From the NCBI GenBank assembly GCA_965207065.1, contig OZ242260.1, positions 1,632,001 through 1,696,000 on the forward strand: a stretch of 64,000 bases of DNA, written 5' to 3'. Shown in pieces: positions 1-64,000 of this stretch (positions within the stretch are counted from its first letter, which is position 1; each line of letters opens with the position of its first letter). A model generated the notes under the pieces. That model was given only the letters and a program-made list of their open reading frames with translations, ran no database searches and was not told the origin of the DNA. Origin of the DNA: a bacterium. GTDB taxonomy: Bacteria; UBA8248. The position numbers were made by a program, and so were the translations under genes.

Positions 1-1
1 G

Positions 2-88
2 CACGGGTTCACGGCGAGCGTGCTGCCGCTTCACTGGCGGGGCGCCACCGGGACGCACATCCGCGCCGTCGCCATCGTGAACGGGTAG
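2..88 (+). CDS. 3' end of probable cyclase (kynurenine formamidase-like) family protein, truncated by window start
   Basis: Frame 2 reads HGFTASVLPLHWRGATGTHIRAVAIVNG*, resembling the cyclase C-terminal 'P-L-x-x-x-G-x-T-G-x-x-x-R-A-V-A' motif. Confidence 0.55.
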   Translation, partial: HGFTASVLPLHWRGATGTHIRAVAIVNG

Positions 89-94
89 CCGAGC

Positions 95-1138
95 GTGTCC
101 TCCACGGGCCGCAGGGATGCTGGAAAACGGGTGGCTCGCCTCGCCGTTTTCTCGCTCGCGCTGCTCGTGGGAGCGCTCCTGGCGGGAGGAATCGCCGGCG
201 CCGCGAAGCCGCCCAACTCACTGAAATCGAAGGGGAAGGAATACCGCGAGGCGAGAGTCAAGCTGTATGAACGCACGCTCAAGAAGCATCTGGCAGCCGA
301 CCCCTATCCACTGATCGATCTGGAAATCTCGCTTGAGAAGTGGAAGAGCGCGGCAGGGCTCATCGAGGGCATGGACCGGGCGGGCGTCGCGCTGGGCGCA
401 GTCACCTCGGCGAGCGAGGAGGCGGTCAAAAAGGCGGTAGAGCGCTACCCTGACCGACTGATACCGTTAACCACCTCGGCGGCTCAAAAAGACTGGACGC
501 AGGCCGACGGCGGTTATCTGGCCGGCATCAAGCGGCAGCTCGCGGTCGGCGCGTTCGGGGTCGGGAAGGTCACCTGGCGGCCGGGAGCCACCGGTAAGGG
601 GCAGATGAAGCAAGCCGGAGAAGCTTTGGGGGCGGTTATCCGTCTGGCAGTCGAAAGACGAAGCTTTCTCCTGCTCGACATGCCGCCCGATGACGGCGGT
701 CTGGAGCTGCTCGAGAGGCTATTGAGAGAGACGCCCGAGGCGAATCTCGTCTGGGTGAAAGCCGGTAGGATATTGAATCTGAACGCCTTACCGGGGTACG
801 GGCATGGGCTTCTTCGGGCGCTGAGCCTGAGGCACGCGGGTCTTTTCTTCACATTGACGCAGGACCCGCCCGCCCCCGCCGATTCACCCCCTCCGAGAAC
901 AAACCACCTGTATGACCCGGGCGGGGCGTTCTCGCGCGAATGGCGGGCGTTGCTCGAAGCGCGCGTGGGGCATTTCACCGCCGGGAACGATGCCTCCCCC
1001 GCCACTCCAGCGGCCTATGCGGGGAGGACACGCTTTTTTCGCCGAAACGTCCTCGCGAATATCAGCCCCGCCGCCGGAAAGCTCATCGCCTACCGGAACG
1101 CATGGCGGCTCCTCACGAACCGGCGCTGGAAGCCTTGA
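95..1138 (+). CDS. Secreted amidohydrolase-fold-like protein with degenerate metal ligands
   Basis: N-terminal signal-like segment (LAVFSLALLVGALLAGGIAGAA); amidohydrolase_2-like layout (MDRAGV, YPDRLIP, IAYRNAWRLL) but His ligands absent. Confidence 0.55.
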   Translation: MSSTGRRDAGKRVARLAVFSLALLVGALLAGGIAGAAKPPNSLKSKGKEYREARVKLYERTLKKHLAADPYPLIDLEISLEKWKSAAGLIEGMDRAGVALGAVTSASEEAVKKAVERYPDRLIPLTTSAAQKDWTQADGGYLAGIKRQLAVGAFGVGKVTWRPGATGKGQMKQAGEALGAVIRLAVERRSFLLLDMPPDDGGLELLERLLRETPEANLVWVKAGRILNLNALPGYGHGLLRALSLRHAGLFFTLTQDPPAPADSPPPRTNHLYDPGGAFSREWRALLEARVGHFTAGNDASPATPAAYAGRTRFFRRNVLANISPAAGKLIAYRNAWRLLTNRRWKP

Positions 1139-1264
1139 TTCACGAAATTCCCCCGTATCCGTTGCATCCGGCCAGGCGCACGGGGATAATGCCGACCTTC
1201 GGGATTGAAACCATCCCGAACATGATTTCCCGATAATACAGCTTACGATCAAGGAGTTCGCCTC

Positions 1265-2413
1265 ATGTACAGCATACGCCACCCGCAACGGACCTGGTTC
1301 GGCCTCGGAACCATAGCGAAAATCAAGGATGAAGCGGAGTTTCTGGGCGCCCGCAACGCGCTTTTCTTCACGGACAAGGGCGTCAGGGGCGCAGGTGTGG
1401 CCGACATGGCGCTGGCCCCTCTCGATGAGGCCGGCGTCACGGTAACGATATACGATGAGTGCCCGCCCGAGCCCGCCATCGGCGACCTGGAACAAGCGTT
1501 TGATGAATTCAAAAACGGCTCATTCGACCTCGTCGTCGGGGTCGGTGGCGGCAGTTCGATGGACATGGCGAAATCCATCGGTGTGCTGCTGGGTAACGAA
1601 GGCGCGCCAAGGGATTACCTGGGGGTAGAACTCGTTCCGAAACCGGGCCTTTCCACGATTTTGGCGCCCACCACGAGCGGAACCGGCGCCGAGGCCACGC
1701 CCAACGCCATCTTCTCGGTGCCGGAAGAACAGGTGAAACTGGCCATCGTGAGCACGCACGTCATACCTTTCGCCGCCATCGTCGACCCCAAGCTCACGAT
1801 TTCCGCACCGCCGAAGGTCACATCCGCCGCCGGTGTGGACGCCTTCACGCATTGCCTGGAAACCTACGTGGCCAGAAACGCCACCCCCTTGAGCGAGATG
1901 TACAGCCTGGAGGGCATGAAACTCATCGCCCGCTCATTGAGGCGCGTATGTGACGACGGAAGCGACATCGAGGCCAGGACCGACATGGCCTTGGGTTCAT
2001 ACTATGGCGGGGTCGCGCTCGCAGGGGCAGGCGCGGGGGCCATCCATGCCCTGGCGTATCCACTCGGCTCGCGGTTCCATATTCCCCACGGGGTAAGCAA
2101 CTCGCTGATGTTCTCCCACGTCATGAAGGAAAACCACGCGGCGGTGCCTGAGAAATTCGCCCGCATCGCCCGAATACTGGGCGAATCCACGGATGGCATA
2201 GCCGAAGCCGAAGCGGCGGAACTTTCCGTTGGCGCGGTCGAGAAGCTTTGTCGTGACTGCGGGGTGCCTACCCGACTCGGCGAAGTGGATGTGCCCGCAC
2301 ACGCCATCCCGGAGTTGGCCGAAGCCGCCTTCAAGCTTGAACGTCTGTTAAGTTGTAATCCCAAAGAACTTTCGCTCGAGGACATCGAGAGAATCTATCG
2401 CGCTGCGGCTTGA
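1265..2413 (+). CDS. Iron-containing alcohol dehydrogenase
   Basis: GGGSSMDMAK, PTTSGTGAE, DAFTHCLE, HALAYPLG..HIPHG motifs; AAGGAG RBS. Confidence 0.93.
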   Translation: MYSIRHPQRTWFGLGTIAKIKDEAEFLGARNALFFTDKGVRGAGVADMALAPLDEAGVTVTIYDECPPEPAIGDLEQAFDEFKNGSFDLVVGVGGGSSMDMAKSIGVLLGNEGAPRDYLGVELVPKPGLSTILAPTTSGTGAEATPNAIFSVPEEQVKLAIVSTHVIPFAAIVDPKLTISAPPKVTSAAGVDAFTHCLETYVARNATPLSEMYSLEGMKLIARSLRRVCDDGSDIEARTDMALGSYYGGVALAGAGAGAIHALAYPLGSRFHIPHGVSNSLMFSHVMKENHAAVPEKFARIARILGESTDGIAEAEAAELSVGAVEKLCRDCGVPTRLGEVDVPAHAIPELAEAAFKLERLLSCNPKELSLEDIERIYRAAA

Positions 2414-2415
2414 AT

Positions 2416-3201
2416 ATGTCCATGGAATCATCTTCTTCGCAAGAGTTGCGCCCGCTGATGGACATCACCCCCGGCGATATGGTCTGCGTCATGGGTGCCG
2501 GCGGCAAGGCCACGCTCATGAAGCGGCTCATCCGCGAGATGCTCGACGAGCCGTTCCCCGTCATCATCACCAGTACGACGAATCTTCACGCCCTGGGTGG
2601 CGAAGACGCCCCACCCGTTTTACTGAGCGAGAAGGGTCGCACCGAGTTGCAATCCGCCGCCCATGAGTGGTCCAGGCGCGGCGCAGTTGTCTGGGTGGAG
2701 AAAAAACTGCCTCAGAATATGTTTCGCGGCCTCGAGGCAAGTCAAGTGGAGGCGCTGCACGCTTCAGGTTTTAACGGCGTGATGGTCGTAAAAACCGATG
2801 GCGCCAGAAAACGGCTCATCAAGGCCCCGGGACCGGGTGAACCGGTCATTCCCGAAGGAGCGTCTCATTGCGTACTCGTGTTGGGGCTTACCGCAATCGG
2901 CCAGAAAGCTGATAAGAAAATCGTCCATCGCATGGAAACAGTCCGCGCCATCGCAGGCTTAGACGCCGGGGAAGTAATCGGAGCAGATCATCTGGCGAGA
3001 TTGGCGAGTCATCCGGAGAGCTACCCGAGTCGGTTTCCCAAAAGCACAAAGCGAATACTCTACCTGAGCCATTGCACTTCCCCAAAAGCCCTTGAGGACG
3101 CCCAAGCGATTTTCGAGGCCGTACCCGATGGCATTTACGATTACCTGCTCACGGGAGATTCTGTAGCGGGGAAATTTTATAGCAGGAGAGTACATAAATG
3201 A
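2416..3201 (+). CDS. yqeC: YqeC-like selenium-cofactor / selenium-dependent molybdenum hydroxylase accessory protein
   Basis: GAGGKAT P-loop-like motif, IITSTT, VKTDGARKRLIKAPGPGEPVIP and IVHR are characteristic of YqeC; start codon uncertain (2410/2416/2422). Confidence 0.75.
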   Translation: MSMESSSSQELRPLMDITPGDMVCVMGAGGKATLMKRLIREMLDEPFPVIITSTTNLHALGGEDAPPVLLSEKGRTELQSAAHEWSRRGAVVWVEKKLPQNMFRGLEASQVEALHASGFNGVMVVKTDGARKRLIKAPGPGEPVIPEGASHCVLVLGLTAIGQKADKKIVHRMETVRAIAGLDAGEVIGADHLARLASHPESYPSRFPKSTKRILYLSHCTSPKALEDAQAIFEAVPDGIYDYLLTGDSVAGKFYSRRVHK

Positions 3202-4355
3202 TCGGCGCGGCCGCAATCAGAAAAGCGCTTGAAGCCAGACAAGAGGAAATCATCGAACAAATCGCCCATGTGGTGAACATCGACTCCCCGACGTTTCCCA
3301 GCAAGGGTACGAACGCCGTCTCCTCCCATTTCGCTGGAAAATATCGCGCCATGGGAGCTGACGTAGAGATGATCCCGGGAACGCATGAAACGGGAGATCA
3401 TCTTCTGGTGACGTTTCTCGGCAAAAGAGAAATCGGCCCCCACATATTCCTGATCGGGCATTGCGACACCGTTTTCCCCGAGGGAACCGCCGCGCAAAGA
3501 CCGTTCACCATAGAAGACGGGATTGCCTGCGGCCCCGGGGTGGCCGACATGAAAGGATGTCTGGTGGTTTGTCAATTCGCAATGGAGGCCTTACTGGCTG
3601 AAGGATTCGAGGAGTTCGGGAAAATCAGCATCTTATATGATACCGATGAAGAACGCGGGAATCCCTCATCGAGGGAACTGATCGAACGAATCGGGAAAGA
3701 TGCTGCGGCCGCCTTGATCATCGAGTCCGGCCGCGCAAACGGCTCCATCGTATCTTCGAGAAAAGGGAGTTGCTACGGGAAATTGCTCGTCAGCGGCGTC
3801 TCGGCCCATGCAGGGGTAGACCCTGAAAGAGGCAGAAGCGCCGTACACGAACTCGCACACAAAATGGTGACTATCCAAAACCTGGAACAAAAAGGCGGAA
3901 CCATCAATTTCACCGGTCTTTCGGGTGGGGACAGGCCGCACATCGTGGCGGACAAAGCTTCTTGTCACATTGAAGTGCGTGCAGACCGGCAGACAACCCT
4001 TGATTCCATGACGGATGAGCTGCTTCGAATTGTTTCCAAATCACATATTGAAGGCACACATTCAGAATTTAATAAAATCAGCGGTAGGCCCGCCATGGAA
4101 TTCAACCATGGGACGGAAAAACTCTTGTCTATCGCGGCAGTAATCGCCCGGGATGCGGGCGTCGAACTTAAGCACGGCCCCACCGGTGGGGGTTCCGACG
4201 GGAATTATCTCTCACCGCTTGGAGTTGCCGTTCTGGATGGTCTGGGACCTGTGGGGGGAAATCTGCACACGGATGAGGAATACATGGAACTCGACTCCAT
4301 CGCTCCGAGAGGCGCGCTGCTTGGCGGGTTGATAGAAAGTCTGTCTGTAAAATGA
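3198..4355 (+). CDS. M20 family metallopeptidase (glutamate carboxypeptidase-like)
   Basis: GHCDTVF, GPGVADMKG, DEERG, HAG, GGGSDGN, H-T-D-E-E motifs; ATGA-type overlap with the upstream gene. Confidence 0.92.
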   Translation: MIGAAAIRKALEARQEEIIEQIAHVVNIDSPTFPSKGTNAVSSHFAGKYRAMGADVEMIPGTHETGDHLLVTFLGKREIGPHIFLIGHCDTVFPEGTAAQRPFTIEDGIACGPGVADMKGCLVVCQFAMEALLAEGFEEFGKISILYDTDEERGNPSSRELIERIGKDAAAALIIESGRANGSIVSSRKGSCYGKLLVSGVSAHAGVDPERGRSAVHELAHKMVTIQNLEQKGGTINFTGLSGGDRPHIVADKASCHIEVRADRQTTLDSMTDELLRIVSKSHIEGTHSEFNKISGRPAMEFNHGTEKLLSIAAVIARDAGVELKHGPTGGGSDGNYLSPLGVAVLDGLGPVGGNLHTDEEYMELDSIAPRGALLGGLIESLSVK

Positions 4356-4373
4356 GGAGCTCATCAAGAGTTT

Positions 4374-5624
4374 TCAATATTCCAAAGGCATTCCAATCTC
4401 CGATCTGGGCTTAGGTTCTGCGACCACTTTGTCTCTCACCAACTCTTCTATTCTTTCATCACTCCACCCTAGATTTTCGGACAATACTTTGCGTGTATGT
4501 TCCCCGTGCAAGGGGGCCGGCCCTTGCACCTTGCCCGGATGCTCGGAAAATTTTGGGGGAACACCGGTAGTGTTCATTTTACCCAGAAGCGAATGGTTCG
4601 TTTCCACCACCATCTCTCTGTGGCGAACCTGCTCATCCTCGAGGGCTTCGCCGACATCATAAACCGGGCCGCAGGGAATCCCTTTTTCCTCCAGTAATTT
4701 CAGCCATTCATTCCCGTTTCGTCTGCAGAGATACTGCTCCAAAATGGGGATGAGTTCATGGCGATTTTTCGCGCGGCTTGGGATGTCGACGAACCTCGGG
4801 TCATTCGCCAACTCGGGAGCCTCGATGATGTCGCAAAAATAACCCCAGAACCGATCGCTCGTCACACCGATGATGATTTCCTTATCCTTGGTCTTAAGCG
4901 CCTGATAGGGAACGATTTGAAAATGGGCCGAACCCCACCGCTCGCTCATGCTGCCATCCATGAAATAGCAGCCGCTCAGGTTGGTGAGCAGCGACACGCT
5001 GCTGTCGAGAAGAGACAGATCGATGTATTGCCCCTTGCCCGTCTTCTCCCTGGCAAACAATGCGCTACTAACGCTATAAGCCGCCCACATGCCCGCCGTG
5101 AGGTCACTGAGCGGAACCCCGGCCTTGCAAGGTCCGCCGTCCGGTTCGCCCGTTGCACTCATGATGCCGCTCATCGCCTGGCCGACGATGTCAAAACCCG
5201 AGCGCTCCCGATACGGGCCCGTCTGTCCGAAGCCGGAGACGGAAACGTATATCAGTCGAGGGTTCAAGGCGGACAGCGCCTCATAACCGACGCCCAGGCG
5301 CGCCACGACGCCAGGACGAAAATTCTCGACAACAACATCCACCTTTTCAGCGATGGCGCGAGCGATTTCGAGGCCTTCGCTTTTTTTGAGGTCGACCACG
5401 ATACTCTTCTTGCCGTGGTTCACACCCAAAAAATAGGCGCTTTCTCCTTTCTTGAACGGAGGACCCCAAGTGCGGGTTTCATCGCCGTTTCCGGGAGATT
5501 CGAGCTTGATGATTTCCGCTCCCAGATCCGAGAGCATCGTGGTGCAAAAAGGTCCGGCGAGAATTCGGGACATATCCAACACGCGAATTCCCTTCAATGG
5601 TCCCTGTGCGTTCATAATCCCCAT
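4374..5624 (-). CDS. CaiB/BaiF family III CoA-transferase
   Basis: LAGPFCTTMLSDLGAEIIKLE, VENFRPG, SGFGQTGPY..RSGFD motifs. Confidence 0.93.
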   Translation of the reverse strand: MGIMNAQGPLKGIRVLDMSRILAGPFCTTMLSDLGAEIIKLESPGNGDETRTWGPPFKKGESAYFLGVNHGKKSIVVDLKKSEGLEIARAIAEKVDVVVENFRPGVVARLGVGYEALSALNPRLIYVSVSGFGQTGPYRERSGFDIVGQAMSGIMSATGEPDGGPCKAGVPLSDLTAGMWAAYSVSSALFAREKTGKGQYIDLSLLDSSVSLLTNLSGCYFMDGSMSERWGSAHFQIVPYQALKTKDKEIIIGVTSDRFWGYFCDIIEAPELANDPRFVDIPSRAKNRHELIPILEQYLCRRNGNEWLKLLEEKGIPCGPVYDVGEALEDEQVRHREMVVETNHSLLGKMNTTGVPPKFSEHPGKVQGPAPLHGEHTRKVLSENLGWSDERIEELVRDKVVAEPKPRSEIGMPLEY

Positions 5625-5755
5625 CCTGTGTTGCGAGCAAGAAGTTTTTTTCGAGATTATAGAATGTGCAAAGACGCGGGGCAGTCTGTCAAGGAATCTC
5701 CGTTAAATTCAAGGCGTTTCTCCCTACGTCGAGGGCATGGGCAGGATGAACGCTT

Positions 5756-6784
5756 TCAAGCCGAAAAATGCTCCCAAGCGAGGTTATCCAACGCGAAAAT
5801 CCCGTCTGCGCGTTTGAGAGAAATTCCTTGAGTGACCGGCAGGATTTCTCCGATGGGCGTAAGCGGCGCCCCGCACGCCCGCCGGAGGACTTCTTGAAGC
5901 GCGCGAACGGATTCAGCGGGTGTCGTAACGAGAAGTTCATAGTCCTCTCCACCGTGCAACGCCCACTCCATGGGCTTTTTCTCGGCTACCGAGGCTGTTT
6001 CGAGCAGGGCGCCGGAGACGGGCAGTTCGGATTCCCAGAGGAGCGCGCCTGTTCCGCTCGCCTCACACAGGTGACGGATATCGCCCGCCAGACCATCGCT
6101 GATGTCCATCATTGCGGTCGCAAACCCCGACTCCGCGATAACTACCCCTTCCGCAACCCGGGGCTGCGGTTCGAGTTGCACGCGGGTGAGCGAGGCATGC
6201 ACGTCTTCGCGGAGTTGGATGTGCGGTGTGGAGGACAAGTGAAGCCCTGCTGCGGCATCTCCCAAATATCCCGTCACCAGAATCTGGTCCCCTGCGCGGG
6301 CGCCGTTTCTGCGAAGAATCTTCTCCTCCATCACCTCGCCGACGAGGAACACGTCCACGAACAAAGGCCCACTCGTCCGCGTGACGTTTCCACCCAGAAC
6401 CAAAATGTCGTATCGCTCAGAGAGCGCGCGAACCCCGCCATACAAGTCATCGAGAAACGAAATTGCTGTCTCTTCGGGTATGCCCAACGAGATGAGTGCG
6501 AAGCGCGGCTTTCCCCCCATGGCCGCCACATCGCTCACATTCACAGCCAGCGACTTGTAACCCACGGCGAATCCCGAAACATTCCCCGTGGACGGGAAAT
6601 GCACGCCGCTCACCTGCGCATCGCACGTCACAACCCAGCATTTTCCATCCGCCGCTTTGATGACGGCCGCATCATCTCCATTGCCTACGATGACGTCTGT
6701 GTCGTTCCCCACCGATCCGAGTACGTCTCTTAGACGCTCTATCAGGGCGAATTCGCCGATCTCACCAGCCGACTTGCCACTCAT
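5756..6784 (-). CDS. thiL: Thiamine-monophosphate kinase
   Basis: GEFALIE, GDDAAV, VNVSDVAAMGG, DISDGL, GGEDYEL. Confidence 0.95.
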   Translation of the reverse strand: MSGKSAGEIGEFALIERLRDVLGSVGNDTDVIVGNGDDAAVIKAADGKCWVVTCDAQVSGVHFPSTGNVSGFAVGYKSLAVNVSDVAAMGGKPRFALISLGIPEETAISFLDDLYGGVRALSERYDILVLGGNVTRTSGPLFVDVFLVGEVMEEKILRRNGARAGDQILVTGYLGDAAAGLHLSSTPHIQLREDVHASLTRVQLEPQPRVAEGVVIAESGFATAMMDISDGLAGDIRHLCEASGTGALLWESELPVSGALLETASVAEKKPMEWALHGGEDYELLVTTPAESVRALQEVLRRACGAPLTPIGEILPVTQGISLKRADGIFALDNLAWEHFSA

Positions 6785-7425
6785 TCTTTCGCCCTCTCAA
6801 TGCGATTGCGCAATTCCCTTGTCGCGGCTTCCGGGTTTGGTGCCCCCATAACCGCGCCGATTACAGCTACGCCGGAGGCGCCGGCTTCGATGACGGGCTC
6901 CACGTTCTCGATACCGATCCCCCCGATGGCGACGGCGGGCAAACCAGGGGCATGTTCGATAATCCGCCGAAATCCTTCTGGCCCAATCGGCTCTCTCGCA
7001 TCGGCCTTGTTGCCCGTCGCGTAGATGGGACCTACGCCGATATAATCCGCATCCTCAGCGGCGGCTCGCGACGCCCATTCGGATTTTCCGGCTGTTACGC
7101 CATAAATCAACACATCTCCGCCTATCGCCCTGGCCCTCGGGAGCGGGAAATCCTCCTGTCCCAGATGCACCCCCTCCGCGCCACACGCCATGGCGACGTC
7201 CAACCGATCATTCACCGTCAAAGCACAGCCGGTTCCCTCCAGAGCATCTCGCAATTCATCAGCCAAGCGAATCATCTCCACACCACTCATATTTTTCTCG
7301 CGAAGCTGGACCATACCGGCCCCACTTATCGCGGCTGCCCGAACCGCGTCCCTCAGCTTCCATCCGGAAGCCTTCGCCAGAACCTTGCGGTCGGTAATGA
7401 CAACCAGCGATGGGTCGAATTTCAT
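6781..7425 (-). CDS. thiE: Thiamine-phosphate synthase
   Basis: VQLREK, VNDRLDVA, GVHLGQED, VAIGGI; overlaps the thiL start by 4 nt. Confidence 0.93.
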   Translation of the reverse strand: MKFDPSLVVITDRKVLAKASGWKLRDAVRAAAISGAGMVQLREKNMSGVEMIRLADELRDALEGTGCALTVNDRLDVAMACGAEGVHLGQEDFPLPRARAIGGDVLIYGVTAGKSEWASRAAAEDADYIGVGPIYATGNKADAREPIGPEGFRRIIEHAPGLPAVAIGGIGIENVEPVIEAGASGVAVIGAVMGAPNPEAATRELRNRIERAKE

Positions 7426-7614
7426 GGCGTCCCCCAAGCAGACAAGAGCAAAACTACCACGTTGATAATGAAACACGACTACCATGATAAGCAAGACAAT
7501 CCATGTTGAAGAATGCGTTTATCAATGAGAGGAGAAAAAATAATGAGGGATGTATCTCTTGCGTATTTCTTTCATGCTTGAGAATCTCTTCTTCTATCTT
7601 AAAAGGAGAGCATC

Positions 7615-8214
7615 ATGAGTTGGATCCAACCCATTTCTCCGGATGCCGTGGAGGGAGCAACAAAAGAAATTATCGAAGACCTGCGCAAGGCGAGAAAACC
7701 CATTCCAAAAATATTTCTCGAGATGGGAAGAAGACCCGGCATTTTGGCAGGGCGTGAAATGCTCCGCAATTCCGTACATGGCGGCTCGAGTCTCGGCACT
7801 AGGAGAGCGGAACTGCTTGCGTACTACGTGGCGGCTCATGGGGGCTGATACGGCTGAGCGATGAACCACGGGCAGTTGTTCCGTGACGCATGCGATGGTG
7901 TTTCCATCGCTGAAGTGGCTAAAGTACTAGACGACCCGAAGCAAGCGGATATCCTCGATCCCGCGGACCGAGTCATGCTCGACTATGCAGAGAAGATCAC
8001 ATACACGCCCCACGATATGGAAAAAACGGACATCGAGCGTTTGAGGCGCGTCGGCTTCAGCGAGGAGAATATCGTGGACATCATCGCTGCTGCGGTTTAT
8101 CGAAACTTCGCCAATTCCATAAACTACGCCTTCGGGCACGTGGAGCAAAACCCCGAAGGACCCGAGGAGTTGAATGCCGCCATCCAGAGGTTGAAAAAGA
8201 AGATTCGTGGCTAA
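7615..8214 (+). CDS. AhpD/CMD (peroxidase-related) family selenoprotein with two selenocysteines, UxxU (U78, U81); 199 aa
   Basis: ORFs 7615-7848 and 7861-8214 are in the same frame, joined by TGA TAC GGC TGA GCG. The joined protein reads ..LGTRRAELLAYYVAAHGG-U-Y-G-U-AMNHG.., placing both TGAs at the AhpD CxxC..H site; AAGGAG RBS at the 5' end; SECIS-like hairpin follows. Confidence 0.85.
7858..7889 (+). promoter_or_regulatory. Putative bacterial SECIS element
   Basis: Stem CACGG(7867-71)/CCGTG(7881-85), G.U and C-G pairs with a bulged U, apical loop AGUU (G at 7875); lower GCG/CGC pairing. Confidence 0.65.
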
Positions 8215-8950
8215 CAAATCACAAACCCTCTCATCTATATCGTATGTGGGCCTGTTCATATCGGGCACCTGCGCGCTGGCCGCTGCGGCTTCGGGACTGG
8301 GCCATCGCTGGGGATTTTGGCATTTCAGCACGGGGTTCCAGATTTTCAAGTCCGCATCCGTTATCGCTCTGATATCAGTCGCCGTATCCATGGCAGGTGG
8401 GCTATTTGCCCTGCGCGACGCCTCGAGATTGAGAACCGTCTGCGCCGCTCTCGGCATCGCGCTGGGTTTTACCGTAGCAGGTTTTCTGTATTCGCACATG
8501 CAAATTGCGAGACGGGTGCCCAAGATTCACGACATCACCACGGACAACCGAAACCCTCCCGCTTTTCAAGTCGTTCTTGCACTCAGAAAAGGAGCGAAAA
8601 ACCCTCCTGGGTATGAGGGGACGCGCATTGCGCGGCTCCAGATAAAAGCGTATCCGGACATCAAGCCAGTCACATTCCGGGATTCAAAAGAAGAAGTTTT
8701 CAAGCGCGCCCTCGACGCCGCACGCGCCATGGGCTGGCATGTGGTGTCATCCAAACCAACCGAAGGCCACATCGAGGCTTATGACACGACTTTCTGGTAC
8801 GGTTTCATCGACGACATCGTTATACGGATCACGTCGAACAGCGGGATGACGCGCCTCGATATCCGCTCGAAATCCCGCGTCGGCGTCGGGGACATCGGTG
8901 CGAACGCCCGGCGGATACGCGGCTTTTTCGAAAAACTGAAATTAAGATAA
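8207..8950 (+). CDS. DUF1499-domain membrane protein
   Basis: Three N-terminal TM segments, then IHDITTD..NPPAF, TTFWYGFIDDIVIRI, RSKSRVGVGDIGANARRI. Confidence 0.88.
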   Translation: MANKSQTLSSISYVGLFISGTCALAAAASGLGHRWGFWHFSTGFQIFKSASVIALISVAVSMAGGLFALRDASRLRTVCAALGIALGFTVAGFLYSHMQIARRVPKIHDITTDNRNPPAFQVVLALRKGAKNPPGYEGTRIARLQIKAYPDIKPVTFRDSKEEVFKRALDAARAMGWHVVSSKPTEGHIEAYDTTFWYGFIDDIVIRITSNSGMTRLDIRSKSRVGVGDIGANARRIRGFFEKLKLR

Positions 8951-8969
8951 ACTCCGGTATACCAATTTC

Positions 8970-11354
8970 GTGATCGAGGACTCGTCAGGAAACGATAATG
9001 TCTTGAACATCAAGGTGAGGGCGCAATTGTCTGAATATCAGGTTCTGGGCAAATCCATACCGAGACTCGACTCCGCAGAGAAGGTCTCCGGTTACGCCGA
9101 TTTCGGCGATGATTTGAGAAGGCCCGGCTGCCTCACCGCGAAACTGCTCCTGAGCCCGCTTCCCCACGCCGAAATCAAAAAAATCGACACTACCGATGCC
9201 TTGAAAGTTCCCGGCGTACACGCCATCGTCACGGCGGATGATTTTTCCGGTATCCGCCACGGCAGGCTCGTGCGCGATGAACCACTACTCGCCATCGACA
9301 AGGTGCTTTACGTCGGCGAACGCGTGGCGGCCGTCGCCGCTGAAACCCCCGAAACCGCGCAAGCTGCGCTCGATAAAATTCATGTCGACTACAAGGTTCT
9401 CCCCGCTGTTTTCACGACAGACGACGCCATGAAGGACGACGCCCCGCTACTCCATGACGCGCTGGATGATTACGCATCGTTTCCGGGTATCGTGCGCTAT
9501 GGGAACGTGGCCGCCGATATTCTCATTCGATCCGGTGATCCCATAGAAAACGCGCTTGCGCACGCCGACTTCGTTTTCGAGGACGAATACGAAACACCCC
9601 GCGTTCACCAGAATTATCTCGAACCCCGCGCCATGCTCGCGGAGCCGGGGCCCGAGGACAGCACGACAGTCTATTCTCCCACCCAGGGGGCTTTTGTGGT
9701 GCGCGCCATCGCCTCGGAAATTCTCGCACTCCCCATGAACAAACTGCGCGTCGTGAGCACCCATGTGGGAGGCGCTTTCGGCGGAAAATCCCAACATCTG
9801 ATGGAAGCCCTGGCCGTTTTGTTGAGCAGAAAGTCGAACCGGCCCGTTCAACTGACGCTCAACCGCGAGGAGGAGACCATCACCGGAAACCCGAGGCACG
9901 CTTACCGTATGCGCTATCGCACGGGCTTGACGCGGGAAGGGAAAATCATCGCGCGCCACGTACAAATCACATCGAACAACGGCGCCTATTGCATGACGGG
10001 CCCAATGGTTTTGGGAAAATCCTGCTACACCAGCGCGGGGCCATATAAAATTCCAAATGTCAGGGTCGATGGTCTGCTCATATATACAAACCTTCCGCCC
10101 AGCGGCTCCTACCGGGGATTGGGCGTGGCGCAGGTCGCTTTCGCCTGCGAGCGTCATACCGACCGCATCGCTTCGGAACTGGAAATGGACCCGCTCGCCT
10201 TTCGGCGCCTCAACGGGATGGATGAAAACGACGAGGACCCCGCAGGCACGATTCTACAGAGCGTCAGCATCAAGGAAACACTCGATCGTGCGGGCAAGAA
10301 GGCGGGCTGGGGAAAGCAGAAAAAGAAAAACCGGAATGTCAGAATCAGGCGCGGGATAGGCATCGGCTGCGCACGCTATCCCACGGGTGGGGGAGCGTCG
10401 GGCGCCGTGGTGAAGGTGAACGAAGATGGGGGTCTGGCCGTGCTGGCCGGGTGTGCTGATTTAGGCACCGGGGCGGCTACTGTTATGGCGCAGGTGGCGG
10501 CGGAGGTGCTTGGAGCCGAAGTTCAGAAGGTGAGCGTTCGTATCGCCGACACCGAAACAACGCCCTTCGACGCCATCTCTGCGGGCAGCCGTACTACGTT
10601 CAACATGGCGCACGCCGTGCGAATGGCGGCGGAGGATGCCCGAGAGCAAATGCTTCGCCAAGCGGCGCGCATGCTCGAATCCTCCCCGGAAGACTTAAGT
10701 ATAGGCGAGGGAAACATTTTTGTGCGCGCCGCACCCTCACGCGCCATCGCGTTTTCCGAGGTGGCATTTTCGGCCGTATGGAAAGGCGACGGCCCCGTGA
10801 CCGGGCGCGGCTCCTACCGCGGGGAGAATCCCCCTCATCGTACGGACAACGTGCGTGGCCACCCGGAACCCTCAAGGCCTGGGCCCGAATTCGCCACCCA
10901 AATCGCCGAAGTCGAAGTCGATACCGAGACGGGAGAAACCAGAGTCTTGAGAATCACCAGCGCGCAGGACGTGGGCTTCGCCATGAACCCCCTCACCCTG
11001 AACGGACAGATAGAGGGCGGCATCGCCCAGGGGCTGGGCTGGGCGCTTGCCGAGCAGATCCACCACGAAGGGGGCATCATCGAACATGCGGATTTCGAGA
11101 GCCAGCTCAATCCCACGAGTCTGGACGTATCGGAAATCGCAAGCGTGATCGTGGAATCGCCCGACGTGGAAGGCCCCTACGGGGCCAAGGGGGCGGGGGA
11201 GATGCCGCTCATTCCGGCAGCGCCCGCGATTGTGAACGCGATCGCAGACGCCATAGGGGATCCGGCCAACCCGAACCTCAACAAGCTGCCGATTGCGCCC
11301 GAAGACATCGTTCGCGCAGTTCGCGACAAAAACGGTTCAGTATCCGTTTCCTAG
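8970..11354 (+). CDS. Xanthine dehydrogenase/aldehyde oxidoreductase family molybdopterin-binding (large) subunit
   Basis: HQNYLEP, VGGAFGGK, GSYRGLG, GSRTT, GQIEGG, GAKGAGE motifs. Confidence 0.93.
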   Translation: MIEDSSGNDNVLNIKVRAQLSEYQVLGKSIPRLDSAEKVSGYADFGDDLRRPGCLTAKLLLSPLPHAEIKKIDTTDALKVPGVHAIVTADDFSGIRHGRLVRDEPLLAIDKVLYVGERVAAVAAETPETAQAALDKIHVDYKVLPAVFTTDDAMKDDAPLLHDALDDYASFPGIVRYGNVAADILIRSGDPIENALAHADFVFEDEYETPRVHQNYLEPRAMLAEPGPEDSTTVYSPTQGAFVVRAIASEILALPMNKLRVVSTHVGGAFGGKSQHLMEALAVLLSRKSNRPVQLTLNREEETITGNPRHAYRMRYRTGLTREGKIIARHVQITSNNGAYCMTGPMVLGKSCYTSAGPYKIPNVRVDGLLIYTNLPPSGSYRGLGVAQVAFACERHTDRIASELEMDPLAFRRLNGMDENDEDPAGTILQSVSIKETLDRAGKKAGWGKQKKKNRNVRIRRGIGIGCARYPTGGGASGAVVKVNEDGGLAVLAGCADLGTGAATVMAQVAAEVLGAEVQKVSVRIADTETTPFDAISAGSRTTFNMAHAVRMAAEDAREQMLRQAARMLESSPEDLSIGEGNIFVRAAPSRAIAFSEVAFSAVWKGDGPVTGRGSYRGENPPHRTDNVRGHPEPSRPGPEFATQIAEVEVDTETGETRVLRITSAQDVGFAMNPLTLNGQIEGGIAQGLGWALAEQIHHEGGIIEHADFESQLNPTSLDVSEIASVIVESPDVEGPYGAKGAGEMPLIPAAPAIVNAIADAIGDPANPNLNKLPIAPEDIVRAVRDKNGSVSVS

Positions 11355-12637
11355 TTTTTCAGTTCGAATTTCTCATCATAGATATCAAAACTCGATGACG
11401 CCGCGTTGTCTCGCGCCTGTTTGATAAGCTTGTGCGAAAGATCAGAAATATTCTGGTTTTTCAGAAACTGGATATAGAAATCATGATAAAAGGCGTCGGG
11501 TCGCACGTGGACCCGCACCCTGAGTCTGGCGGCTCCTTCGCCTCGTCCCCTCCTGTACCGGAACGTGACAGATTCTTGAGGGGGAATACGCGTGTCATGG
11601 ATTTCACGGCTGAAATCGGACGAGAGTTTCCGCTCTATCACGTTGATCTGTCTTGAACCCGGTAAGGTTCGTCCGTCCTTATCCTCAAGTTCAGTGATGA
11701 CTTCCACCGAGGGCGTGATGTAGGTGGGAAAATAATGGCCGGCTCCCGAGTTCGTGAGCTTAATTTCGGCCGTCACGATTTCCCCGCGCGCTTCCGCTCC
11801 CAACGTAACGTCGATTTGCACAGCGCTTTGGGTCATATCCTTGTCATGTATGCCCCGCCACAGATGCGCGCGTCCTGGCATGTGGCAACTCTGGCAGGAG
11901 ACGCCCTCCTTGCCCCAAAGGGAGCTTTTCCACTCGTTATAAGTATTCTGAATCGACTTCCCGTTCGGCCCGGGAAACGTGTGCTGATGGCAACCCATGC
12001 AAAATTCAGCGCGGCTGAAAAATGGCGTGCGCTCCACACCGGCGTGCGCACCACTCTTCGTCGTATCGTTCACACCCTCTGGTGTCTCTGTCTTCTGTGG
12101 ACCATATACGCGCCAATCGCGCACATGGCATGCGGCGCAGGCCAGCCCGTGCATCTCCAGTTTTGGGTCGTGGACCGGGTTTTTCCGCCAGTTTGTAATT
12201 TGGCCCGCACCCAATTTCGCGCGCTTCTGCTGTTCCGCCAAGGGCGCATGGCACTCATTACAGCTTTGCGCTTGCTCGGGATTCGACTTCCACATATCGA
12301 CGAGTTGCCCGTATATGCCCGGACTCATCGCCTTGGCGTGAAGCGTGGTTTTCCACTGTTTGTACTGCTCGGGATGACAACTCCCGCAACTATCCGGCAA
12401 CAGAGAGCGTTCGGCGTCTTTGTATGATTTCGGCGCCTCGCCCATGGGGGGCAGAGGATAGCGGAAATGATCGTTCACGAAATCCCGCCAACGCTTCCAT
12501 TTGCCGGGAATCTCTTTTTTTTCAACAGCTTCGATGGGGGGGAAGTAGCTTTTTGATAATTTCGGGAAAACAGTCGGAAACGCGAAAAGAAGCATAGATA
12601 ATACTAAAGCCATGAATTTCAAGCGCATTTCAGACAT
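11351..12637 (-). CDS. Multiheme c-type cytochrome (5 CxxCH; c554-like)
   Basis: CGSCH, CNECH, CAACH, CMGCH, CQSCH; N-terminal hydrophobic anchor/signal. Confidence 0.88.
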   Translation of the reverse strand: MSEMRLKFMALVLSMLLFAFPTVFPKLSKSYFPPIEAVEKKEIPGKWKRWRDFVNDHFRYPLPPMGEAPKSYKDAERSLLPDSCGSCHPEQYKQWKTTLHAKAMSPGIYGQLVDMWKSNPEQAQSCNECHAPLAEQQKRAKLGAGQITNWRKNPVHDPKLEMHGLACAACHVRDWRVYGPQKTETPEGVNDTTKSGAHAGVERTPFFSRAEFCMGCHQHTFPGPNGKSIQNTYNEWKSSLWGKEGVSCQSCHMPGRAHLWRGIHDKDMTQSAVQIDVTLGAEARGEIVTAEIKLTNSGAGHYFPTYITPSVEVITELEDKDGRTLPGSRQINVIERKLSSDFSREIHDTRIPPQESVTFRYRRGRGEGAARLRVRVHVRPDAFYHDFYIQFLKNQNISDLSHKLIKQARDNAASSSFDIYDEKFELKN

Positions 12638-12915
12638 CCTGCTCCGGCGGCCCGTCTGTTTATCCTGTTTGCTTTCACCCAACGACACTCGGCAGGCAAG
12701 TTATTGAAAAACCGAGAAATTGTAGCGCTGCCTCACGTCCGTATGCATTGTGAGCTTAAAGCCCTTTTTTTCTCAACAGGTTTGTTTCGACACAAATTTC
12801 ATGACTCAAAATTGGGAAATGACATCTCCCGGCATAGGTTTTACTTGCTTGATCGGATTGTATAGGTTGTCTGCCGGAATCATTGACACCCATACCAATC
12901 GAATCAGGAGTAAAA

Positions 12916-13368
12916 ATGAATTTCGCCATTCGACCTGCCACTATTCATGACGCAGAGAAAATCATCCAATTCAACATCGAGATGGCTCTGGAGAGTGAAA
13001 ACCTGCGCCTCGAGCCCGAGAAGGTCCGCCAGGGCGTGGAAAAATCGCTCTCCAATCCGTCGATGGGTCAATTTTATCTCGCGCACCGGGGTGATGAGAT
13101 AATAGGCCAGATCCGGGTCACCCTGGAGTGGAGCGACTGGAATAACGGCGATTACTGGTGGATCCAGAACGTTTACGTCATTCCTTCGGCGAGGAAACAG
13201 GGCGTCTACAGGGCCTTGCACCACTACGTAAAAAATCTCGCCGAACAAGCCGGCGCCTGCAGCCTCCAGCTATACGTCGACGCGCAAAACACGGCGGCCC
13301 AGGCGGTTTACAAGAACCTGAACATGTCGCAAAGCCATTATCTGATTTTCGAGCAGATGGAAGACTAG
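12916..13368 (+). CDS. GNAT family N-acetyltransferase
   Basis: WWIQNVYV..ARKQGVY motif A, NTAAQAVYKNLNM; AGGAG RBS. Confidence 0.9.
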   Translation: MNFAIRPATIHDAEKIIQFNIEMALESENLRLEPEKVRQGVEKSLSNPSMGQFYLAHRGDEIIGQIRVTLEWSDWNNGDYWWIQNVYVIPSARKQGVYRALHHYVKNLAEQAGACSLQLYVDAQNTAAQAVYKNLNMSQSHYLIFEQMED

Positions 13369-13408
13369 CCGGGAAGGTGAACAACACTCTCCCAATCGTG
13401 ACTGGAGA

Positions 13409-13885
13409 TTAGCCGCCTTCGCGATTTCTCTTGAGCGGGATGACATCCGCAGGTTTTTGCGCATCATCCCGTCGGCGTCCCCGCCAGTTGGAAGGCCAGA
13501 TATAGCGCACGCGCCACAGGGTTCTGGCCGCTCCTCCCACCGCCCACGTGAGCGTGCTGCCCGCGTCTCGCGTTCTTTTTCCCAGCGAGCGAAACACTTT
13601 CTTGCCGCCTTCCTCGCCAATGGAGACGAGGCGCGAGGTCGCCTCTCTCGCTGCGTCGATGGGCCGGAGTGCCTGCGCGATCACCTGGCGCAAAACCCAC
13701 TTCATCATCAGGCAAAACACGAAGGAGAGCGCGAAAAAGACACCCAGCACCTGGAGGCCGCGGGCGGGCTCATCCACTATCATGACGCTCATCTGGGCGA
13801 TGCCGTAAAACGCCAGGCCAATCATTCCCAGACAAACGGCGATAGCGCCTCCTGAGCGCACTATCAAGCGCAACATGCCAAACAT
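13409..13885 (-). CDS. Hypothetical membrane protein
   Basis: Two hydrophobic helices and a basic C-terminus; GGAG RBS; fills the gap between GNAT and serS. Confidence 0.55.
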   Translation of the reverse strand: MFGMLRLIVRSGGAIAVCLGMIGLAFYGIAQMSVMIVDEPARGLQVLGVFFALSFVFCLMMKWVLRQVIAQALRPIDAAREATSRLVSIGEEGGKKVFRSLGKRTRDAGSTLTWAVGGAARTLWRVRYIWPSNWRGRRRDDAQKPADVIPLKRNREGG

Positions 13886-14065
13886 GATCGTCTCCGAATG
13901 TCTGCGGACGCCGGAAAATACTTCTGATCCATCAAGAATACCCCATTTACAAAACCAAAAGCCAGCGCGGGCGTTTCATCTCCTAGGAGATGTTTCCGTT
14001 GACGCGCGCAACCTCTCGTTTTATGTTCACTACCCCGTAAGGAAACATCATGGAGGAGCAGCAAA

Positions 14066-15349
14066 TTGTTCGACATTCGCCTCATCAGAAACGACCCCGA
14101 AGCGGTGGCGCGCTCGCTCGCGCGAAGGGGCGGTGGTTGGGACCTCTCAGGCTTACTGGAAATCGACGCCCGAAGGCGGGATCTGACCCACCAGGTCGAG
14201 AGCCGGGTGGCCGACGTGAGAAAACGCAGCAAGAAAATCGGCGAGCTCAAGCGCAGCAAGGCGTCCGAAGAGGAGGTTGAGGCGTTTCTGGCCGAGAACC
14301 AGCGCTTGACGGCCGAGGCGAAATCCATGGAGGGCGAGCTGAGAGAACTCGAGCAAAAACAAAACGATGCTCTCCTGGAACTGCCCAACGCGCCGCATGA
14401 GACCACCCCCGAGGGCCAGTCTGCAGAGGAGAACGCCCTCGTGCGGGTCTGGGGCGAGAAGCCGGCGTTTGACTTCGAACCCAGGGCGCACGACGAACTG
14501 GGCGAGGCACTGGGCATTCTGGACATGAAGCGCGCCGCCAAGATAGCGGGCGCGCGGTTTGCGCTCTACCGGGGCGCGGGGGCGCGGCTGGAGCGCGCCC
14601 TCATCAACTTCATGCTCGATCTGCACACGAACGAGCACGGCTACACCGAGTGGCTCCCGCCCTTCATGGTGAACCCCGAGGCCATGACGGGCACGGGTCA
14701 GCTGCCCAAGTTCGAGGAAGACCTCTTCCGCGTAAATGACGGAAAATACTACCTTATCCCCACCGCCGAGGTGCCCGTCACGAACATCCACCGGGAGGAA
14801 ATCCTGGATGGCGGGGATTTGCCCCTGAAGTACACGGCCTACACCCCCTGTTTCAGGAGCGAGGCCGGCTCCTACGGCCAGGACACGCGCGGCCTCATCC
14901 GCCAGCACCAGTTCAACAAGGTCGAACTCGTCAAGTTCAGCCGCCCCGAGACGAGCTACGAGGAATTAGAGAGCCTGACCCTGGACGCCGAGAAAGTACT
15001 GAAACTACTTGGGTTGCACTACCGCGTCGTCACGCTGTGCGCGGGAGATCTGGGCTTTTCCGCCGCCAAGACGTACGACATCGAGGTCTGGGTGCCGTCC
15101 CAGAACACCTACCGGGAGATATCTTCGTGCAGCAACTTCGAGGATTTCCAGGCGCGCCGCGCGGGCATCCGCTACCGGCCCGGTGCGGGAGATAAACCAC
15201 TGTTTCTGCACACGTTGAACGGCTCGGGCCTCGCGGTGGGGAGGACGCTCGTGGCGATTCTGGAGAATTTCCAGCGCGCGGACGGAAGCGTGGCGATACC
15301 CGAAGCCTTGCGCCCCTACATGGGCGGAGCGGCCTCCATCCCGGCCTGA
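14066..15349 (+). CDS. serS: Serine--tRNA ligase
   Basis: N-terminal coiled coil; [51 protein letters not shown]. Confidence 0.98.
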
Positions 15350-15743
15350 AATCCGCGCAACTCCCCGCATTTGCCGTCATCGCATATGTAGCGGATCGTG
15401 GCAGGATTCCCCTGCGCCGCACTTCCGCGGCGTCATTTCCCAGGAAAATAAATAGCCGGAAACTTATCGATAAACCCCGTGAATTTATCGAAATTTATCG
15501 AATTTCTTGGATAAAACCCGACCGGGGAGGGAGGGTTTCCATATCTTTAAGCGAAACGCGCGGCTCCGTCATGATACTGAAATCCACCGAATCCATGCGG
15601 ACGGCAATTGCGGGGAAATGCGCCTTCGTCTCGATGAGGGCGCGGAGCCGGAGAGCAAGGTTTTCCGGCGTAAGTCGGCGGCGATTGCGGAAATGCGGGC
15701 GTCATGAAACGGGCGATGGGCGCAACCCTTTCCGGCGCTCCGC

Positions 15744-16214
15744 CTATTCGTTCACATGCCAGGCCTCGCGCATCGCGCAGCCGCCGGCCTTGTATAGATT
15801 GTACACCGGGCATCTGCGGAAATACGCCGCCTTGAGCGCTTCTATCTGCTCATCCGTCGCGTCGATCTCGAGCCATATCTCGCTGTGCGCCTCGGTGGGG
15901 TGCGATTGGTAGCCCTCCTGTCCCGCGATGCCCCTGGGGCTGTAGACGATGGCGGACTTCACCTTGAGGGAGCCGATTTCCAGCTTCGCGTCCTTGGCGC
16001 ATCTCTCCAGGATCACCGCGGTGCACCCCGCGAGCGAGGTGACGAGATAGTCCATGGGCGAGGGGCCCTCGCCCGAGCCGCCCAGGTGCTTGGGCTCGTC
16101 CATCACCAGGGTGTATCCGCGCATCAGGGTGACGACGCTCTTCGCTTGGCCCTTGAAGTCCGCTTCCGCCCAGTTCTCCGTGGTTTCGGGTATTTCCTTC
16201 GGCCGAATCGCCAT
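15744..16214 (-). CDS. OsmC/Ohr family protein
   Basis: DEPKHLGGSGEGPSPMDYLVTSLAGC ... RCPV two-Cys pattern. Confidence 0.88.
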   Translation of the reverse strand: MAIRPKEIPETTENWAEADFKGQAKSVVTLMRGYTLVMDEPKHLGGSGEGPSPMDYLVTSLAGCTAVILERCAKDAKLEIGSLKVKSAIVYSPRGIAGQEGYQSHPTEAHSEIWLEIDATDEQIEALKAAYFRRCPVYNLYKAGGCAMREAWHVNE

Positions 16215-16437
16215 TTCCTGCGCTCCTTTTGGTGATGAGAAATGAAATTTCCGTCCCGCCGCCGCATCCCCGCGGGTTTTCATCGCCCGCGTCTTTTAGC
16301 AGGGAATCCGGGGAAAGGGTAGCCGGGGTCAAACGCGCGTGAGGAGCGGGCGTTTGACGCGACCAATGCGGGAGGGTTCGCCGGAATGACGGGGTGAGAC
16401 CCCCGTAGGGGCGGACCGGTGTGTCCGCCCTTGGCCC

Positions 16438-17958
16438 CTACTTGGACCGCGCCGCTTTCAGCCGCTCATAAACTTCCGTCCCCTTGAGCGCGGGGTTCTC
16501 TTTCGCGTAGTCCCGCGGCGTCTTGCCGGATTTGTTTCTGGCCCCCGGGTTCGCTCCCGCATCCAGCAGGGCCGCCACGACCGCCGAGTTCCTGCTGTAA
16601 GCCGCCGCCCAGTGCAGGGGCGTCCTACCGCTATTGTTCCGTGCGTCCACCTGAGCGCCCGCTTTCAGGAGAATTGTCGCAACCGCCGGATTCTGGTTGA
16701 GCGTCGCCAGGTGGAGGGGCGTCCATCCTTTTGCTTTATCCCTCGCGTTCACCCTGGCGCCGGCCTTCAATAAAGCAGCCGCGGTCGTCGGGTTTTCGTT
16801 GCGTGCCGCCCGGAACAGGGGCGTCTGTCCGAGCGTGTCCCGCGCGTTCGGGTCGCCCCCGGCCTTTAAGATAGTCGTCACGACCGCCGGGTTTTCGTTG
16901 CTCGCCGCCCGGAACAGGGGCGTCATTCCCTTCTCGTCCCGCGCGTTCAACTCGCTTCCGGCCTTCAGGAGCGCCATCATGACCGCGGGGTTCTCCTTGT
17001 ACCCCGTCACCAGATGCAGCGGCGTCATTCCGTATTTGTCCCGTGAGTCGACCTTCGCTCCTGCATCCAGCAAAATCTCCAAAACCGCCGGGTTTTCACT
17101 GTACATCGCCGCATCGTGCAGGGGTGTCCTGCCTTGCTCATCCCGCGCGTTCACCTCGGCGCCCGCCTCCAACAGGGCCGTCACGACAGCCGGGTTTCCT
17201 CTATGGGATGCCGCGAAGTGCAATGGCGTCGTTCTGGATTTATCCCGCGCGTTCACCTCGGCGCGGGCATGGATCAAAGCTCTCGCGACTGCCGGGTTCT
17301 TGTTGAGCGCCGCCCGGTGGAGGGGCGTCCATCCCTCTGCTTCATCCCGCGCGTTCACGTTTGCCCCGGACTTCAGCAATGTAGCCGTGATCGCGGGGTT
17401 TTCGTTGAGCGCCGCATGGAACAGGGGGGTTCGTCCAAGCACTTCCCGCGCGTTCGGGTCGCCTCCGGCCTGTAAGAGGGTCGCCACGACCGCCGGGTTT
17501 TCGTTGTACGCCGCCTTGTGGAGGGGCGTCTGTCCCCCGTCAGTCCGCGCGTTCACCTCGCCTCCGGCCTTCAGGAGCGCCGCCGTGATTGCCGGGTTTC
17601 GGTTGGATGCCGCCCAGTGCAGGGGATTCCGATCGAACTTGTCCCGCGCGTTCACCACGGCGCCGGCCTTGAGGAGGGCCGTCAAGACCGCGAGGTTCTC
17701 GTTGTACTCCGCCGCCAGGTGCAGCGGCGTGAGTCCGAACCCGCCCCGGGCGTCGACGTTCGCTCCGGCATCGAGACACCGGGAGACGTCCGCTGCGCGG
17801 GCGCGTTGGAAGAACTTCGCCGATTTCAAGTACTTCGCCATGTTCCAATCCCGGCACAACACCTTCGCCGCCATCCCGGTCGTCGCGCTCACCGCCACCG
17901 CGAGCCACAGGCAGAATCCCGCCAGGTACGCTCTGAAAAGTCCGGTCGATGGAATCAT
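16438..17958 (-). CDS. Secreted ankyrin-repeat protein (about 12 full repeats plus cap)
   Basis: Signal peptide; repeated G-x-TPLH-x-A...LL-x-AGA-x-VNARD units. Confidence 0.93.
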   Translation of the reverse strand: MIPSTGLFRAYLAGFCLWLAVAVSATTGMAAKVLCRDWNMAKYLKSAKFFQRARAADVSRCLDAGANVDARGGFGLTPLHLAAEYNENLAVLTALLKAGAVVNARDKFDRNPLHWAASNRNPAITAALLKAGGEVNARTDGGQTPLHKAAYNENPAVVATLLQAGGDPNAREVLGRTPLFHAALNENPAITATLLKSGANVNARDEAEGWTPLHRAALNKNPAVARALIHARAEVNARDKSRTTPLHFAASHRGNPAVVTALLEAGAEVNARDEQGRTPLHDAAMYSENPAVLEILLDAGAKVDSRDKYGMTPLHLVTGYKENPAVMMALLKAGSELNARDEKGMTPLFRAASNENPAVVTTILKAGGDPNARDTLGQTPLFRAARNENPTTAAALLKAGARVNARDKAKGWTPLHLATLNQNPAVATILLKAGAQVDARNNSGRTPLHWAAAYSRNSAVVAALLDAGANPGARNKSGKTPRDYAKENPALKGTEVYERLKAARSK

Positions 17959-17993
17959 CTCCATCTCCTCCGGTGTTGTTCCTATTCGTTGAT

Positions 17994-18605
17994 TCAGTGT
18001 CGTTTGCGCCGCGCCGCTTTCAGTCGCTCATAAACTTCCGTCCCCTTGAGCGCGGGGTTTTCTTTCGCGTAATCGAATGGCATCTTGCCGGATTTGTTTC
18101 TCGTCGCCGGGTTCGCGCCCGCATACAGCAGGGCCGCCACGACCGCCGGCGTCCTGCTCTCTCTCGCCGCCGTGTGCAGGGGCGTCTGCTTGAATTTATC
18201 CCGCAGGTTCACTTTGGCGCCGGCCTTGACCAGCGCCGCCACTATCGCCGGCGTTTTGCTGAACGCAGCGGCTGTGTGGAGGGGAGTCGTTCTCTTATAG
18301 AGATTCCGCGCGTTGGGGTCCGCCCCCGCTTTCACCAGCGCCGCGATGACCGCCGGGTTCGCGCTGTAAGCCTCGGCATTGTGCAGGGGGGAGTCTCCGC
18401 TGAATACGCTCCGCTTGACCGGGTTCTCCCCGGCCTTCACGCACCGGGAGATGTCCGCCGCATCCGCGCGCTCGAAGAAGGCCTGCGTATTCCAGTCATC
18501 ACACGAAACGCCCGCCGCCGTTGCGGGCGCCGCGCCCGTCACCACAACGAGCCACAGGCAGAATCCTGTGAGCGTCGTTCTGAAAAGTCCGGTCGATAGA
18601 ATCAT
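17994..18605 (-). CDS. Secreted ankyrin-repeat protein (3 repeats plus cap), paralog of 16438-17958
   Basis: Near-identical leader (MILSTGLFR..GFCLWL) and C-terminus (AKENPALKGTEVYERLKAAR); start could be 18623. Confidence 0.9.
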   Translation of the reverse strand: MILSTGLFRTTLTGFCLWLVVVTGAAPATAAGVSCDDWNTQAFFERADAADISRCVKAGENPVKRSVFSGDSPLHNAEAYSANPAVIAALVKAGADPNARNLYKRTTPLHTAAAFSKTPAIVAALVKAGAKVNLRDKFKQTPLHTAARESRTPAVVAALLYAGANPATRNKSGKMPFDYAKENPALKGTEVYERLKAARRKRH

Positions 18606-18798
18606 CTCCGTCTCCGCCTTCATCACCCCCGCTTCCACTTCACGAAATGAGGCCGCTACGCCTCGCCCACGGTGTTTTATAGATTGGATCTTGCTCGTCA
18701 TTCCGAGTATGCCGGAATCCGGGCGGATGAGGAACGCGTTATCAGTCTCGACGAAGAGGGCTTGTTGAAATACCCCTCGTCGGGAGGCATCGCTTTTA

Positions 18799-18826
18799 CC
18801 CCCCTGACAAGGGGGGGTAGGGGGGG
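18799..18826. repeat. REP-like CCCCCCTACCCCCCTTGTCAGGGG family copy (others about 25214-25240, 25306-25334, 48407-48432)
   Basis: Four intergenic copies in both orientations. Confidence 0.75.
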
Positions 18827-19052
18827 TTGGTTTTCATGCCGGGGGTTGTTTTCCGGCGTCCCTCGATATGGCCCTTGCGGGCCTACTCGGGATGAGAGCG
18901 TTTTTTGTTTTCCTCACCCCGTGTAGTCCTGAGCCCCCCGAAGGACGTATCGAAGGGCCACCCTGAGCGGGTCGCGTGTATGCGTGGGGTGCTTCTGAGG
19001 AGTCGGTTCCGACCGAAAAGTGATCAGGTTCCGACCAATTAGAAAGCGATTG

Positions 19053-19229
19053 CTACGACTTATCAGAGCCGCCCGTCGCGTTGATGAAATCGCGCAGCAC
19101 CGCCTTGCCTACATCCACCTCGCCCGAGAGCAGGCATTCGACGCCCTATTTCAGAAGCTCTTGCCGGAAGGCCCGGTCGCTCTGAACCCTCGCCTGAATC
19201 GATTCCCTGAAATCCCGTGTGAGTGGCAA
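19053..19229 (-). pseudogene. Truncated addiction-module antidote/HTH regulator remnant
   Basis: TTG-start LPLTRDFRESIQARVQSDRAFRQELLK*GVECLLSGEVDVGKAVLRDFINAT..: TAG at 19146-48 where GAG(E) is expected, and the C-terminal HTH is missing. Confidence 0.7.
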
Positions 19230-19383
19230 GGTTAGGTCTCTTGTCGGCGGCGTATCGGTGTGAAGATTGCGGTAACTGTGGCTTATGGTAAAATACATCA
19301 TCATCAAGTCGTCGGATAGGCGCATTTCTTTCCGCTTATTTCCACCACGAGACTGAGGGCCCACCATACACGGAGTTGTGTGA

Positions 19384-19971
19384 ATGGGACAGATGGGTCT
19401 GGCATCCAGCGAAACGGTGAGCGTACTGATCTTTCTTCTGCCCGGATTCGTGGCGGCGGCTGTTTTCTATTGGCTCACATCGCATCCCAGGCCCGGCGCG
19501 TTCGAGCGAATCGTTCAGGCATTGATTTTCACCATCTTGGTGCAGGCGGTGGTGAAGATGTTTTTCATCGTCGTGGAGAGCATCGGCTGGACTTTTACTT
19601 GGGATGAGGCGTGGCGGCTGGTTTTCTCGACCTTGGTGGCAATCGGTCTTGGTTTCTTGTCGGTCTATTTTTTGAACAAGGATATACTGCATCGTTATTT
19701 GCGCCGCATCGGTATCACGAGGGAGAATTCCTATCCGTCGCAGTGGTATTCCGCCTTCGACCGCCATGCGGGCTGCTATCTTGTATTGCACCTGAAGGGC
19801 GAACGCCGCCTTTACGGCTGGCCCACGGAGTGGCCGGGTCGCCCGGATGAAGGACATTTTTTGATTGAGGAGGTAGAATGGCTTCATGGCGACGAGCGCA
19901 CTCCCGCGGAGGGTGTCGTCGGCATGTTGGTCCCAGTCTCCGAAGTCGAAATGGTGGAGTTTTTGATTTAG
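19384..19971 (+). CDS. DUF6338-like membrane protein
   Basis: IFLLPGF N-terminus, three TMs, then SQWYSAF..YLVLHLKGERRLYGW Sm/SH3-like C-domain; GGAG RBS. Confidence 0.7.
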   Translation: MGQMGLASSETVSVLIFLLPGFVAAAVFYWLTSHPRPGAFERIVQALIFTILVQAVVKMFFIVVESIGWTFTWDEAWRLVFSTLVAIGLGFLSVYFLNKDILHRYLRRIGITRENSYPSQWYSAFDRHAGCYLVLHLKGERRLYGWPTEWPGRPDEGHFLIEEVEWLHGDERTPAEGVVGMLVPVSEVEMVEFLI

Positions 19972-20000
19972 GCAATTTCATCGAATCCGAGGAGCAATCC

Positions 20001-20096
20001 ATGGTTAGAGAACAGAACCCGCCCCCAAGCAGATCCGGAAAAGGCCCGGCCGTCAAGCCTCCGCCTCCGCCGCCTCCACCGCCGAAGAAGAGGTAG
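20001..20096 (+). CDS. 31-aa proline-rich small peptide
   Basis: GAGGAG RBS, ATG; MVREQNPPPSRSGKGPAVKPPPPPPPPPKKR*; Pro codons vary (CCT/CCG/CCA). Confidence 0.55.
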   Translation: MVREQNPPPSRSGKGPAVKPPPPPPPPPKKR

Positions 20097-20238
20097 GGCT
20101 GCCCAAGGCCTGAAAACCGATAGTTGCGTTGATGAGTCGTGAAGTTCGGTCTTATCTATCACCCGCCGCGCGTTTCGGAATCACTCCTCGAAAAAAGCCG
20201 AACAATACGAGAAGGCATTTTTGACTTTTGCCTTTGAA

Positions 20239-20391
20239 CGTCATTCCGGCGCATGCCGGAATCCAGAGCCGATGAGGACGCCGACACCGCAGGACGACTC
20301 ATAAAAACGATAAAGCGAAAAGAAAAACCCAAAGATAAAGTGAAATGCCCAACGCGGGTATTTCTGGATTCCGGCATGCGCCGGAATGACG
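20239..20391. repeat. Inverted pair (REPIN-like) of 29-bp palindrome CGTCATTCCGGCGCATGCCGGAATCCAGA
   Basis: Perfect inverted copies at 20239-20267 and 20363-20391; degenerate copies about 18696-18720 and 16381-16391. Confidence 0.85.
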
Positions 20392-20501
20392 GGAGTGGAG
20401 AGGTCTTTGTAGGGGCGGACCCGCGTGTCTGCCTGCCTTTCTTGAAGGGCAAAAAGAGAACTGTAGGGTAGCCTGTGAATTCTGGGGAATTGCGAACAGT
20501 A

Positions 20502-20713
20502 ACTCCCCCTTGAGAGTTCTTGCTGTCCGACGAGAGAGTAATTCACTCCCCCCTTGAGGGGGAGTCGACGAGGTAAGGGCGCAAGCCCGCAAGCAAGTCG
20601 GTGGGGGGAGCATTTTCTGTGGCATGTCCCCCCACGGATTCAGCCTTCGCAAAAATGCTCGGCTTCATCGTCTGGCTTTCCCCTCGGGAAGCCAGACCCT
20701 CAAGGGGTGAGTG
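20502..20713. mobile_element. MITE/REPIN-like element, copy 1 (degenerate right end)
   Basis: Similar over about 200 bp to 35636-35831 (GAGAGTTCTTGC.GTCCGACGAGAGAGTAATTCACTCCCCCCTTGAGGGGGAGTC ... TGTGGCATGTCCCCCCAC.GATTCAGCCTTCGCA). Confidence 0.7.
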
Positions 20714-20775
20714 AATTGGAAGCTCCTCAAGGGGGAATCAAGATTCCCTGTGTTTCTCCGTTCTTCGGAAATGGC

Positions 20776-22482
20776 CTACTTGAACCGCGCGTCGTTCAGC
20801 CGCCAGTAGACCTCCGTCCCCTTGAGTATGGGGTTTTCTTTGGCGTAGTCCCAAGACGTTTTGCCGGATTTGTCTCTTGCCATTGGGTTCGCTCCGGCAT
20901 CCAGCAATACGAACACTACAGCTGGGGTTTTGCTTAACGCCGCAGCGACATGCAAGGGTGTCAATCCATGATTTGCTTTCAGGCTCACCTTGGCTCCAGC
21001 TTGTATGAGGGAGGTTAAAATTACCGGATATTTACTGTGCCGTGCCGCATAGTGTAGCGGTGTCAATCCTTTTTCATCCCGTGCGTTCGGGTCGGCTCCT
21101 GCTTTCACGAGAGTTGTCACGTCCACAGGTGATTTGCCAATCTCCGCAATCATGTGGAGGCGTGTCCACCCTTTTTCAGTTCGTGCATTCACCTTGGCTC
21201 CTGCATCTAGCAAAGCCGCAGTGATTTTGTTATTTGCAGCCATGTGCAGGGGCGTCCAACCAATTTGTGTCCGTGCGTTTAATTTGGCTCCAGCACGCAA
21301 CAATGTATTCAGAATTGCTGGAGTTTTATTTTTCGCCGCCGCGACGTGTAAGGGGGTCAACCCCAGATTTGTTCTCGCACTCACCTTAGCTCCAGCTTTT
21401 ATGAGAGCGGTTATAATTGCAGGCTTTTTACTGTGCCTCGCCGCGATGTGTAGAGGTGTCCTTCCTTTTTCGTCTCGCGCGTCCGGGTTTTTAGTTTTTA
21501 GACAACGGGAGAGGTCCGCCACTCGTGCGTGCTTAAAGAACTTCAACGTGTTCCAGCTCTCACAAGGAAGTATTACTGATGACGTAAGAGTTGCCTTCAT
21601 CTCTCTTTTTAGTTTTTTCCTTAGTTTCGGAGGTTTGAGCCGTTCCTCATCAAGTCGTTTGCAAACATCCGTCCCTTTGAGCGCAATATTCGCATTTGAG
21701 TAATATCGCGGCGTTTCACCCGCTATGTTTTTCGCCAAAGGGTTAGCCCCAGCGTCCAATAAGGTTTTCACGATGGCGGGGTTTTTATTGAAGGCCGTCG
21801 CCCAATGTAAGGGAGTCAATCCAAATTCATCCTGCGCGTTCAAGTTGGCCCCAGCCTTAATCAGGAAGGTCACGACTTCTGGTATTTTGTTCCACCCCGC
21901 TGCAATGTGTAAGGGTGTCCATCCGTTTTTATTCTCTGCGGTCACTTTCGACCCAGCCTCAAGACAATAGGAGATATCCTCCACACTAGCGCACTCGAAG
22001 AACTCTCTTGTATTCCAATTTGCACATGAAACTCGCTCCAGTTGCTGGTGAAGCTTCGTTCCTTTGAGTGCAAAGTTCTTCTTTGCATAATCCGATGGCG
22101 TATTACCTGCGTTGTCTCTCGCCGCTAAATCTGCTCCTGCATCCAGCAAGCTTTTCACGACGTATGGGTCTGTGCTGAATAGTGCGGCCCAGTGCAGGGG
22201 AGTTAATCCTGTTTTATCTCGCGCGTTTGGGTTGGCCCCTGTCTTGAGCAAGACTTTCACAACATGGGATACACTAAACGCAGCTGCATAGTGCAAGGGT
22301 GTTTTTACGCCTTTCTGCTTTCTGTTCTGATTTATTAGGAGACAGCGGGAGATACCCGCCAAATCAGCGCTCCCTAAAAATTCTCTTGTATTCCAATTTG
22401 CACATAAAACCTCTGCTGACGCCGGAGTCGCGTTCACCCACGCGACAACCCACAGGAAAAGCACCACGAGCAAGGGCCTCAT
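20776..22482 (-). CDS. Secreted ankyrin-repeat protein with three tandem capped ANK modules
   Basis: Signal peptide (ASA-EV); three CxxWNT..C modules with 2, 2 and 6 ANK repeats; visibly lower GC than flanks. Confidence 0.92.
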   Translation of the reverse strand: MRPLLVVLFLWVVAWVNATPASAEVLCANWNTREFLGSADLAGISRCLLINQNRKQKGVKTPLHYAAAFSVSHVVKVLLKTGANPNARDKTGLTPLHWAALFSTDPYVVKSLLDAGADLAARDNAGNTPSDYAKKNFALKGTKLHQQLERVSCANWNTREFFECASVEDISYCLEAGSKVTAENKNGWTPLHIAAGWNKIPEVVTFLIKAGANLNAQDEFGLTPLHWATAFNKNPAIVKTLLDAGANPLAKNIAGETPRYYSNANIALKGTDVCKRLDEERLKPPKLRKKLKREMKATLTSSVILPCESWNTLKFFKHARVADLSRCLKTKNPDARDEKGRTPLHIAARHSKKPAIITALIKAGAKVSARTNLGLTPLHVAAAKNKTPAILNTLLRAGAKLNARTQIGWTPLHMAANNKITAALLDAGAKVNARTEKGWTRLHMIAEIGKSPVDVTTLVKAGADPNARDEKGLTPLHYAARHSKYPVILTSLIQAGAKVSLKANHGLTPLHVAAALSKTPAVVFVLLDAGANPMARDKSGKTSWDYAKENPILKGTEVYWRLNDARFK

Positions 22483-22492
22483 TTGTACCCCC

Positions 22493-23200
22493 TCACCCCC
22501 TCTTCCACTTCACGAAATCCAGCCACCACGTCTCCCTTACCGCGTTCTTGAGATTCGGCCGCATGGCCGCGCTTCTGGGTGTGCCGTAGGCGGCTTCCTC
22601 CCAGGCGTCCGTTGTCGGGATGGTCGGGTCTTCCATGTCGTATAGCGCAATGATGCGCCGCACGCTCTTTTTCGTCTCCTGAATCTCCGCCTCCGCCGTC
22701 GCTCCGCCCGTGGCGGCGGTTTCTAACTGATACACGCGCCCGCGTGTCATGCCCTCCACCGCATACAGCCGCTCCAGGTGCTCCTCGCGGTACCAGGCGA
22801 GCATCTCCTCTTTCATCTCCTCGGTGTCGGGATTGGGACTCACCATGTAGACGTAAGGCGCATCAAAACGGTGCGGCTCCCCGATGGAAGTCTGAAGGCT
22901 GTACACGGCGCGCTCCGCGTTATTGATGAACGCCATGCACTCCCTGGTCCAGGGGGAGGGGTTGTCCCTCGATTCTTTGTAGTAATCGCTCTCGAACGCC
23001 GCGAGGGTATCGCCCTCGAAGGTGCAGAGAATGTTGTGATTCGCGCCGGCGTCCACCGCGTTGTAGCGGTAGCCCACCCGGAAGCCGGGGCCGTCCATCC
23101 TGTCGGTGGAATGCTCGCAGTTGTGCCACTTTCTGAACTCCTCGTGGTTCTCTGCGTCGACGTTCAGCCAGATGGCGACGAGCGCCTGGGTCGGGTTCAT
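22493..23200 (-). CDS. DUF4286/EthD-like tandem dimeric alpha+beta barrel protein
   Basis: Two repeats: EEFRKWHNCEH..GPGFRVGYRY and LAWYREEHLERL..EGMTRGRVY. Confidence 0.65.
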   Translation of the reverse strand: MNPTQALVAIWLNVDAENHEEFRKWHNCEHSTDRMDGPGFRVGYRYNAVDAGANHNILCTFEGDTLAAFESDYYKESRDNPSPWTRECMAFINNAERAVYSLQTSIGEPHRFDAPYVYMVSPNPDTEEMKEEMLAWYREEHLERLYAVEGMTRGRVYQLETAATGGATAEAEIQETKKSVRRIIALYDMEDPTIPTTDAWEEAAYGTPRSAAMRPNLKNAVRETWWLDFVKWKRG

Positions 23201-23215
23201 CCGAAGAATCTCCTT

Positions 23216-24649
23216 TTATTCGATGCCCGCGAGGCGTTTCGCGTAATCGATGGCGGGGGTGACCTCGTGCTCGCGCCAGATGGTCATCTTCTCGGCCTCG
23301 ATGCTGCCTTCGGCGTGAATCGCCAGCACGGCCTGGTAGCCCGCGAAGTCGGACGCCGTAATCTCGGCGATCAGGTTCATGAGCCTGAGCCGCTCTTCCG
23401 TCGACGCGGCGGGCGAAGCGCCGAGGTATTTGTCGATGATTTCACTTAGCCTGGGGTCGTCCATGTCCTCCTCGCTCGGACCTGTGACGAGCAGCCCGCC
23501 CGCAATGTCCTGCACCCAGGCGAGCGCCTGGTGGTAGCCGGTGGCGAAGTGCAGCTTCGCGATGTTTATTACTTCGGCGTTGGGTATGGCGACGCCATCC
23601 ATGACTTTGCATTCCCTCGCGGCTTCTCGCGTCATGCCCCGGCAGATCTGCGCGTAGGAGATGAGCTTGGCGAGCTTGTCGCGCACGTGGCCCGCGCGCA
23701 GGATGCCGTTGTACTCCGCCATCAGGTGCGATGCGCCCACGAACAGGTCCACGAGCGGCAGCTTGTAGCTCACGGCGGTGAAGCGGTGGAACTCGACGAA
23801 GGTCTTCGCAAGCGGCCCGGCCATGTCCACCTCGCCGTTCAAGAACACGCGCTCCCAGGGCACCTTCACGTCGTCGAAGACGGTGAGCGTCTCCATCATC
23901 TTGTGCTTGCTCGAAATCGGGTTCTCGAACTCGGTTCCCTTCCTGCCGCCGTAGCCGCTGGCCAGCATGGTGAGGCCTGGCGCGTTGGCGGGCACGGCGC
24001 AGGCCACGGCGTACGCTTCATCGCCCGCCCGCATGTTTCTCGTCGGCAGCACGATTATCTCGTGCGCGTTCGTGGAAACCGAAGTGTGCACCTTCGCCCC
24101 GCGCAGGGTGATTCCCTCCTCATCCTGGGCCGCCACGCGGACGTAGTAATCGGGATGCGCCTGATCGGCAGGCCCCTTGCCCCTGTCTCCTTTCACGTCC
24201 GTCTGGGCGACGGCGACGGCGAGGTCGTTCTCCCGGCAGTGGTCGTGGAATTTCCGGACGCGCTCCAGGTAGCTCGTCCCCATGTTCTTGTCCATGTAAG
24301 AGGCCAGGAGACGCAGGGCGAAGAGCGCGTCGGTTCCAATCTCCTTGATGAGCACCACGAGCGTGCCGCCAAGCGCGGTGGCGCGCTCGATGAGAGCGCT
24401 TCTCTTCAAGAGATCGTCCGCGTTTTCGGGGATGTGGTAGTAGCGCGAGTAGGGGCCGTCCGGGCCGTCGACGAGCGCGAGTTCCTTGTCGGCCTCGTCT
24501 TCGGCCATCTCGTAGTCGATGGCGGCGTGATCCACCGCGATCCCGATGACGGGGTGGGTGGCCACATTTTCCACGCGCTCGCCCCGGTAGTAGACGACGC
24601 GGCCGTCATTCAGGCTTTGTTTGTATTCTTCGGGGCTCATGAGCGGCAT
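23216..24649 (-). CDS. 4-hydroxybutyryl-CoA dehydratase (AbfD)/HpaB-family flavoprotein
   Basis: YKQSLNDGRVVYYRGERVENV, AQTDVKGDR, LRGAKVH, VFDDVKVPWERVF, HAEGS. Confidence 0.85.
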   Translation of the reverse strand: MPLMSPEEYKQSLNDGRVVYYRGERVENVATHPVIGIAVDHAAIDYEMAEDEADKELALVDGPDGPYSRYYHIPENADDLLKRSALIERATALGGTLVVLIKEIGTDALFALRLLASYMDKNMGTSYLERVRKFHDHCRENDLAVAVAQTDVKGDRGKGPADQAHPDYYVRVAAQDEEGITLRGAKVHTSVSTNAHEIIVLPTRNMRAGDEAYAVACAVPANAPGLTMLASGYGGRKGTEFENPISSKHKMMETLTVFDDVKVPWERVFLNGEVDMAGPLAKTFVEFHRFTAVSYKLPLVDLFVGASHLMAEYNGILRAGHVRDKLAKLISYAQICRGMTREAARECKVMDGVAIPNAEVINIAKLHFATGYHQALAWVQDIAGGLLVTGPSEEDMDDPRLSEIIDKYLGASPAASTEERLRLMNLIAEITASDFAGYQAVLAIHAEGSIEAEKMTIWREHEVTPAIDYAKRLAGIE

Positions 24650-24813
24650 GGTGGATTCCTCCCGGTTCTTGAATGCGCCCTGGGGGCGGCTGCGTGTGAT
24701 GTCGGTGAGTGGACAGGGTATCTTCTTTCGCGCTTCGGTGAAACGCCGCCCCGCCGGAATCAGGCGAAAAAAGGGCCGCCCACGCCTTTTTCACGCGGAC
24801 GGCCCAAGAGGCT

Positions 24814-25071
24814 TTACGCTTCTGCGAGTTCGCTCAGCTTGCCTTCCTTGTCGTAGGCCTGGAGCTGCGGGAAGCCGCCGATGACCTCGTCGTCGATGAC
24901 GATCTGGGGCACCGACTTGCCGCTGGTGCGCGCGATCATGGCGTCCCATTCGGGCGAGCCGCCGAACACCAGGTGCTCGGTCCATTCGAGACCGCGCTTT
25001 TTCAGGAGGTTCTTCGCGGCCAGACAGAAGGTGCAGGGTTCGGTGGTATAGACTTCGATGCTTGCTGCCAT
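24814..25071 (-). CDS. grxC: Glutaredoxin (Grx3-like)
   Basis: CTFC active site, SVPQIVID, IGG. Confidence 0.88.
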   Translation of the reverse strand: MAASIEVYTTEPCTFCLAAKNLLKKRGLEWTEHLVFGGSPEWDAMIARTSGKSVPQIVIDDEVIGGFPQLQAYDKEGKLSELAEA

Positions 25072-25527
25072 TTTTCTCTCCATGAAGACGGCATTGACGG
25101 GTGAACGGGTTCGCGCCTCGCATGAGACGCCTGCTCATCCATAAAATAACAAAACGCCGGTCTTTCGTCATCTGAAATAGCGGTTGTTGAAAAAGCCTTT
25201 ATCAAAGGAGCAACCCCCCCCTACCCCCCCTTGTCAGGGGTCAAACGCGAGTGAGGAACGAGCGTTTGCAGAAGCCATTGGCGGGAAACGCATCGCCTTT
25301 TTTTACCCCCCTGTTAAGGGGGGGGTAGGGGGGGTTGGTTTTGAAGGCAGGGGGAGGACGAGCGGGGGGACTTTTTCATCGGCATTCCCCTCGGGATGTC
25401 CGACCCCTCAAGGGGTCAATCCCGACCAAGGCGGGAGGGATTGTGATTCTCTTCTCATCGTTGGTTGGCAATACTGCACATGTCGTTTTACGCAACAAGA
25501 ACCGGCGTTTCGAGAGCGTTAGAATTA

Positions 25528-25611
25528 TTGACACAGGCCCCCAAAAACTATATATATTCTCTCCCTGTTGTTTAGGCAACTTATTTTGGAAAGCATCTTC
25601 TGCTAAACAAC
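25528..25611 (+). promoter_or_regulatory. Sigma70-type promoter and inverted repeat upstream of the polyamine operon
   Basis: TTGACA(25528)-17bp-TATATA(25551); GTTGTTTAG..CTAAACAAC inverted repeat at 25567-25611. Confidence 0.6.
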
Positions 25612-25728
25612 GGATTCCGCCGCCCGGCCCCTTTGCAACGAATGGGATCGTGCGGCCGAATCTTCCGGGTGCGGTAGGTCATGAGTTCGTCCCGGTCCGA
25701 ATACGGCCGGACTTGAGCGGGTGAGGCG

Positions 25729-26328
25729 ATGGCGCACGAATCCCAGGACAAGCCGAGCAGGACGGGCATGAGCCGCTCCGTCGAGAGCATGCTGCGCGTG
25801 GGCGCGCGCATACGGGGCCTCCGCCTCTCCCACGGCCTCACGCAGGAAGAACTCGCCCACCGCTCGAACCTGACCAAGGGGTTCATCTCCCAGCTCGAGC
25901 GCGACCTCACATCGCCCTCCTTGGAAAGCCTGCTGGAGATATTAGAGGCCCTCGACACCGACATCGTCCGCTTCTTTCAGGGTTATGAGGCGGGACGAAT
26001 CGCCTTCGGTCCGGCGGATTCGCGCCATGCGGCGACATACGAGGAAGTCAGCGCCTTCGAGCTCATGGTGCCCGGAACGGCGAACCGCAACATGGAGCCG
26101 GCGCTGGTGACGATGGAACCGGGCGAGTCGATTTATGAAGACGCGCACGCGGGCGAGGAGTTCGGCTACGTTCTGGAGGGCAAGGTGCAGATTACATACG
26201 GGGAGATGCGCGCCAAGTCGAAAAGAGGGGAGTGGTTCTATTTCGCCTCGGACAGAAACCACCGCGTGGCGAATCCCTACAAGAAGCGCGCGAGGCTCCT
26301 CTGGGTGTCCACGCCGCCGAGTTTCTGA
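25729..26328 (+). CDS. XRE-HTH plus cupin transcriptional regulator (PuuR-like)
   Basis: LTQEELAHRSNLTKGFISQLERDLTSPSL HTH; HAGEEFGYVLEG cupin. Confidence 0.9.
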   Translation: MAHESQDKPSRTGMSRSVESMLRVGARIRGLRLSHGLTQEELAHRSNLTKGFISQLERDLTSPSLESLLEILEALDTDIVRFFQGYEAGRIAFGPADSRHAATYEEVSAFELMVPGTANRNMEPALVTMEPGESIYEDAHAGEEFGYVLEGKVQITYGEMRAKSKRGEWFYFASDRNHRVANPYKKRARLLWVSTPPSF

Positions 26329-26380
26329 TTTGAGGAGCGCCGGACATGGTCTGTCGATTCGCATTAGGAGGAACGCCGAG

Positions 26381-26818
26381 TTGAATTCCCTGGGCCGCCA
26401 TCTGCTGGCGGAATTTTATGACTGCGCCTCGGATGCCCTGAACGATCCCGGGCGGGTCGAGCGATTGATGAACGAGGCCGCGCGCCTGAGCGGGGCCACC
26501 GTCGTGCAGAGCGTGTTCCACACCTTCAGCCCCCACGGGGTGAGCGGGGTGGTCGTGGTGGAGGAAAGCCATCTGGCGGTGCATACCTGGCCCGAGCATA
26601 ACTACGCGGCGGTGGATTATTTCTCCTGCGGCGAGGTGGATTGCGACGCGGCGGTGCGCTATCTGGCAGAGCACCTCCTGCCCGCCCGCGTGGAGACGAA
26701 AGAGGTGCCGCGCGGCGTCCTCGAAGAACGCGAGGTGTCGCTTGACGCGCCGTTCGCCACGAACGGGGAAGGGGAAACATCCCTCATGCTCAAGAACGGG
26801 GAGGGGCGCGGGCGATGA
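26381..26818 (+). CDS. speD: S-adenosylmethionine decarboxylase proenzyme
   Basis: TTG start after [44 protein letters not shown] cleavage motif. Confidence 0.95.
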
Positions 26819-27282
26819 TCGTCGCAACACCGACGAAGTATTTCATGGCCCACGGATGCGCCGAGGGCGTGACGGAGCTGAACGCCTTCGACGCCGCGCT
26901 CCTGCGCGCGGGCGTGGGCGACACGAACCTCGTCCGGGTGAGCAGCATCCTGCCGCCCGGATGCGAGGAGATGGAGCCGCCCCCGCTGCCGCCGGGCGCG
27001 CTCGTTCCGGCGGCCTATGCGTCCGTGAGTTCAAACAAGCCTGGCCAGGTGATTACGGCGGCGGTGGCGATCGCCTTGCCTGAGGACGAGGCGCACCCCG
27101 GCCTCATCATGGAGCATCACGGCCACGCCCCCCGCGCGGGGGTGGAGGAGGAGGCCCGGCGCATGGCGGAGGCCGGCATGGCGCATCGAGGCGTGAGTAT
27201 CCGGGAGATCAGGAGCGTCGCCACCGAACTCGTCGTGATGAATATTGGCGCCGCCTTCGCGGGAGTCATCCTTTGGAGCTGA
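26815..27282 (+). CDS. pdaD: Pyruvoyl-dependent arginine decarboxylase
   Basis: [27 protein letters not shown] Ser-Ser cleavage motif; GLIMEH. Confidence 0.9.
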
Positions 27283-27296
27283 CGCGCGCCCCCTTC

Positions 27297-28154
27297 ATGC
27301 CCGAAAGCCCTCCGGCCAAGCCGGCCACCTGGTTCACCGAGTATCACGGCCCCGGCACCGGCCTCACCATGAAGGTGCTGCGCACCCTCTATTCCGCAAA
27401 GAGCGCGTTTCAGGAAATCACCGTGGTCGAAACCGAGGATTTCGGCCGCGTCCTTCTCCTGGACGGTATCATCCAGACCACCGAGCGCGATGAGTTCATC
27501 TACCACGAGATGCTCGTCCACGTGCCCTTGTGCGCGCATCCCGAACCCAGGAACGTCCTCATCGTCGGCGGCGGGGACGGCGGGTGCGTCCGCGAGGCGC
27601 TCAGGCACGAGACGGTCGAGCGCGTCACCCTGGTCGAGATCGACGAGATGGTGGTGGATTGCTGCCGCGAGTTCCTGCCGGGCATCGCGGGAGGGCTGGA
27701 CGACCCGCGCGTGGAGGTGCGCATCGAGGACGGGGTGAAGTTCATCGAGGGCAGGGAAGAGGCGTTCGACGTCATCCTGGTCGATTCCACCGACCCGGTC
27801 GCCATGGCGAACCCGCTCACGCAGGTCTCCTTTTTCCGCGCGGCCAAGCGCGCCTTGGCGCCCGGCGGCCTCTACGCCGCGCAGACGCAGGGCCCCGTGT
27901 TCGAGGGTCACCGGATGCGGCGCATCACGAGGCGCATCCGGCGGGTGTTCCCCGGCGCGGCGACGTATCTCGCGAACGTGCCGACCTATCCGGGGGGGAT
28001 ATGGTCGTTCGCGCTGGCGCCGAAATCGACGAAAACGGACGTCCGCGCGGAGCCGAGAGCGCTGCCCCCCGATGTGAAGACCCACTACTACTCCCCCGCG
28101 ATTCACGAAGCCGCCTTCACGCATCCCCCCTACGTGGCGGAGATGCTGGGCTGA
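27297..28154 (+). CDS. speE: Polyamine aminopropyltransferase (spermidine synthase)
   Basis: LDGIIQTTERDEFIYHEM, VLIVGGGDGG, VEID, DSTDP, PTYPGG. Confidence 0.96.
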   Translation: MPESPPAKPATWFTEYHGPGTGLTMKVLRTLYSAKSAFQEITVVETEDFGRVLLLDGIIQTTERDEFIYHEMLVHVPLCAHPEPRNVLIVGGGDGGCVREALRHETVERVTLVEIDEMVVDCCREFLPGIAGGLDDPRVEVRIEDGVKFIEGREEAFDVILVDSTDPVAMANPLTQVSFFRAAKRALAPGGLYAAQTQGPVFEGHRMRRITRRIRRVFPGAATYLANVPTYPGGIWSFALAPKSTKTDVRAEPRALPPDVKTHYYSPAIHEAAFTHPPYVAEMLG

Positions 28155-29011
28155 TGGGCGGGGAGGCCCGCCCGCGATTTCTCTGCGCTGAAAACTCTTT
28201 CGATTCAGCGCGCGTCGTTCTGCTGGGATGCCCCTTCGATGAGACGGCGAGCTTCCGGCGAGGCGCGAGATTCGGCCCCGACGCGATGCGCGAGGCGTCC
28301 GATTGCCTCGAAACCTACAGCCCGCATTTGGACAAGGACTTGGGCGACGCCGCCCTGTGCGATTTGGGCGATGTCGATCTCGCCTCAGGCGACACCCAGG
28401 CCGTTCTCGCGGCCATCCGTGCCGAAGCCTCGCGGGTATTCCGGGCGGGCAAGCGTCCCGTCTTCCTGGGCGGTGAGCATCTGGTGAGCCTTCCCGCCGT
28501 GGAGGCGGCGCTCGAACTCTTCCCCGGCTTGGCCGTGTTCCAGTGGGACGCCCACGCGGATTTGCGCGATGACTACCTGGGAGAGCGTCTCTCGCACGCC
28601 TGCGTGGTACGGCGCATTCTGGAACTTGAGGGCATAGGCCCGCTTCGCCAGTTCGGCGTCCGCTCCGGTACGCGCGAAGAGTTCGAATGGATGCGGGCGA
28701 ACGACACCATGCGCCCCTTGAGTCCCGAGGCCGTGTCGGCGGCGCTCAAGGTGGCGGGTGATCGCCCCGTATATCTCACCCTCGACGTGGACGTCGTGAA
28801 CCCCGGCGAGATGCCCGGAACCGGCAGCCCCGAACCGGGCGGCTCCGGCTTCGATGCGCTCATGGACTGCATTCGCGTTCTTGACGCCTCGGGCGCGCGC
28901 ATCATCGGCGCCGACGTGGTGGAACTCGCCCCCGAGTGGGACCCGACCGGCGCGAGCGCCATAGCCGCTGCGAAGCTGGTGCGTGAACTCGCGCTGGTGC
29001 TGGGGGCTTGA
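28154..29011 (+). CDS. speB: Agmatinase
   Basis: GARFGP, GGEH, DAHAD, DVDV..PGTGSPEPGG, VVELAP; TGATG coupling to speE. Confidence 0.95.
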   Translation: MGGEARPRFLCAENSFDSARVVLLGCPFDETASFRRGARFGPDAMREASDCLETYSPHLDKDLGDAALCDLGDVDLASGDTQAVLAAIRAEASRVFRAGKRPVFLGGEHLVSLPAVEAALELFPGLAVFQWDAHADLRDDYLGERLSHACVVRRILELEGIGPLRQFGVRSGTREEFEWMRANDTMRPLSPEAVSAALKVAGDRPVYLTLDVDVVNPGEMPGTGSPEPGGSGFDALMDCIRVLDASGARIIGADVVELAPEWDPTGASAIAAAKLVRELALVLGA

Positions 29012-29370
29012 GTCGGATGGGGCGGCGCGGCTTCTGGGCGCTGGCGCTCCTGTGGCTTCCGGCCGGGGTTGTCGCGACCGCGCTCGTGCGTTTCGGGGCC
29101 GAGCCCGGGTTCTGGATGTCGTTGCCGATGCAGTTGGGGTCGCTGGTCCCGGTCGCGCCCTGCGGCCTGCCGCTGGCGCTGGGGTGCCGGAGGCTTTGGC
29201 GGCTGGGCTACCGCCGCGATGCCTGGACGGCGGGAATAATACTCGGCGTCGTCACGGTGGCGGCGTCGCTGGTGGCGGGACTGCTCGGCCCGATTGCCAT
29301 CGCTCTCTACGCGGTGACTTTAAGCCTGCCGGTCTGGGCGGCGGCGTGGTGGCTCGCGCGGCGGGGCTGA
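29008..29370 (+). CDS. Hypothetical four-TM membrane protein
   Basis: Hydrophobic 120-aa ORF overlapping the speB stop. Confidence 0.55.
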   Translation: MSRMGRRGFWALALLWLPAGVVATALVRFGAEPGFWMSLPMQLGSLVPVAPCGLPLALGCRRLWRLGYRRDAWTAGIILGVVTVAASLVAGLLGPIAIALYAVTLSLPVWAAAWWLARRG

Positions 29371-29548
29371 TAGCAGAGAAAAGAGGGGTCGCGGCGTGAT
29401 CAGGGTCGCGAACCGGAATATCGGGGAGCGCATGGAGCCGTGGCGCGATCTCGCGGAAATGGCGGTCCGGCGAGCCTCCCGGAACGGCCGCGGCCACTCC
29501 GGGAGGCGTACTCGGTGAGGTGAGTGCGTTACCGGCCCGCCTTCGTAT

Positions 29549-30565
29549 TTACTCCGGCTTTTGCCCGTAGAACACGGATCGCAGGTCCGAACCGGAGGCG
29601 TGGCCGGCAACGCCGGCCTGGCTGGGGCCGCCGAACTGCCCGGTGGCTTCATACGTTTTGGAGCCTGGCGTCGTGATCGTCCCCGTGAACCTGCCGTCGC
29701 TGACCGGCATGTCCTCCCACTGCAGGGTTCCGAGGGTCGGCACGTCGTCCAGGGCAAGGGTCGCCTTCGTCCCGTCGTCCAGCGTCACGGTAACGCGCGC
29801 CTCCCCCGAATCGATCGCCGGGTCGTCCCCGTAATAGCCCATCCATTCACCCGTCCACGTCGCCGCCTCCGTCGGCTGATGCTCAGGCGCGGATGGGGAG
29901 AGGTGCGGAGTCCAGACATCGCCCTCCAGCGTGTACCAGGCCCGCAGGTCATAGCCCTGGTTCTCGATGCCCAGCCCGACGCCGTCCATGGTGGCCCATC
30001 CCCCGAGCGAGGATGCGGACGTCTCCAGAGCGTCGACCCCGGTTGCGCTCGCCGTGCCGCCGCTCCCCGACCCGACTTCCGCGTGCGGCGTCCATCCATC
30101 GAAGGTTTGGCCGCTTGCGTCGAGAGTGACGTCGGCGGTCCCGCCGGATTGTAGATCGACCGGCGTCGTCGGCCCCAACTCCACCCCGTTCGAGAGGTGC
30201 ACCTCGACGCGGACGCTGCTCAGCGGGGCGTTGGTCGTATTGGTCACGGTCCCCTTGAAAGTCTGGGTGGCGGCGTCGTAGCGCAGTTCGAGGCGGGCGC
30301 CATTGCGAACCATGTCGAAGGTGTCCGTCAGCCCGAGCTGCGCGCCGGATTCTTCCCCGCCACCCTCGGAAGATTCCCCGCCACCCTCGGAGCTTTCTCC
30401 TCCGCTCTCGGAGCCTTCCCCGCCGACCTCCGAAGATTCACCGCCGCCGTCGGATAACCGGCTCCCCGAACAGCCGGCGAGGCTGAATACCAGCAGGACG
30501 ACAAGCGGGATGACAAGGCGGCGTTCCAGACAAAATCTCTTGAGCCAAAACAATGATGATTCCAT
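29549..30565 (-). CDS. Putative surface lipoprotein with GGES-repeat linker and C-terminal beta-barrel-like domain
   Basis: Lipobox LAG-C; (GGESSE)n linker; C-terminus ATWTGEW..ATGQFGGP..GVAG..VFYGQK recalls transferrin-binding-protein-like barrels. Confidence 0.7.
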   Translation of the reverse strand: MESSLFWLKRFCLERRLVIPLVVLLVFSLAGCSGSRLSDGGGESSEVGGEGSESGGESSEGGGESSEGGGEESGAQLGLTDTFDMVRNGARLELRYDAATQTFKGTVTNTTNAPLSSVRVEVHLSNGVELGPTTPVDLQSGGTADVTLDASGQTFDGWTPHAEVGSGSGGTASATGVDALETSASSLGGWATMDGVGLGIENQGYDLRAWYTLEGDVWTPHLSPSAPEHQPTEAATWTGEWMGYYGDDPAIDSGEARVTVTLDDGTKATLALDDVPTLGTLQWEDMPVSDGRFTGTITTPGSKTYEATGQFGGPSQAGVAGHASGSDLRSVFYGQKPE

Positions 30566-30745
30566 GATCGTCTCCCTCTAGACGATGCGTAAGCGGCGCG
30601 GCGGAAGATATCCCGGGCCGGCCCGCAGCGTCAAGCATTCGTTTCGGCGAGGTCGGCCCCGGCGGCGCGAACCACGCCCGGACGCACGGCGTCATTCACT
30701 CGTTGGCGCGCAATTTCCGGGATTCGTGAATCGCACTGTCATTAC

Positions 30746-30774
30746 TTGCAGCGCGTAGCGCTATACGTTACAAT
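30746..30774 (+). promoter_or_regulatory. higBA promoter with palindromic operator; leaderless start
   Basis: TTGCAG-17bp-TACAAT with an imperfect palindrome centred on TAGCGCTA; ATG 6 nt after the -10. Confidence 0.6.
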
Positions 30775-30780
30775 ATTACG

Positions 30781-31052
30781 ATGAAGATCAGGCACAAGGG
30801 ATTGCGGTCGCTACATGAACGGGACGACCAATCGCGGTTGTCTGCCAATCTGGCGCCGCGTCTCCGTCGCATCCTGTTTCGGCTGCAGGAAGCGACGCGA
30901 CCGGGTGATGCGGACGCGCCGGGCTTCCGGCTGCATCCCCTGAAGGGCGACCGGCGGGCGAGTGGAGCGTGCGTGTATCCGGCAACTGGCGCGTGGTGTT
31001 CCGCTTCGAGGACAGCGAAGCCGTGGACGTGGACCTGGTCGACTACCACTGA
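30781..31052 (+). pseudogene. higB: HigB (RelE/ParE) toxin, frameshifted
   Basis: MKIRHKGL..PGFRLHPLKGDR, then a one-base loss near 30953; the alternate frame gives GEWSVRVSGNWRVVFRFEDSEAVDVDLVDYH*. Confidence 0.85.
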
Positions 31053-31070
31053 CGGAAAGGAGAAAGAGCG

Positions 31071-31379
31071 ATGAGCGATGGCGAACGTGCAGGCCCGATG
31101 CGGAACCCGCCGCACCTGGGCGAACTGGTCCGCGAGAGCATGGAAGAGGTAGGCTGGAGCGTCACCGAGACCTCGGCCCGCCTGGGCTGTGAGCGCGGGA
31201 CGCTTTCGCGCCTTCTGAACGGAAAGGCGGGCGTGTCCGCCAACATGGCGCTCGCGCTGGAGGGAATCGGGTGGGGAACCGCCGACCACTGGATGCGCAT
31301 GCAGGCGAGCTACGAACTGGCGCAGGTCCGCAGGGAGAGAGCCGGGGGGAAACGGCCGGCGGAAGTGAGGTCGGCGTGA
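31071..31379 (+). CDS. higA: HigA antitoxin
   Basis: MRNPPHLGELVRE, TLSRLLNGKAGVSANMALAL, WMRMQASYEL. Confidence 0.92.
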   Translation: MSDGERAGPMRNPPHLGELVRESMEEVGWSVTETSARLGCERGTLSRLLNGKAGVSANMALALEGIGWGTADHWMRMQASYELAQVRRERAGGKRPAEVRSA

Positions 31380-31494
31380 GCCGGCGTTGCAGTGGCGCTT
31401 TGGAACGAAAAGTAAAATATTTATTGACGTTGCCGGGGAACTATGGCATCTTTATTGTCAATAACTACTCCCCCGCTGGTTTCGACCGCCGGGT

Positions 31495-31525
31495 GCGGGG
31501 CCTCTAAGGAGGCCCCTGCTTTTTT
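31495..31525 (+). terminator. Intrinsic terminator
   Basis: GCGGGGCCTC-TAAG-GAGGCCCCTGC followed by TTTTTT. Confidence 0.7.
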
Positions 31526-31752
31526 GAGGGAATGATTTTTCCTGACCAGCCAAAGAGTTTTGGTTACGTTTTTGCAGTCGCGGTATGTTGCGGATATACA
31601 TTCATTTTTCAATACTGGGAACAGGAGGGTATCATTCTTCTCTAAAATCGCATTCAAGGTTGGAGAGAAGGCGGGCTACGTGAAACAAGTTTTCTGCTGT
31701 AAATGACCTAAGAGGTTATATAGCCGCCTTCAGATCGAGAAAGGAGAAAGCA

Positions 31753-31944
31753 ATGAACCAGGTTGCAGAAAATGATGAACTTATCAAGCGTATGAAGGAA
31801 GCAGCGCAGCGACCGATGACCCCTGAAGAAAAAAGAGCGCAAAGGATATCTTACATTCTCTCCGTGGTCGGCAGAGATGATGAATCCACCAAGAAGGAAG
31901 TTGAGGATTATATTGATGAGCGTTACGGGAACACGCATGAATGA
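31753..31944 (+). CDS. Small helical protein coupled to the Fic gene (putative antitoxin)
   Basis: AAGGAG RBS; ATGA overlap with the Fic start. Confidence 0.65.
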   Translation: MNQVAENDELIKRMKEAAQRPMTPEEKRAQRISYILSVVGRDDESTKKEVEDYIDERYGNTHE

Positions 31945-32552
31945 TTTTGTACGAACTGACAGGAACGGAAGACGACGATACTTACAGGACACTGGAATAC
32001 TTCAATACGGATAGGCAGCTTTATTTCCTGGAGTCTATGGTTTCAGTTGCACTAAGGACGCAACGTCCTTTCCTTTCTCAAGCCTTGATCAAGGCGCTAA
32101 ACTACCACGCCATTGCTTGTCTACATGTGAATGCAGGTGAATATCGTCCTTGCGAAGTGAAAGTCGGTAGCTACGAACCGCCGGCGCATTATCGCGTACA
32201 AGCCCTAATGGATGATTTCGTAAATCTTGTAAATCGGTACTGGGAGAATGAAGACCCGGTTCTTCTCTCTGCTTTTGTTCTCTGGCAACTCAATGTCATT
32301 CACCCGTTTATCAATGGAAACGGAAGAACGGCGCGCGCTTGCTGTTATTTTGTGCTTTGCGTCAAATCAGGGGGATGGATAAGCGGAAAAGCTATATTGC
32401 CGCAGCTTTTACAGCAACATAGAGAAGAATATGTTTCTGCACTTCAATATGCGGACAATGCGGCAAAACTGAAAACGTCAAATCAAGAAGCTCTTGGACC
32501 TTTGCGTGATCTAATTAGAAAACTCCTGAATATACAGCTGGCCGATCACTAG
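31941..32552 (+). CDS. Fic/Doc family protein
   Basis: HPFINGNGRTAR Fic motif; GEYR; low GC. Confidence 0.9.
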   Translation: MILYELTGTEDDDTYRTLEYFNTDRQLYFLESMVSVALRTQRPFLSQALIKALNYHAIACLHVNAGEYRPCEVKVGSYEPPAHYRVQALMDDFVNLVNRYWENEDPVLLSAFVLWQLNVIHPFINGNGRTARACCYFVLCVKSGGWISGKAILPQLLQQHREEYVSALQYADNAAKLKTSNQEALGPLRDLIRKLLNIQLADH

Positions 32553-32637
32553 ATGGCTTTCAGGCTATGTCCAGACTAAGCCATTAAGATCTGCCCGAGA
32601 AAGTCGCTTGTGTTTAGGCCCACCAACTGGTGAACCC

Positions 32638-33372
32638 CTACCCCCCCTCCGCCTCGACGGCTTGGGCCATCTCGCCCATCGAGAAGAAGATGAAGTCGGT
32701 CGTCGGCATATTCTCGACCTTCTCCGTCGCCCCCCAGCTTCCCCCCTCGGAAAGCCTCTGCCGGTCGATCCAGGCGTTGGCGAGGCCGAACCGGTTCGCG
32801 GGCGCATGGTCGTGGCGCAGGCTCTGCGCCGTGTGCAGTACGTCGGATTTATCCAGCCCGAAGTCTGACTTCAGGTGCGACAGGAGATACTCGAAATTGG
32901 CGTCGGCGGGCTTGTAGGTGCCGATGTCCTCGGCGGTATAAACGGCGTCGAACGCGACGCCCAGCTTGCGGTTCGAGGCGGCGAAGCCCTCGCGGTGCAC
33001 GTTCGAGAGGATGACGAGCTTGTAATGCCGCTTCAGGATGCGCAGCGCGTCCGCGGTATCTGCGAAGGCCGGCCACAGCGGCACGGATGCGCCGAACGCC
33101 TCATCGAGCGCGCCGCTCGTCTCGAATCCCAGACTCTCGGCCATGCTCCGGTGGACTCGTGCGAGGAGGTCGGGATAGTGAAGCCCGGGCGAGGCGTGCT
33201 CGTGGTGGGCTTCCCACTTGGCGAAGGCTAAGAGCGCGGCCTCGCGCGTCACCGCAGAGTCGCCGCCACTCATGATGAGCGGCTGCAGTGCGTCCCAGAT
33301 GCCGGCCTCCCAGTCGATGAGCGTGCCGTAGCAGTCGAACGTGAGTACTTTGTAATCGGTCAGTCGGGCCAT
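32638..33372 (-). CDS. HAD-family hydrolase (haloacid dehalogenase type II-like)
   Basis: FDCYGTLIDWE, LSNV, YKP, AQSLRHDH. Confidence 0.9.
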   Translation of the reverse strand: MARLTDYKVLTFDCYGTLIDWEAGIWDALQPLIMSGGDSAVTREAALLAFAKWEAHHEHASPGLHYPDLLARVHRSMAESLGFETSGALDEAFGASVPLWPAFADTADALRILKRHYKLVILSNVHREGFAASNRKLGVAFDAVYTAEDIGTYKPADANFEYLLSHLKSDFGLDKSDVLHTAQSLRHDHAPANRFGLANAWIDRQRLSEGGSWGATEKVENMPTTDFIFFSMGEMAQAVEAEGG

Positions 33373-33674
33373 GGTCCGGGTTTCCTGTGAGGTGGGAGTC
33401 GGGATTTTTTGAACAAGCCAAAGTCTGATTGAGAAAGGATCTAAGGCTCTGCGCGAGGACTGTCAAGGATCGCCCCGGCATGCCTGAATCCAAAAACCCG
33501 GTTTGCATGGCGGAAGTAAATGTTTGTATAGTATGAATCTCTTTGTAATTTGTGAGATTGTATACAGTATACTTTATTGACGGCGGTTTTGCTCCGGGAG
33601 TCCCGGGTGGCGGAACCCGCTGATAATGAAAGTATTTCTAGAGCCGATTCATCATTTTGCGCTTGGAGACGCCC

Positions 33675-34844
33675 ATGGCTGAAGAAAAACCCCGCCAATT
33701 CGTTGGCAGCGTGGAATTCAAAAAAGGTCTCGAGGGGGCCATCACGAACGAGAGCGCCATCAGCTACGTCGATGGAGCGAACGGCAAGCTCATCTATCGC
33801 GGGTACAGCATCGACGACCTCTGCGCCGGAGGCGGGGGCTACGAGGAAACGGCCTACCTGCTGCTGAACGGAAAGCTGCCCACCCGGGCGGAACTCGACG
33901 TCTTCAATGCGGATCTCGCCTTGCGCCGGCCCATCCCCCAGCCGGTGAAAGACCTGATCGTGCAGATCGCCGGCACGTGCCACCCCATGAGCTCGCTGCG
34001 CACCGCCGTCTCCATGCTCGGCTGCCTGAATCCGAAGGAATTCGAGGTGACGGTGGAGAACGATTACGACATCGCCCTCACGCTCACGGCGCAGTTCCCC
34101 ACCCTGGTGGCAGCTATCCAGCGGGCGCGGAGGGGCGAGTTCCTCATCGAGCCCGACCCCGGCAAAGGGTTGTCCGAGGATTTCCTGAGCATGATGACGG
34201 GCGAGACGCCGGACGCGCGCACCGTGGAGGTGATGGATATGGCTCTCATCATCCACGCCGAACACGGCATGAACGCCTCCACCTTCTCCTCGATGGTCAC
34301 GAACAGCTCGCTAACGGATTTCTACAGCTCCATCGTCGCGGGCATCGGCTCGCTCAAGGGGCCCCTCCACGGCGGCGCCAACGAGGCCACGCTGCGCACG
34401 TTCCAGGAGATCGGAGACCCAGCCACGACGGAAGACTGGTTCGCGGCGGCGAAGTCGAAGAAGGTGAAGGTGATGGGCTTTGGCCACCGCGTCTACAAGG
34501 CCTACGACCCGAGGGCGCGCCTGTTCGACCCCATCGCCAAGGAATTCTCCGCGCGCGCCGGCACGAGCCATCTTTATGAGATCGCGAAAAAGCTCGAAGC
34601 CCTCGTGGTGGCGGACTTAGGGGGAAAGGGCATCTTCCCCAACGTCGATTTCTTCTCGGGCATCATCTACGACGCCATGGGCATCGACACGGACATGTTC
34701 ACGCCCATCTTCGCCGTGCCGCGCATCGCCGGGTGGTCGGCGCGCATCCTCGAGTACCTGCCCGACAACCGGCTCTTCAGGCCCCGCGCGGTCTACATCG
34801 GCGACCTGGAGTCGCAATACACGCCGATTGGCGAGCGCAGCTAG
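33675..34844 (+). CDS. gltA: Citrate synthase family (citrate/2-methylcitrate synthase)
   Basis: HAEHGMNAST, GPLHGGANE, MGFGHRVYK.YDPRA, PNVDF. Confidence 0.92.
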   Translation: MAEEKPRQFVGSVEFKKGLEGAITNESAISYVDGANGKLIYRGYSIDDLCAGGGGYEETAYLLLNGKLPTRAELDVFNADLALRRPIPQPVKDLIVQIAGTCHPMSSLRTAVSMLGCLNPKEFEVTVENDYDIALTLTAQFPTLVAAIQRARRGEFLIEPDPGKGLSEDFLSMMTGETPDARTVEVMDMALIIHAEHGMNASTFSSMVTNSSLTDFYSSIVAGIGSLKGPLHGGANEATLRTFQEIGDPATTEDWFAAAKSKKVKVMGFGHRVYKAYDPRARLFDPIAKEFSARAGTSHLYEIAKKLEALVVADLGGKGIFPNVDFFSGIIYDAMGIDTDMFTPIFAVPRIAGWSARILEYLPDNRLFRPRAVYIGDLESQYTPIGERS

Positions 34845-34861
34845 CTTCAATAAGCAAACAG

Positions 34862-34895
34862 AAAGGCGGCCTCTCGAACGGGGGCCGCTTTTTTT
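34862..34895 (+). terminator. Intrinsic terminator after citrate synthase
   Basis: AAAGGCGGCCTCTCG-AA-CGGGGGCCGCTTTTTTT. Confidence 0.7.
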
Positions 34896-34936
34896 CGTCT
34901 ATTTCTTGAATAATCTGAAACCGAGGAGGGGTCCCC

Positions 34937-35356
34937 GTGGTGTTTGAAGACGGCTTCGTGATCGAGACGAAAGGGATGACGGACATTCTGGACATCACGC
35001 TCCAGGTCGAGCTCATCGTTTCGGCAAGCAAGGTGCAAACTGGAATCGTCCTGGCCTTCACGCCCGGCTCGACGGCGGGTCTCACGACGATGGAGTATGA
35101 GCCGGGAACGGTTTCTGACCTGAAAGAGGCTATCGCCCGACTGGCGCCCGAGGAATTGGACTACGCGCATGTCCTCTCGGGAGACGGGAACGGCTTCTCC
35201 CACGTCCGCGCCGCCCTGCTGGGGCCCAGCCTCTCTCTTTCCGTCCGGGGAGGCGCGCTCGTCACCGGAAAATGGCAGCAGGTCGTCCTGGTCGATTTCG
35301 ACAACCGCCCGAGGAACAGGCGTGTGGAAGTCCAGGTTCTGGGGGATAATTCTTAA
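34937..35356 (+). CDS. yjbQ: YjbQ/UPF0047 family protein
   Basis: GSTAGLTTMEYEPG, NGFSHVRAALLG, GKWQQVVLVDFDNRPR; GAGGAGG RBS. Confidence 0.88.
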   Translation: MVFEDGFVIETKGMTDILDITLQVELIVSASKVQTGIVLAFTPGSTAGLTTMEYEPGTVSDLKEAIARLAPEELDYAHVLSGDGNGFSHVRAALLGPSLSLSVRGGALVTGKWQQVVLVDFDNRPRNRRVEVQVLGDNS

Positions 35357-35489
35357 TCAATGGGGATTCTAAACTTCAGTTGACGGCTTCTTTTTTCTGT
35401 TCGGGTTTTTCTCACTCCCCCTTGAGGGGTCGGGCATCCCGAGGGGAATGCCCGATGAAAAACTCCACAGCAGCAGGATTGCAGGTTTT

Positions 35490-35517
35490 GTAGGGACAGG
35501 TCGCGACCTGTCCCTAC
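35490..35517. repeat. GTAG-family REP palindrome GTAGGGACAGGTCGCGACCTGTCCCTAC (second copy 56415-56442; related GTAGGGGCGGAC.. at 16405 and 20409)
   Basis: Perfect palindrome with GTAG tetranucleotide; recurs intergenically. Confidence 0.8.
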
Positions 35518-35635
35518 GGCCTCTTTTTCATCGGGTTCGTTCATTTAAGGGTTTTGCCAACCAAGGAGAAGGGGAATTCCACTCCCCCCTTCTCGGTGCT
35601 GTTGAAAAACTGCACAGAAGGAGCGCGCTAAATTC

Positions 35636-35831
35636 CACTCCCCCTTTGAGAGTTCTTGCCGTCCGACGAGAGAGTAATTCACTCCCCCCTTGAGGGGGAG
35701 TCACAGAGGCCGAGTGCTTTGGACGAAGGCCGATGTGGTGGGGGGAGGTTTGCTCTGTGGCATGTCCCCCCACCGATTCAGCCTTCGCATAATCCGCTTG
35801 GCTTCATCGACTCCCCCTCAAGGGGGGAGTG
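35636..35831. mobile_element. MITE/REPIN-like element, copy 2, with perfect 23-bp terminal inverted repeats
   Basis: CACTCCCCCCTTGAGGGGGAGTC at 35680-35702 and its reverse complement at 35809-35831. Confidence 0.75.
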
Positions 35832-35982
35832 ATTCCATCATTTCCTATCGCACTCGGCGCATGGAACACTGCCGTAAAGGCATGTATATAATTCTTTAAT
35901 CAATCCGGGCCGGATGCGCACCAGATGGCGTGGCGACCGGGAATCAAGCTCCCCGGCCTTTCTCGCAGCGAAGTATGAAAGG

Positions 35983-36402
35983 CTAGTCGTCGCCTTCGGC
36001 GAACTCCTCGAACGTGTAGAACAGCCCGTCCAGCACCCGCGCCGCCTGCTCGTCCACGCCCGGCTTGTCGAGGGGCAGGTCGATGGCGTAGCGGAACACG
36101 CCGTCGTGGTAGTGCTCCACCTTGTGCTCTTCCTCCTCGCCCGCTTCCTCCATCCCGTCGTACACGAAATCGTCAATCGGGTCCTTGCTGTCGAGGATGG
36201 CGAGTTCGATGTCCTCGTTCATGTAGCGGTCGGCGGTGGCGAAGCTGATGCGGAGCTTGCCGTCGGCGTCGTTTTTCACCATATCGAACCAGCAGACCTC
36301 GTTCACGACGAGGCGGATGGAGCGGCCCGAAGGGTCGGGTTCGGGGGTGAAGCGGTCATCGGTAGCGTAGCGTTTGATCATGCCTGTGATGATGTCGGCC
36401 AA
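35983..36402 (-). CDS. Hypothetical acidic protein
   Basis: 139-aa ORF, TTG start, GGGAGG upstream, GC3-rich codon use. Confidence 0.65.
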   Translation of the reverse strand: MADIITGMIKRYATDDRFTPEPDPSGRSIRLVVNEVCWFDMVKNDADGKLRISFATADRYMNEDIELAILDSKDPIDDFVYDGMEEAGEEEEHKVEHYHDGVFRYAIDLPLDKPGVDEQAARVLDGLFYTFEEFAEGDD

Positions 36403-36597
36403 AACAGGAGCCTCCCTGCGCGTGGTTTTTAGTGTGTGGAAATCCGCTCTTTCCTCGTTCGGGGGGAAATATAGCTTGGAGTCTTCGTTTCGCCAAGCGG
36501 CGACGGGGGTCGGGAACGAGAGGCCGGCCTAAATCTTAAGATCGCTCGTTGCGGGAGAGATATCGCTGTGTTGTTGGCTGTGTTGTTGAAAAACAAC

Positions 36598-36636
36598 GGG
36601 GATGAGCGGCGCGCGATAACTCGAGCCGCTCATCCC
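36598..36636 (-). terminator. Hairpin terminator downstream of tctC
   Basis: GGGATGAGCGGC...GCCGCTCATCCC stem followed on the minus strand by a U-rich run. Confidence 0.6.
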
Positions 36637-36661
36637 CTGAATGATGCTTGGTCCTATAGAC

Positions 36662-37642
36662 CTATTTCTTCATCGTCATGGCCTTGATGAGCTTCGTGTA
36701 GCCGTCGTAGTTCGGCTTTCTGGACTTCTCATAGTCCGCGCCGCTCACGAAAACCACGTTCTCGCCGATGCTGCGCATGAAACGCTTGAACGACTTGTTC
36801 TTCGTGAGCTTCTCGAATGCGCCGCGGAGCTTCTTCAGCCTGTCGGCGGGCGTCTTGGCAGGCGCCATGAAGATGCGGTCCATCGTGAAGCCCACGCCCT
36901 TGTAGCCGAGTTCCGTCGTGGTCGGGACTTCCTTGAAGTCCTTGTCCTTCGAGAGGCGCATATCGCCCGTGAGCGCGAGCACGGTGACCTTTCCGGACTT
37001 CTTGTGGGGGCGAAGCTGGGTCGGGAAGGCGATGCCCACGTCGTCCTGGCCCGAGAGGACGGCGCGCAATGCGGGGCCCCCGCCTTTATGCGGGATGAAG
37101 TTCACCTTGATGCCCGCCGAGCGGACGAACTGCATCGAGGGCACGTGGCCCGCGCCCCAAACGCCGCTGTGGCCCCAGTTGACCTTGCCGGGGTTTTTCT
37201 TGGCGTAGGCGACGAATTCCTTCATGTTCTTCCACGGCCGGTTCGCGAGCGAGAAGAACACCGGCTGCCCGTGGTTGATCTTGGCGACGGCCGAGAAATC
37301 GCGCAGCGTGTTGAAGGGCACCTTGCGGGTCTGCGGCACGAGCTGGTCGAAGCCGTTGTGGGTGAAGAGCAGGGTGTAGCCGTCCGGCTTGGCCTTGGCG
37401 ACGAAGCCTGTGCCCTTCATGCCCGCGCCGCCCGGCACGAGCTTCACGACCATGGGCTGGCCGAGAATGTCGGCGATGATGCTGGTGATGCCGCGTGCGT
37501 GGAGGTCGTGGCTGCCGCCCGCGCCCACAGGCAGGACGAGCGTGATGGGTCTGTCGGGATAGGCCGCCGTGCTCGCGGAGGGCAGACCCAGCGCGACGAA
37601 CAGGACCAGCGCGGCCGCGATGGCGAAGAAGCGTTTTTTCAT
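36662..37642 (-). CDS. tctC: Tripartite tricarboxylate transporter substrate-binding protein (Bug/TctC)
   Basis: Signal peptide; YPDRPITLVLP..AGGSHD, PGGAG, AKPDGYTLL, PHKGGG. Confidence 0.92.
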   Translation of the reverse strand: MKKRFFAIAAALVLFVALGLPSASTAAYPDRPITLVLPVGAGGSHDLHARGITSIIADILGQPMVVKLVPGGAGMKGTGFVAKAKPDGYTLLFTHNGFDQLVPQTRKVPFNTLRDFSAVAKINHGQPVFFSLANRPWKNMKEFVAYAKKNPGKVNWGHSGVWGAGHVPSMQFVRSAGIKVNFIPHKGGGPALRAVLSGQDDVGIAFPTQLRPHKKSGKVTVLALTGDMRLSKDKDFKEVPTTTELGYKGVGFTMDRIFMAPAKTPADRLKKLRGAFEKLTKNKSFKRFMRSIGENVVFVSGADYEKSRKPNYDGYTKLIKAMTMKK

Positions 37643-37668
37643 GATGATCTCCTTTGATGTATTTGCCT

Positions 37669-39174
37669 TCATGAGGCGGCGGACCCCTTGGTGCGCTGCC
37701 ACATCGGGCGAAGAATGAGAAATGCAATCCAGACCAGCGCCGCTATGAGAAATGCGGACGCTATCGGCCTTTGCAGGAACAGGTACGAAAACGGAGCCCC
37801 TTTCGCGTAGAGCATCGACTGGCTCAAACGATACTCTATCGGCTCGGCCAGCACAAAAGCGATGATGAGGGGCGCCAGGTCGAACTTGAATTTTCTGAGA
37901 ATATAGGCGCATACGCCGATGATGACCATCAGGATCACGTCGGTGTTCGCCCCGGTGGAGAGCGTGCCCACGAAGGCGAGCGCCACGATGACGGGGATGA
38001 GATACGCCTTTTTGAACTGAATGGCCCGGGCGAAGGGTTTCAGAAGAACGTAGCCCAGGAAGAAGAACAGCACGTTCGCCAGCACCATCGTGAGGATGAG
38101 CGCGTACATGAGCGCGCCTTGCTCCTGGAATATCTGGGGTCCCGGCCGCATGCCGTGCGCCACGAAAGCGCCCAGCAGGATGGCCGTCACGTTGTCTCCG
38201 GGAATGCCCAGCGTCAGCAGGGGAACCAGCGTGGGGCCGTTCACGGCGTTGTTCGCGGCCTCGGGCGCAGCTATCCCGTCGAGTTCGCCCTTGCCGAAGT
38301 TCTCCGGGTTTTTGGAGGCGCGCTTCGCTGCGCTGTAGCCGATGAATGCGGCGACGACCTGTCCCACGCCCGGCACCATGCCGATGCCCGTGCCGATGGC
38401 TGTCGAGCGCAGGATGGAGCGGATCGACGCCTTGAACTCGCGCCAGCGCAGCCGTTCTCCCGCCTTGGCGAGGTTCACGTGTTCGCTGATGAAGCGCACG
38501 GTGCGCGTTTCGACCGCCTCCAGTATCTCGGGCATCGCGAAGATGCCGATGGCCAGCGGGATGAGGGGAATGCCGCCGCTCAGCGCTTCCAGGCCGAACG
38601 TCATTCGCGTGGAGCCGGTGGTGGCGTCGGTGCCGATGAAGCCCAGCCCCATGCCGATGCAGGCGGCGATGGCTCCTTTTAAGCCTGAATCGCTCGAGAC
38701 GCTCGCGATGAGCACGAGCGAGAAAATGATGACGGCAAACACTTCCGGCGGGCCGATCAGGAGCGTGATGATGGCGATGGGGCCGATGAGCGCCAGGGTG
38801 AAGATGTCCGAGAGCGTATCGGCAATGGTGGAGGAGAACAGCGCCATCTCGAGCGCCTTTCGCCCCTCGCCCTTGCGCGTGAGTGCGGGGCCGTCGAACG
38901 TGGTGGCGATGGATGCGCCCGTTCCCGGAATGCCGACCAGAATCGCCGGAATGCTGCCCCCGTAAATACCGCCCTTGTAGATGCCGATCAGGAACGGGAT
39001 GCCGAGCATGGGTTCGAGCTTGAAGGAAATCGGAAGCAGAACCGACATGGCGAGGATGGTGGTGAGACCGGGCATCGCGCCCACGAACATGCCGATGGTC
39101 AGACCTGCGCATATGTAGAGATAGGTGTCCACGCGCATCAGGAGGGCGAAGGCTTGGAGGAAAGCGTCGAGCAA
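37669..39174 (-). CDS. tctA: Tripartite tricarboxylate transporter permease
   Basis: GAMPGL, GIYGGSIPAIL.GIPGT, PEAANNA, LTLGIPG. Confidence 0.95.
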   Translation of the reverse strand: MLDAFLQAFALLMRVDTYLYICAGLTIGMFVGAMPGLTTILAMSVLLPISFKLEPMLGIPFLIGIYKGGIYGGSIPAILVGIPGTGASIATTFDGPALTRKGEGRKALEMALFSSTIADTLSDIFTLALIGPIAIITLLIGPPEVFAVIIFSLVLIASVSSDSGLKGAIAACIGMGLGFIGTDATTGSTRMTFGLEALSGGIPLIPLAIGIFAMPEILEAVETRTVRFISEHVNLAKAGERLRWREFKASIRSILRSTAIGTGIGMVPGVGQVVAAFIGYSAAKRASKNPENFGKGELDGIAAPEAANNAVNGPTLVPLLTLGIPGDNVTAILLGAFVAHGMRPGPQIFQEQGALMYALILTMVLANVLFFFLGYVLLKPFARAIQFKKAYLIPVIVALAFVGTLSTGANTDVILMVIIGVCAYILRKFKFDLAPLIIAFVLAEPIEYRLSQSMLYAKGAPFSYLFLQRPIASAFLIAALVWIAFLILRPMWQRTKGSAAS

Positions 39175-39186
39175 GGCCGGGTCTCC

Positions 39187-39765
39187 CTATTTCCCGAGAA
39201 ATACGCCGGAGAGGAACTTCATGATCGCGTCCTCGACGACGGCGATGGCCTCGTAGTCGCTCCTCGGCAGCGAGATGAGCAGCAATCTCTCGAAGATGAA
39301 GCGCACGACGATGGGCATCAGAATGGAGACGGAGGCGACGATCCATATCTGCCGTATGCCCAGGTACCAGATGACCGCGCCGGCCATCAAGAGCGTCGAC
39401 AGGCCGTAGCCCAGCGCCGACACGAGAAGGGAATAAGCGGCGACGATGACGATCATCTTCGCCCCGCGAATGAAGCGCTCCGCCTCGTTCGTATCCGCGG
39501 CGGAGCGCACGTAACGCGCCCTTCGCCATGCGTCCAGCGTATAGAAGGCGCACAGGACGGCGAGAACGGCGAAGGCGAGTTCCGGGAAGAATATGGGTGA
39601 AAGGCGCAGAAAATCCTGCGCGGAGGTGATGCCGCCCGACGCGATCAAGTAGGGCATGAAAACGGCGAGCCCCGCCGCGAGGAGCGTCATCCCTCCGGCC
39701 AGATAGACTTCCAGGCGCAGCATGGTGGGGCTTGGCGCGCTGGTTGATTCTTCGTCCGAAGCCAT
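39187..39765 (-). CDS. tctB: Tripartite tricarboxylate transporter small subunit
   Basis: PIFFP, LGYGLST, FERLLLISLP; position before tctA. Confidence 0.8.
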   Translation of the reverse strand: MASDEESTSAPSPTMLRLEVYLAGGMTLLAAGLAVFMPYLIASGGITSAQDFLRLSPIFFPELAFAVLAVLCAFYTLDAWRRARYVRSAADTNEAERFIRGAKMIVIVAAYSLLVSALGYGLSTLLMAGAVIWYLGIRQIWIVASVSILMPIVVRFIFERLLLISLPRSDYEAIAVVEDAIMKFLSGVFLGK

Positions 39766-39955
39766 GGAGCGTCCTGTTGCATGGGGTCGTTTTTTCCCCG
39801 CCGACCCGGAGGCGCTTCTCATCGCCCGATGAAGTGGTGTCGTTCGATGGATTTGCGTATTATTCACCAGTTGGCTGGCAGTAGCAATCTTTCATCCCAT
39901 CCGTTCGCATATGCGCGCCACGTGCGCAACCCGAGGATTCAAGGAGAGAAGTTAC

Positions 39956-40339
39956 ATGAAAATCATCAATTCCATGAGCGTGGACAAGGACAAAGCCTAC
40001 GAGCCTCCCTATTCGATCATGTGGGGGGTGAACGACGAGACGACCGACACGAAGGTCATGACCATGCAGCGCACCATCATCCCCCCCGGTGGGAAGAACA
40101 AGATGCACACCCACACGTGCGACGCCGTGTTTTATGTGAACAAGGGGCCCATTTACGTCTATATGGGGGACCCGGAAAACCCCGAAAGAATCCTCGTCGA
40201 GTCGGGTCATTTCTGCTACGCGCCCGCGGGCGAGCCGCACGGGCAGGAGAACCCGAGCGAGACCGAGCCCGCCGAACTCATCGCCACCTACGGAAACTGC
40301 TCCCACCAGGACAAGGCGGGCACGACCTTCGTGCAGTAG
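39956..40339 (+). CDS. Cupin domain protein
   Basis: IPPGG..MHTH.CD, YAPAGEPHGQEN; AAGGAG RBS. Confidence 0.88.
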   Translation: MKIINSMSVDKDKAYEPPYSIMWGVNDETTDTKVMTMQRTIIPPGGKNKMHTHTCDAVFYVNKGPIYVYMGDPENPERILVESGHFCYAPAGEPHGQENPSETEPAELIATYGNCSHQDKAGTTFVQ

Positions 40340-40371
40340 CATCTCACCTATCTTATTGATGGAGTCATTCG

Positions 40372-41112
40372 ATGGATCGAGGAATCTGGGCGTCCTGGTA
40401 CGACCTGCCCGAAGACAAAAAAGAAGACTACTGCGCCTGGCTGCACGGGCGTCACCTGCCGGCCATGCTGAGGCGGGCGGGGTTTCTGTGGGCGGCGCAT
40501 TACGAGGTTGAAGGCGAAGGCGCGCAGATGAAGCAGGTGAAGAACACGGCGCTCACCTACGCCGCGCCAGGTGAGGTTCCCGGCGGTACGGGGTACGTCC
40601 TCCTCATCGGGGCGGTCTCTCCGCACGTGTTTTTCGACCCCGCGCTCGCCGACGTCGAAAAAGAATATGACGATGAGACGCGCGCCATGCTGGCCCTTCG
40701 CGAAGGTTATCGCGAATGCATCTTCAGCGAGGAGGCCCGCGTCGACGGCCCCGACGTCGCCGAGAGAGGTCCCGGCATCACGCCCGGCCCCGCGATCCAG
40801 ATGGGGCAGTTCCTCTCCCGGGACGCGGAGGCGGAGCACGACCTCGGCGCGTGGTACGCCCAGTATCGCCTGAAATTCATGGAGGGGATGCCCGGCTGCA
40901 TCGGCGCGCGGAAGCTGCTTTCCGCCGCCGGCTGGGCCAAGCATTCGATTTTTTACGAGTTCACCTCGCTCGAAGCGCGAGAGGAGGGTTTTCAGAAGCA
41001 CGAGAGCCTCTCGCTCGATGAGAGCGGGTGGTCGGGCCGGGTGGTGAGATCGCTCATCCACGCCCCCGGCAGCCCGAGCGTGGGCCGCCGCCTGTGGCCG
41101 CCTGTGAACTGA
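40372..41112 (+). CDS. DUF4286/EthD-like tandem barrel protein
   Basis: AWLHGRHLPAML..GFLWAAHY and AWYAQYRL..MPGCIGARKL repeats. Confidence 0.6.
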   Translation: MDRGIWASWYDLPEDKKEDYCAWLHGRHLPAMLRRAGFLWAAHYEVEGEGAQMKQVKNTALTYAAPGEVPGGTGYVLLIGAVSPHVFFDPALADVEKEYDDETRAMLALREGYRECIFSEEARVDGPDVAERGPGITPGPAIQMGQFLSRDAEAEHDLGAWYAQYRLKFMEGMPGCIGARKLLSAAGWAKHSIFYEFTSLEAREEGFQKHESLSLDESGWSGRVVRSLIHAPGSPSVGRRLWPPVN

Positions 41113-41143
41113 GCCTTGATACCCATACGGGAAGGAGAAATTG

Positions 41144-41830
41144 ATGGCGCAACTACCGATTCTGAGTGATGAAGAAGCCGGCCCCGAAGCCACCGTGGTG
41201 TTCGACGCGAGCCGCAAGATGTTCGGCCGCGTGGCGAACGCCATCCGCGTGAGTTCGGCCAGCCCGAAGATGCTTCAGCCGCTGTTCGGCTTTCTGATCT
41301 CGCTGTGCCGGGCCGAGATCACCGACGTGCTGGACGCGAAGACGAAGGCGCTCCTGATCTTGAAAACCTCGATGGAAAACGGGTGTAAGTACTGAACGGC
41401 CCACAACGTCACGTTCGGTCGAGCGTGCGGGTTGTCGGATGAGCAGATTGACGCCGTGAGGGACGACGCGTATCAGGAATCGGATCTGTTCACCGACGCC
41501 GAGAAGGCGGCCATCGCCTGGGCCTATCACCTGACGAAATACACCTTCGCCCAGAACCCCGAAGCGCTTGCGAACATGAAGAAGCACTACGATCACGCCC
41601 AGCTCGTCGAGGCGACCCTGGTGTCGGGCTATTTCAACATGTGGAACCGCTTCACCGACGCGCTCGAGACCGACATCGAAGGTCATGACCAGATGACCCT
41701 GTTCACCAAATCCGCCGTGATCGACAAACAGGACCTGGCCGATTTCATGAACGAGTGCTGGTGGGCGAAAGAGGGCGCATCTGATGAGCAGGAAGAAGCG
41801 CTCCCTGCGACTGCGAAATCAGGGGATTGA
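41144..41830 (+). CDS. AhpD/carboxymuconolactone decarboxylase family selenoprotein, CxxU (U84); 228 aa
   Basis: ORFs 41141-41395 and 41432-41830 are in one frame with only the TGA at 41393-95 between them: TSMENG-C-K-Y-U-TAHN..GLSDEQI..LFTDAEKAAIAWA..FNMWNRFTDAL; strong SECIS-like hairpin. Confidence 0.9.
41403..41435 (+). promoter_or_regulatory. Putative bacterial SECIS element
   Basis: Upper stem CACGTTC/GAGCGTG with GGTC apical loop (first G 22 nt after UGA); lower stem ACAAC/GTTGT. Confidence 0.8.
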
Positions 41831-41874
41831 TTTTTCTGGATTCATAAGAGGGGCGAAGCGGGATATCTCGGGGA

Positions 41875-42600
41875 TCAGACGCCCAGGAAGCGGGATTTGA
41901 TCTCCTCGTTCGCGGCGAGCTCATCGGGCGTTGAGGAGTGAACCACGCGGCCCCGGTTCAGCACGTGGACGTAATCGCACGAGGCGAGTGCGAACTTCAT
42001 GTTCTGCTCGACCAGCAGGATGGCGAGCTTGCTCTCTTTGAGTTTCGAGAGCGTCTCCCCCATCGCGCGGACCAAAAGGGGCGCGAGCCCCTCGGTGGGT
42101 TCATCGAGCAGGAGCATCTTGGGGTTCGTCATCAGCGAGCGGGCGAAGGCCAGCATCTGCTGCTCCCCGCCGCTCAACTGATTGCCCATGTTGCGCAGGC
42201 GCTCCTTCAAGCGCGGGAAGAGGGCTAGCACCCGGTCCAGATCCCAGAGTTCTTCGCCGCCGCTGGCCGCGCCTTCCTTCTCCCCGAGCAGGAGATTTTC
42301 CATCACGGTGAGGGATGGGAATATCCGCCGCCCCTGCGGCACGAGGGCCACGCCCAGGCTCACAATCTCGTGGGGTGGCAAGGCTGTGATGTCGGCGCCG
42401 TCGAACGTGACTTTCCCCGTACGCGGTTTCGTGAATCCGATGATGGAGCGGATGAGCGTGGTCTTGCCCATGCCGTTTCTACCCAGCACGGCCATCACTT
42501 GGCCCTCGGCGATTTCGAGGGAAAGGCCCTGGAGGACGTAGCTGTCTCCGTAATAGGTGTGGATGTCGTCCACCTTCAGCATCGGGCCGTTGTCAGTCAT
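41875..42600 (-). CDS. livF: LivF-like ABC ATP-binding protein
   Basis: GRNGMGKT, LSGGEQQM, LLDEPTEGLAP. Confidence 0.92.
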   Translation of the reverse strand: MTDNGPMLKVDDIHTYYGDSYVLQGLSLEIAEGQVMAVLGRNGMGKTTLIRSIIGFTKPRTGKVTFDGADITALPPHEIVSLGVALVPQGRRIFPSLTVMENLLLGEKEGAASGGEELWDLDRVLALFPRLKERLRNMGNQLSGGEQQMLAFARSLMTNPKMLLLDEPTEGLAPLLVRAMGETLSKLKESKLAILLVEQNMKFALASCDYVHVLNRGRVVHSSTPDELAANEEIKSRFLGV

Positions 42601-43369
42601 AGCCTAAGTAGATCTCCTGAACGGTCTGGTTCGCGCGGACTTCCTCTTTGGGGCCGTCGGCGATGACTTCCCCCTCGTGCATGACCATCAGCTTGTCCAC
42701 CAGTTCGAAGGCGACGTCCATGTCGTGTTCGATGATGAGCATCGTTATCTCCGGGTCGAGTTCCTTGAGCAGGGATACGACGTCGGCGGATTCGGCGGGC
42801 GAGAGCCCGGCCGTGGGTTCGTCCAGGAGCAGCACCTTCGGGTTCTCGACCAGGGCGAGGGCGATTTCGATTTGCCTCTGGTAGCCGTGGGAGAGGTCCT
42901 TCACGATGAGGTTTTGCATGTTCCACAGATTCAGTTTCCTCATCATCTCCTCGGCCTTGTCATATATATGCCGGTGGCTCTTGATGGTGCGGATCATCGA
43001 GAACTTGGTTCGCTCCAGGGCCTGCGCCGCCAGCAGGACGTTGTCCAGTACGGACAGGTTGGGGAACAGGTTGGTGATCTGGAAGGTCCTGGCCATGCCG
43101 AGGTGGGTCCGCTGGTGTGTCGGCAGCCGCGTGATGTCCTCTCCGTAGAGATAAACCCTCCCGTGCGTCGGGTCGAGTTCGCCCGCTATCATGTTGAAAA
43201 ACGTGGTTTTCCCCGCGCCGTTCGGGCCGATGATGCCCCGGCGTTCGCCGTTCTCCACGGCGAGGTCGACGTTGTTGACCGCGACGAGGCCGCCGAAGTG
43301 CTTGGCGAGTCCTTCCGCCTTCAGGCACGCGGCGGACCCGTTCGATCCCTGTTGGGCTTCCTGCTCCAA
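42593..43369 (-). CDS. livG: LivG-like ABC ATP-binding protein
   Basis: GPNGAGKTT, RTFQ, LLDEPTAG, IEHDM. Confidence 0.92.
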   Translation of the reverse strand: MEQEAQQGSNGSAACLKAEGLAKHFGGLVAVNNVDLAVENGERRGIIGPNGAGKTTFFNMIAGELDPTHGRVYLYGEDITRLPTHQRTHLGMARTFQITNLFPNLSVLDNVLLAAQALERTKFSMIRTIKSHRHIYDKAEEMMRKLNLWNMQNLIVKDLSHGYQRQIEIALALVENPKVLLLDEPTAGLSPAESADVVSLLKELDPEITMLIIEHDMDVAFELVDKLMVMHEGEVIADGPKEEVRANQTVQEIYLGYD

Positions 43370-43488
43370 GGCCGACCTCCTTAGCGTCGTTCAGTTTGCC
43401 TCGGTGGGGCTGAGTGGACCACCGCGCGCGGGTGCGGGAAAATTCCCCTCCGCGCGCGATGGTCCTTGTTCAGGCGCTTAACCGGCCC

Positions 43489-44745
43489 CTACTTCGCGCA
43501 ATTCTTGCACGGGGGATAATCCCTGGTGTAGGGCGGCTTCTTCATGAACTCATCCGGCTTGTAATTCCAGAACTGGCTCACGTTCGGGATGACCGCCAGG
43601 ACCTTGTTTATCTTCTTGCCGGTCTCATCCTTCATGACCATGCGGACGTACACGTTCATCTTGAACGTCCCGTGGCCGTCTGACGCTCTCGGCCCAGCCG
43701 GCATGCCGGATGCGACTTTCAGGTTCTTGAGCGCGGCGAAGAACTTGTCCTTGTCCTCCACGTTGCCGTTCACGGCTTCTACCGCCTTGTAGATAGACAC
43801 CAATCCGCCGTAATACCCCTCGGCGTAGTAGCCGGGGTCTTTCTTGGCGTGCTTCCTGAACGCCTTGACGAAGTCCTGGTTGTCCTTCGTCTGGATGTCG
43901 GCGCTGTAGATCAGGGCCGAAATCCAGCCGAGCACTTCATCCCCCTGTGCGTCGATGACGAATTCGTCCGTGTTCGTCCCGTTGCCCAGGATCACGTACT
44001 TGTTCGCCAGGCCGGCTTCCTTGAGCTGTTTCGGAAGCCGCAGACCCTGCGCCGCCGCCAGGGTCAGGAAGAGGGCGTCGGCGTCCTTCCTGAGCTTGCC
44101 GATGTAGGGGCCGTAGTCCACCGTGTTGATGGGCATGTACATCTTCTGGATCACCTTGCCGCCCATGTCCTCGAACACCTGCTGGAAGCCGCCCGTCGAC
44201 TCGTAGCCGAACGCGTAGTCGGGGCCGATGGTGATCACCTTCTTGATGTTCGGCATCGCCGTCCGCACCCAGTGGGCGAACGCGTGCATGGGCTGGCTGC
44301 AGGAGAAATACGTGATCGCGTATTTCTTGCGCTTCCGCTTGGAGATGTCGTCGGGGCACGACCAGATCAGAATCGGGGTCTTGTAGCGGTCGGCCAGCGG
44401 CGCAATCGCATAGCCGGTCGAACCGAAGAGACCGCCCATCGCGATGTGGACCTTGTCCCGCGTGAGCATCTTGCGCACCCGGGTCACGGCCAGGGCCACC
44501 TTGCTCTCGTTGTCCTCGATGAAGAATTTCACATCGCGGCCGGCCACCTTGTCCCCGAACTTCTCGCGGAACACCTTGAGAGCGTTCATCTGGTCCGAGC
44601 CGTGCTTGGCGAGAACCCCCTTCTTGGAGGTGAGCAGCCCGATTTTGATGGGCCCTTTCGCCGCGAGCGCAGGTCCTGTGGCGAGGAGCGCGGCGAGTGT
44701 AAAAGCGAGGGGAACGACGAGAAAAACGGTGAGTTTCCGAATCAT
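43489..44745 (-). CDS. Branched-chain-amino-acid-type ABC substrate-binding protein
   Basis: Signal peptide; PIKIG, DYAFGYE, DYGPYI; ends PPCKNCAK. Confidence 0.9.
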   Translation of the reverse strand: MIRKLTVFLVVPLAFTLAALLATGPALAAKGPIKIGLLTSKKGVLAKHGSDQMNALKVFREKFGDKVAGRDVKFFIEDNESKVALAVTRVRKMLTRDKVHIAMGGLFGSTGYAIAPLADRYKTPILIWSCPDDISKRKRKKYAITYFSCSQPMHAFAHWVRTAMPNIKKVITIGPDYAFGYESTGGFQQVFEDMGGKVIQKMYMPINTVDYGPYIGKLRKDADALFLTLAAAQGLRLPKQLKEAGLANKYVILGNGTNTDEFVIDAQGDEVLGWISALIYSADIQTKDNQDFVKAFRKHAKKDPGYYAEGYYGGLVSIYKAVEAVNGNVEDKDKFFAALKNLKVASGMPAGPRASDGHGTFKMNVYVRMVMKDETGKKINKVLAVIPNVSQFWNYKPDEFMKKPPYTRDYPPCKNCAK

Positions 44746-44788
44746 GGAAATTCCTCCTCTGATAGACGACGACCCTGAAGTGGGCCGA

Positions 44789-45742
44789 TCATTCGTTGTT
44801 CGCTTTTTGAGCCTTCGTTCTCAGTTGCTTGATGAAGCCCATGATGCCCTCGGGCGCGAAAAGAACCACCACGATGTAGATGCAGCCTACGACTGTCAGC
44901 GAGCGTTCGGTGAACATGTTCACGGAGTTGTCGAGAATGACGAATATGGTGGAGCCCAGGAGGGGCCCGGCCAGCGTTCCTGGCCCGCCCAGCGAGACCA
45001 TCAGCAGGGCGTTGAACGAGGTCACCAGTTCGACGTCGGTCGGAGCGACGTAGCTGTTGTAGAACACCCAGAGAAAACCGGCCAGGCCGCTGAATATGCC
45101 CGAGATCATGTAGATGATGAACTTGTGGAACCATACGTTGTAGCCCAGGGCCCGCATGCGCGATTCGCTCTCGCGGATCCCCACCATCGTCTTCCCGAAA
45201 CACGAGTGTACGAGAACGGAGAAGAACAGGAACACCCCCGCGGCCACGATGAGGGTGAAATAGTAGTAGGTGATCGTATCTTCCATGAATAAGGGGCGCT
45301 CGATGCCCGCGATGCCGTTTTCGCCGCCGGTCATCGAGTCCCACCGATAGGCGAGTCCCCAGATGATCATGGCCAGGGCGAACGTGATCATCAGGAAGTA
45401 CACGTCCGACGCCCGCAGCGCGACGAGCGCGCAGATGGCCGTTACCACCGCCGCGGCGATGATCGCGACGACGAACGCCTCGCCGAACGAAGCGCCGTAG
45501 GTCGACGACATGATGGCCGCCGCATAGGCGCCCGTGCCGAAATAGGCCGCGTGACCCAGTGAGGCCATACCGGTGTAGCCGAGCATCAAGTCGAGGCTCA
45601 GGGCGAGAATCCCCCATATCAGGCACTGGTTCAGGACGAGCACGGAGAACTCGTCCACGAACAGCGGCGATACGCATGCCAAAGCCAGAACGCAGGCAAT
45701 CGCGATCATCCTGCTCCGGCTGGTCAGGAGTTCGCCTATCAC
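44789..45742 (-). CDS. livM: LivM-like ABC permease
   Basis: GYTGMASLGHAAYFG, TGGENG, LGGPGTLAGP. Confidence 0.92.
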   Translation of the reverse strand: MIGELLTSRSRMIAIACVLALACVSPLFVDEFSVLVLNQCLIWGILALSLDLMLGYTGMASLGHAAYFGTGAYAAAIMSSTYGASFGEAFVVAIIAAAVVTAICALVALRASDVYFLMITFALAMIIWGLAYRWDSMTGGENGIAGIERPLFMEDTITYYYFTLIVAAGVFLFFSVLVHSCFGKTMVGIRESESRMRALGYNVWFHKFIIYMISGIFSGLAGFLWVFYNSYVAPTDVELVTSFNALLMVSLGGPGTLAGPLLGSTIFVILDNSVNMFTERSLTVVGCIYIVVVLFAPEGIMGFIKQLRTKAQKANNE

Positions 45743-46596
45743 ATCACTCTCCCGAACAGTCCGGATGGACGTATGGCGAGAATGACGGCCATCGGCAGGA
45801 ACAGGGTGAAATACGCGAATTCGGGAAAGAAGGTTTTGCCCAGATTGTCGATGATGCCGACGAGCAGGCTGGCGACGACCGCGCCTTTGAGGCTGCCCAT
45901 CCCGCCCACGATGATGGCGACGAAGGCGAAGGGGAGGATCTCGAAATCAAGCCCCGCCTGGATGCCGAGCCAGGGCGCCGCCAGAACGCCGCTCATGCCG
46001 GCCAGGAACGAACCGAGTCCGAAGACGAGGCTGAACACGACGGGCACGTTCACGCCCATCCCGCCCGCCATCTCCACGTCGTCGACGGCGGCTCTCACCG
46101 AGGAGCCGACTTTGGTCCTGCTCTCGAAGAACCACAGCGCCGTCGCCGTTACCGCGGCGAATACGATGAGGAACAACCTGTACATGGGGAAGGAGAATCC
46201 CCCGATCCGTCCCGTGCTGGCCAGGAACTTCGGCGCATCCATGCTGACCGGATCAGGCCCCCAGATGACGAGAATCGCGTCCTGCAAAACGAGAACGAAG
46301 CCCATGGTGATCAGCACCTGGCCCAGGTCGTTCCCCTGAAGGCGGCGCAAGAAGACGCGCTCGATCACGATGCCCATGATGGCGATCGCGATTCCGCCGA
46401 TCAGGATGGCGAGGAAAAAATTTCCCGTCATCTTGAGGGTCGTGAGTCCGAAGTACGCGCCCACGAGGAAGTAGGTCCCGTGCGTGACGTTAATGACCTT
46501 CATGACGCCGAATATCAGGGAGAGGCCCATCGCCAGCAGGAAGACGATAGCGCCGTAGGAGATGCCGTTGAATATCTGGGTGAGCCAGAAAGTCAT
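45739..46596 (-). CDS. livH: LivH-like ABC permease
   Basis: GLSLIFGVMKVINVTHG, IVGGMGSLKG. Confidence 0.92.
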   Translation of the reverse strand: MTFWLTQIFNGISYGAIVFLLAMGLSLIFGVMKVINVTHGTYFLVGAYFGLTTLKMTGNFFLAILIGGIAIAIMGIVIERVFLRRLQGNDLGQVLITMGFVLVLQDAILVIWGPDPVSMDAPKFLASTGRIGGFSFPMYRLFLIVFAAVTATALWFFESRTKVGSSVRAAVDDVEMAGGMGVNVPVVFSLVFGLGSFLAGMSGVLAAPWLGIQAGLDFEILPFAFVAIIVGGMGSLKGAVVASLLVGIIDNLGKTFFPEFAYFTLFLPMAVILAIRPSGLFGRVM

Positions 46597-46898
46597 TTGC
46601 ACGCCTCCTGCGTGTATGACCCGGCGCGATAATGGGAAGGTCTGCAACAGCAATCGTGCGTGTTGCACCCCTCCTTCCCGGTGAGGGGTATGGGATATGG
46701 TATGAAATGTATGCTCCGTACTATAGCATGGACGTGATAAAGTGAAAAGGTATCGTCTTTAACACTATTTTGCGAAAAATCAGGAATCGCTCGCCGGCCC
46801 GTGCGCATCGGGACGCGGGTCTTCTGATGAAGGTGATTTTTTGACGGGAGATTTTTCCGTACCCGGGATACAGGGTCGTCTCCCAGGAGGGACATACC

Positions 46899-48326
46899 AT
46901 GAGCGCAGATGATATTTGCCGGCTCGGGCTATATGAGCTTTCAGAACGTATCGGGGAAGGGGAGCTTTCTCCCGTAGATGCGGTCGAGGCGTTTTTGAGG
47001 CGCATCGATTCCATCAACCCCCGCATTTTGGGCTTTCTGGAGGTGACGGCCGACGCCGCGCTGGCAGAGGCGAAGCGCGCGCAGGAAGAAATCGCCGCAG
47101 GCCGCAGGCTGGGTCCCTTGCACGGGGTTCCCTACGGGGTCAAGGACATCATCGACACGGCGGGCGTGCGGACGACGCGCGGGTCGAGCTTCTTCCGCGA
47201 CAATGTGCCCGAGCGGGACGCGGAATGCGTCGCCCGTCTCAAGCGCGCCGGCGCGATTCTGCTCGGGAAATGCCATACCCAGGAGTTCGCCTCCGGGCCG
47301 CTCAGCCAAAACGCGCACTTCGGCACCGCGCACAACCCGTGGGACACCGACCGCATGACGGGCGGCTCGAGCACGGGGTCGGGCGCATCGGTCGCCGCCG
47401 GCCTATGCCCCGTCGCCATCGGTACGGACACGGGCAGCTCCATCCGCGGGCCTGCGGCGTTGTGCGGTCTCGTGGGACTCAAGCCCACCCACGGACGGGT
47501 CAGCCTGCGCGGCGTGTGCCCCAACTGTCTGAGCTACGACCACGTGGGACCGATAGCCCGCTCGGCAAAAGACGCCGCTCTCTTTCTGCAGGGGATGGCG
47601 GGCTACGACGCGCAAGACCCCTACAGCCGCGACATGCCGGTTCCCGACTTCTCCGCCCGGCTCGATGCGGGCGCGGTGGGTCTGCGGGTGGGCCTGTGCC
47701 CCGGCCTTTCGGGCGGCTTCGAGGCGGACGCGGAGGTGGTGGGGGCTTTCGAGCGCGCCGTCGGCGTGTTTCGTGAGTCGGGAGCGCGGGTCGAGACGCT
47801 GCCCTTCGACGATGCGGAGCGCCTGATGGCTGTGAACCGCGTCATCATCCAGTGCGAGTTCGCCGAGTTCCACAGGCCGCTCTATGAGCAGAACCCCGAC
47901 GGCTACGGTCCCTCCACGCGCGAGCGGGTGGAGGCGAGCCTCGCGGGGGCCGATCTGGACGAGTACATCCGCGCCGGGCGCGAGCGGGAGGTACTGCGGC
48001 GCAAGGTGCTCGATCTGTTCGAGGAGGTGGACGTCATCTTGACGCTCGCCCTGCCGTGCATTGCCCCGCGACTCGACGACTTGAAGGCCCATATCAATGG
48101 CGAGGAGGTGGATTACTCCCTGGGCCTGACCATGCCGTACCTCACCCACCAGAACCTGACGGGGTTCCCGGCGGCGGTGGTTCCCACCGGGTTTTCGGAA
48201 AAAGAGGGAATGCCCATGTCGCTTCAGGTGATTGGGCGGCCCTGGGAGGAGGCGGAGGTGCTGCGCGCGGTGAACGCCTATGAGGCGGCGACGCCCGAGC
48301 TGCGGAATCGGCGTCCCGCGCTGTGA
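46899..48326 (+). CDS. Amidase signature family enzyme
   Basis: GPLHGVPYGVKD, GGSSTGS, GTDTGSSIRGPA. Confidence 0.93.
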   Translation: MSADDICRLGLYELSERIGEGELSPVDAVEAFLRRIDSINPRILGFLEVTADAALAEAKRAQEEIAAGRRLGPLHGVPYGVKDIIDTAGVRTTRGSSFFRDNVPERDAECVARLKRAGAILLGKCHTQEFASGPLSQNAHFGTAHNPWDTDRMTGGSSTGSGASVAAGLCPVAIGTDTGSSIRGPAALCGLVGLKPTHGRVSLRGVCPNCLSYDHVGPIARSAKDAALFLQGMAGYDAQDPYSRDMPVPDFSARLDAGAVGLRVGLCPGLSGGFEADAEVVGAFERAVGVFRESGARVETLPFDDAERLMAVNRVIIQCEFAEFHRPLYEQNPDGYGPSTRERVEASLAGADLDEYIRAGREREVLRRKVLDLFEEVDVILTLALPCIAPRLDDLKAHINGEEVDYSLGLTMPYLTHQNLTGFPAAVVPTGFSEKEGMPMSLQVIGRPWEEAEVLRAVNAYEAATPELRNRRPAL

Positions 48327-48499
48327 GGGGATGTTGAAAAAGCCCCATTGACGGGAAACCCCTATAGGATTAACCCGTCCTGGCCGCTTTGCAGGGGATA
48401 AAGGCACCCCCCCTACCCCCCCTTGTCAGGGGTCAATTCCGACTGATGAAGGAGGAATTGCATTCTCTCCCGGCGCCATTGACGCAAAGGGGACGACGC

Positions 48500-49498
48500 A
48501 TGCGAATGAAAGCAGCCGTTTATCACGGACCGCGGGACATCCGCGTGGAGCAGGTGGAGCGGCCGGGCCCCGGCGAGCATGACGTATTGGTGCGGGTGAG
48601 GGCGTGCGGTATTTGCGGCTCCGACTTGCACATGTACCGCCTCGGCATGTTCGAGGTGCTGGGGCGCCGGATTGATGAGCACCGGCGGATTATGGGTCAT
48701 GAGTTGAGCGGTGAAATCGTCGAGGTGGGAGAGAAAGTGAGCGGCTTTTCCGTAGGGGACCGCATCACCGGGCTGGGCCACGGCGGCTTTGCGGAGTACG
48801 TGCCGGTCCGTGTTACCGAGCGCAGCCCGCACATCCTGCCGGAGTCCGTCACTTTCGAGGAAGGCGCGACGCTCGAACCGCTGGCCACCTCCCTGCACGG
48901 CGTGTCCCTGGGAAAGCCGGCGGCCGGTGAGACGGTGGTCGTACTGGGCGCCGGCATTATCGGCTTGGGCTGTATCCAGGCCATCCGGGCGAGCGTCGAT
49001 TGCCGCATCATCGCCGTCGACGCTTCCGAGCGCCGCCTGAACATGGCTAAAAATCTCGGCGCCGACGCCGCCGTCAACCTGACCGAAACCGACCCGGTGG
49101 AAGCCGTGATTGATCTCACCGGCGGCGCCAGGCCGGTGGAGCGTTTCGGCGTTCGCGGCGGCAACACCGACCTGGTGATCGACTGCGCCGGCGCGCCGTC
49201 TTCGCCTGACCAGGGCCTGCTCATGCTGAAGCAGCAGTTCGGCCGCTTGGTGCTGGTCGCCCTGTTCGAGCGTCCCGTTGATATGGATTTCAACCAGGTG
49301 GTGCGCAAACACGTCGCCGTCTATGGGTCCTGGACCTGGACCGGGGACGACTACCGCCGCGCCATCGCGCTAGTTGAAAGCGGTAAGGTTCAGCGCGGGC
49401 CCTTGATTTCCCATGTCCTCGACCTCGAGGATGCTCCCGAGGCGTTCGCCGTTCAGGACCGGCCCGACGCCGCCATCAAGGTGATGCTGAAGCCCTGA
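48500..49498 (+). CDS. Zinc-binding (MDR) dehydrogenase lacking the structural-Zn loop
   Basis: CGICGSDLH, GHE, GAGIIG; no Cys4 loop after GDRI. Confidence 0.9.
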   Translation: MRMKAAVYHGPRDIRVEQVERPGPGEHDVLVRVRACGICGSDLHMYRLGMFEVLGRRIDEHRRIMGHELSGEIVEVGEKVSGFSVGDRITGLGHGGFAEYVPVRVTERSPHILPESVTFEEGATLEPLATSLHGVSLGKPAAGETVVVLGAGIIGLGCIQAIRASVDCRIIAVDASERRLNMAKNLGADAAVNLTETDPVEAVIDLTGGARPVERFGVRGGNTDLVIDCAGAPSSPDQGLLMLKQQFGRLVLVALFERPVDMDFNQVVRKHVAVYGSWTWTGDDYRRAIALVESGKVQRGPLISHVLDLEDAPEAFAVQDRPDAAIKVMLKP

Positions 49499-49558
49499 TA
49501 TCTGTGGATTTTCGTTCCGCTACCGTGGTCGGCGTCCCGTGGCGCAAGTGTCGTCAGC

Positions 49559-50149
49559 CTACTTGTCGTCTTTGTTGAAGCCCAGCAGTTCGTCAACCAA
49601 CTCCTTGCGTTTATAGAGCAGCATCGCGGTGATAAGGACGGTGAGGACCATCAGGGGAACGTCGCCCTTGCCGACGAAAATGGCGACGCCCGGCATCAGC
49701 AGGATGGCGATGAGTTCCGCGTGATCGCGCCTGCCGGTCAGGGCGGAGATGAGCAGGGCGACGGTGGCGCAGATCACCAGGGTGAGAGGCGACACGCCGA
49801 GCAGCGCGCCCGAGGTGCTCGCCGTTCCGCGTCCGCCGCGAAACCCGTGAAAAACCGGCAGTATCTCGCCGAGCACCACGCAGACGCAGGCCAGTGCGGC
49901 GATCCACGGAGAGTCGCTCATGAACCAGGCGAAACCCAGCGCCAGTTGCGCTTTCAGGAGATCGGCGATAAAGACGAGCGCGCCCACGCGATCCCCCAGA
50001 ACCATCCAGGCGTTCGCGTAATCGAGTTGTCCGCTCCCGTACATTCGCAAGTCGATGCCACGCGCCTTGGCGGCGAACCAGGCGGCGGAGACCGAACCGA
50101 TGTCGTAGGTGATGCATCCCACGATGATGACGGGAGCAAGAAATTCCAA
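49559..50149 (-). CDS. plsY: PlsY-like glycerol-3-phosphate acyltransferase (divergent)
   Basis: IGSV, IDLRMYGSG, DLLKA, PVFHGFRGGRG; TTG start after GGAGG. Confidence 0.75.
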   Translation of the reverse strand: MEFLAPVIIVGCITYDIGSVSAAWFAAKARGIDLRMYGSGQLDYANAWMVLGDRVGALVFIADLLKAQLALGFAWFMSDSPWIAALACVCVVLGEILPVFHGFRGGRGTASTSGALLGVSPLTLVICATVALLISALTGRRDHAELIAILLMPGVAIFVGKGDVPLMVLTVLITAMLLYKRKELVDELLGFNKDDK

Positions 50150-50309
50150 GAGAACCTCCGGGCATGAAAAATCACGGCCCCCCATATTGCAGTATTCTTC
50201 CGCGCATGAAAAGCGGCGCGCGCGAAGGCGGAGCTTGGTGCAAGGAGGGCGCATATTCCAGAATTTCATCGCGCAAAGGAGGGATGGAAGTTATTGGCAA
50301 GCGGATCGA

Positions 50310-51113
50310 TTATTTATTCAGAATCTCTTTCTTGCGGCGCTGGAGGTAGACGCTGCGAATCAGGGTGTAGTAGTCCAGGGCGAGGGGGTCTTTCTTGAGC
50401 AGTTCGATGGGTTCGATTAAGCGCTCGCGGAGGTCGACGCCCTCCAGGAGCCTTACTCCAAAAAGAAAATCCGCCAGGTCGACCCTGTGTCCGAAGAGAA
50501 TTTTCTCCGAGTCGTCACCGGTGGCGCCCAGATAATTGAGCGGGTTGAGGAAGGCGTCCCCCACCTTGCCGAAACCGTCCCGGACCGTCGATGGCCCTAT
50601 AACGGGCAGCACGAGATATACCCCTTCTTCCACGCCCCAAACGCCTAAGGTCTGGCCGAAATCCTCGTCGTGAAACGGCACTCCCAAGCCGGTCGCCACG
50701 TCGAACAATCCTCCCACTCCCAGGGTGGTGTTGATCAGGAACCGGCTCAGGGTCATACCGGCGCGCTCGCCCTCCCCCTGGAGGACGTCGTTCGCCAGAA
50801 TGAAGGGGGCGTTCAGGTTGCGCATGAAATTGCGGAACGTATCGCGGATGGGTTTTGGGAATAAGGCCCGGTATATCTTTGCGAGCGGGAGGAAAATGAC
50901 GGCGTCCAGGCCCTCGTTGAAATCGAAGACCGCGCGGTTGAAGTCCTCGAACGGGTCTATGGATTCAGTGGCTTGTTCCCCATTGTCGATGTCATGATCC
51001 GAACCGAAGGCGATGGAGGCCGGAGCGCTCAGAAGTGCGAGGCTCAAGACGAGCGCGAGCAGTCTGCGTACCTGCGGATATCTCTTTCTGTTTCCTCTCG
51101 TCGGGCGAGACAA
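50310..51113 (-). CDS. mlaA: MlaA/VacJ family protein
   Basis: DPFEDFNRAVFDFN, RFLINTTLGVGGLFD, EDFGQTLG.WG, LPVIGPSTVRD. Confidence 0.92.
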   Translation of the reverse strand: MSRPTRGNRKRYPQVRRLLALVLSLALLSAPASIAFGSDHDIDNGEQATESIDPFEDFNRAVFDFNEGLDAVIFLPLAKIYRALFPKPIRDTFRNFMRNLNAPFILANDVLQGEGERAGMTLSRFLINTTLGVGGLFDVATGLGVPFHDEDFGQTLGVWGVEEGVYLVLPVIGPSTVRDGFGKVGDAFLNPLNYLGATGDDSEKILFGHRVDLADFLFGVRLLEGVDLRERLIEPIELLKKDPLALDYYTLIRSVYLQRRKKEILNK

Positions 51114-51248
51114 TGGAATTCACTCCGTTTTCAAGTCGTTATCGCTGACTCGAAAATAGCTGATGCGAGAATATCCACTCAACCGGGCGGATGACATCAT
51201 AGCTTGATGATTGAAGAGAGACCAGAAAATTTTCTGCGATTGCGGCCT

Positions 51249-52238
51249 CTACGCCAGAGAGCCTCCGCAGGAGGAGCCGGCGCCCGCGGTGCAGCCGAAG
51301 CAATGATCGTCCAGAAGAATTTCCCGGCCCAGCAGATCGGCGGGCGCCACGTCCCACAGTTTCAGGGGTGTTCCGTTGCCCAGAGACATGTTGAGCATCT
51401 GGTTGAAGTCGCAGTCATACAAGACGCCGTCCCATCCCACGCTGATGAGGTTTCGGCACATGAGGCCGGGTAGCGTTCCGGGATTGTAGGCTTCGCGCAG
51501 CGTGGCCATGTAGGAATCCAGTTTGCCGTTCACCTTCAGATAACTGGCGAAACGGGTGATGGGCATGTTGGTGATGGTGTAGAGATGATGAAATCGGATG
51601 CCGTAGCGCTTGAGGAGTTCGCGTTTGTAGTCCGCCTCGAGCCCCTCCTGGGGCGGTGGGAGATTGTCGTCCACGGGATTGTAGACGAGGTTCAGGGTCA
51701 GATCTCCCGGCGGGCCGAACCCCGCCTCGTTCAACTCCCGGAGCGCGCGGATGGATTTTTCAAATACGCCGTCTCCTCGCTGGCCGTTCACGTTTTCCTC
51801 GAGATAGCAAGGCAGCGAGCAGATGAGTTCCACCCGGTTTTCGCGGTAGAAATCGATCAAGTCCTCCTGGCCCGGCTCGTAGACGACCGTGAGGTTGCAG
51901 CGAACCATTACGTGGCGGCCCTTGCGGCGGGCGTTCGTGACGATGCGTCTGAAATGGGCGTTGAGTTCCGGTGCGCCTCCCGTGATGTCGACGCTGGATA
52001 TCTCGGTATCCTCGAGCCATTCGATGATGCGGTTCGCCGTTTCCTCGGTCATGATCTCCTTGCGGTGCGGTCCCGCGCCCACATGGCAATGCGCGCAAGT
52101 CTGGTTGCAGTACTTGCCAACGTTGATCTGTAGCGTGGTGAGTTCAGTGCGTTCCAGGAGAGGAGCGTCCTCCCGGATGCGGTCTATGAATTTCACGCCG
52201 CCGTTCGAATTGAGAGGCAAGGATATATGTGCGGGCAT
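51249..52238 (-). CDS. arsS: ArsS-like radical SAM protein (DUF3641 C-terminus)
   Basis: LQINVGKYCNQTCAHCHV, TGGAPE, SLPCY, DCDFNQ, HCFGCTAGAGSSCGG. Confidence 0.85.
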   Translation of the reverse strand: MPAHISLPLNSNGGVKFIDRIREDAPLLERTELTTLQINVGKYCNQTCAHCHVGAGPHRKEIMTEETANRIIEWLEDTEISSVDITGGAPELNAHFRRIVTNARRKGRHVMVRCNLTVVYEPGQEDLIDFYRENRVELICSLPCYLEENVNGQRGDGVFEKSIRALRELNEAGFGPPGDLTLNLVYNPVDDNLPPPQEGLEADYKRELLKRYGIRFHHLYTITNMPITRFASYLKVNGKLDSYMATLREAYNPGTLPGLMCRNLISVGWDGVLYDCDFNQMLNMSLGNGTPLKLWDVAPADLLGREILLDDHCFGCTAGAGSSCGGSLA

Positions 52239-52272
52239 CGTTTCTCCCGAGGGACAAGAATCGTTCTTGATC

Positions 52273-52659
52273 TTAAGCGGTTCGCACCAGTTTTCTGCGA
52301 AGCGATTTGATGCGCCTTCTCACGCGCTTGAGCTGAATGCCGTCTTTCGCCTCGATATTCTGGTCCCGCATGTTCTTGAGAGCCTTGATCCGTTGCTTTA
52401 CGTCGCTCCTGTCTATTTTGGAGGTGCGCTTCGCCTCGATCAAAGGGATGTCATTTATCTCCTTGAGCGCCCGGATCAACTGGTTTTTGTCCATGCCGTG
52501 AACGCCCGAGATCTTTCCGCCGTAGGCCAGGGCGGCTTCCTTTAGCTTGGGCACGTTCATCTTGTCGATATCTTTGGCCGTCAGAACTGGACCCTTCTCT
52601 TCGGGGGCCGCCGCTTCTTCTTGGGGAGCTTCCGCTTCGTTTTTTTCTTCTTCCGCCAT
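52273..52659 (-). CDS. Small basic protein with Rho-N/HeH-like segment
   Basis: IDKMNVPKLKEAA..GVHGMDKNQLIRAL; K/R-rich helical C-terminus. Confidence 0.6.
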   Translation of the reverse strand: MAEEEKNEAEAPQEEAAAPEEKGPVLTAKDIDKMNVPKLKEAALAYGGKISGVHGMDKNQLIRALKEINDIPLIEAKRTSKIDRSDVKQRIKALKNMRDQNIEAKDGIQLKRVRRRIKSLRRKLVRTA

Positions 52660-53002
52660 TTCCCTCTCCATGAAAACGTTTTCGCCCCGATGCGCACCCG
52701 CGCGCATTTCTGGGGAATGGTATCGCTAAATGGTTCCCGTCCATACGGGTTGACCGCCAAACCTAGCAAAACGGGGTGCGATGATCAACGGCCTCGCGCG
52801 CGCGGCCCGGTGGGGAGAGGTGATGTGATAGACTTGGCCGCGCTCCATACGGGCGAATTCGCATGTACGGGAAGGGGCGGGGAATGGGTTCACCAACCGC
52901 GTCGATAGATTCTTTGAGACTTGCCCGCTGATGGCAGCAATGATAAAAACTGAGTATACGTAAATTTGAGCGCGATTATTCGTTGAACAAGAGAGGCGAA
53001 CC

Positions 53003-54016
53003 GTGGCAGAGAAACTACTCGAAGTAAAAGATATGGTGAAGCACTTTCCGGTGCGTGGGGGCGTATTCTCCCGGGTTCGCAACTATGTGCGCGCCGTGGA
53101 CGGGGTGAGCTTCGATCTGGAGCCTAGCGAGACGCTCGGGCTCGTCGGGGAAAGCGGGTGCGGGAAATCCACCACGGGCCGGGCCATACTGCGCCTCATC
53201 GAGCCGACCTCGGGCGTAGTGAACTTCCAGGGCACCGACGTTTGCACCCTGAACAGGGAGTCGATGCGCAAGCTCAGGCGCGAGATGCAAATCATCTTCC
53301 AGGACCCGTATGCGTCCCTGAACCCGCGCATGACGGTGGGCAGCATCGTCGGCGAGCCGTTGACCATCCACGGCATTGCCAAAGGTAAGGAAAAAGAGGA
53401 GAAGGTCGCCTCGCTTCTCCACCGGGTGGGCTTGAGGCCCGAGCATATACGGCGCTATCCGCATGAGTTCTCGGGCGGACAGCGCCAGCGCATCGGCATC
53501 GCCCGCGCCCTGGCGCTCAATCCGAAGCTCATCATCGCGGACGAGCCCGTCAGCGCGCTCGACGTGTCGATTCAGGCGCAGGTGATCAACCTGCTCGAAG
53601 ACCTGCAACAAGAATTCGGAATCGCGTTCGTGCTCATCGCGCACGATCTGGCCGTCGTCCAGCACGTGAGCGACCGCATCGCCGTCATGTACCTGGGCAA
53701 GATCGTGGAGATGGCCTCGGCCGACAAGGTGGTGATGGAGGCGAAGCACCCCTATACCGAGGCGCTGCTCTCCGCCGTGCCGATTCCGGACCCGACGCTC
53801 AAGAAAAAACGCATGATCCTGACCGGCGACGTGCCCAGTCCCGTGAATCCTCCCTCGGGGTGTCGATTCCATACGAGATGCCCCTACAAGGAAGACAGGT
53901 GTGTGGCGGAGGAGCCGCCGATGCGCGAAATCAGCACGGGTCATTTCGCGGCATGTCACTTCTCGGAAAAACTCTATGGCGTGGGGCCGAAAACGAACGG
54001 GGCGCCCGCGGGCTAG
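53003..54016 (+). CDS. oppF: Oligopeptide/dipeptide ABC ATP-binding protein (OppF/DppF)
   Basis: [37 protein letters not shown]. Confidence 0.93.
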
Positions 54017-54085
54017 GCGGTTCTGACCGTCGCCCGACGTTGCACGGGCGCATCGCTTTTCCTCAGGCGGGGCGTATCGCCCGGC

Positions 54086-55651
54086 TTGGGCATCGGTCGA
54101 CGTGTGATTGATGTGAAATTCCTAAAACCAATTTCCCCTTTTCTGCTGTTTGCGCTCATCACGGCCCTTTTTTCAGCGGGTGCGACCTATTTCGCCCATC
54201 GAGCCGTCCAGGGCGTGCTCCTGAGTCGACACGCCGAGCGCGACGCGAGGCGCCTGCAGGACCTGAAAACCAGGATGCGGGGGCGCGTCGACTCCCTGCT
54301 CGGGAAGATCCAGGGGGCCGAGCTTCTGATGGCGGCGGTTTCGGGCGTCGCGAATAGGGAGGGGAAGGCGCTTTCGTTTCTCCTGGGCGGAGAATCGAGA
54401 GACTCCTTTGCCGCCTCGGTGCTGCTCGATGAGCGGGGCAAGATCGTGGACTCTCGCAGGGTGGGCAACATGCCGCCGCCGGGAGGCGAGGAGAAAGGTC
54501 TCTGGTCGGGAGCAAGCCGTTCGCTCCTCTCCTTGTTGAAACGAGAAGGAGGAGCGGGGCCGTCGAGGAGGAAGTTCGACATTCAGTCGAGCACGCTGGG
54601 CGGCGCGCCGGCCGTGCTGGTGCTGGCGCCCTCGACGTCGACGAAGGGTATGTGGGGCATCGTCGTTGCGGCGGAATCGCTGCTGCCGTTGCGGGAGGAC
54701 GAGCCGGCCCCCGGCGAGAGCATATTTCTGTTGGCGGAGCCCGAACAAAAGGTACTCTTCGCCAAACGGGGTGAGAAGTTTCTGGCCGAGAGTATCGCCG
54801 GGGCTTTCAAGACGGAACTCGCCTCGGTCCTCGATCTCCCGGTATGTTGTGATCCTGCCGCGTTCAATGCCGAGAACAGGAACAAACGCTCGATGGCGGA
54901 GTCCGTATTCTATCTGGGTATGAGGCGATTGCGCCTCGTCCACCTGACGGAACGCACGAAGACAGACTCAGGATTGGCAATACTGGCCGGTGTGATGACG
55001 GCGGGCTGGCTCGCATCGCTCGCATTGTTTTCCATTCTGAAGCCCCGCGAGGGAAGCGAAACCACACCTCCTCTGACGAGAGAGGTCGGGGCGGACGAGG
55101 GGGCATCCCGTCGAAAACTTGATTCGGACCAATTCGCCACCATCTTGAGAGTGAGTGAATCCGTGGCTGCGGGCGCGCACTTCCACAGTGTTATCCTCAC
55201 CGTCGTGGAGGAGGTCTCACGTTTTTTCTCGACGAAAAGATACTACGCCGCGCTATACGATGAAACGACGGAGCAGTTTCTCGAAGTGTGCTCCTCGCGC
55301 GTGGGCGGGGCCTACCGAGGCGCCATCGTCTCCCCCGACTCCGGTCTGCCGGAGAGGATCGCTATCAGGGAAAAAGAGATCGTCGAGGTGCCCTTCACCG
55401 ATCAATGGTACGGCGCGCCCGAAGTTCTCAAGGCCGAAAAGATGGGCGGCGCCGTAGTCTTTCCTCTGATCGCGCTGGGAAAAGTAGTGGGGCTGGCCTC
55501 GTTTTATTTCGATGCCTCTCGGGAGATGTCCGATGACGAGGTCGATTATTGCGCCATACTCTTTCACCAGGCCGCCATCGCCATATCACGCGCTCTGGCT
55601 GCCGGCGCTCCCCGAGCGCGCGCGGCGGATTCGCCCGAAGATGAGGCGTAG
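54086..55651 (+). CDS. Membrane protein with extracytoplasmic region and C-terminal GAF domain
   Basis: Two TMs; C-terminal GAF-like VFPLIALGKVVG..FYFD..QAAIAI; no output domain; start uncertain. Confidence 0.65.
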   Translation: MGIGRRVIDVKFLKPISPFLLFALITALFSAGATYFAHRAVQGVLLSRHAERDARRLQDLKTRMRGRVDSLLGKIQGAELLMAAVSGVANREGKALSFLLGGESRDSFAASVLLDERGKIVDSRRVGNMPPPGGEEKGLWSGASRSLLSLLKREGGAGPSRRKFDIQSSTLGGAPAVLVLAPSTSTKGMWGIVVAAESLLPLREDEPAPGESIFLLAEPEQKVLFAKRGEKFLAESIAGAFKTELASVLDLPVCCDPAAFNAENRNKRSMAESVFYLGMRRLRLVHLTERTKTDSGLAILAGVMTAGWLASLALFSILKPREGSETTPPLTREVGADEGASRRKLDSDQFATILRVSESVAAGAHFHSVILTVVEEVSRFFSTKRYYAALYDETTEQFLEVCSSRVGGAYRGAIVSPDSGLPERIAIREKEIVEVPFTDQWYGAPEVLKAEKMGGAVVFPLIALGKVVGLASFYFDASREMSDDEVDYCAILFHQAAIAISRALAAGAPRARAADSPEDEA

Positions 55652-55660
55652 CGAGAAAAT

Positions 55661-56338
55661 ATGAACGAGGCGAGGCTGCGGCCGAAAGATTTCGAGACGC
55701 TCTACTCGGGCTTTGCGAGTCCGCCGGCGCGGTTCGACTGCGGCAAGAAATGCGCGCCCTTTAATGAGGGAGTTCCTTTTTGCTGCGATTCGGGGTGGGT
55801 GGTTCCCGTCGCCAGTCATGAAGAGTGGAACTATCTCGAATCTCGCACAAGGCTATGGCATGAGTTCAGACCGCGCACGCCCCCTGAACTCGCGATGGTC
55901 GAAGAAGTCGACCCCGAGCAGAGCATTTTCATCGAATGCAGGGGCGCCCGGCATTGCGAGCGGGAGAACCGCTCCGTCTCGTGCCGCACGTTTCCCTATG
56001 AACCCTATTTCGATGGCGAGGAGAATCTCCTGGGTCTGGTCTACAACCGGGTGCTGGAGGGGAAATGCTACCTCGTGGATCGCCACCGCGTGGCGACGAA
56101 AAAGTTTATTGGCGAATTCCTGCGTTTTTTCAACCGGTATTTCGAACTGCAGCCCGGTGAGCGCGAACTCTATATCGAGCAAAGCAGGCGCTATCGCCGG
56201 ACGATGAGCCGCAGGAAAAGACCCCTCGTGGTCTTGACGCCCGAGGGCCCCTGCGAGGCGGCTTATCGGGGCGGAAAGCTCATTGGACCCTGGCGGGGGG
56301 CCGACCCTCCCGAGAGCGCGTACCGGCCCGGGGAGTGA
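55661..56338 (+). CDS. Cys-cluster hypothetical protein (YkgJ-like)
   Basis: DCGKKC..PFCC, CRG..HC, SCRTFP cysteine pattern. Confidence 0.6.
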   Translation: MNEARLRPKDFETLYSGFASPPARFDCGKKCAPFNEGVPFCCDSGWVVPVASHEEWNYLESRTRLWHEFRPRTPPELAMVEEVDPEQSIFIECRGARHCERENRSVSCRTFPYEPYFDGEENLLGLVYNRVLEGKCYLVDRHRVATKKFIGEFLRFFNRYFELQPGERELYIEQSRRYRRTMSRRKRPLVVLTPEGPCEAAYRGGKLIGPWRGADPPESAYRPGE

Positions 56339-56491
56339 TGGGGAATTAACTCGCTGGAATGTATGTCGGATCTGGCTTCGTTCCAGCGAACCGCCAGATT
56401 CTTCTAACCGACCCGTAGGGACAGGTCGCGACCTGTCCCTGCAAAGGTAGAAATCCCTTCCCCCGTAAACCGAACTGACGCCCCAAGGCGT

Positions 56492-57700
56492 TTATTTTTC
56501 CATCTCATCCGCCATGTCGGCGATGGCGCGGCCTATCATCAAAGACGCCGTTGCGCCCGGCGAGGGAGCGTTGCACACGTGAACGGCTCCCTCGGTCCGG
56601 ATGATGGAGAAATCATCGAGCAGGCCGCCGGCCCGGTCCACCGCCTGTGCGCGAACGCCCGCGCCTGCGGGCACCAGGTCCGACTCCCGGATCTCGGGCA
56701 TGAGCTTTTGCAGCGCGCGCGTGAATGCGGATTTGCTGAGGGAGCGGACCATCTCGCCCAGCCCGGTCTTCCAGTATTTGCGAGCCAGCCGCAGGAAGCC
56801 GGGGTAGGTGAGCGTTTCGTAGAGATCGTAGGGGTCGACCCGCGTCTTCGTGTAGCCCTCCCGCATGTAAGCCAGAACGGCGTTCGGCCCCGCTTCGACG
56901 CTCCCGTCCACGCGGCGTGTGAAGTGAACCCCGAGAAAGGGGAACGCCGGGTCGGGCACCGGATAGATAAGGCTCTTGACGAGCGAGCGGCGTTCTGGCG
57001 TGAGTTCGTAATACTCGCCGCGGAAGGGTACGATTTTCATCGGCGGCGCTCCGCCTGCGAGGCTGGCTATCCTGTCGGCATAAAGCCCCGCGCAGTTGAC
57101 GATGAGTTTCCCCCCGAAATCCCCCGCCGTCGTCTCGACGCGTTTTTCTCCTCGCGATACGGTGATTCCGGTCACTTTCGCGGATGTCTGGATGCGCTGC
57201 CCCGCCTCGGCCACGATGCGGGCGTAGGCGCGGACGACGCCGCCGTAGTCGATGATGCCCGTGGAGGGGACCCGAAGCGCCTTGACGCCCCGGGTGTGTG
57301 GTTCGACTTCCTTCAGTTCTTCGGGCCCCAGAACCGCGATGTTCTCGATGCCGTTCGCCGCGCCCCGTCGGTAGAGTTCCTCGAGACGGGGGATTTCCGC
57401 CTCCTTCGTGGCGACGACCACCTTGCCGCAGATTTCGTGGTCGATCCCGTGTTCCTGCGCGAAGCGCACCATCGCGGCCGCCCCCTCGACGCAGGTCTTC
57501 GCCTTGAGCGAGCCGGGGCGGTAGTAGAGTCCCGCGTGGATCACGCCGCTGTTGTGGAGCGACTGGTGGCGGCCGACATCGGCTTCTTTCTCGAGGACGA
57601 GGACGCGTTTTTCGGGGTGGCGGCGGGTGATCTGCATGGCGGTGGAAAGGCCGAGTATGCCCCCTCCGATGACGATGACGTCCCACGTTGTCCGGTTCAT
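56492..57700 (-). CDS. lhgO: L-2-hydroxyglutarate oxidase
   Basis: GGGILG, HQSLHNSGVIHAGLYY.PGSLKA, PFRGEY, YPVPDPAFPFLGVH, NAPSPGATAS. Confidence 0.92.
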   Translation of the reverse strand: MNRTTWDVIVIGGGILGLSTAMQITRRHPEKRVLVLEKEADVGRHQSLHNSGVIHAGLYYRPGSLKAKTCVEGAAAMVRFAQEHGIDHEICGKVVVATKEAEIPRLEELYRRGAANGIENIAVLGPEELKEVEPHTRGVKALRVPSTGIIDYGGVVRAYARIVAEAGQRIQTSAKVTGITVSRGEKRVETTAGDFGGKLIVNCAGLYADRIASLAGGAPPMKIVPFRGEYYELTPERRSLVKSLIYPVPDPAFPFLGVHFTRRVDGSVEAGPNAVLAYMREGYTKTRVDPYDLYETLTYPGFLRLARKYWKTGLGEMVRSLSKSAFTRALQKLMPEIRESDLVPAGAGVRAQAVDRAGGLLDDFSIIRTEGAVHVCNAPSPGATASLMIGRAIADMADEMEK

Positions 57701-57804
57701 TACCCAACCTCGAAAATAATAACAATAAGAAAAAACGAGAGATTTTTTAAGGCGATGAGGATACCCCAAAGCGATGGAGATGGCTCCTCGCGTTTAGTTT
57801 TCGG

Positions 57805-57833
57805 TTGACATCAAGTATTGCCCTCATTATCCT
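57805..57833 (+). promoter_or_regulatory. Sigma70-type promoter for the TAXI operon
   Basis: TTGACA-17bp-TATCCT. Confidence 0.55.
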
Positions 57834-58009
57834 TCAACTAGCGATCATCCCGAATATAAAGCGTCGGCAATGGCGATAACGATAGGCATTCTGCAGAATT
57901 CGTCATTTGCGAGTAATGGGCGTATGTACTGCTTATACAGAGGAAACGCGCATCAGCAATGCTTGGCAAGTTCATTTTCCCCCCTCACCTCACTCAAGGA
58001 GAATACACG

Positions 58010-59002
58010 ATGAAAAGGACAATGAAATTCATACTCGCTTCCGTCGTGGCGGTTTCGCTGGCGGGAGCGGCGGTTCCGGCAAGCGCCGCGAAATTCCTCG
58101 TGGTCGGCGGCGGCTCAACCACGGGCGTGTACTACCAGGTCGCTCTCAACGTCTGCAAGCTGGTGAACAAGAACCTGAAGGGCAAGGGCTACAACTGCAT
58201 CGGCCGTCCCGCCCTGGGTTCGGTGTTTAACATCAACGCCATCAAGCGCGGCCTGCTGAACTTCGGCGTTGCCCAGTCCGACAGGAACTTTCAGGCGTAT
58301 AACGGCACAGCCGACTGGAAGGGCAAAGCCTATAAGGGCCTGCGCAGCGTCTTCAGCGTTCACCCGGAAACCATCATGCTCGTCGCGCGCGCGGATTCGG
58401 GCATCATGAAGGTGTCGGATCTCAAGGGACGCCGGGTCAACATCGGCAACCCCGGCTCCGGCCAACGCGGAAACGCGACGGACATCCTGAAAATTTACGG
58501 CATCGACATGAACAAGGACATCAAGGCCGAGGGTCTGCAGCAGGGCGGTGCGAACCGCGCGCTGGTGGACAAGAAGATCGACGCGTTCTTCTACACTGTC
58601 GGCAACCCCTGGGGCGGCGGTCTCGAGATCTCCAACAGCACGGCGATCCGCATGATTCCCGTGAACTCCATGGGCATCCAGAAGCTCGTGGCCGGCAAGC
58701 CCTACTACGTGATGACGAATATTCCGGGCGGCATCTACAAGGGCGTCAAGAAAGACGTGCCGACCTACGCGGTGAAGGCCACTTTCGTGACCGGTAAAAA
58801 CCAGCCCAACGACGTGGTCTACAACGTCGTGAAGACCATCTTCGATAATCTCGACCAGTTCCGCGCCACGCACGCGGCGTTCAAATACCTGACGAAGAAA
58901 GACATGCTCGGCGGCCTCTCGGCTCCCTTCCATCCGGGCGCCGTGCGTTATTACGAAGAAACAGGCCTGATGAAGAAGATGATGAAGAAGATGAAGAAGT
59001 AG
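58010..59002 (+). CDS. TAXI-family TRAP transporter solute receptor
   Basis: GSTTGVYY, GSVFNI, AQSD, GNPGSGQR, PFHPGAVRYY. Confidence 0.93.
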   Translation: MKRTMKFILASVVAVSLAGAAVPASAAKFLVVGGGSTTGVYYQVALNVCKLVNKNLKGKGYNCIGRPALGSVFNINAIKRGLLNFGVAQSDRNFQAYNGTADWKGKAYKGLRSVFSVHPETIMLVARADSGIMKVSDLKGRRVNIGNPGSGQRGNATDILKIYGIDMNKDIKAEGLQQGGANRALVDKKIDAFFYTVGNPWGGGLEISNSTAIRMIPVNSMGIQKLVAGKPYYVMTNIPGGIYKGVKKDVPTYAVKATFVTGKNQPNDVVYNVVKTIFDNLDQFRATHAAFKYLTKKDMLGGLSAPFHPGAVRYYEETGLMKKMMKKMKK

Positions 59003-59113
59003 TTCGAACGAACTTCCACCGCATGGGCCGGGGGGCCGATCGCCCTCCGGCTTCGTGTGGTGAATCGAGATCCAGTCTTTCACGAAATGGGTTTTCGTTT
59101 GAGGGGCGAATGA

Positions 59114-61363
59114 ATGAGCGAGCCGGGTGATTCCGCAGACGCCTTGAGCGCAGGGATAGACGAGGAATCGAAGAAGGCGGCGGAGGAAATCGCCGCCGAA
59201 GCGGAATCAGGCGGAAGGCAGCCCAAGAACCTCACAGCCTGGCTGGTCTCGGTTCTGGCTATCTCCTGGTCTTGTTTTCAGCTCTACATCGCCTACACAC
59301 CGCTTAACTCCATTATCGCCAGAAGCATCCATCTCACCTTCGCCATCACGATGGTCTATCTCGCTTTCCCGGGTACGAAAAAGCCCGGCGAGAGCTGGGT
59401 TCAGCGTGTATCGCTCCAGCTTTTCCCCGGCTTCTTGCGGCCCCAGCGCTCTACGCGGCAGGTCATCCCCTGGTACGACTACGCGCTCGCGATCCTCGCA
59501 GGTTTGGGCGCGCTCTACATGGCCTGGGATTACGTGAACATCATCCAGCGATCGGGTCTACCCATCCAGCGCGACGTCATTGTGGGGGCGATTCTCGTCC
59601 TTCTGCTTCTGGAGGCCGCGCGCCGCGCGCTCGGGCCCGCGCTGCCGATTCTCGCCATCTTGTTTTTGCTCTATTGCTTCGCGGGTCCCTACATGCCCTC
59701 GTTCATCGCGCATCCGGGCGTTCCGCTCGAATTCGTCGTGGACCACATGTATCTGAGCGACAGCGGCATCTGGGGCGTACCTATCGGGGTGTCGACGAGC
59801 TTCGTGTTCCTCTTCGTGCTGTTCGGCTCCCTGCTCGACAAGGCGGGGGCGGCGAACTACTTCGTGCAGGTGGCCTTCGCGGCGCTGGGCCGATTCCGGG
59901 GCGGACCCGCCAAGGCGGCCGTGGTCGCCTCGGGCATGACGGGGCTTGTCTCGGGCTCATCCATCGCGAACGTGGCGACGACGGGGACCTTCACGATTCC
60001 GCTGATGAAAAAAGTGGGCCTGCCCGCCTACAAGGCGGGCGCCGTGGAAGTGGGCGCGAGCACGAACGGACAGCTCATGCCGCCGGTCATGGGCGCCGCC
60101 GCGTTCATCATGGCGGAATTCCTGGGCCTCGCGTATCTCGACGTGGTGCGCGCCGCGATACTGCCGGCCCTGCTGTCTTATATCGCCCTGTTCTACGTCG
60201 TTCATTTAGAAGCGCTCAAGTTAAACTTAAGGCCGCTGAGAGAGGATGAACTGCCCTCGTTCTGGCACACGCTCATCAGCGGCATCCACTACGTCGTTCC
60301 CATCCTGGCGCTGATCTACACGCTCGTCATCCTGCGCATGTCGGCCGTGGCCTCGGCGTTCAACGCGATTCTGCTGACCATGGCGATCATCGTCGTCCAG
60401 CGTCCCATGCAGAACACCATCGCCGTCCTGGGCGATATGAAGCGCGAGAAGGGCGTCGCCCACCTGCGGGAGTTGTTCGGCGAGGCGCACTTCAAGGAGT
60501 TGGAGGATCGCCTCTGGCACGGTGTGCTCTCCGGTTTCGGCCAGAGCTTCGGCGACGTCTGGCAGGGGATGATGGCCGGGGCCAAGAACATGATGGGCAT
60601 CGGCGTGGCGACCGCGGCGGCGGGCATCATCGTCGGCACCGTGACGCTCACGGGGCTCAGCGGCCGCTTCATTGAATTGATTGAAATCATCTCTCTCGGC
60701 AACGTGGTGCTCATGCTCCTGCTCACCGCGTTGTGCTCGCTCATCCTGGGGATGGGCCTGCCCACGACGGCGAACTACATCGTCATGGCGACGCTCACCG
60801 CGCCCGTCATCGTGAGCCTGGGCGGGAAGGCGGGCCTCGTGGTGCCGCTGCTCGCAGCCCATCTGTTCGTCTTTTACTTCGGCATCCTGGCCGACGACAC
60901 GCCGCCGGTGGGTCTCGCCGCGTTCGCCGCCTCGGCGATAGCCAAGTCGGACCCCATCCAGACGGGCGTGCAGGGCTTCGTCTACGATTTGCGGACCGCC
61001 GTGCTGCCGTTCGTCTTCATCTTCAACCTGGAGTTGTTGATGATGCAGGGCGTCGGCCCCAAGGGCGAGATCATCTGGATCAACGACGTGATGAAAATCG
61101 CCTGGGTGTGTTTTGTCTCCCTTGTGGCGATGTTCGCCTTTGCGTCCGCGCTTCAGGGTTATTTCGCCGATAATTGCAACTGGGGCGAGCGGGCAGTGTT
61201 GATGGTGGTGTGCATCGCAGCGTTCAGACCCTCGCTCATCACGGATTTCACGAGCGGGCCGCGCCCCGTCGTGCAGCTCATCGCGGTGGCGATTTTCGCC
61301 GCATTGTACTGGTATCAGCACACCAGGCGAAAAGGGCAGACGCCGCAGCCGGCGCCCGCCTGA
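59114..61363 (+). CDS. TRAP transporter 4TM/12TM fused permease
   Basis: GGPAKAAV, GSSIANV, PPVMGAAAF, LGMGLPTTANY, DDTPPV. Confidence 0.94.
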   Translation: MSEPGDSADALSAGIDEESKKAAEEIAAEAESGGRQPKNLTAWLVSVLAISWSCFQLYIAYTPLNSIIARSIHLTFAITMVYLAFPGTKKPGESWVQRVSLQLFPGFLRPQRSTRQVIPWYDYALAILAGLGALYMAWDYVNIIQRSGLPIQRDVIVGAILVLLLLEAARRALGPALPILAILFLLYCFAGPYMPSFIAHPGVPLEFVVDHMYLSDSGIWGVPIGVSTSFVFLFVLFGSLLDKAGAANYFVQVAFAALGRFRGGPAKAAVVASGMTGLVSGSSIANVATTGTFTIPLMKKVGLPAYKAGAVEVGASTNGQLMPPVMGAAAFIMAEFLGLAYLDVVRAAILPALLSYIALFYVVHLEALKLNLRPLREDELPSFWHTLISGIHYVVPILALIYTLVILRMSAVASAFNAILLTMAIIVVQRPMQNTIAVLGDMKREKGVAHLRELFGEAHFKELEDRLWHGVLSGFGQSFGDVWQGMMAGAKNMMGIGVATAAAGIIVGTVTLTGLSGRFIELIEIISLGNVVLMLLLTALCSLILGMGLPTTANYIVMATLTAPVIVSLGGKAGLVVPLLAAHLFVFYFGILADDTPPVGLAAFAASAIAKSDPIQTGVQGFVYDLRTAVLPFVFIFNLELLMMQGVGPKGEIIWINDVMKIAWVCFVSLVAMFAFASALQGYFADNCNWGERAVLMVVCIAAFRPSLITDFTSGPRPVVQLIAVAIFAALYWYQHTRRKGQTPQPAPA

Positions 61364-61452
61364 CCCGCGCGGGCTACTCGGCCCGGCTTCATCTCTGATT
61401 GTCTCCAAGGTTCCAGAGCAAGATTGGGTTGTGATAGGCTTGTCGGCCTCAT

Positions 61453-61529
<77 letters not shown>

Positions 61530-61687
61530 GAGAAAAAACACTCTCTGTTGCCCAAGGGAGAATCACGTCTCGAAATAGTGAAATTCACCCCCTCCTGCAC
61601 TGCGCAAACCTGCTTGATTCTGCTACCTTATGGGCGGATGAATCTCCCTTATTCTTGAATCGTTCTATTTTTCACAGGAGCGCGTTC

Positions 61688-62875
61688 GTGCAGAATCATT
61701 CTTTACCCCTTTCCCGCTTCAAGGTCCTGGATCTCACCCGCGCGCGGGCCGGCCCCACGGCGGTTCGCCAGTTCGCGGACTGGGGGGCGGACGTCATCAA
61801 GATAGAAGCGCCCCCCGCGAGCGGTTTTTCGGACAACATGGCCCAACCCCGGGGCGGCTATGAGGCGCAGAACCTGCACCGCAACAAGAGAGGCATGACA
61901 CTTAACCTGCGCGAAGAAAAAGGCCGCGAGATATTCTTCCGCCTGGTGGAAGGCGCCGACGTCGTCATCGAAAACTACCGGCCCGACGTGAAGCACCGCC
62001 TGGGGGTGGATTACGAGGCGTGCCGAGCCGTGAACCCGCGCATCGTCTACGGGAGCATCTCCGGTTTCGGGCAGGAGGGGCCCTACCGCAAGCGGCCGGG
62101 GCTGGACATGACGGCCCAGGGGCTGAGCGGTCTCATGTCCGTCACGGGAAAGCCGGGGGGCGGTCCAATGCGGGTGGGCATTCCGCTCGCCGACCTCTCG
62201 GCGGGCTTCATGCTCGCGCAGGGGATTATGATCGCCCTGCTCGAGCGCGAAGTGTCGGGCGAGGGTCAATGGGTGCACACCTCGCTTCTCGAAGCCCAGA
62301 TTCAGATGATGGACTTTCAGGCCGCGAGATACCTTCTTTTTGAGGACGTGCCGACCCAGCAGGGGAATAACCACCCCACCTTTTTGCCGGCGGGCGTTTT
62401 CGAGACCGCGGACGGACAGATCATCATCCAGTCCGGCCCCCAGCATCTCTGGAAGCGCCTCGTACATGCTCTCGAAATGCCCGAACTCTTAGAGAATCCG
62501 GACTATGAGAGCGTACCCAGTCGATTCGAGAACAAAGAGGTCCTGCACGAGACTATCAATCAGCGTACGCAAACGAAGCCGGGTGCGGAATGGATCGACA
62601 TACTGAACGAGGCGGGAATCCCCTGCGGGCCCATTTACACGGTGGACAAGACGTTCGCCGACCCCCAGGTCAAGGGGCTGAACATGTCGCCCGAGGTCGA
62701 ACATCCCGAAAAAGGGCCCATTAAAATTGTGGGCCAGGCGGTGAAGCTCACGCGAACGCCGCAGAAAATGCGCAACTCGACGCCCGAGGTGGGCGAGCAT
62801 ACGGAAGAGATTTTGAATCAAATGGGCTACGATGCGGAAGCGATAAACCAATTGCGCGATGCGGGCATCGTCTGA
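61688..62875 (+). CDS. CaiB/BaiF family III CoA-transferase
   Basis: GTG start after AGGAG; RAGPTAVRQFADWGADVIKIE, ENYRP, SGFGQEGPY. Confidence 0.93.
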   Translation: MQNHSLPLSRFKVLDLTRARAGPTAVRQFADWGADVIKIEAPPASGFSDNMAQPRGGYEAQNLHRNKRGMTLNLREEKGREIFFRLVEGADVVIENYRPDVKHRLGVDYEACRAVNPRIVYGSISGFGQEGPYRKRPGLDMTAQGLSGLMSVTGKPGGGPMRVGIPLADLSAGFMLAQGIMIALLEREVSGEGQWVHTSLLEAQIQMMDFQAARYLLFEDVPTQQGNNHPTFLPAGVFETADGQIIIQSGPQHLWKRLVHALEMPELLENPDYESVPSRFENKEVLHETINQRTQTKPGAEWIDILNEAGIPCGPIYTVDKTFADPQVKGLNMSPEVEHPEKGPIKIVGQAVKLTRTPQKMRNSTPEVGEHTEEILNQMGYDAEAINQLRDAGIV

Positions 62876-62907
62876 AAACTATCCTGCCCCCTCGGGGGGC
62901 GCAGCGT

Positions 62908-63714
62908 ATGGAGCATGGAATGCAGTTATCGACGGAGAAGATGGCTTTCGAGGTGGACGGCGGCATCGGCTGGATGATCTTCAACAACCCCGAGCGGAGG
63001 AACGCGCTCTCGCTCGAGATGTGGGGGGCCATCGCCGAGATACTGGGTTCTTACGAGGCGGACGACGACATCCGCGTCGTGGTGATGAAGGGCGCGGGCG
63101 ATAAGGCGTTCGTCTCGGGCGCGGACATCTCCCAGTTCGCCAAGAACAGGAGCAACGCCGAGCAGGCCGCCGAGTACACGCGGATTTCCGAGGAAGCCAA
63201 AGAGATCATGGTGGGGATGAAAAAGCCGCTGATCGCCATGATCCAGGGCTATTGCCTGGGCGGCGGGCTGGGCATCGCGCTGAACGCCGACATCCGGGTC
63301 GCGTCGGACGATTCGCAGTTCGGCATCCCCGCCGGGCGTCTGGGCATCGCCTATGGCTTCGACAACCTGAAGCAGCTCGTCGATTTGGTGGGACCCGCCA
63401 AGGCGAAGGAGATTCTCTTCACCGCCCGGCGCATTCAGGCGGCGAAGGCCCTCGAAATCGGGCTGTTGAATGAAGTCGTGCCGGTCGACGAGTTGGAGAA
63501 CTACGTGGTGGACATGGCCTCCACCATCGCGAACAACGCGCCGCTCTCGGTCAAGGCGTCCAAGCTCACCATCGGCGAGGTGGTGAAAGACGGCGCCGAC
63601 CGCGATCTGGAGATGGTCGCCAGAATCTCGAAAGAGTGTTTCGACAGCGCCGACTATAAGGAAGGCCGCACGGCGTTCATGGAGAAGAGAAAGCCCGTCT
63701 TCACGGGCAGATAG
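62908..63714 (+). CDS. Enoyl-CoA hydratase/isomerase family protein
   Basis: AFVSGADI, GYCLGGG, EGRTAFMEKRKPVF. Confidence 0.92.
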   Translation: MEHGMQLSTEKMAFEVDGGIGWMIFNNPERRNALSLEMWGAIAEILGSYEADDDIRVVVMKGAGDKAFVSGADISQFAKNRSNAEQAAEYTRISEEAKEIMVGMKKPLIAMIQGYCLGGGLGIALNADIRVASDDSQFGIPAGRLGIAYGFDNLKQLVDLVGPAKAKEILFTARRIQAAKALEIGLLNEVVPVDELENYVVDMASTIANNAPLSVKASKLTIGEVVKDGADRDLEMVARISKECFDSADYKEGRTAFMEKRKPVFTGR

Positions 63715-63736
63715 AGGGCCGGTCCGGGAGAATCCG

Positions 63737-64000
63737 ATGAATGATGAGATATTCACCGAGGTCATCTCCCCCGCCGGTATTCCCAGGATACCGGATGAGG
63801 CCTTAAAGCCCAGACCGGAGGCGCTGGAAGGCGCGGTTCTCGGGATTTTGGAGAACAACAAGGAATTCTCCGACTGGGTGCTGGACAGGGTGCTTGAGAG
63901 GCTTCGAGCCTCGTTCGGCATCAAGGAGGTCGTCCAGCGCAGGAAGCATCACCTCGCCCAGGCGGCATCCCCTGAAATTATCGAGGAGTTGCACGCGCGC
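63737..64000 (+). CDS. UGSC-family-like (seleno)protein, N-terminal part, truncated by window end
   Basis: Not in the ORF track: MNDEIFTEVISPAG..LKPRPEALEGAVLGILENNKEFSDWVLDRVLERLRASFGIKEVVQRRKHHLAQAASPEIIEELHAR; GGGAG RBS. Confidence 0.65.
   Translation, partial: MNDEIFTEVISPAGIPRIPDEALKPRPEALEGAVLGILENNKEFSDWVLDRVLERLRASFGIKEVVQRRKHHLAQAASPEIIEELHAR

What the first reader, a model, noticed from the sequence alone, without database searches (positions are those of the whole stretch)
7615..8214. Hidden double-selenocysteine (UxxU) AhpD/peroxidase-related protein
Seen: two short ORFs share one frame and are separated only by TGA-TAC-GGC-TGA-GCG (TGA at 7846-48 and 7855-57). Read-through gives a 199-aa protein with U-Y-G-U-A-M-N-H. 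The downstream ATG (7861) has no obvious RBS. Known: AhpD/CMD peroxidase-related enzymes use CxxC..H at this position; CxxU AhpD selenoproteins are described, while UxxU (diselenide-forming) motifs are rare and best known from the thioredoxin-fold SelL. Inference: this is a diselenide-type AhpD that pipelines would call two fragments or a pseudogene. Two independent nonsense mutations landing on both catalytic Cys codons would be an unlikely coincidence.
Basis: partly seen in the sequence, partly recalled or inferred. Interest (0 to 1): 0.92.

Follow-up and report, generated by a model that had tools for sequence, protein, structure and literature searches.

The report
Two-selenocysteine AhpD-like redox protein gene
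This is a real, conserved gene for an AhpD-type redox enzyme in which both active-site cysteines are replaced by recoded stop codons (selenocysteine), a two-selenium form of a known selenoprotein family that gene callers cut into fragments.

Summary
Window 7615-8214 (+) is one frame broken only by TGA at 7846-48 and 7855-57. Read through, it gives a 199-aa protein that passes the curated cut-off of NCBIfam TIGR01926 (peroxidase-related/AhpD-like). Both TGAs fall exactly on the CxxC cysteines of solved AhpD-like structures, with the Glu and His of the proton relay in register.

The genome has selA, selB, selD and one tRNA-Sec. TGA is otherwise its commonest stop codon.

The double TGA is kept in 23 orthologues from three genera (52-88% identity). 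Both halves are under purifying selection. A CxxU paralogue coexists in most genomes, and more distant homologues are CxxU or CxxC, so UxxU is derived.

A conserved small hairpin (7867-7885, loop AGUU) lies 16 nt after UGA2 and 25 nt after UGA1. Synonymous variation collapses there. In the CxxU paralogues the better hairpin lies 8-9 nt further downstream.

Public gene calls hold only a 117/118-aa "hypothetical" fragment. Two reviews (2022, 2026) list AhpD-like proteins only as CxxU with one Sec. I rate it a new variant of a known kind. Sec insertion, a diselenide and the substrate are untested.

The scan has noted UxxU genes before, in thioredoxin-fold families on other DNA.

The parts
7604..7608 (+). 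Shine-Dalgarno-like AGGAG, 6 nt before the start codon
   Evidence: Read. A purine-rich GGAG/AGGAG core stands at the same place in the 23 orthologues.
7615..8214 (+). Full selenoprotein CDS, 199 codons plus TAA stop (8212-8214); AhpD-like / TIGR01926 peroxidase-related enzyme
   Evidence: 88.9 bits against 81.8. AF2 model pLDDT 93.6, pTM 0.88. Foldseek top hits are AhpD-like structures. Median dN/dS is 0.13 for codons 1-77 and 0.17 for codons 95-199.
7810..7812 (+). Glu66 codon, 12 residues before U78 (the position of the proton-relay Glu)
   Evidence: Aligned to Glu in 6k40 and at least 90% conserved in A2. The relay is defined in PMC3141380 passages.
7846..7848 (+). UGA1 = residue 78, at the first Cys of CxxC; predicted Sec
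   Evidence: TGA in 23 of 31 near-clade loci and TGC/TGT in the other 8.
7855..7857 (+). UGA2 = residue 81, at the second Cys of CxxC; predicted Sec (the ancestral Sec position of the family)
   Evidence: TGA in 31 of 31 near-clade loci and in 13 of 16 distant homologues.
7867..7885 (+). SECIS-like hairpin A, CACGGGCAGTTGTTCCGTG: 6 bp, a bulged U and a C-G pair closing the tetraloop AGUU (7874-7877). It starts at the His85 codon.
   Evidence: Folds at -6.1 kcal/mol, z -2.5, with 4 of 200 shuffles as good; -7.6 with one flanking nt on each side. The same fold appears in 21 of 23 UxxU genes. Five core pairs are invariant in 29 distinct rows. Codon entropy over codons 82-91 is 0.139 against 0.735 elsewhere, 0 of 20,000 permutations as low.
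7892..7910 (+). Second hairpin (7 bp, 5-nt loop), mainly within the genus; role unknown
   Evidence: 77% of cells paired, covariation no better than shuffles.
8207..8950 (+). DUF1499 membrane protein gene; its GTG start overlaps the stop of the selenoprotein gene
   Evidence: Pfam PF07386, 87 bits. The overlap of 5 or 8 nt is kept in 19 of 19 genus-level loci.
8970..11354 (+). Xanthine-dehydrogenase-family molybdopterin-binding subunit, third gene of the conserved array
   Evidence: Pfam MoCoBD_1, MoCoBD_2 and Ald_Xan_dh_C. Found downstream in 15 of 22 related loci, mostly wherever the locus reaches that far.

Best explanation
Window 7615-8214 encodes one 199-residue AhpD-like (TIGR01926) thiol/selenol oxidoreductase. 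Both redox-motif cysteines are encoded by UGA and inserted as selenocysteine by the SelB/tRNA-Sec system. Both UGAs, 9 nt apart, are served by one small SECIS hairpin (7867-7885) that starts 9 nt after UGA2. Its apical loop lies 16 nt from UGA2 and 25 nt from UGA1. The active site is E66-x11-U78-Y-G-U81-x3-H85, the AhpD proton-relay layout, so the protein most likely cycles between a diselenol and an intramolecular diselenide while reducing a peroxide or an oxidised partner such as a peroxiredoxin. It arose in a Nitrospinota-labelled lineage from a CxxU paralogue by a single TGC-to-TGA change, together with an upstream shift of the hairpin. Shown: the gene is real, conserved and selected, both UGAs are on the Cys pair, the Sec machinery is present, and the hairpin is conserved. 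Inferred: Sec at both codons, one hairpin serving both, the diselenide, and the substrate.
For: Family: TIGR01926 88.9 bits against a cut-off of 81.8. PDB phmmer gave 5 hits, E 7.7e-13 to 4e-10, with Cys, Cys and His aligned to U78, U81 and H85. AF2 pLDDT 93.6; Foldseek top hits are 6k40, 2prr, 2oyo, 3c1l and 2pfx. The relay residues are as defined in PMC3141380 passages. Machinery: selB 386 bits, selA 579, selD 334 (itself with one in-frame TGA), tRNA-Sec 75.9, all over their cut-offs. Conservation: 2-TGA orthologues were found in 18 of 22 other same-genus genomes and 4 of 14 other same-family genomes, and in 0 of 24 more distant ones. All 23 read G-G-U-Y-G-U-A-x-N-H. Median dN/dS is 0.133 (171 pairs) before and 0.17 (170 pairs) after the TGAs, at dS about 0.6-0.7. 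Hairpin: see parts. It meets the published bSECIS rules for loop size, G in loop position 1-2 and 16-37 nt spacing for both UGAs (rules from the Fig. 2 legend of PMC13188914). Another AhpD-family selenoprotein gene of this genome has a GGUC tetraloop 21 nt after its UGA, and selD has a GGA loop at 17 nt. Hairpin A has a median of -7.6 kcal/mol in 23 UxxU genes against -3.6 in 8 CxxU paralogues. Hairpin B, 8-9 nt downstream, is -0.8 against -6.7. Polarity: the 16 distant homologues examined are CxxU (13) or CxxC (3). UxxU plus the near CxxU genes form a 100/100 clade. No competing decoder was found: 47 tRNAs, one with anticodon UCA (tRNA-Sec) and one ordinary tRNA-Cys. TGA ends 1673 of 3471 long open frames, and 6 of 23 orthologues end in TGA.
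Against: There is no direct evidence of Sec insertion at either codon. The RNA-library contigs cover only 7500-7778 and may be DNA. The hairpin shows conservation but no compensatory change: 0 of 7 pairs change on both sides, and covariation equals shuffles. Part of its conservation is forced by the conserved peptide N-H-G-x-x-F-R. Alone it folds at -6.1 kcal/mol, weaker than the model's -7.5, and reaches -7.6 only with flanking bases. In a 45-nt context an alternative fold is preferred, and the region is no more stable than shuffles (z +0.61). Rfam has no match. The fit to the loop rule depends on the C-G closing pair with a bulged U; with a 7-nt loop, the G is third and the spacing to UGA2 is 15 nt. 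UxxU monophyly has only 68/99 support. The fifth relay residue (His132 or Tyr50 at x2) is Gly80 here. Pfam CMD is below its cut-off (19 against 23). No ahpC-like partner gene lies next to it.
Confidence: 0.8

Rival explanations
1. Only UGA2 is selenocysteine. UGA1 is read some other way (Cys via a SelB-dependent tRNA-ReC-type tRNA, or near-cognate Trp/Cys), or it acts as a selenium-sensing termination gate that limits full-length product, so the mature site is CxxU-like or mixed.
For: PMC13582414 (passages) reports that genomes with UxxU hydrogenases often carry tRNA-ReC and says one or both UGAs may be read as Cys. UGA2 is the ancestral Sec position, being TGA in all 31 near-clade loci. Re-use of one hairpin within three codons is unproven in any system that I read about.
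Against: No second SelC-like tRNA was found. The Rfam tRNA-Sec model gives one hit over its cut-off, and the next seven examined are ordinary Leu, Ser, Tyr and Asp tRNAs. ARAGORN on the whole genome finds one UCA anticodon and one normal 75-nt tRNA-Cys. If Cys were wanted, TGC or TGT would serve, as in the paralogue. Yet TGA is kept in 23 of 23 orthologues at dS of about 0.6-0.7. The hairpin is placed so that UGA1 has the spacing (25 nt) that the paralogue's single UGA has to its own hairpin (24 nt). ARAGORN and Rfam could miss an unusual allo-tRNA.
Confidence: 0.12
2. The chemistry differs from AhpD. The UxxU pair serves reductive dehalogenation, like the CMD-fold debrominase Bmp8 or the Sec-dependent deiodinases, or it binds or handles a soft metal or metalloid (Hg, Cu, As, Se) rather than reducing peroxides or peroxiredoxin.
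For: Bmp8 (6ohj, 6ohi) is among the Foldseek hits at E 5e-6 and TM 0.63-0.66. Other bacterial UxxU proteins in the reviews are metal-binding, such as NF041115 'putative mercuric reductase'. No ahpC is adjacent. The conserved neighbours are a DUF1499 membrane protein and a Mo enzyme subunit. Titles and earlier notes point to marine or sponge sources.
Against: Sequence hits are best to AhpD-like and peroxidase-related proteins at 22-25% identity, against 16-18% for Bmp8. The Glu and His of the relay are conserved. Nothing in the neighbourhood names a halogen or metal pathway.
Confidence: 0.15
3. A decaying pseudogene, or two independent small genes, or a sequencing or assembly error.
For: Automatic gene calls treat it so. 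In the protein collection 24 of the 25 hits are 117-118-aa C-terminal fragments, and two of them are named 'hypothetical protein'. The raw TGA-x-x-TGA pattern is common in open off-frames of this genome.
Against: Both halves are under purifying selection, and there are no frameshifts or other stops in 23 orthologues at 52-88% identity. The internal start is not conserved. Both TGAs fall on the two catalytic residues. An independent assembly has the same TGAs.
Confidence: 0.02

Closest known systems
AhpD-like selenoprotein family (TIGR01926 / COG2128 YciW; 'AhpD-like 1' of marine metagenomes), motif CxxU, one Sec
   Same: Same HMM family, same all-helical fold, Sec at the second motif position, and a small hairpin just downstream. 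A CxxU paralogue at 46% identity sits in the same genome.
   Different: The first motif Cys is also UGA. The best hairpin lies 8-9 nt further upstream. The motif is x1 = Tyr, x2 = Gly instead of x2 = Tyr. The tables in the 2022 and 2026 reviews list this family only as CxxU with 1 Sec (passages).
Mycobacterium tuberculosis AhpD and P. aeruginosa PA0269 (Cys forms)
   Same: The E-x11-C-x-x-C-x3-H proton-relay spacing (PMC3141380 passages) is matched by E66, U78, U81 and H85. The fold family is the same.
   Different: Sec replaces both Cys. The fifth relay residue (His132 or Tyr50) is Gly80. M. tuberculosis AhpD is only a weak structural hit (E 0.06, TM about 0.45-0.5). No ahpC is adjacent.
Selenoprotein L and bacterial/archaeal Prx-like thiol:disulfide oxidoreductases with UxxU
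   Same: A U-x-x-U redox motif that replaces CxxC. A diselenide is proposed or shown for SelL (Shchedrina 2007, seen only as a reference entry; the content is recalled).
   Different: Those have a thioredoxin fold, while this one has the all-alpha AhpD/CMD fold. SelL is eukaryotic, with a 3'-UTR SECIS. It is not a member of that family.
[quoted passage not shown]
   Same: Bacterial CxxU and UxxU forms of one motif. The authors also suggest a single downstream SECIS for both UGAs and a possible CxxU intermediate (passages).
   Different: There the residues are Ni ligands, not a redox pair. The authors report the SECIS core as conserved between CXXU and UXXU types, whereas here the favoured hairpin differs in position between the two clades. 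tRNA-ReC was frequent there and was not found here.

Membership tests
NCBIfam TIGR01926 peroxidase-related enzyme (AhpD-like) | Whole-protein HMM score over the curated cut-off | tested here: met
   88.9 bits against 81.8, E 3.4e-25, residues 2-178 on profile positions 1-176 of 178, with C standing for U.
NCBIfam TIGR01926 peroxidase-related enzyme (AhpD-like) | CxxC (or CxxU) redox motif followed by His at +4, and Glu 12 residues before the first Cys | tested here: met
   U78, U81 and H85 align on Cys, Cys and His of 6k40, 3c1l and 2prr, and E66 aligns on Glu. The relay definition comes from PMC3141380 passages.
NCBIfam TIGR01926 peroxidase-related enzyme (AhpD-like) | Fifth proton-relay residue (His or Tyr at motif position x2) | tested here: not met
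   Position x2 is Gly80, and Tyr79 is at x1. The solved relatives have C-x-Y-C. PMC3141380 says this residue is not absolutely conserved.
NCBIfam TIGR01926 peroxidase-related enzyme (AhpD-like) | All-alpha AhpD/CMD fold | tested here: met
   AF2 pLDDT 93.6, ten helices. Foldseek 6k40 at E 2.8e-7, TM 0.69/0.73, and 32 PDB matches at E <= 0.001. This is a predicted model, not a solved structure.
NCBIfam TIGR01926 peroxidase-related enzyme (AhpD-like) | Peroxidase or AhpC-reductase activity | not testable with these tools
   Needs an enzyme assay.
Pfam PF02627 CMD | Score over the gathering threshold | tested here: not met
   19 bits against 23. The best stretch is 141-174, not the active site.
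Bacterial SelB/SECIS-dependent selenoprotein | In-frame UGA aligned with Cys in homologues and conserved as UGA | tested here: met
Bacterial SelB/SECIS-dependent selenoprotein | selA, selB, selC and selD in the genome | tested here: met
   All four are over their curated cut-offs.
Bacterial SelB/SECIS-dependent selenoprotein | bSECIS model: 3-9 nt apical loop, 4-16 bp stem, G in loop position 1-2, 16-37 nt from the UGA, MFE <= -7.5 kcal/mol | tested here: inconclusive
   Loop AGUU, 6+1 bp, G second, spacing 16 nt (UGA2) and 25 nt (UGA1): met. The energy is -6.1 alone and -7.6 with flanking bases: borderline. There is no covariation. bSECISearch itself was not available.
Bacterial SelB/SECIS-dependent selenoprotein | Selenium in the protein | not testable with these tools
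   Needs MS or 75Se labelling.
SelL / Prx-like UxxU diselenide oxidoreductases | Thioredoxin fold | tested here: not met
   The model is all-alpha, and the top PDB hits are AhpD/CMD proteins. It resembles that family in motif only.
SelL / Prx-like UxxU diselenide oxidoreductases | U-x-x-U motif able to form a diselenide | tested here: inconclusive
   The motif is present. U78 is at the N-cap and U81 in the first turn of helix 79-92. Bond formation was not tested.

The most novel reading that the evidence does not exclude
A bacterial lineage turned a one-Sec AhpD-like enzyme into a diselenide enzyme on a non-thioredoxin fold. In doing so it moved its SECIS hairpin about 9 nt upstream, so that the new UGA keeps the ancestral spacing (about 25 nt) while the old UGA is decoded at the minimal spacing (16 nt). 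On this reading one hairpin is re-used by SelB twice within three codons. The CxxU and UxxU paralogues coexist in the same cell and form a natural matched pair. That pair could be used to measure what a second Sec buys, and how closely spaced UGAs are decoded in bacteria.
Probability: 0.45. Interest if true: 0.65.

Novelty: new variant of a known kind. Interest (0 to 1): 0.52.

Why it matters
AhpD-like proteins are among the most abundant marine selenoproteins: 299 'AhpD-like 1' genes in the GOS survey, all listed as CxxU. A UxxU form extends diselenide-type active sites to the all-helical AhpD/CMD fold.

It also supplies a tractable case for an open mechanistic question, raised but not answered in PMC13582414: whether one bacterial SECIS can serve two UGAs three codons apart. 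The system has a CxxU paralogue as a built-in control, plus a visible difference in hairpin position.

On the practical side, current gene callers lose the catalytic half of this protein. Public collections hold only a 117/118-aa 'hypothetical protein'. Redox-defence inventories of these selenoprotein-rich Nitrospinota-labelled bacteria are therefore incomplete.

Tried and rejected
1. Rfam search of 7500-8300 at E <= 10 gave 0 matches, so no curated bacterial SECIS family covers this hairpin.

2. RNAalifold on all 31 sequences recovered only the 5-bp core of hairpin A plus weak long-range pairs.

3. My first pair count used wrong columns for the second helix. A second try had a string of the wrong length (error). 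The corrected count is.

4. The genome-wide scan for paired TGAs at spacings of 1-5 codons with open flanks gave 829 mostly off-frame hits and was useless for finding other UxxU genes. I used it only as a chance estimate, refined.

5. One fold (given as L048) used a wrong reference and is disregarded. In one search the script picked a wrong frame for the CxxU paralogue, and those rows are disregarded.

7. G025's '2 TGA' hit is a CxxU gene plus another TGA, not a second UxxU lineage.

8. The RNA-library contigs X19 and X20 cover only 7628-7778 and 7500-7731, do not reach the TGAs and may be DNA. They are no evidence of read-through.

9. The pattern scan of genome contigs was specific to G-U-Y-G-U-x-x-N-H-G. 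Four of its 26 hits were chance matches, and UxxU forms with other x residues would be missed.

10. I considered and rejected genome-wide UGA reassignment.

11. I did not run a metagenome scan, a complex prediction or the representative-protein search. None would have changed the verdict.
Full report
**1. The observation**

The sequence is as described. ORF 7615-7848 and ORF 7861-8214 lie in one frame, separated by TGA-TAC-GGC-TGA-GCG, with the TGAs at 7846-48 and 7855-57. Reading TGA as U gives 199 residues with G-G-U78-Y-G-U81-A-M-N-H85.

AGGAG (7604-7608) stands 6 nt before ATG 7615, and a similar site is kept in all 23 orthologues.

The pattern alone is not rare. TGA-x-x-TGA with open flanks of at least 77 and 100 codons occurs 25 times in the six frames of this 59.5% GC genome. 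The argument therefore rests on homology and conservation.

**2. What the protein is**

- **Family.** With C standing for U, the protein passes the curated cut-off of NCBIfam TIGR01926, 'peroxidase-related enzyme': 88.9 bits against 81.8, covering 176 of 178 profile positions. Pfam CMD is below its threshold (19 against 23).
- **Solved relatives.** phmmer against PDB sequences finds five AhpD-like chains (6k40, 3c1l, 2prr, 2oyo, 2pfx; E 7.7e-13 to 4e-10). In the three printed alignments, U78 and U81 fall exactly on the two Cys of CxxC and H85 on the following His.
- **Proton relay.** E66 aligns with the Glu that lies 12 residues before the first Cys. This is the E-x11-C-x-x-C-x3-H relay described for M. 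tuberculosis AhpD (Glu118, Cys130, His132, Cys133, His137) and for PA0269 (PMC3141380, passages). The fifth relay residue, at motif position x2, is Gly here, with Tyr at x1.
- **Fold.** An AlphaFold2 model built on a 22-sequence alignment is confident (pLDDT 93.6, pTM 0.88) and all-helical. U78 sits at the N-cap of helix 79-92. Foldseek returns the same AhpD-like structures first (E 2.8e-7, TM 0.69/0.73). The CMD-fold debrominase Bmp8 is at rank 12.

**3. Can this organism make selenoproteins?**

Yes. The single-contig genome (4.48 Mb) carries all four components over their cut-offs:

| Component | Score (bits) | Cut-off (bits) |
|---|---|---|
| selB | 386 | 242 |
| selA | 579 | 268 |
| selD (one in-frame TGA of its own) | 334 | 125 |
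| tRNA-Sec | 75.9 | 47 |

TGA is not reassigned. It ends 1673 of 3471 open frames of at least 300 codons, and 6 of the 23 orthologues use TGA as their terminator.

A recent paper (PMC13582414, passages) reports that genomes with UxxU hydrogenases often carry tRNA-ReC, which can read SECIS-dependent UGA as Cys. I found no such tRNA. The seven next-best Rfam tRNA-Sec hits that I examined are ordinary Leu, Ser, Tyr and Asp tRNAs. ARAGORN on the whole genome finds 47 tRNAs, of which one has a UCA anticodon (tRNA-Sec) and one is an ordinary 75-nt tRNA-Cys. An atypical tRNA could still have been missed.

**4. Conservation**

A six-frame search of 60 related genomes found full-length orthologues with two in-frame TGAs as follows:

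| Group searched | Genomes with the 2-TGA orthologue | Identity to the window's protein |
|---|---|---|
| Other genomes of the same genus | 18 of 22 | 73-87% |
| Other genomes of the same family | 4 of 14 | 52-58% |
| More distant genomes | 0 of 24 | - |

All 23 sequences, including the window's own, read G-G-U-Y-G-U-A-[M/V/I]-N-H.

A second clade, present in nearly all of these genomes and in this one at 46% identity, reads G-G-C-Y-G-U-T-x-N-H.

Residue 83 is Val or Ile in the four orthologues from other genera (GTC, GTA, ATT, GTG). The 'second ORF' therefore has no conserved start.

Among the 19 genus-level sequences, median dN/dS is 0.133 for codons 1-77 (171 pairs, dS 0.69) and 0.17 for codons 95-199 (170 pairs, dS 0.56). 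Both halves are coding and selected. These pairs share ancestry and are not independent.

A scan of one genome for each of 185,579 species with a DNA pattern for G-U-Y-G-U-x-x-N-H-G gave 26 stretches. Of these, 22 are full-length homologues; their records are titled Nitrospinota, Nitrospinaceae or plain 'bacterium'. The other 4 are chance matches. Most of the 22 are probably the same species genomes as.

An independent assembly from another study (X3, 8 differences in 801 nt) keeps both TGAs.

**5. Origin**

Sixteen more distant homologues from the same relatives are CxxU (13) or CxxC (3).

In a maximum-likelihood tree of 48 rows, UxxU and the near CxxU genes form a 100/100 clade on a long branch. 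UxxU can be one side of a single branch, but with only 68/99 support and in 68% of bootstrap trees.

The simplest history is CxxC, then CxxU, then a duplication, then one TGC-to-TGA change. One or two changes at position 78 are both compatible with the tree.

**6. The SECIS**

*Hairpin A.* Nine nucleotides after UGA2 lies CACGGGCAGTTGTTCCGTG (7867-7885). It folds as 6 bp, a bulged U, and a C-G pair closing the tetraloop AGUU. The energy is -6.1 kcal/mol alone (z -2.5, with 4 of 200 shuffles as good) and -7.6 with one flanking base on each side. The same fold is the optimum in 21 of 23 UxxU genes. In the other genera the loop is GGUC or GUC.

*Fit to the published model.* I compared it with the published bacterial SECIS model (Fig. 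2 legend of PMC13188914):

| Rule | This hairpin | Result |
|---|---|---|
| Apical loop 3-9 nt | AGUU, 4 nt | met |
| Upper stem 4-16 bp | 6+1 bp | met |
| G in loop position 1-2 | G second, followed by U | met |
| Spacing to the Sec-UGA 16-37 nt | 16 nt to UGA2, 25 nt to UGA1 | met |
| MFE <= -7.5 kcal/mol | -6.1 alone, -7.6 with flanks | borderline |

*Synonymous sites.* Synonymous variation collapses here. Mean codon entropy at amino-acid-invariant degenerate codons is 0.139 for codons 82-91 (n = 8) against 0.735 elsewhere (n = 82), and 0 of 20,000 permutations were as low. CGT for Arg90 and TTG for Leu88 are fixed in 19 of 19.

*Limits.* The five core pairs never vary, so there is no covariation. 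The peptide N-H-G-x-x-F-R constrains part of the sequence. A competing fold exists in the 45-nt context. Rfam has nothing.

*Comparison within the genome.* Another AhpD-family selenoprotein gene of this genome has a GGUC tetraloop 21 nt after its UGA, and selD has a GGA loop at 17 nt.

**7. A difference between the clades**

| Hairpin | 23 UxxU genes, median kcal/mol (range) | 8 CxxU paralogues, median kcal/mol (range) |
|---|---|---|
| A (7867-7885 in the window) | -7.6 (-10.5 to -5.1) | -3.6 (-6.4 to -3.0) |
| B (8-9 nt further downstream) | -0.8 (-1.4 to 0) | -6.7 (-10.5 to 0) |

In the paralogues, hairpin A has a 7- or 9-nt loop without G in its first two positions. Six of the 8 paralogues have a good hairpin B: GCTTTC, then the loop CGTGCT (or a near variant of it), then GAAAGC. 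The two from one genus do not.

The paralogue's UGA is 24 nt from its loop. In the UxxU genes UGA1 is 25 nt and UGA2 is 16 nt from loop A. I read this as a repositioning of the SECIS along with the new upstream UGA. That is inference from folding energies of 31 related sequences, not a demonstrated function.

**8. Surroundings**

Upstream, on the minus strand, lie a CoA-transferase, a ThiL-like gene and a ThiE-like gene.

Downstream, a DUF1499 membrane protein gene starts at a GTG that overlaps the stop (8207), and an xanthine-dehydrogenase-family Mo subunit follows at 8970-11354.

- The overlap is kept in 19 of 19 genus-level loci.
- In 22 further loci, DUF1499 follows in 18 and the Mo subunit in 15.
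- The three loci from another genus have a different neighbour, and several loci end too early to tell.
- The genome has nine paralogues of the Mo subunit. One of them abuts another AhpD-family selenoprotein gene noted earlier in this scan.

This is suggestive but could be plain synteny.

**9. What is known**

AhpD-like selenoproteins with CxxU have been known since the marine metagenome surveys: 299 'AhpD-like 1' genes in GOS (PMC2398784, passages).

The catalogue tables of the 2022 and 2026 reviews (PMC9312934 and PMC13188914, passages) list the AhpD-like protein (TIGR01926/COG2128) as CxxU with one Sec. They give UxxU only for Prx-like oxidoreductases, a MerA-like metal-binding protein and an FmdB-family protein. 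PMC13582414 adds UxxU hydrogenases.

Full-text searches found no description of a two-Sec AhpD-like protein. The searches were 'UxxU' with selenoprotein, 'AhpD-like' with selenocysteine or 'multiple Sec', 'AhpD' with diselenide, 'Nitrospin' with selenoprotein, 'UBA8248' with selenocysteine, and selenoproteome with sponge and symbiont.

BSepDB (PMC13326102, passages) ranks Nitrospinota-labelled (GTDB UBA8248) genomes among the richest in selenoprotein genes (54, 50 and 48). Its pipeline handles multi-Sec genes, so these genes may already sit in that database. I could not see the database or any supplements.

Public protein collections hold only the 117/118-aa C-terminal fragment: 24 of the 25 hits, two of them named 'hypothetical protein [Nitrospinae bacterium]'.

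**10. Verdict**

This is a genuine, conserved selenoprotein gene with a UxxU active site on the AhpD fold. It is a new variant of a known kind.

| Claim | Confidence |
|---|---|
| The gene is real | about 0.95 |
| Both UGAs are read as Sec | about 0.8 |
| Diselenide-based peroxide or peroxiredoxin reduction | about 0.5 |

The role of the second Cys of AhpD as the nucleophile, and the low redox potential of diselenides, are recalled and were not checked here.

Noticed in passing
window 7892-7910: A second hairpin (7 bp, 5-nt loop) lies right after the SECIS-like hairpin and is kept mainly within the genus. 77% of cells are paired, there are two pairs with compensatory changes, and covariation is no better than shuffles. 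An earlier scan note on another UxxU gene (e1-985097) also mentioned an extra hairpin.
   Followed up: partly
window 8207-8950 and 8970-11354; G000:C1:2849109-2851343: The array selenoprotein, DUF1499 (start overlaps the stop), XDH-family Mo subunit is conserved in the genus. The genome holds nine paralogues of the Mo subunit (32-37% identity). One of them abuts another AhpD-family selenoprotein gene, so the pairing of an AhpD-family selenoprotein with a Mo subunit occurs twice.
   Followed up: partly
G010:C4:127136-127390 and G010:C5:835962-836216: One same-genus genome lacks the full UxxU gene. It has two copies of an 85-residue remnant matching residues 115-199 at 79% identity, with no stops.
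   Followed up: no
G000:C1:543537-544499 (L011): selD of this genome is itself a selenoprotein (G-G-U-G-S-K). A hairpin with a GGA loop lies 17 nt after its UGA.
   Followed up: partly
window 7891-7893 (Cys93 codon): A third Cys, 12 residues after U81, is kept in 18 of 19 genus-level orthologues and in one orthologue of another genus. It is Ser or Thr in the remaining UxxU genes and in the CxxU paralogues. It could be an extra redox partner.
   Followed up: no
window 8212-8214; run X3: A near-identical strain has A>G at 8213, turning the TAA stop into TGA, and 6 of 23 orthologues end in TGA. The same mRNA would then use UGA twice for Sec and once as a stop.
   Followed up: partly
relatives: Related genomes carry up to six AhpD-like matches each, most with one in-frame TGA. 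Their motifs are CFYU, CKYU, CRYU and CHYU. This is a large paralogous expansion of CxxU AhpD-like selenoproteins in the lineage.
   Followed up: partly
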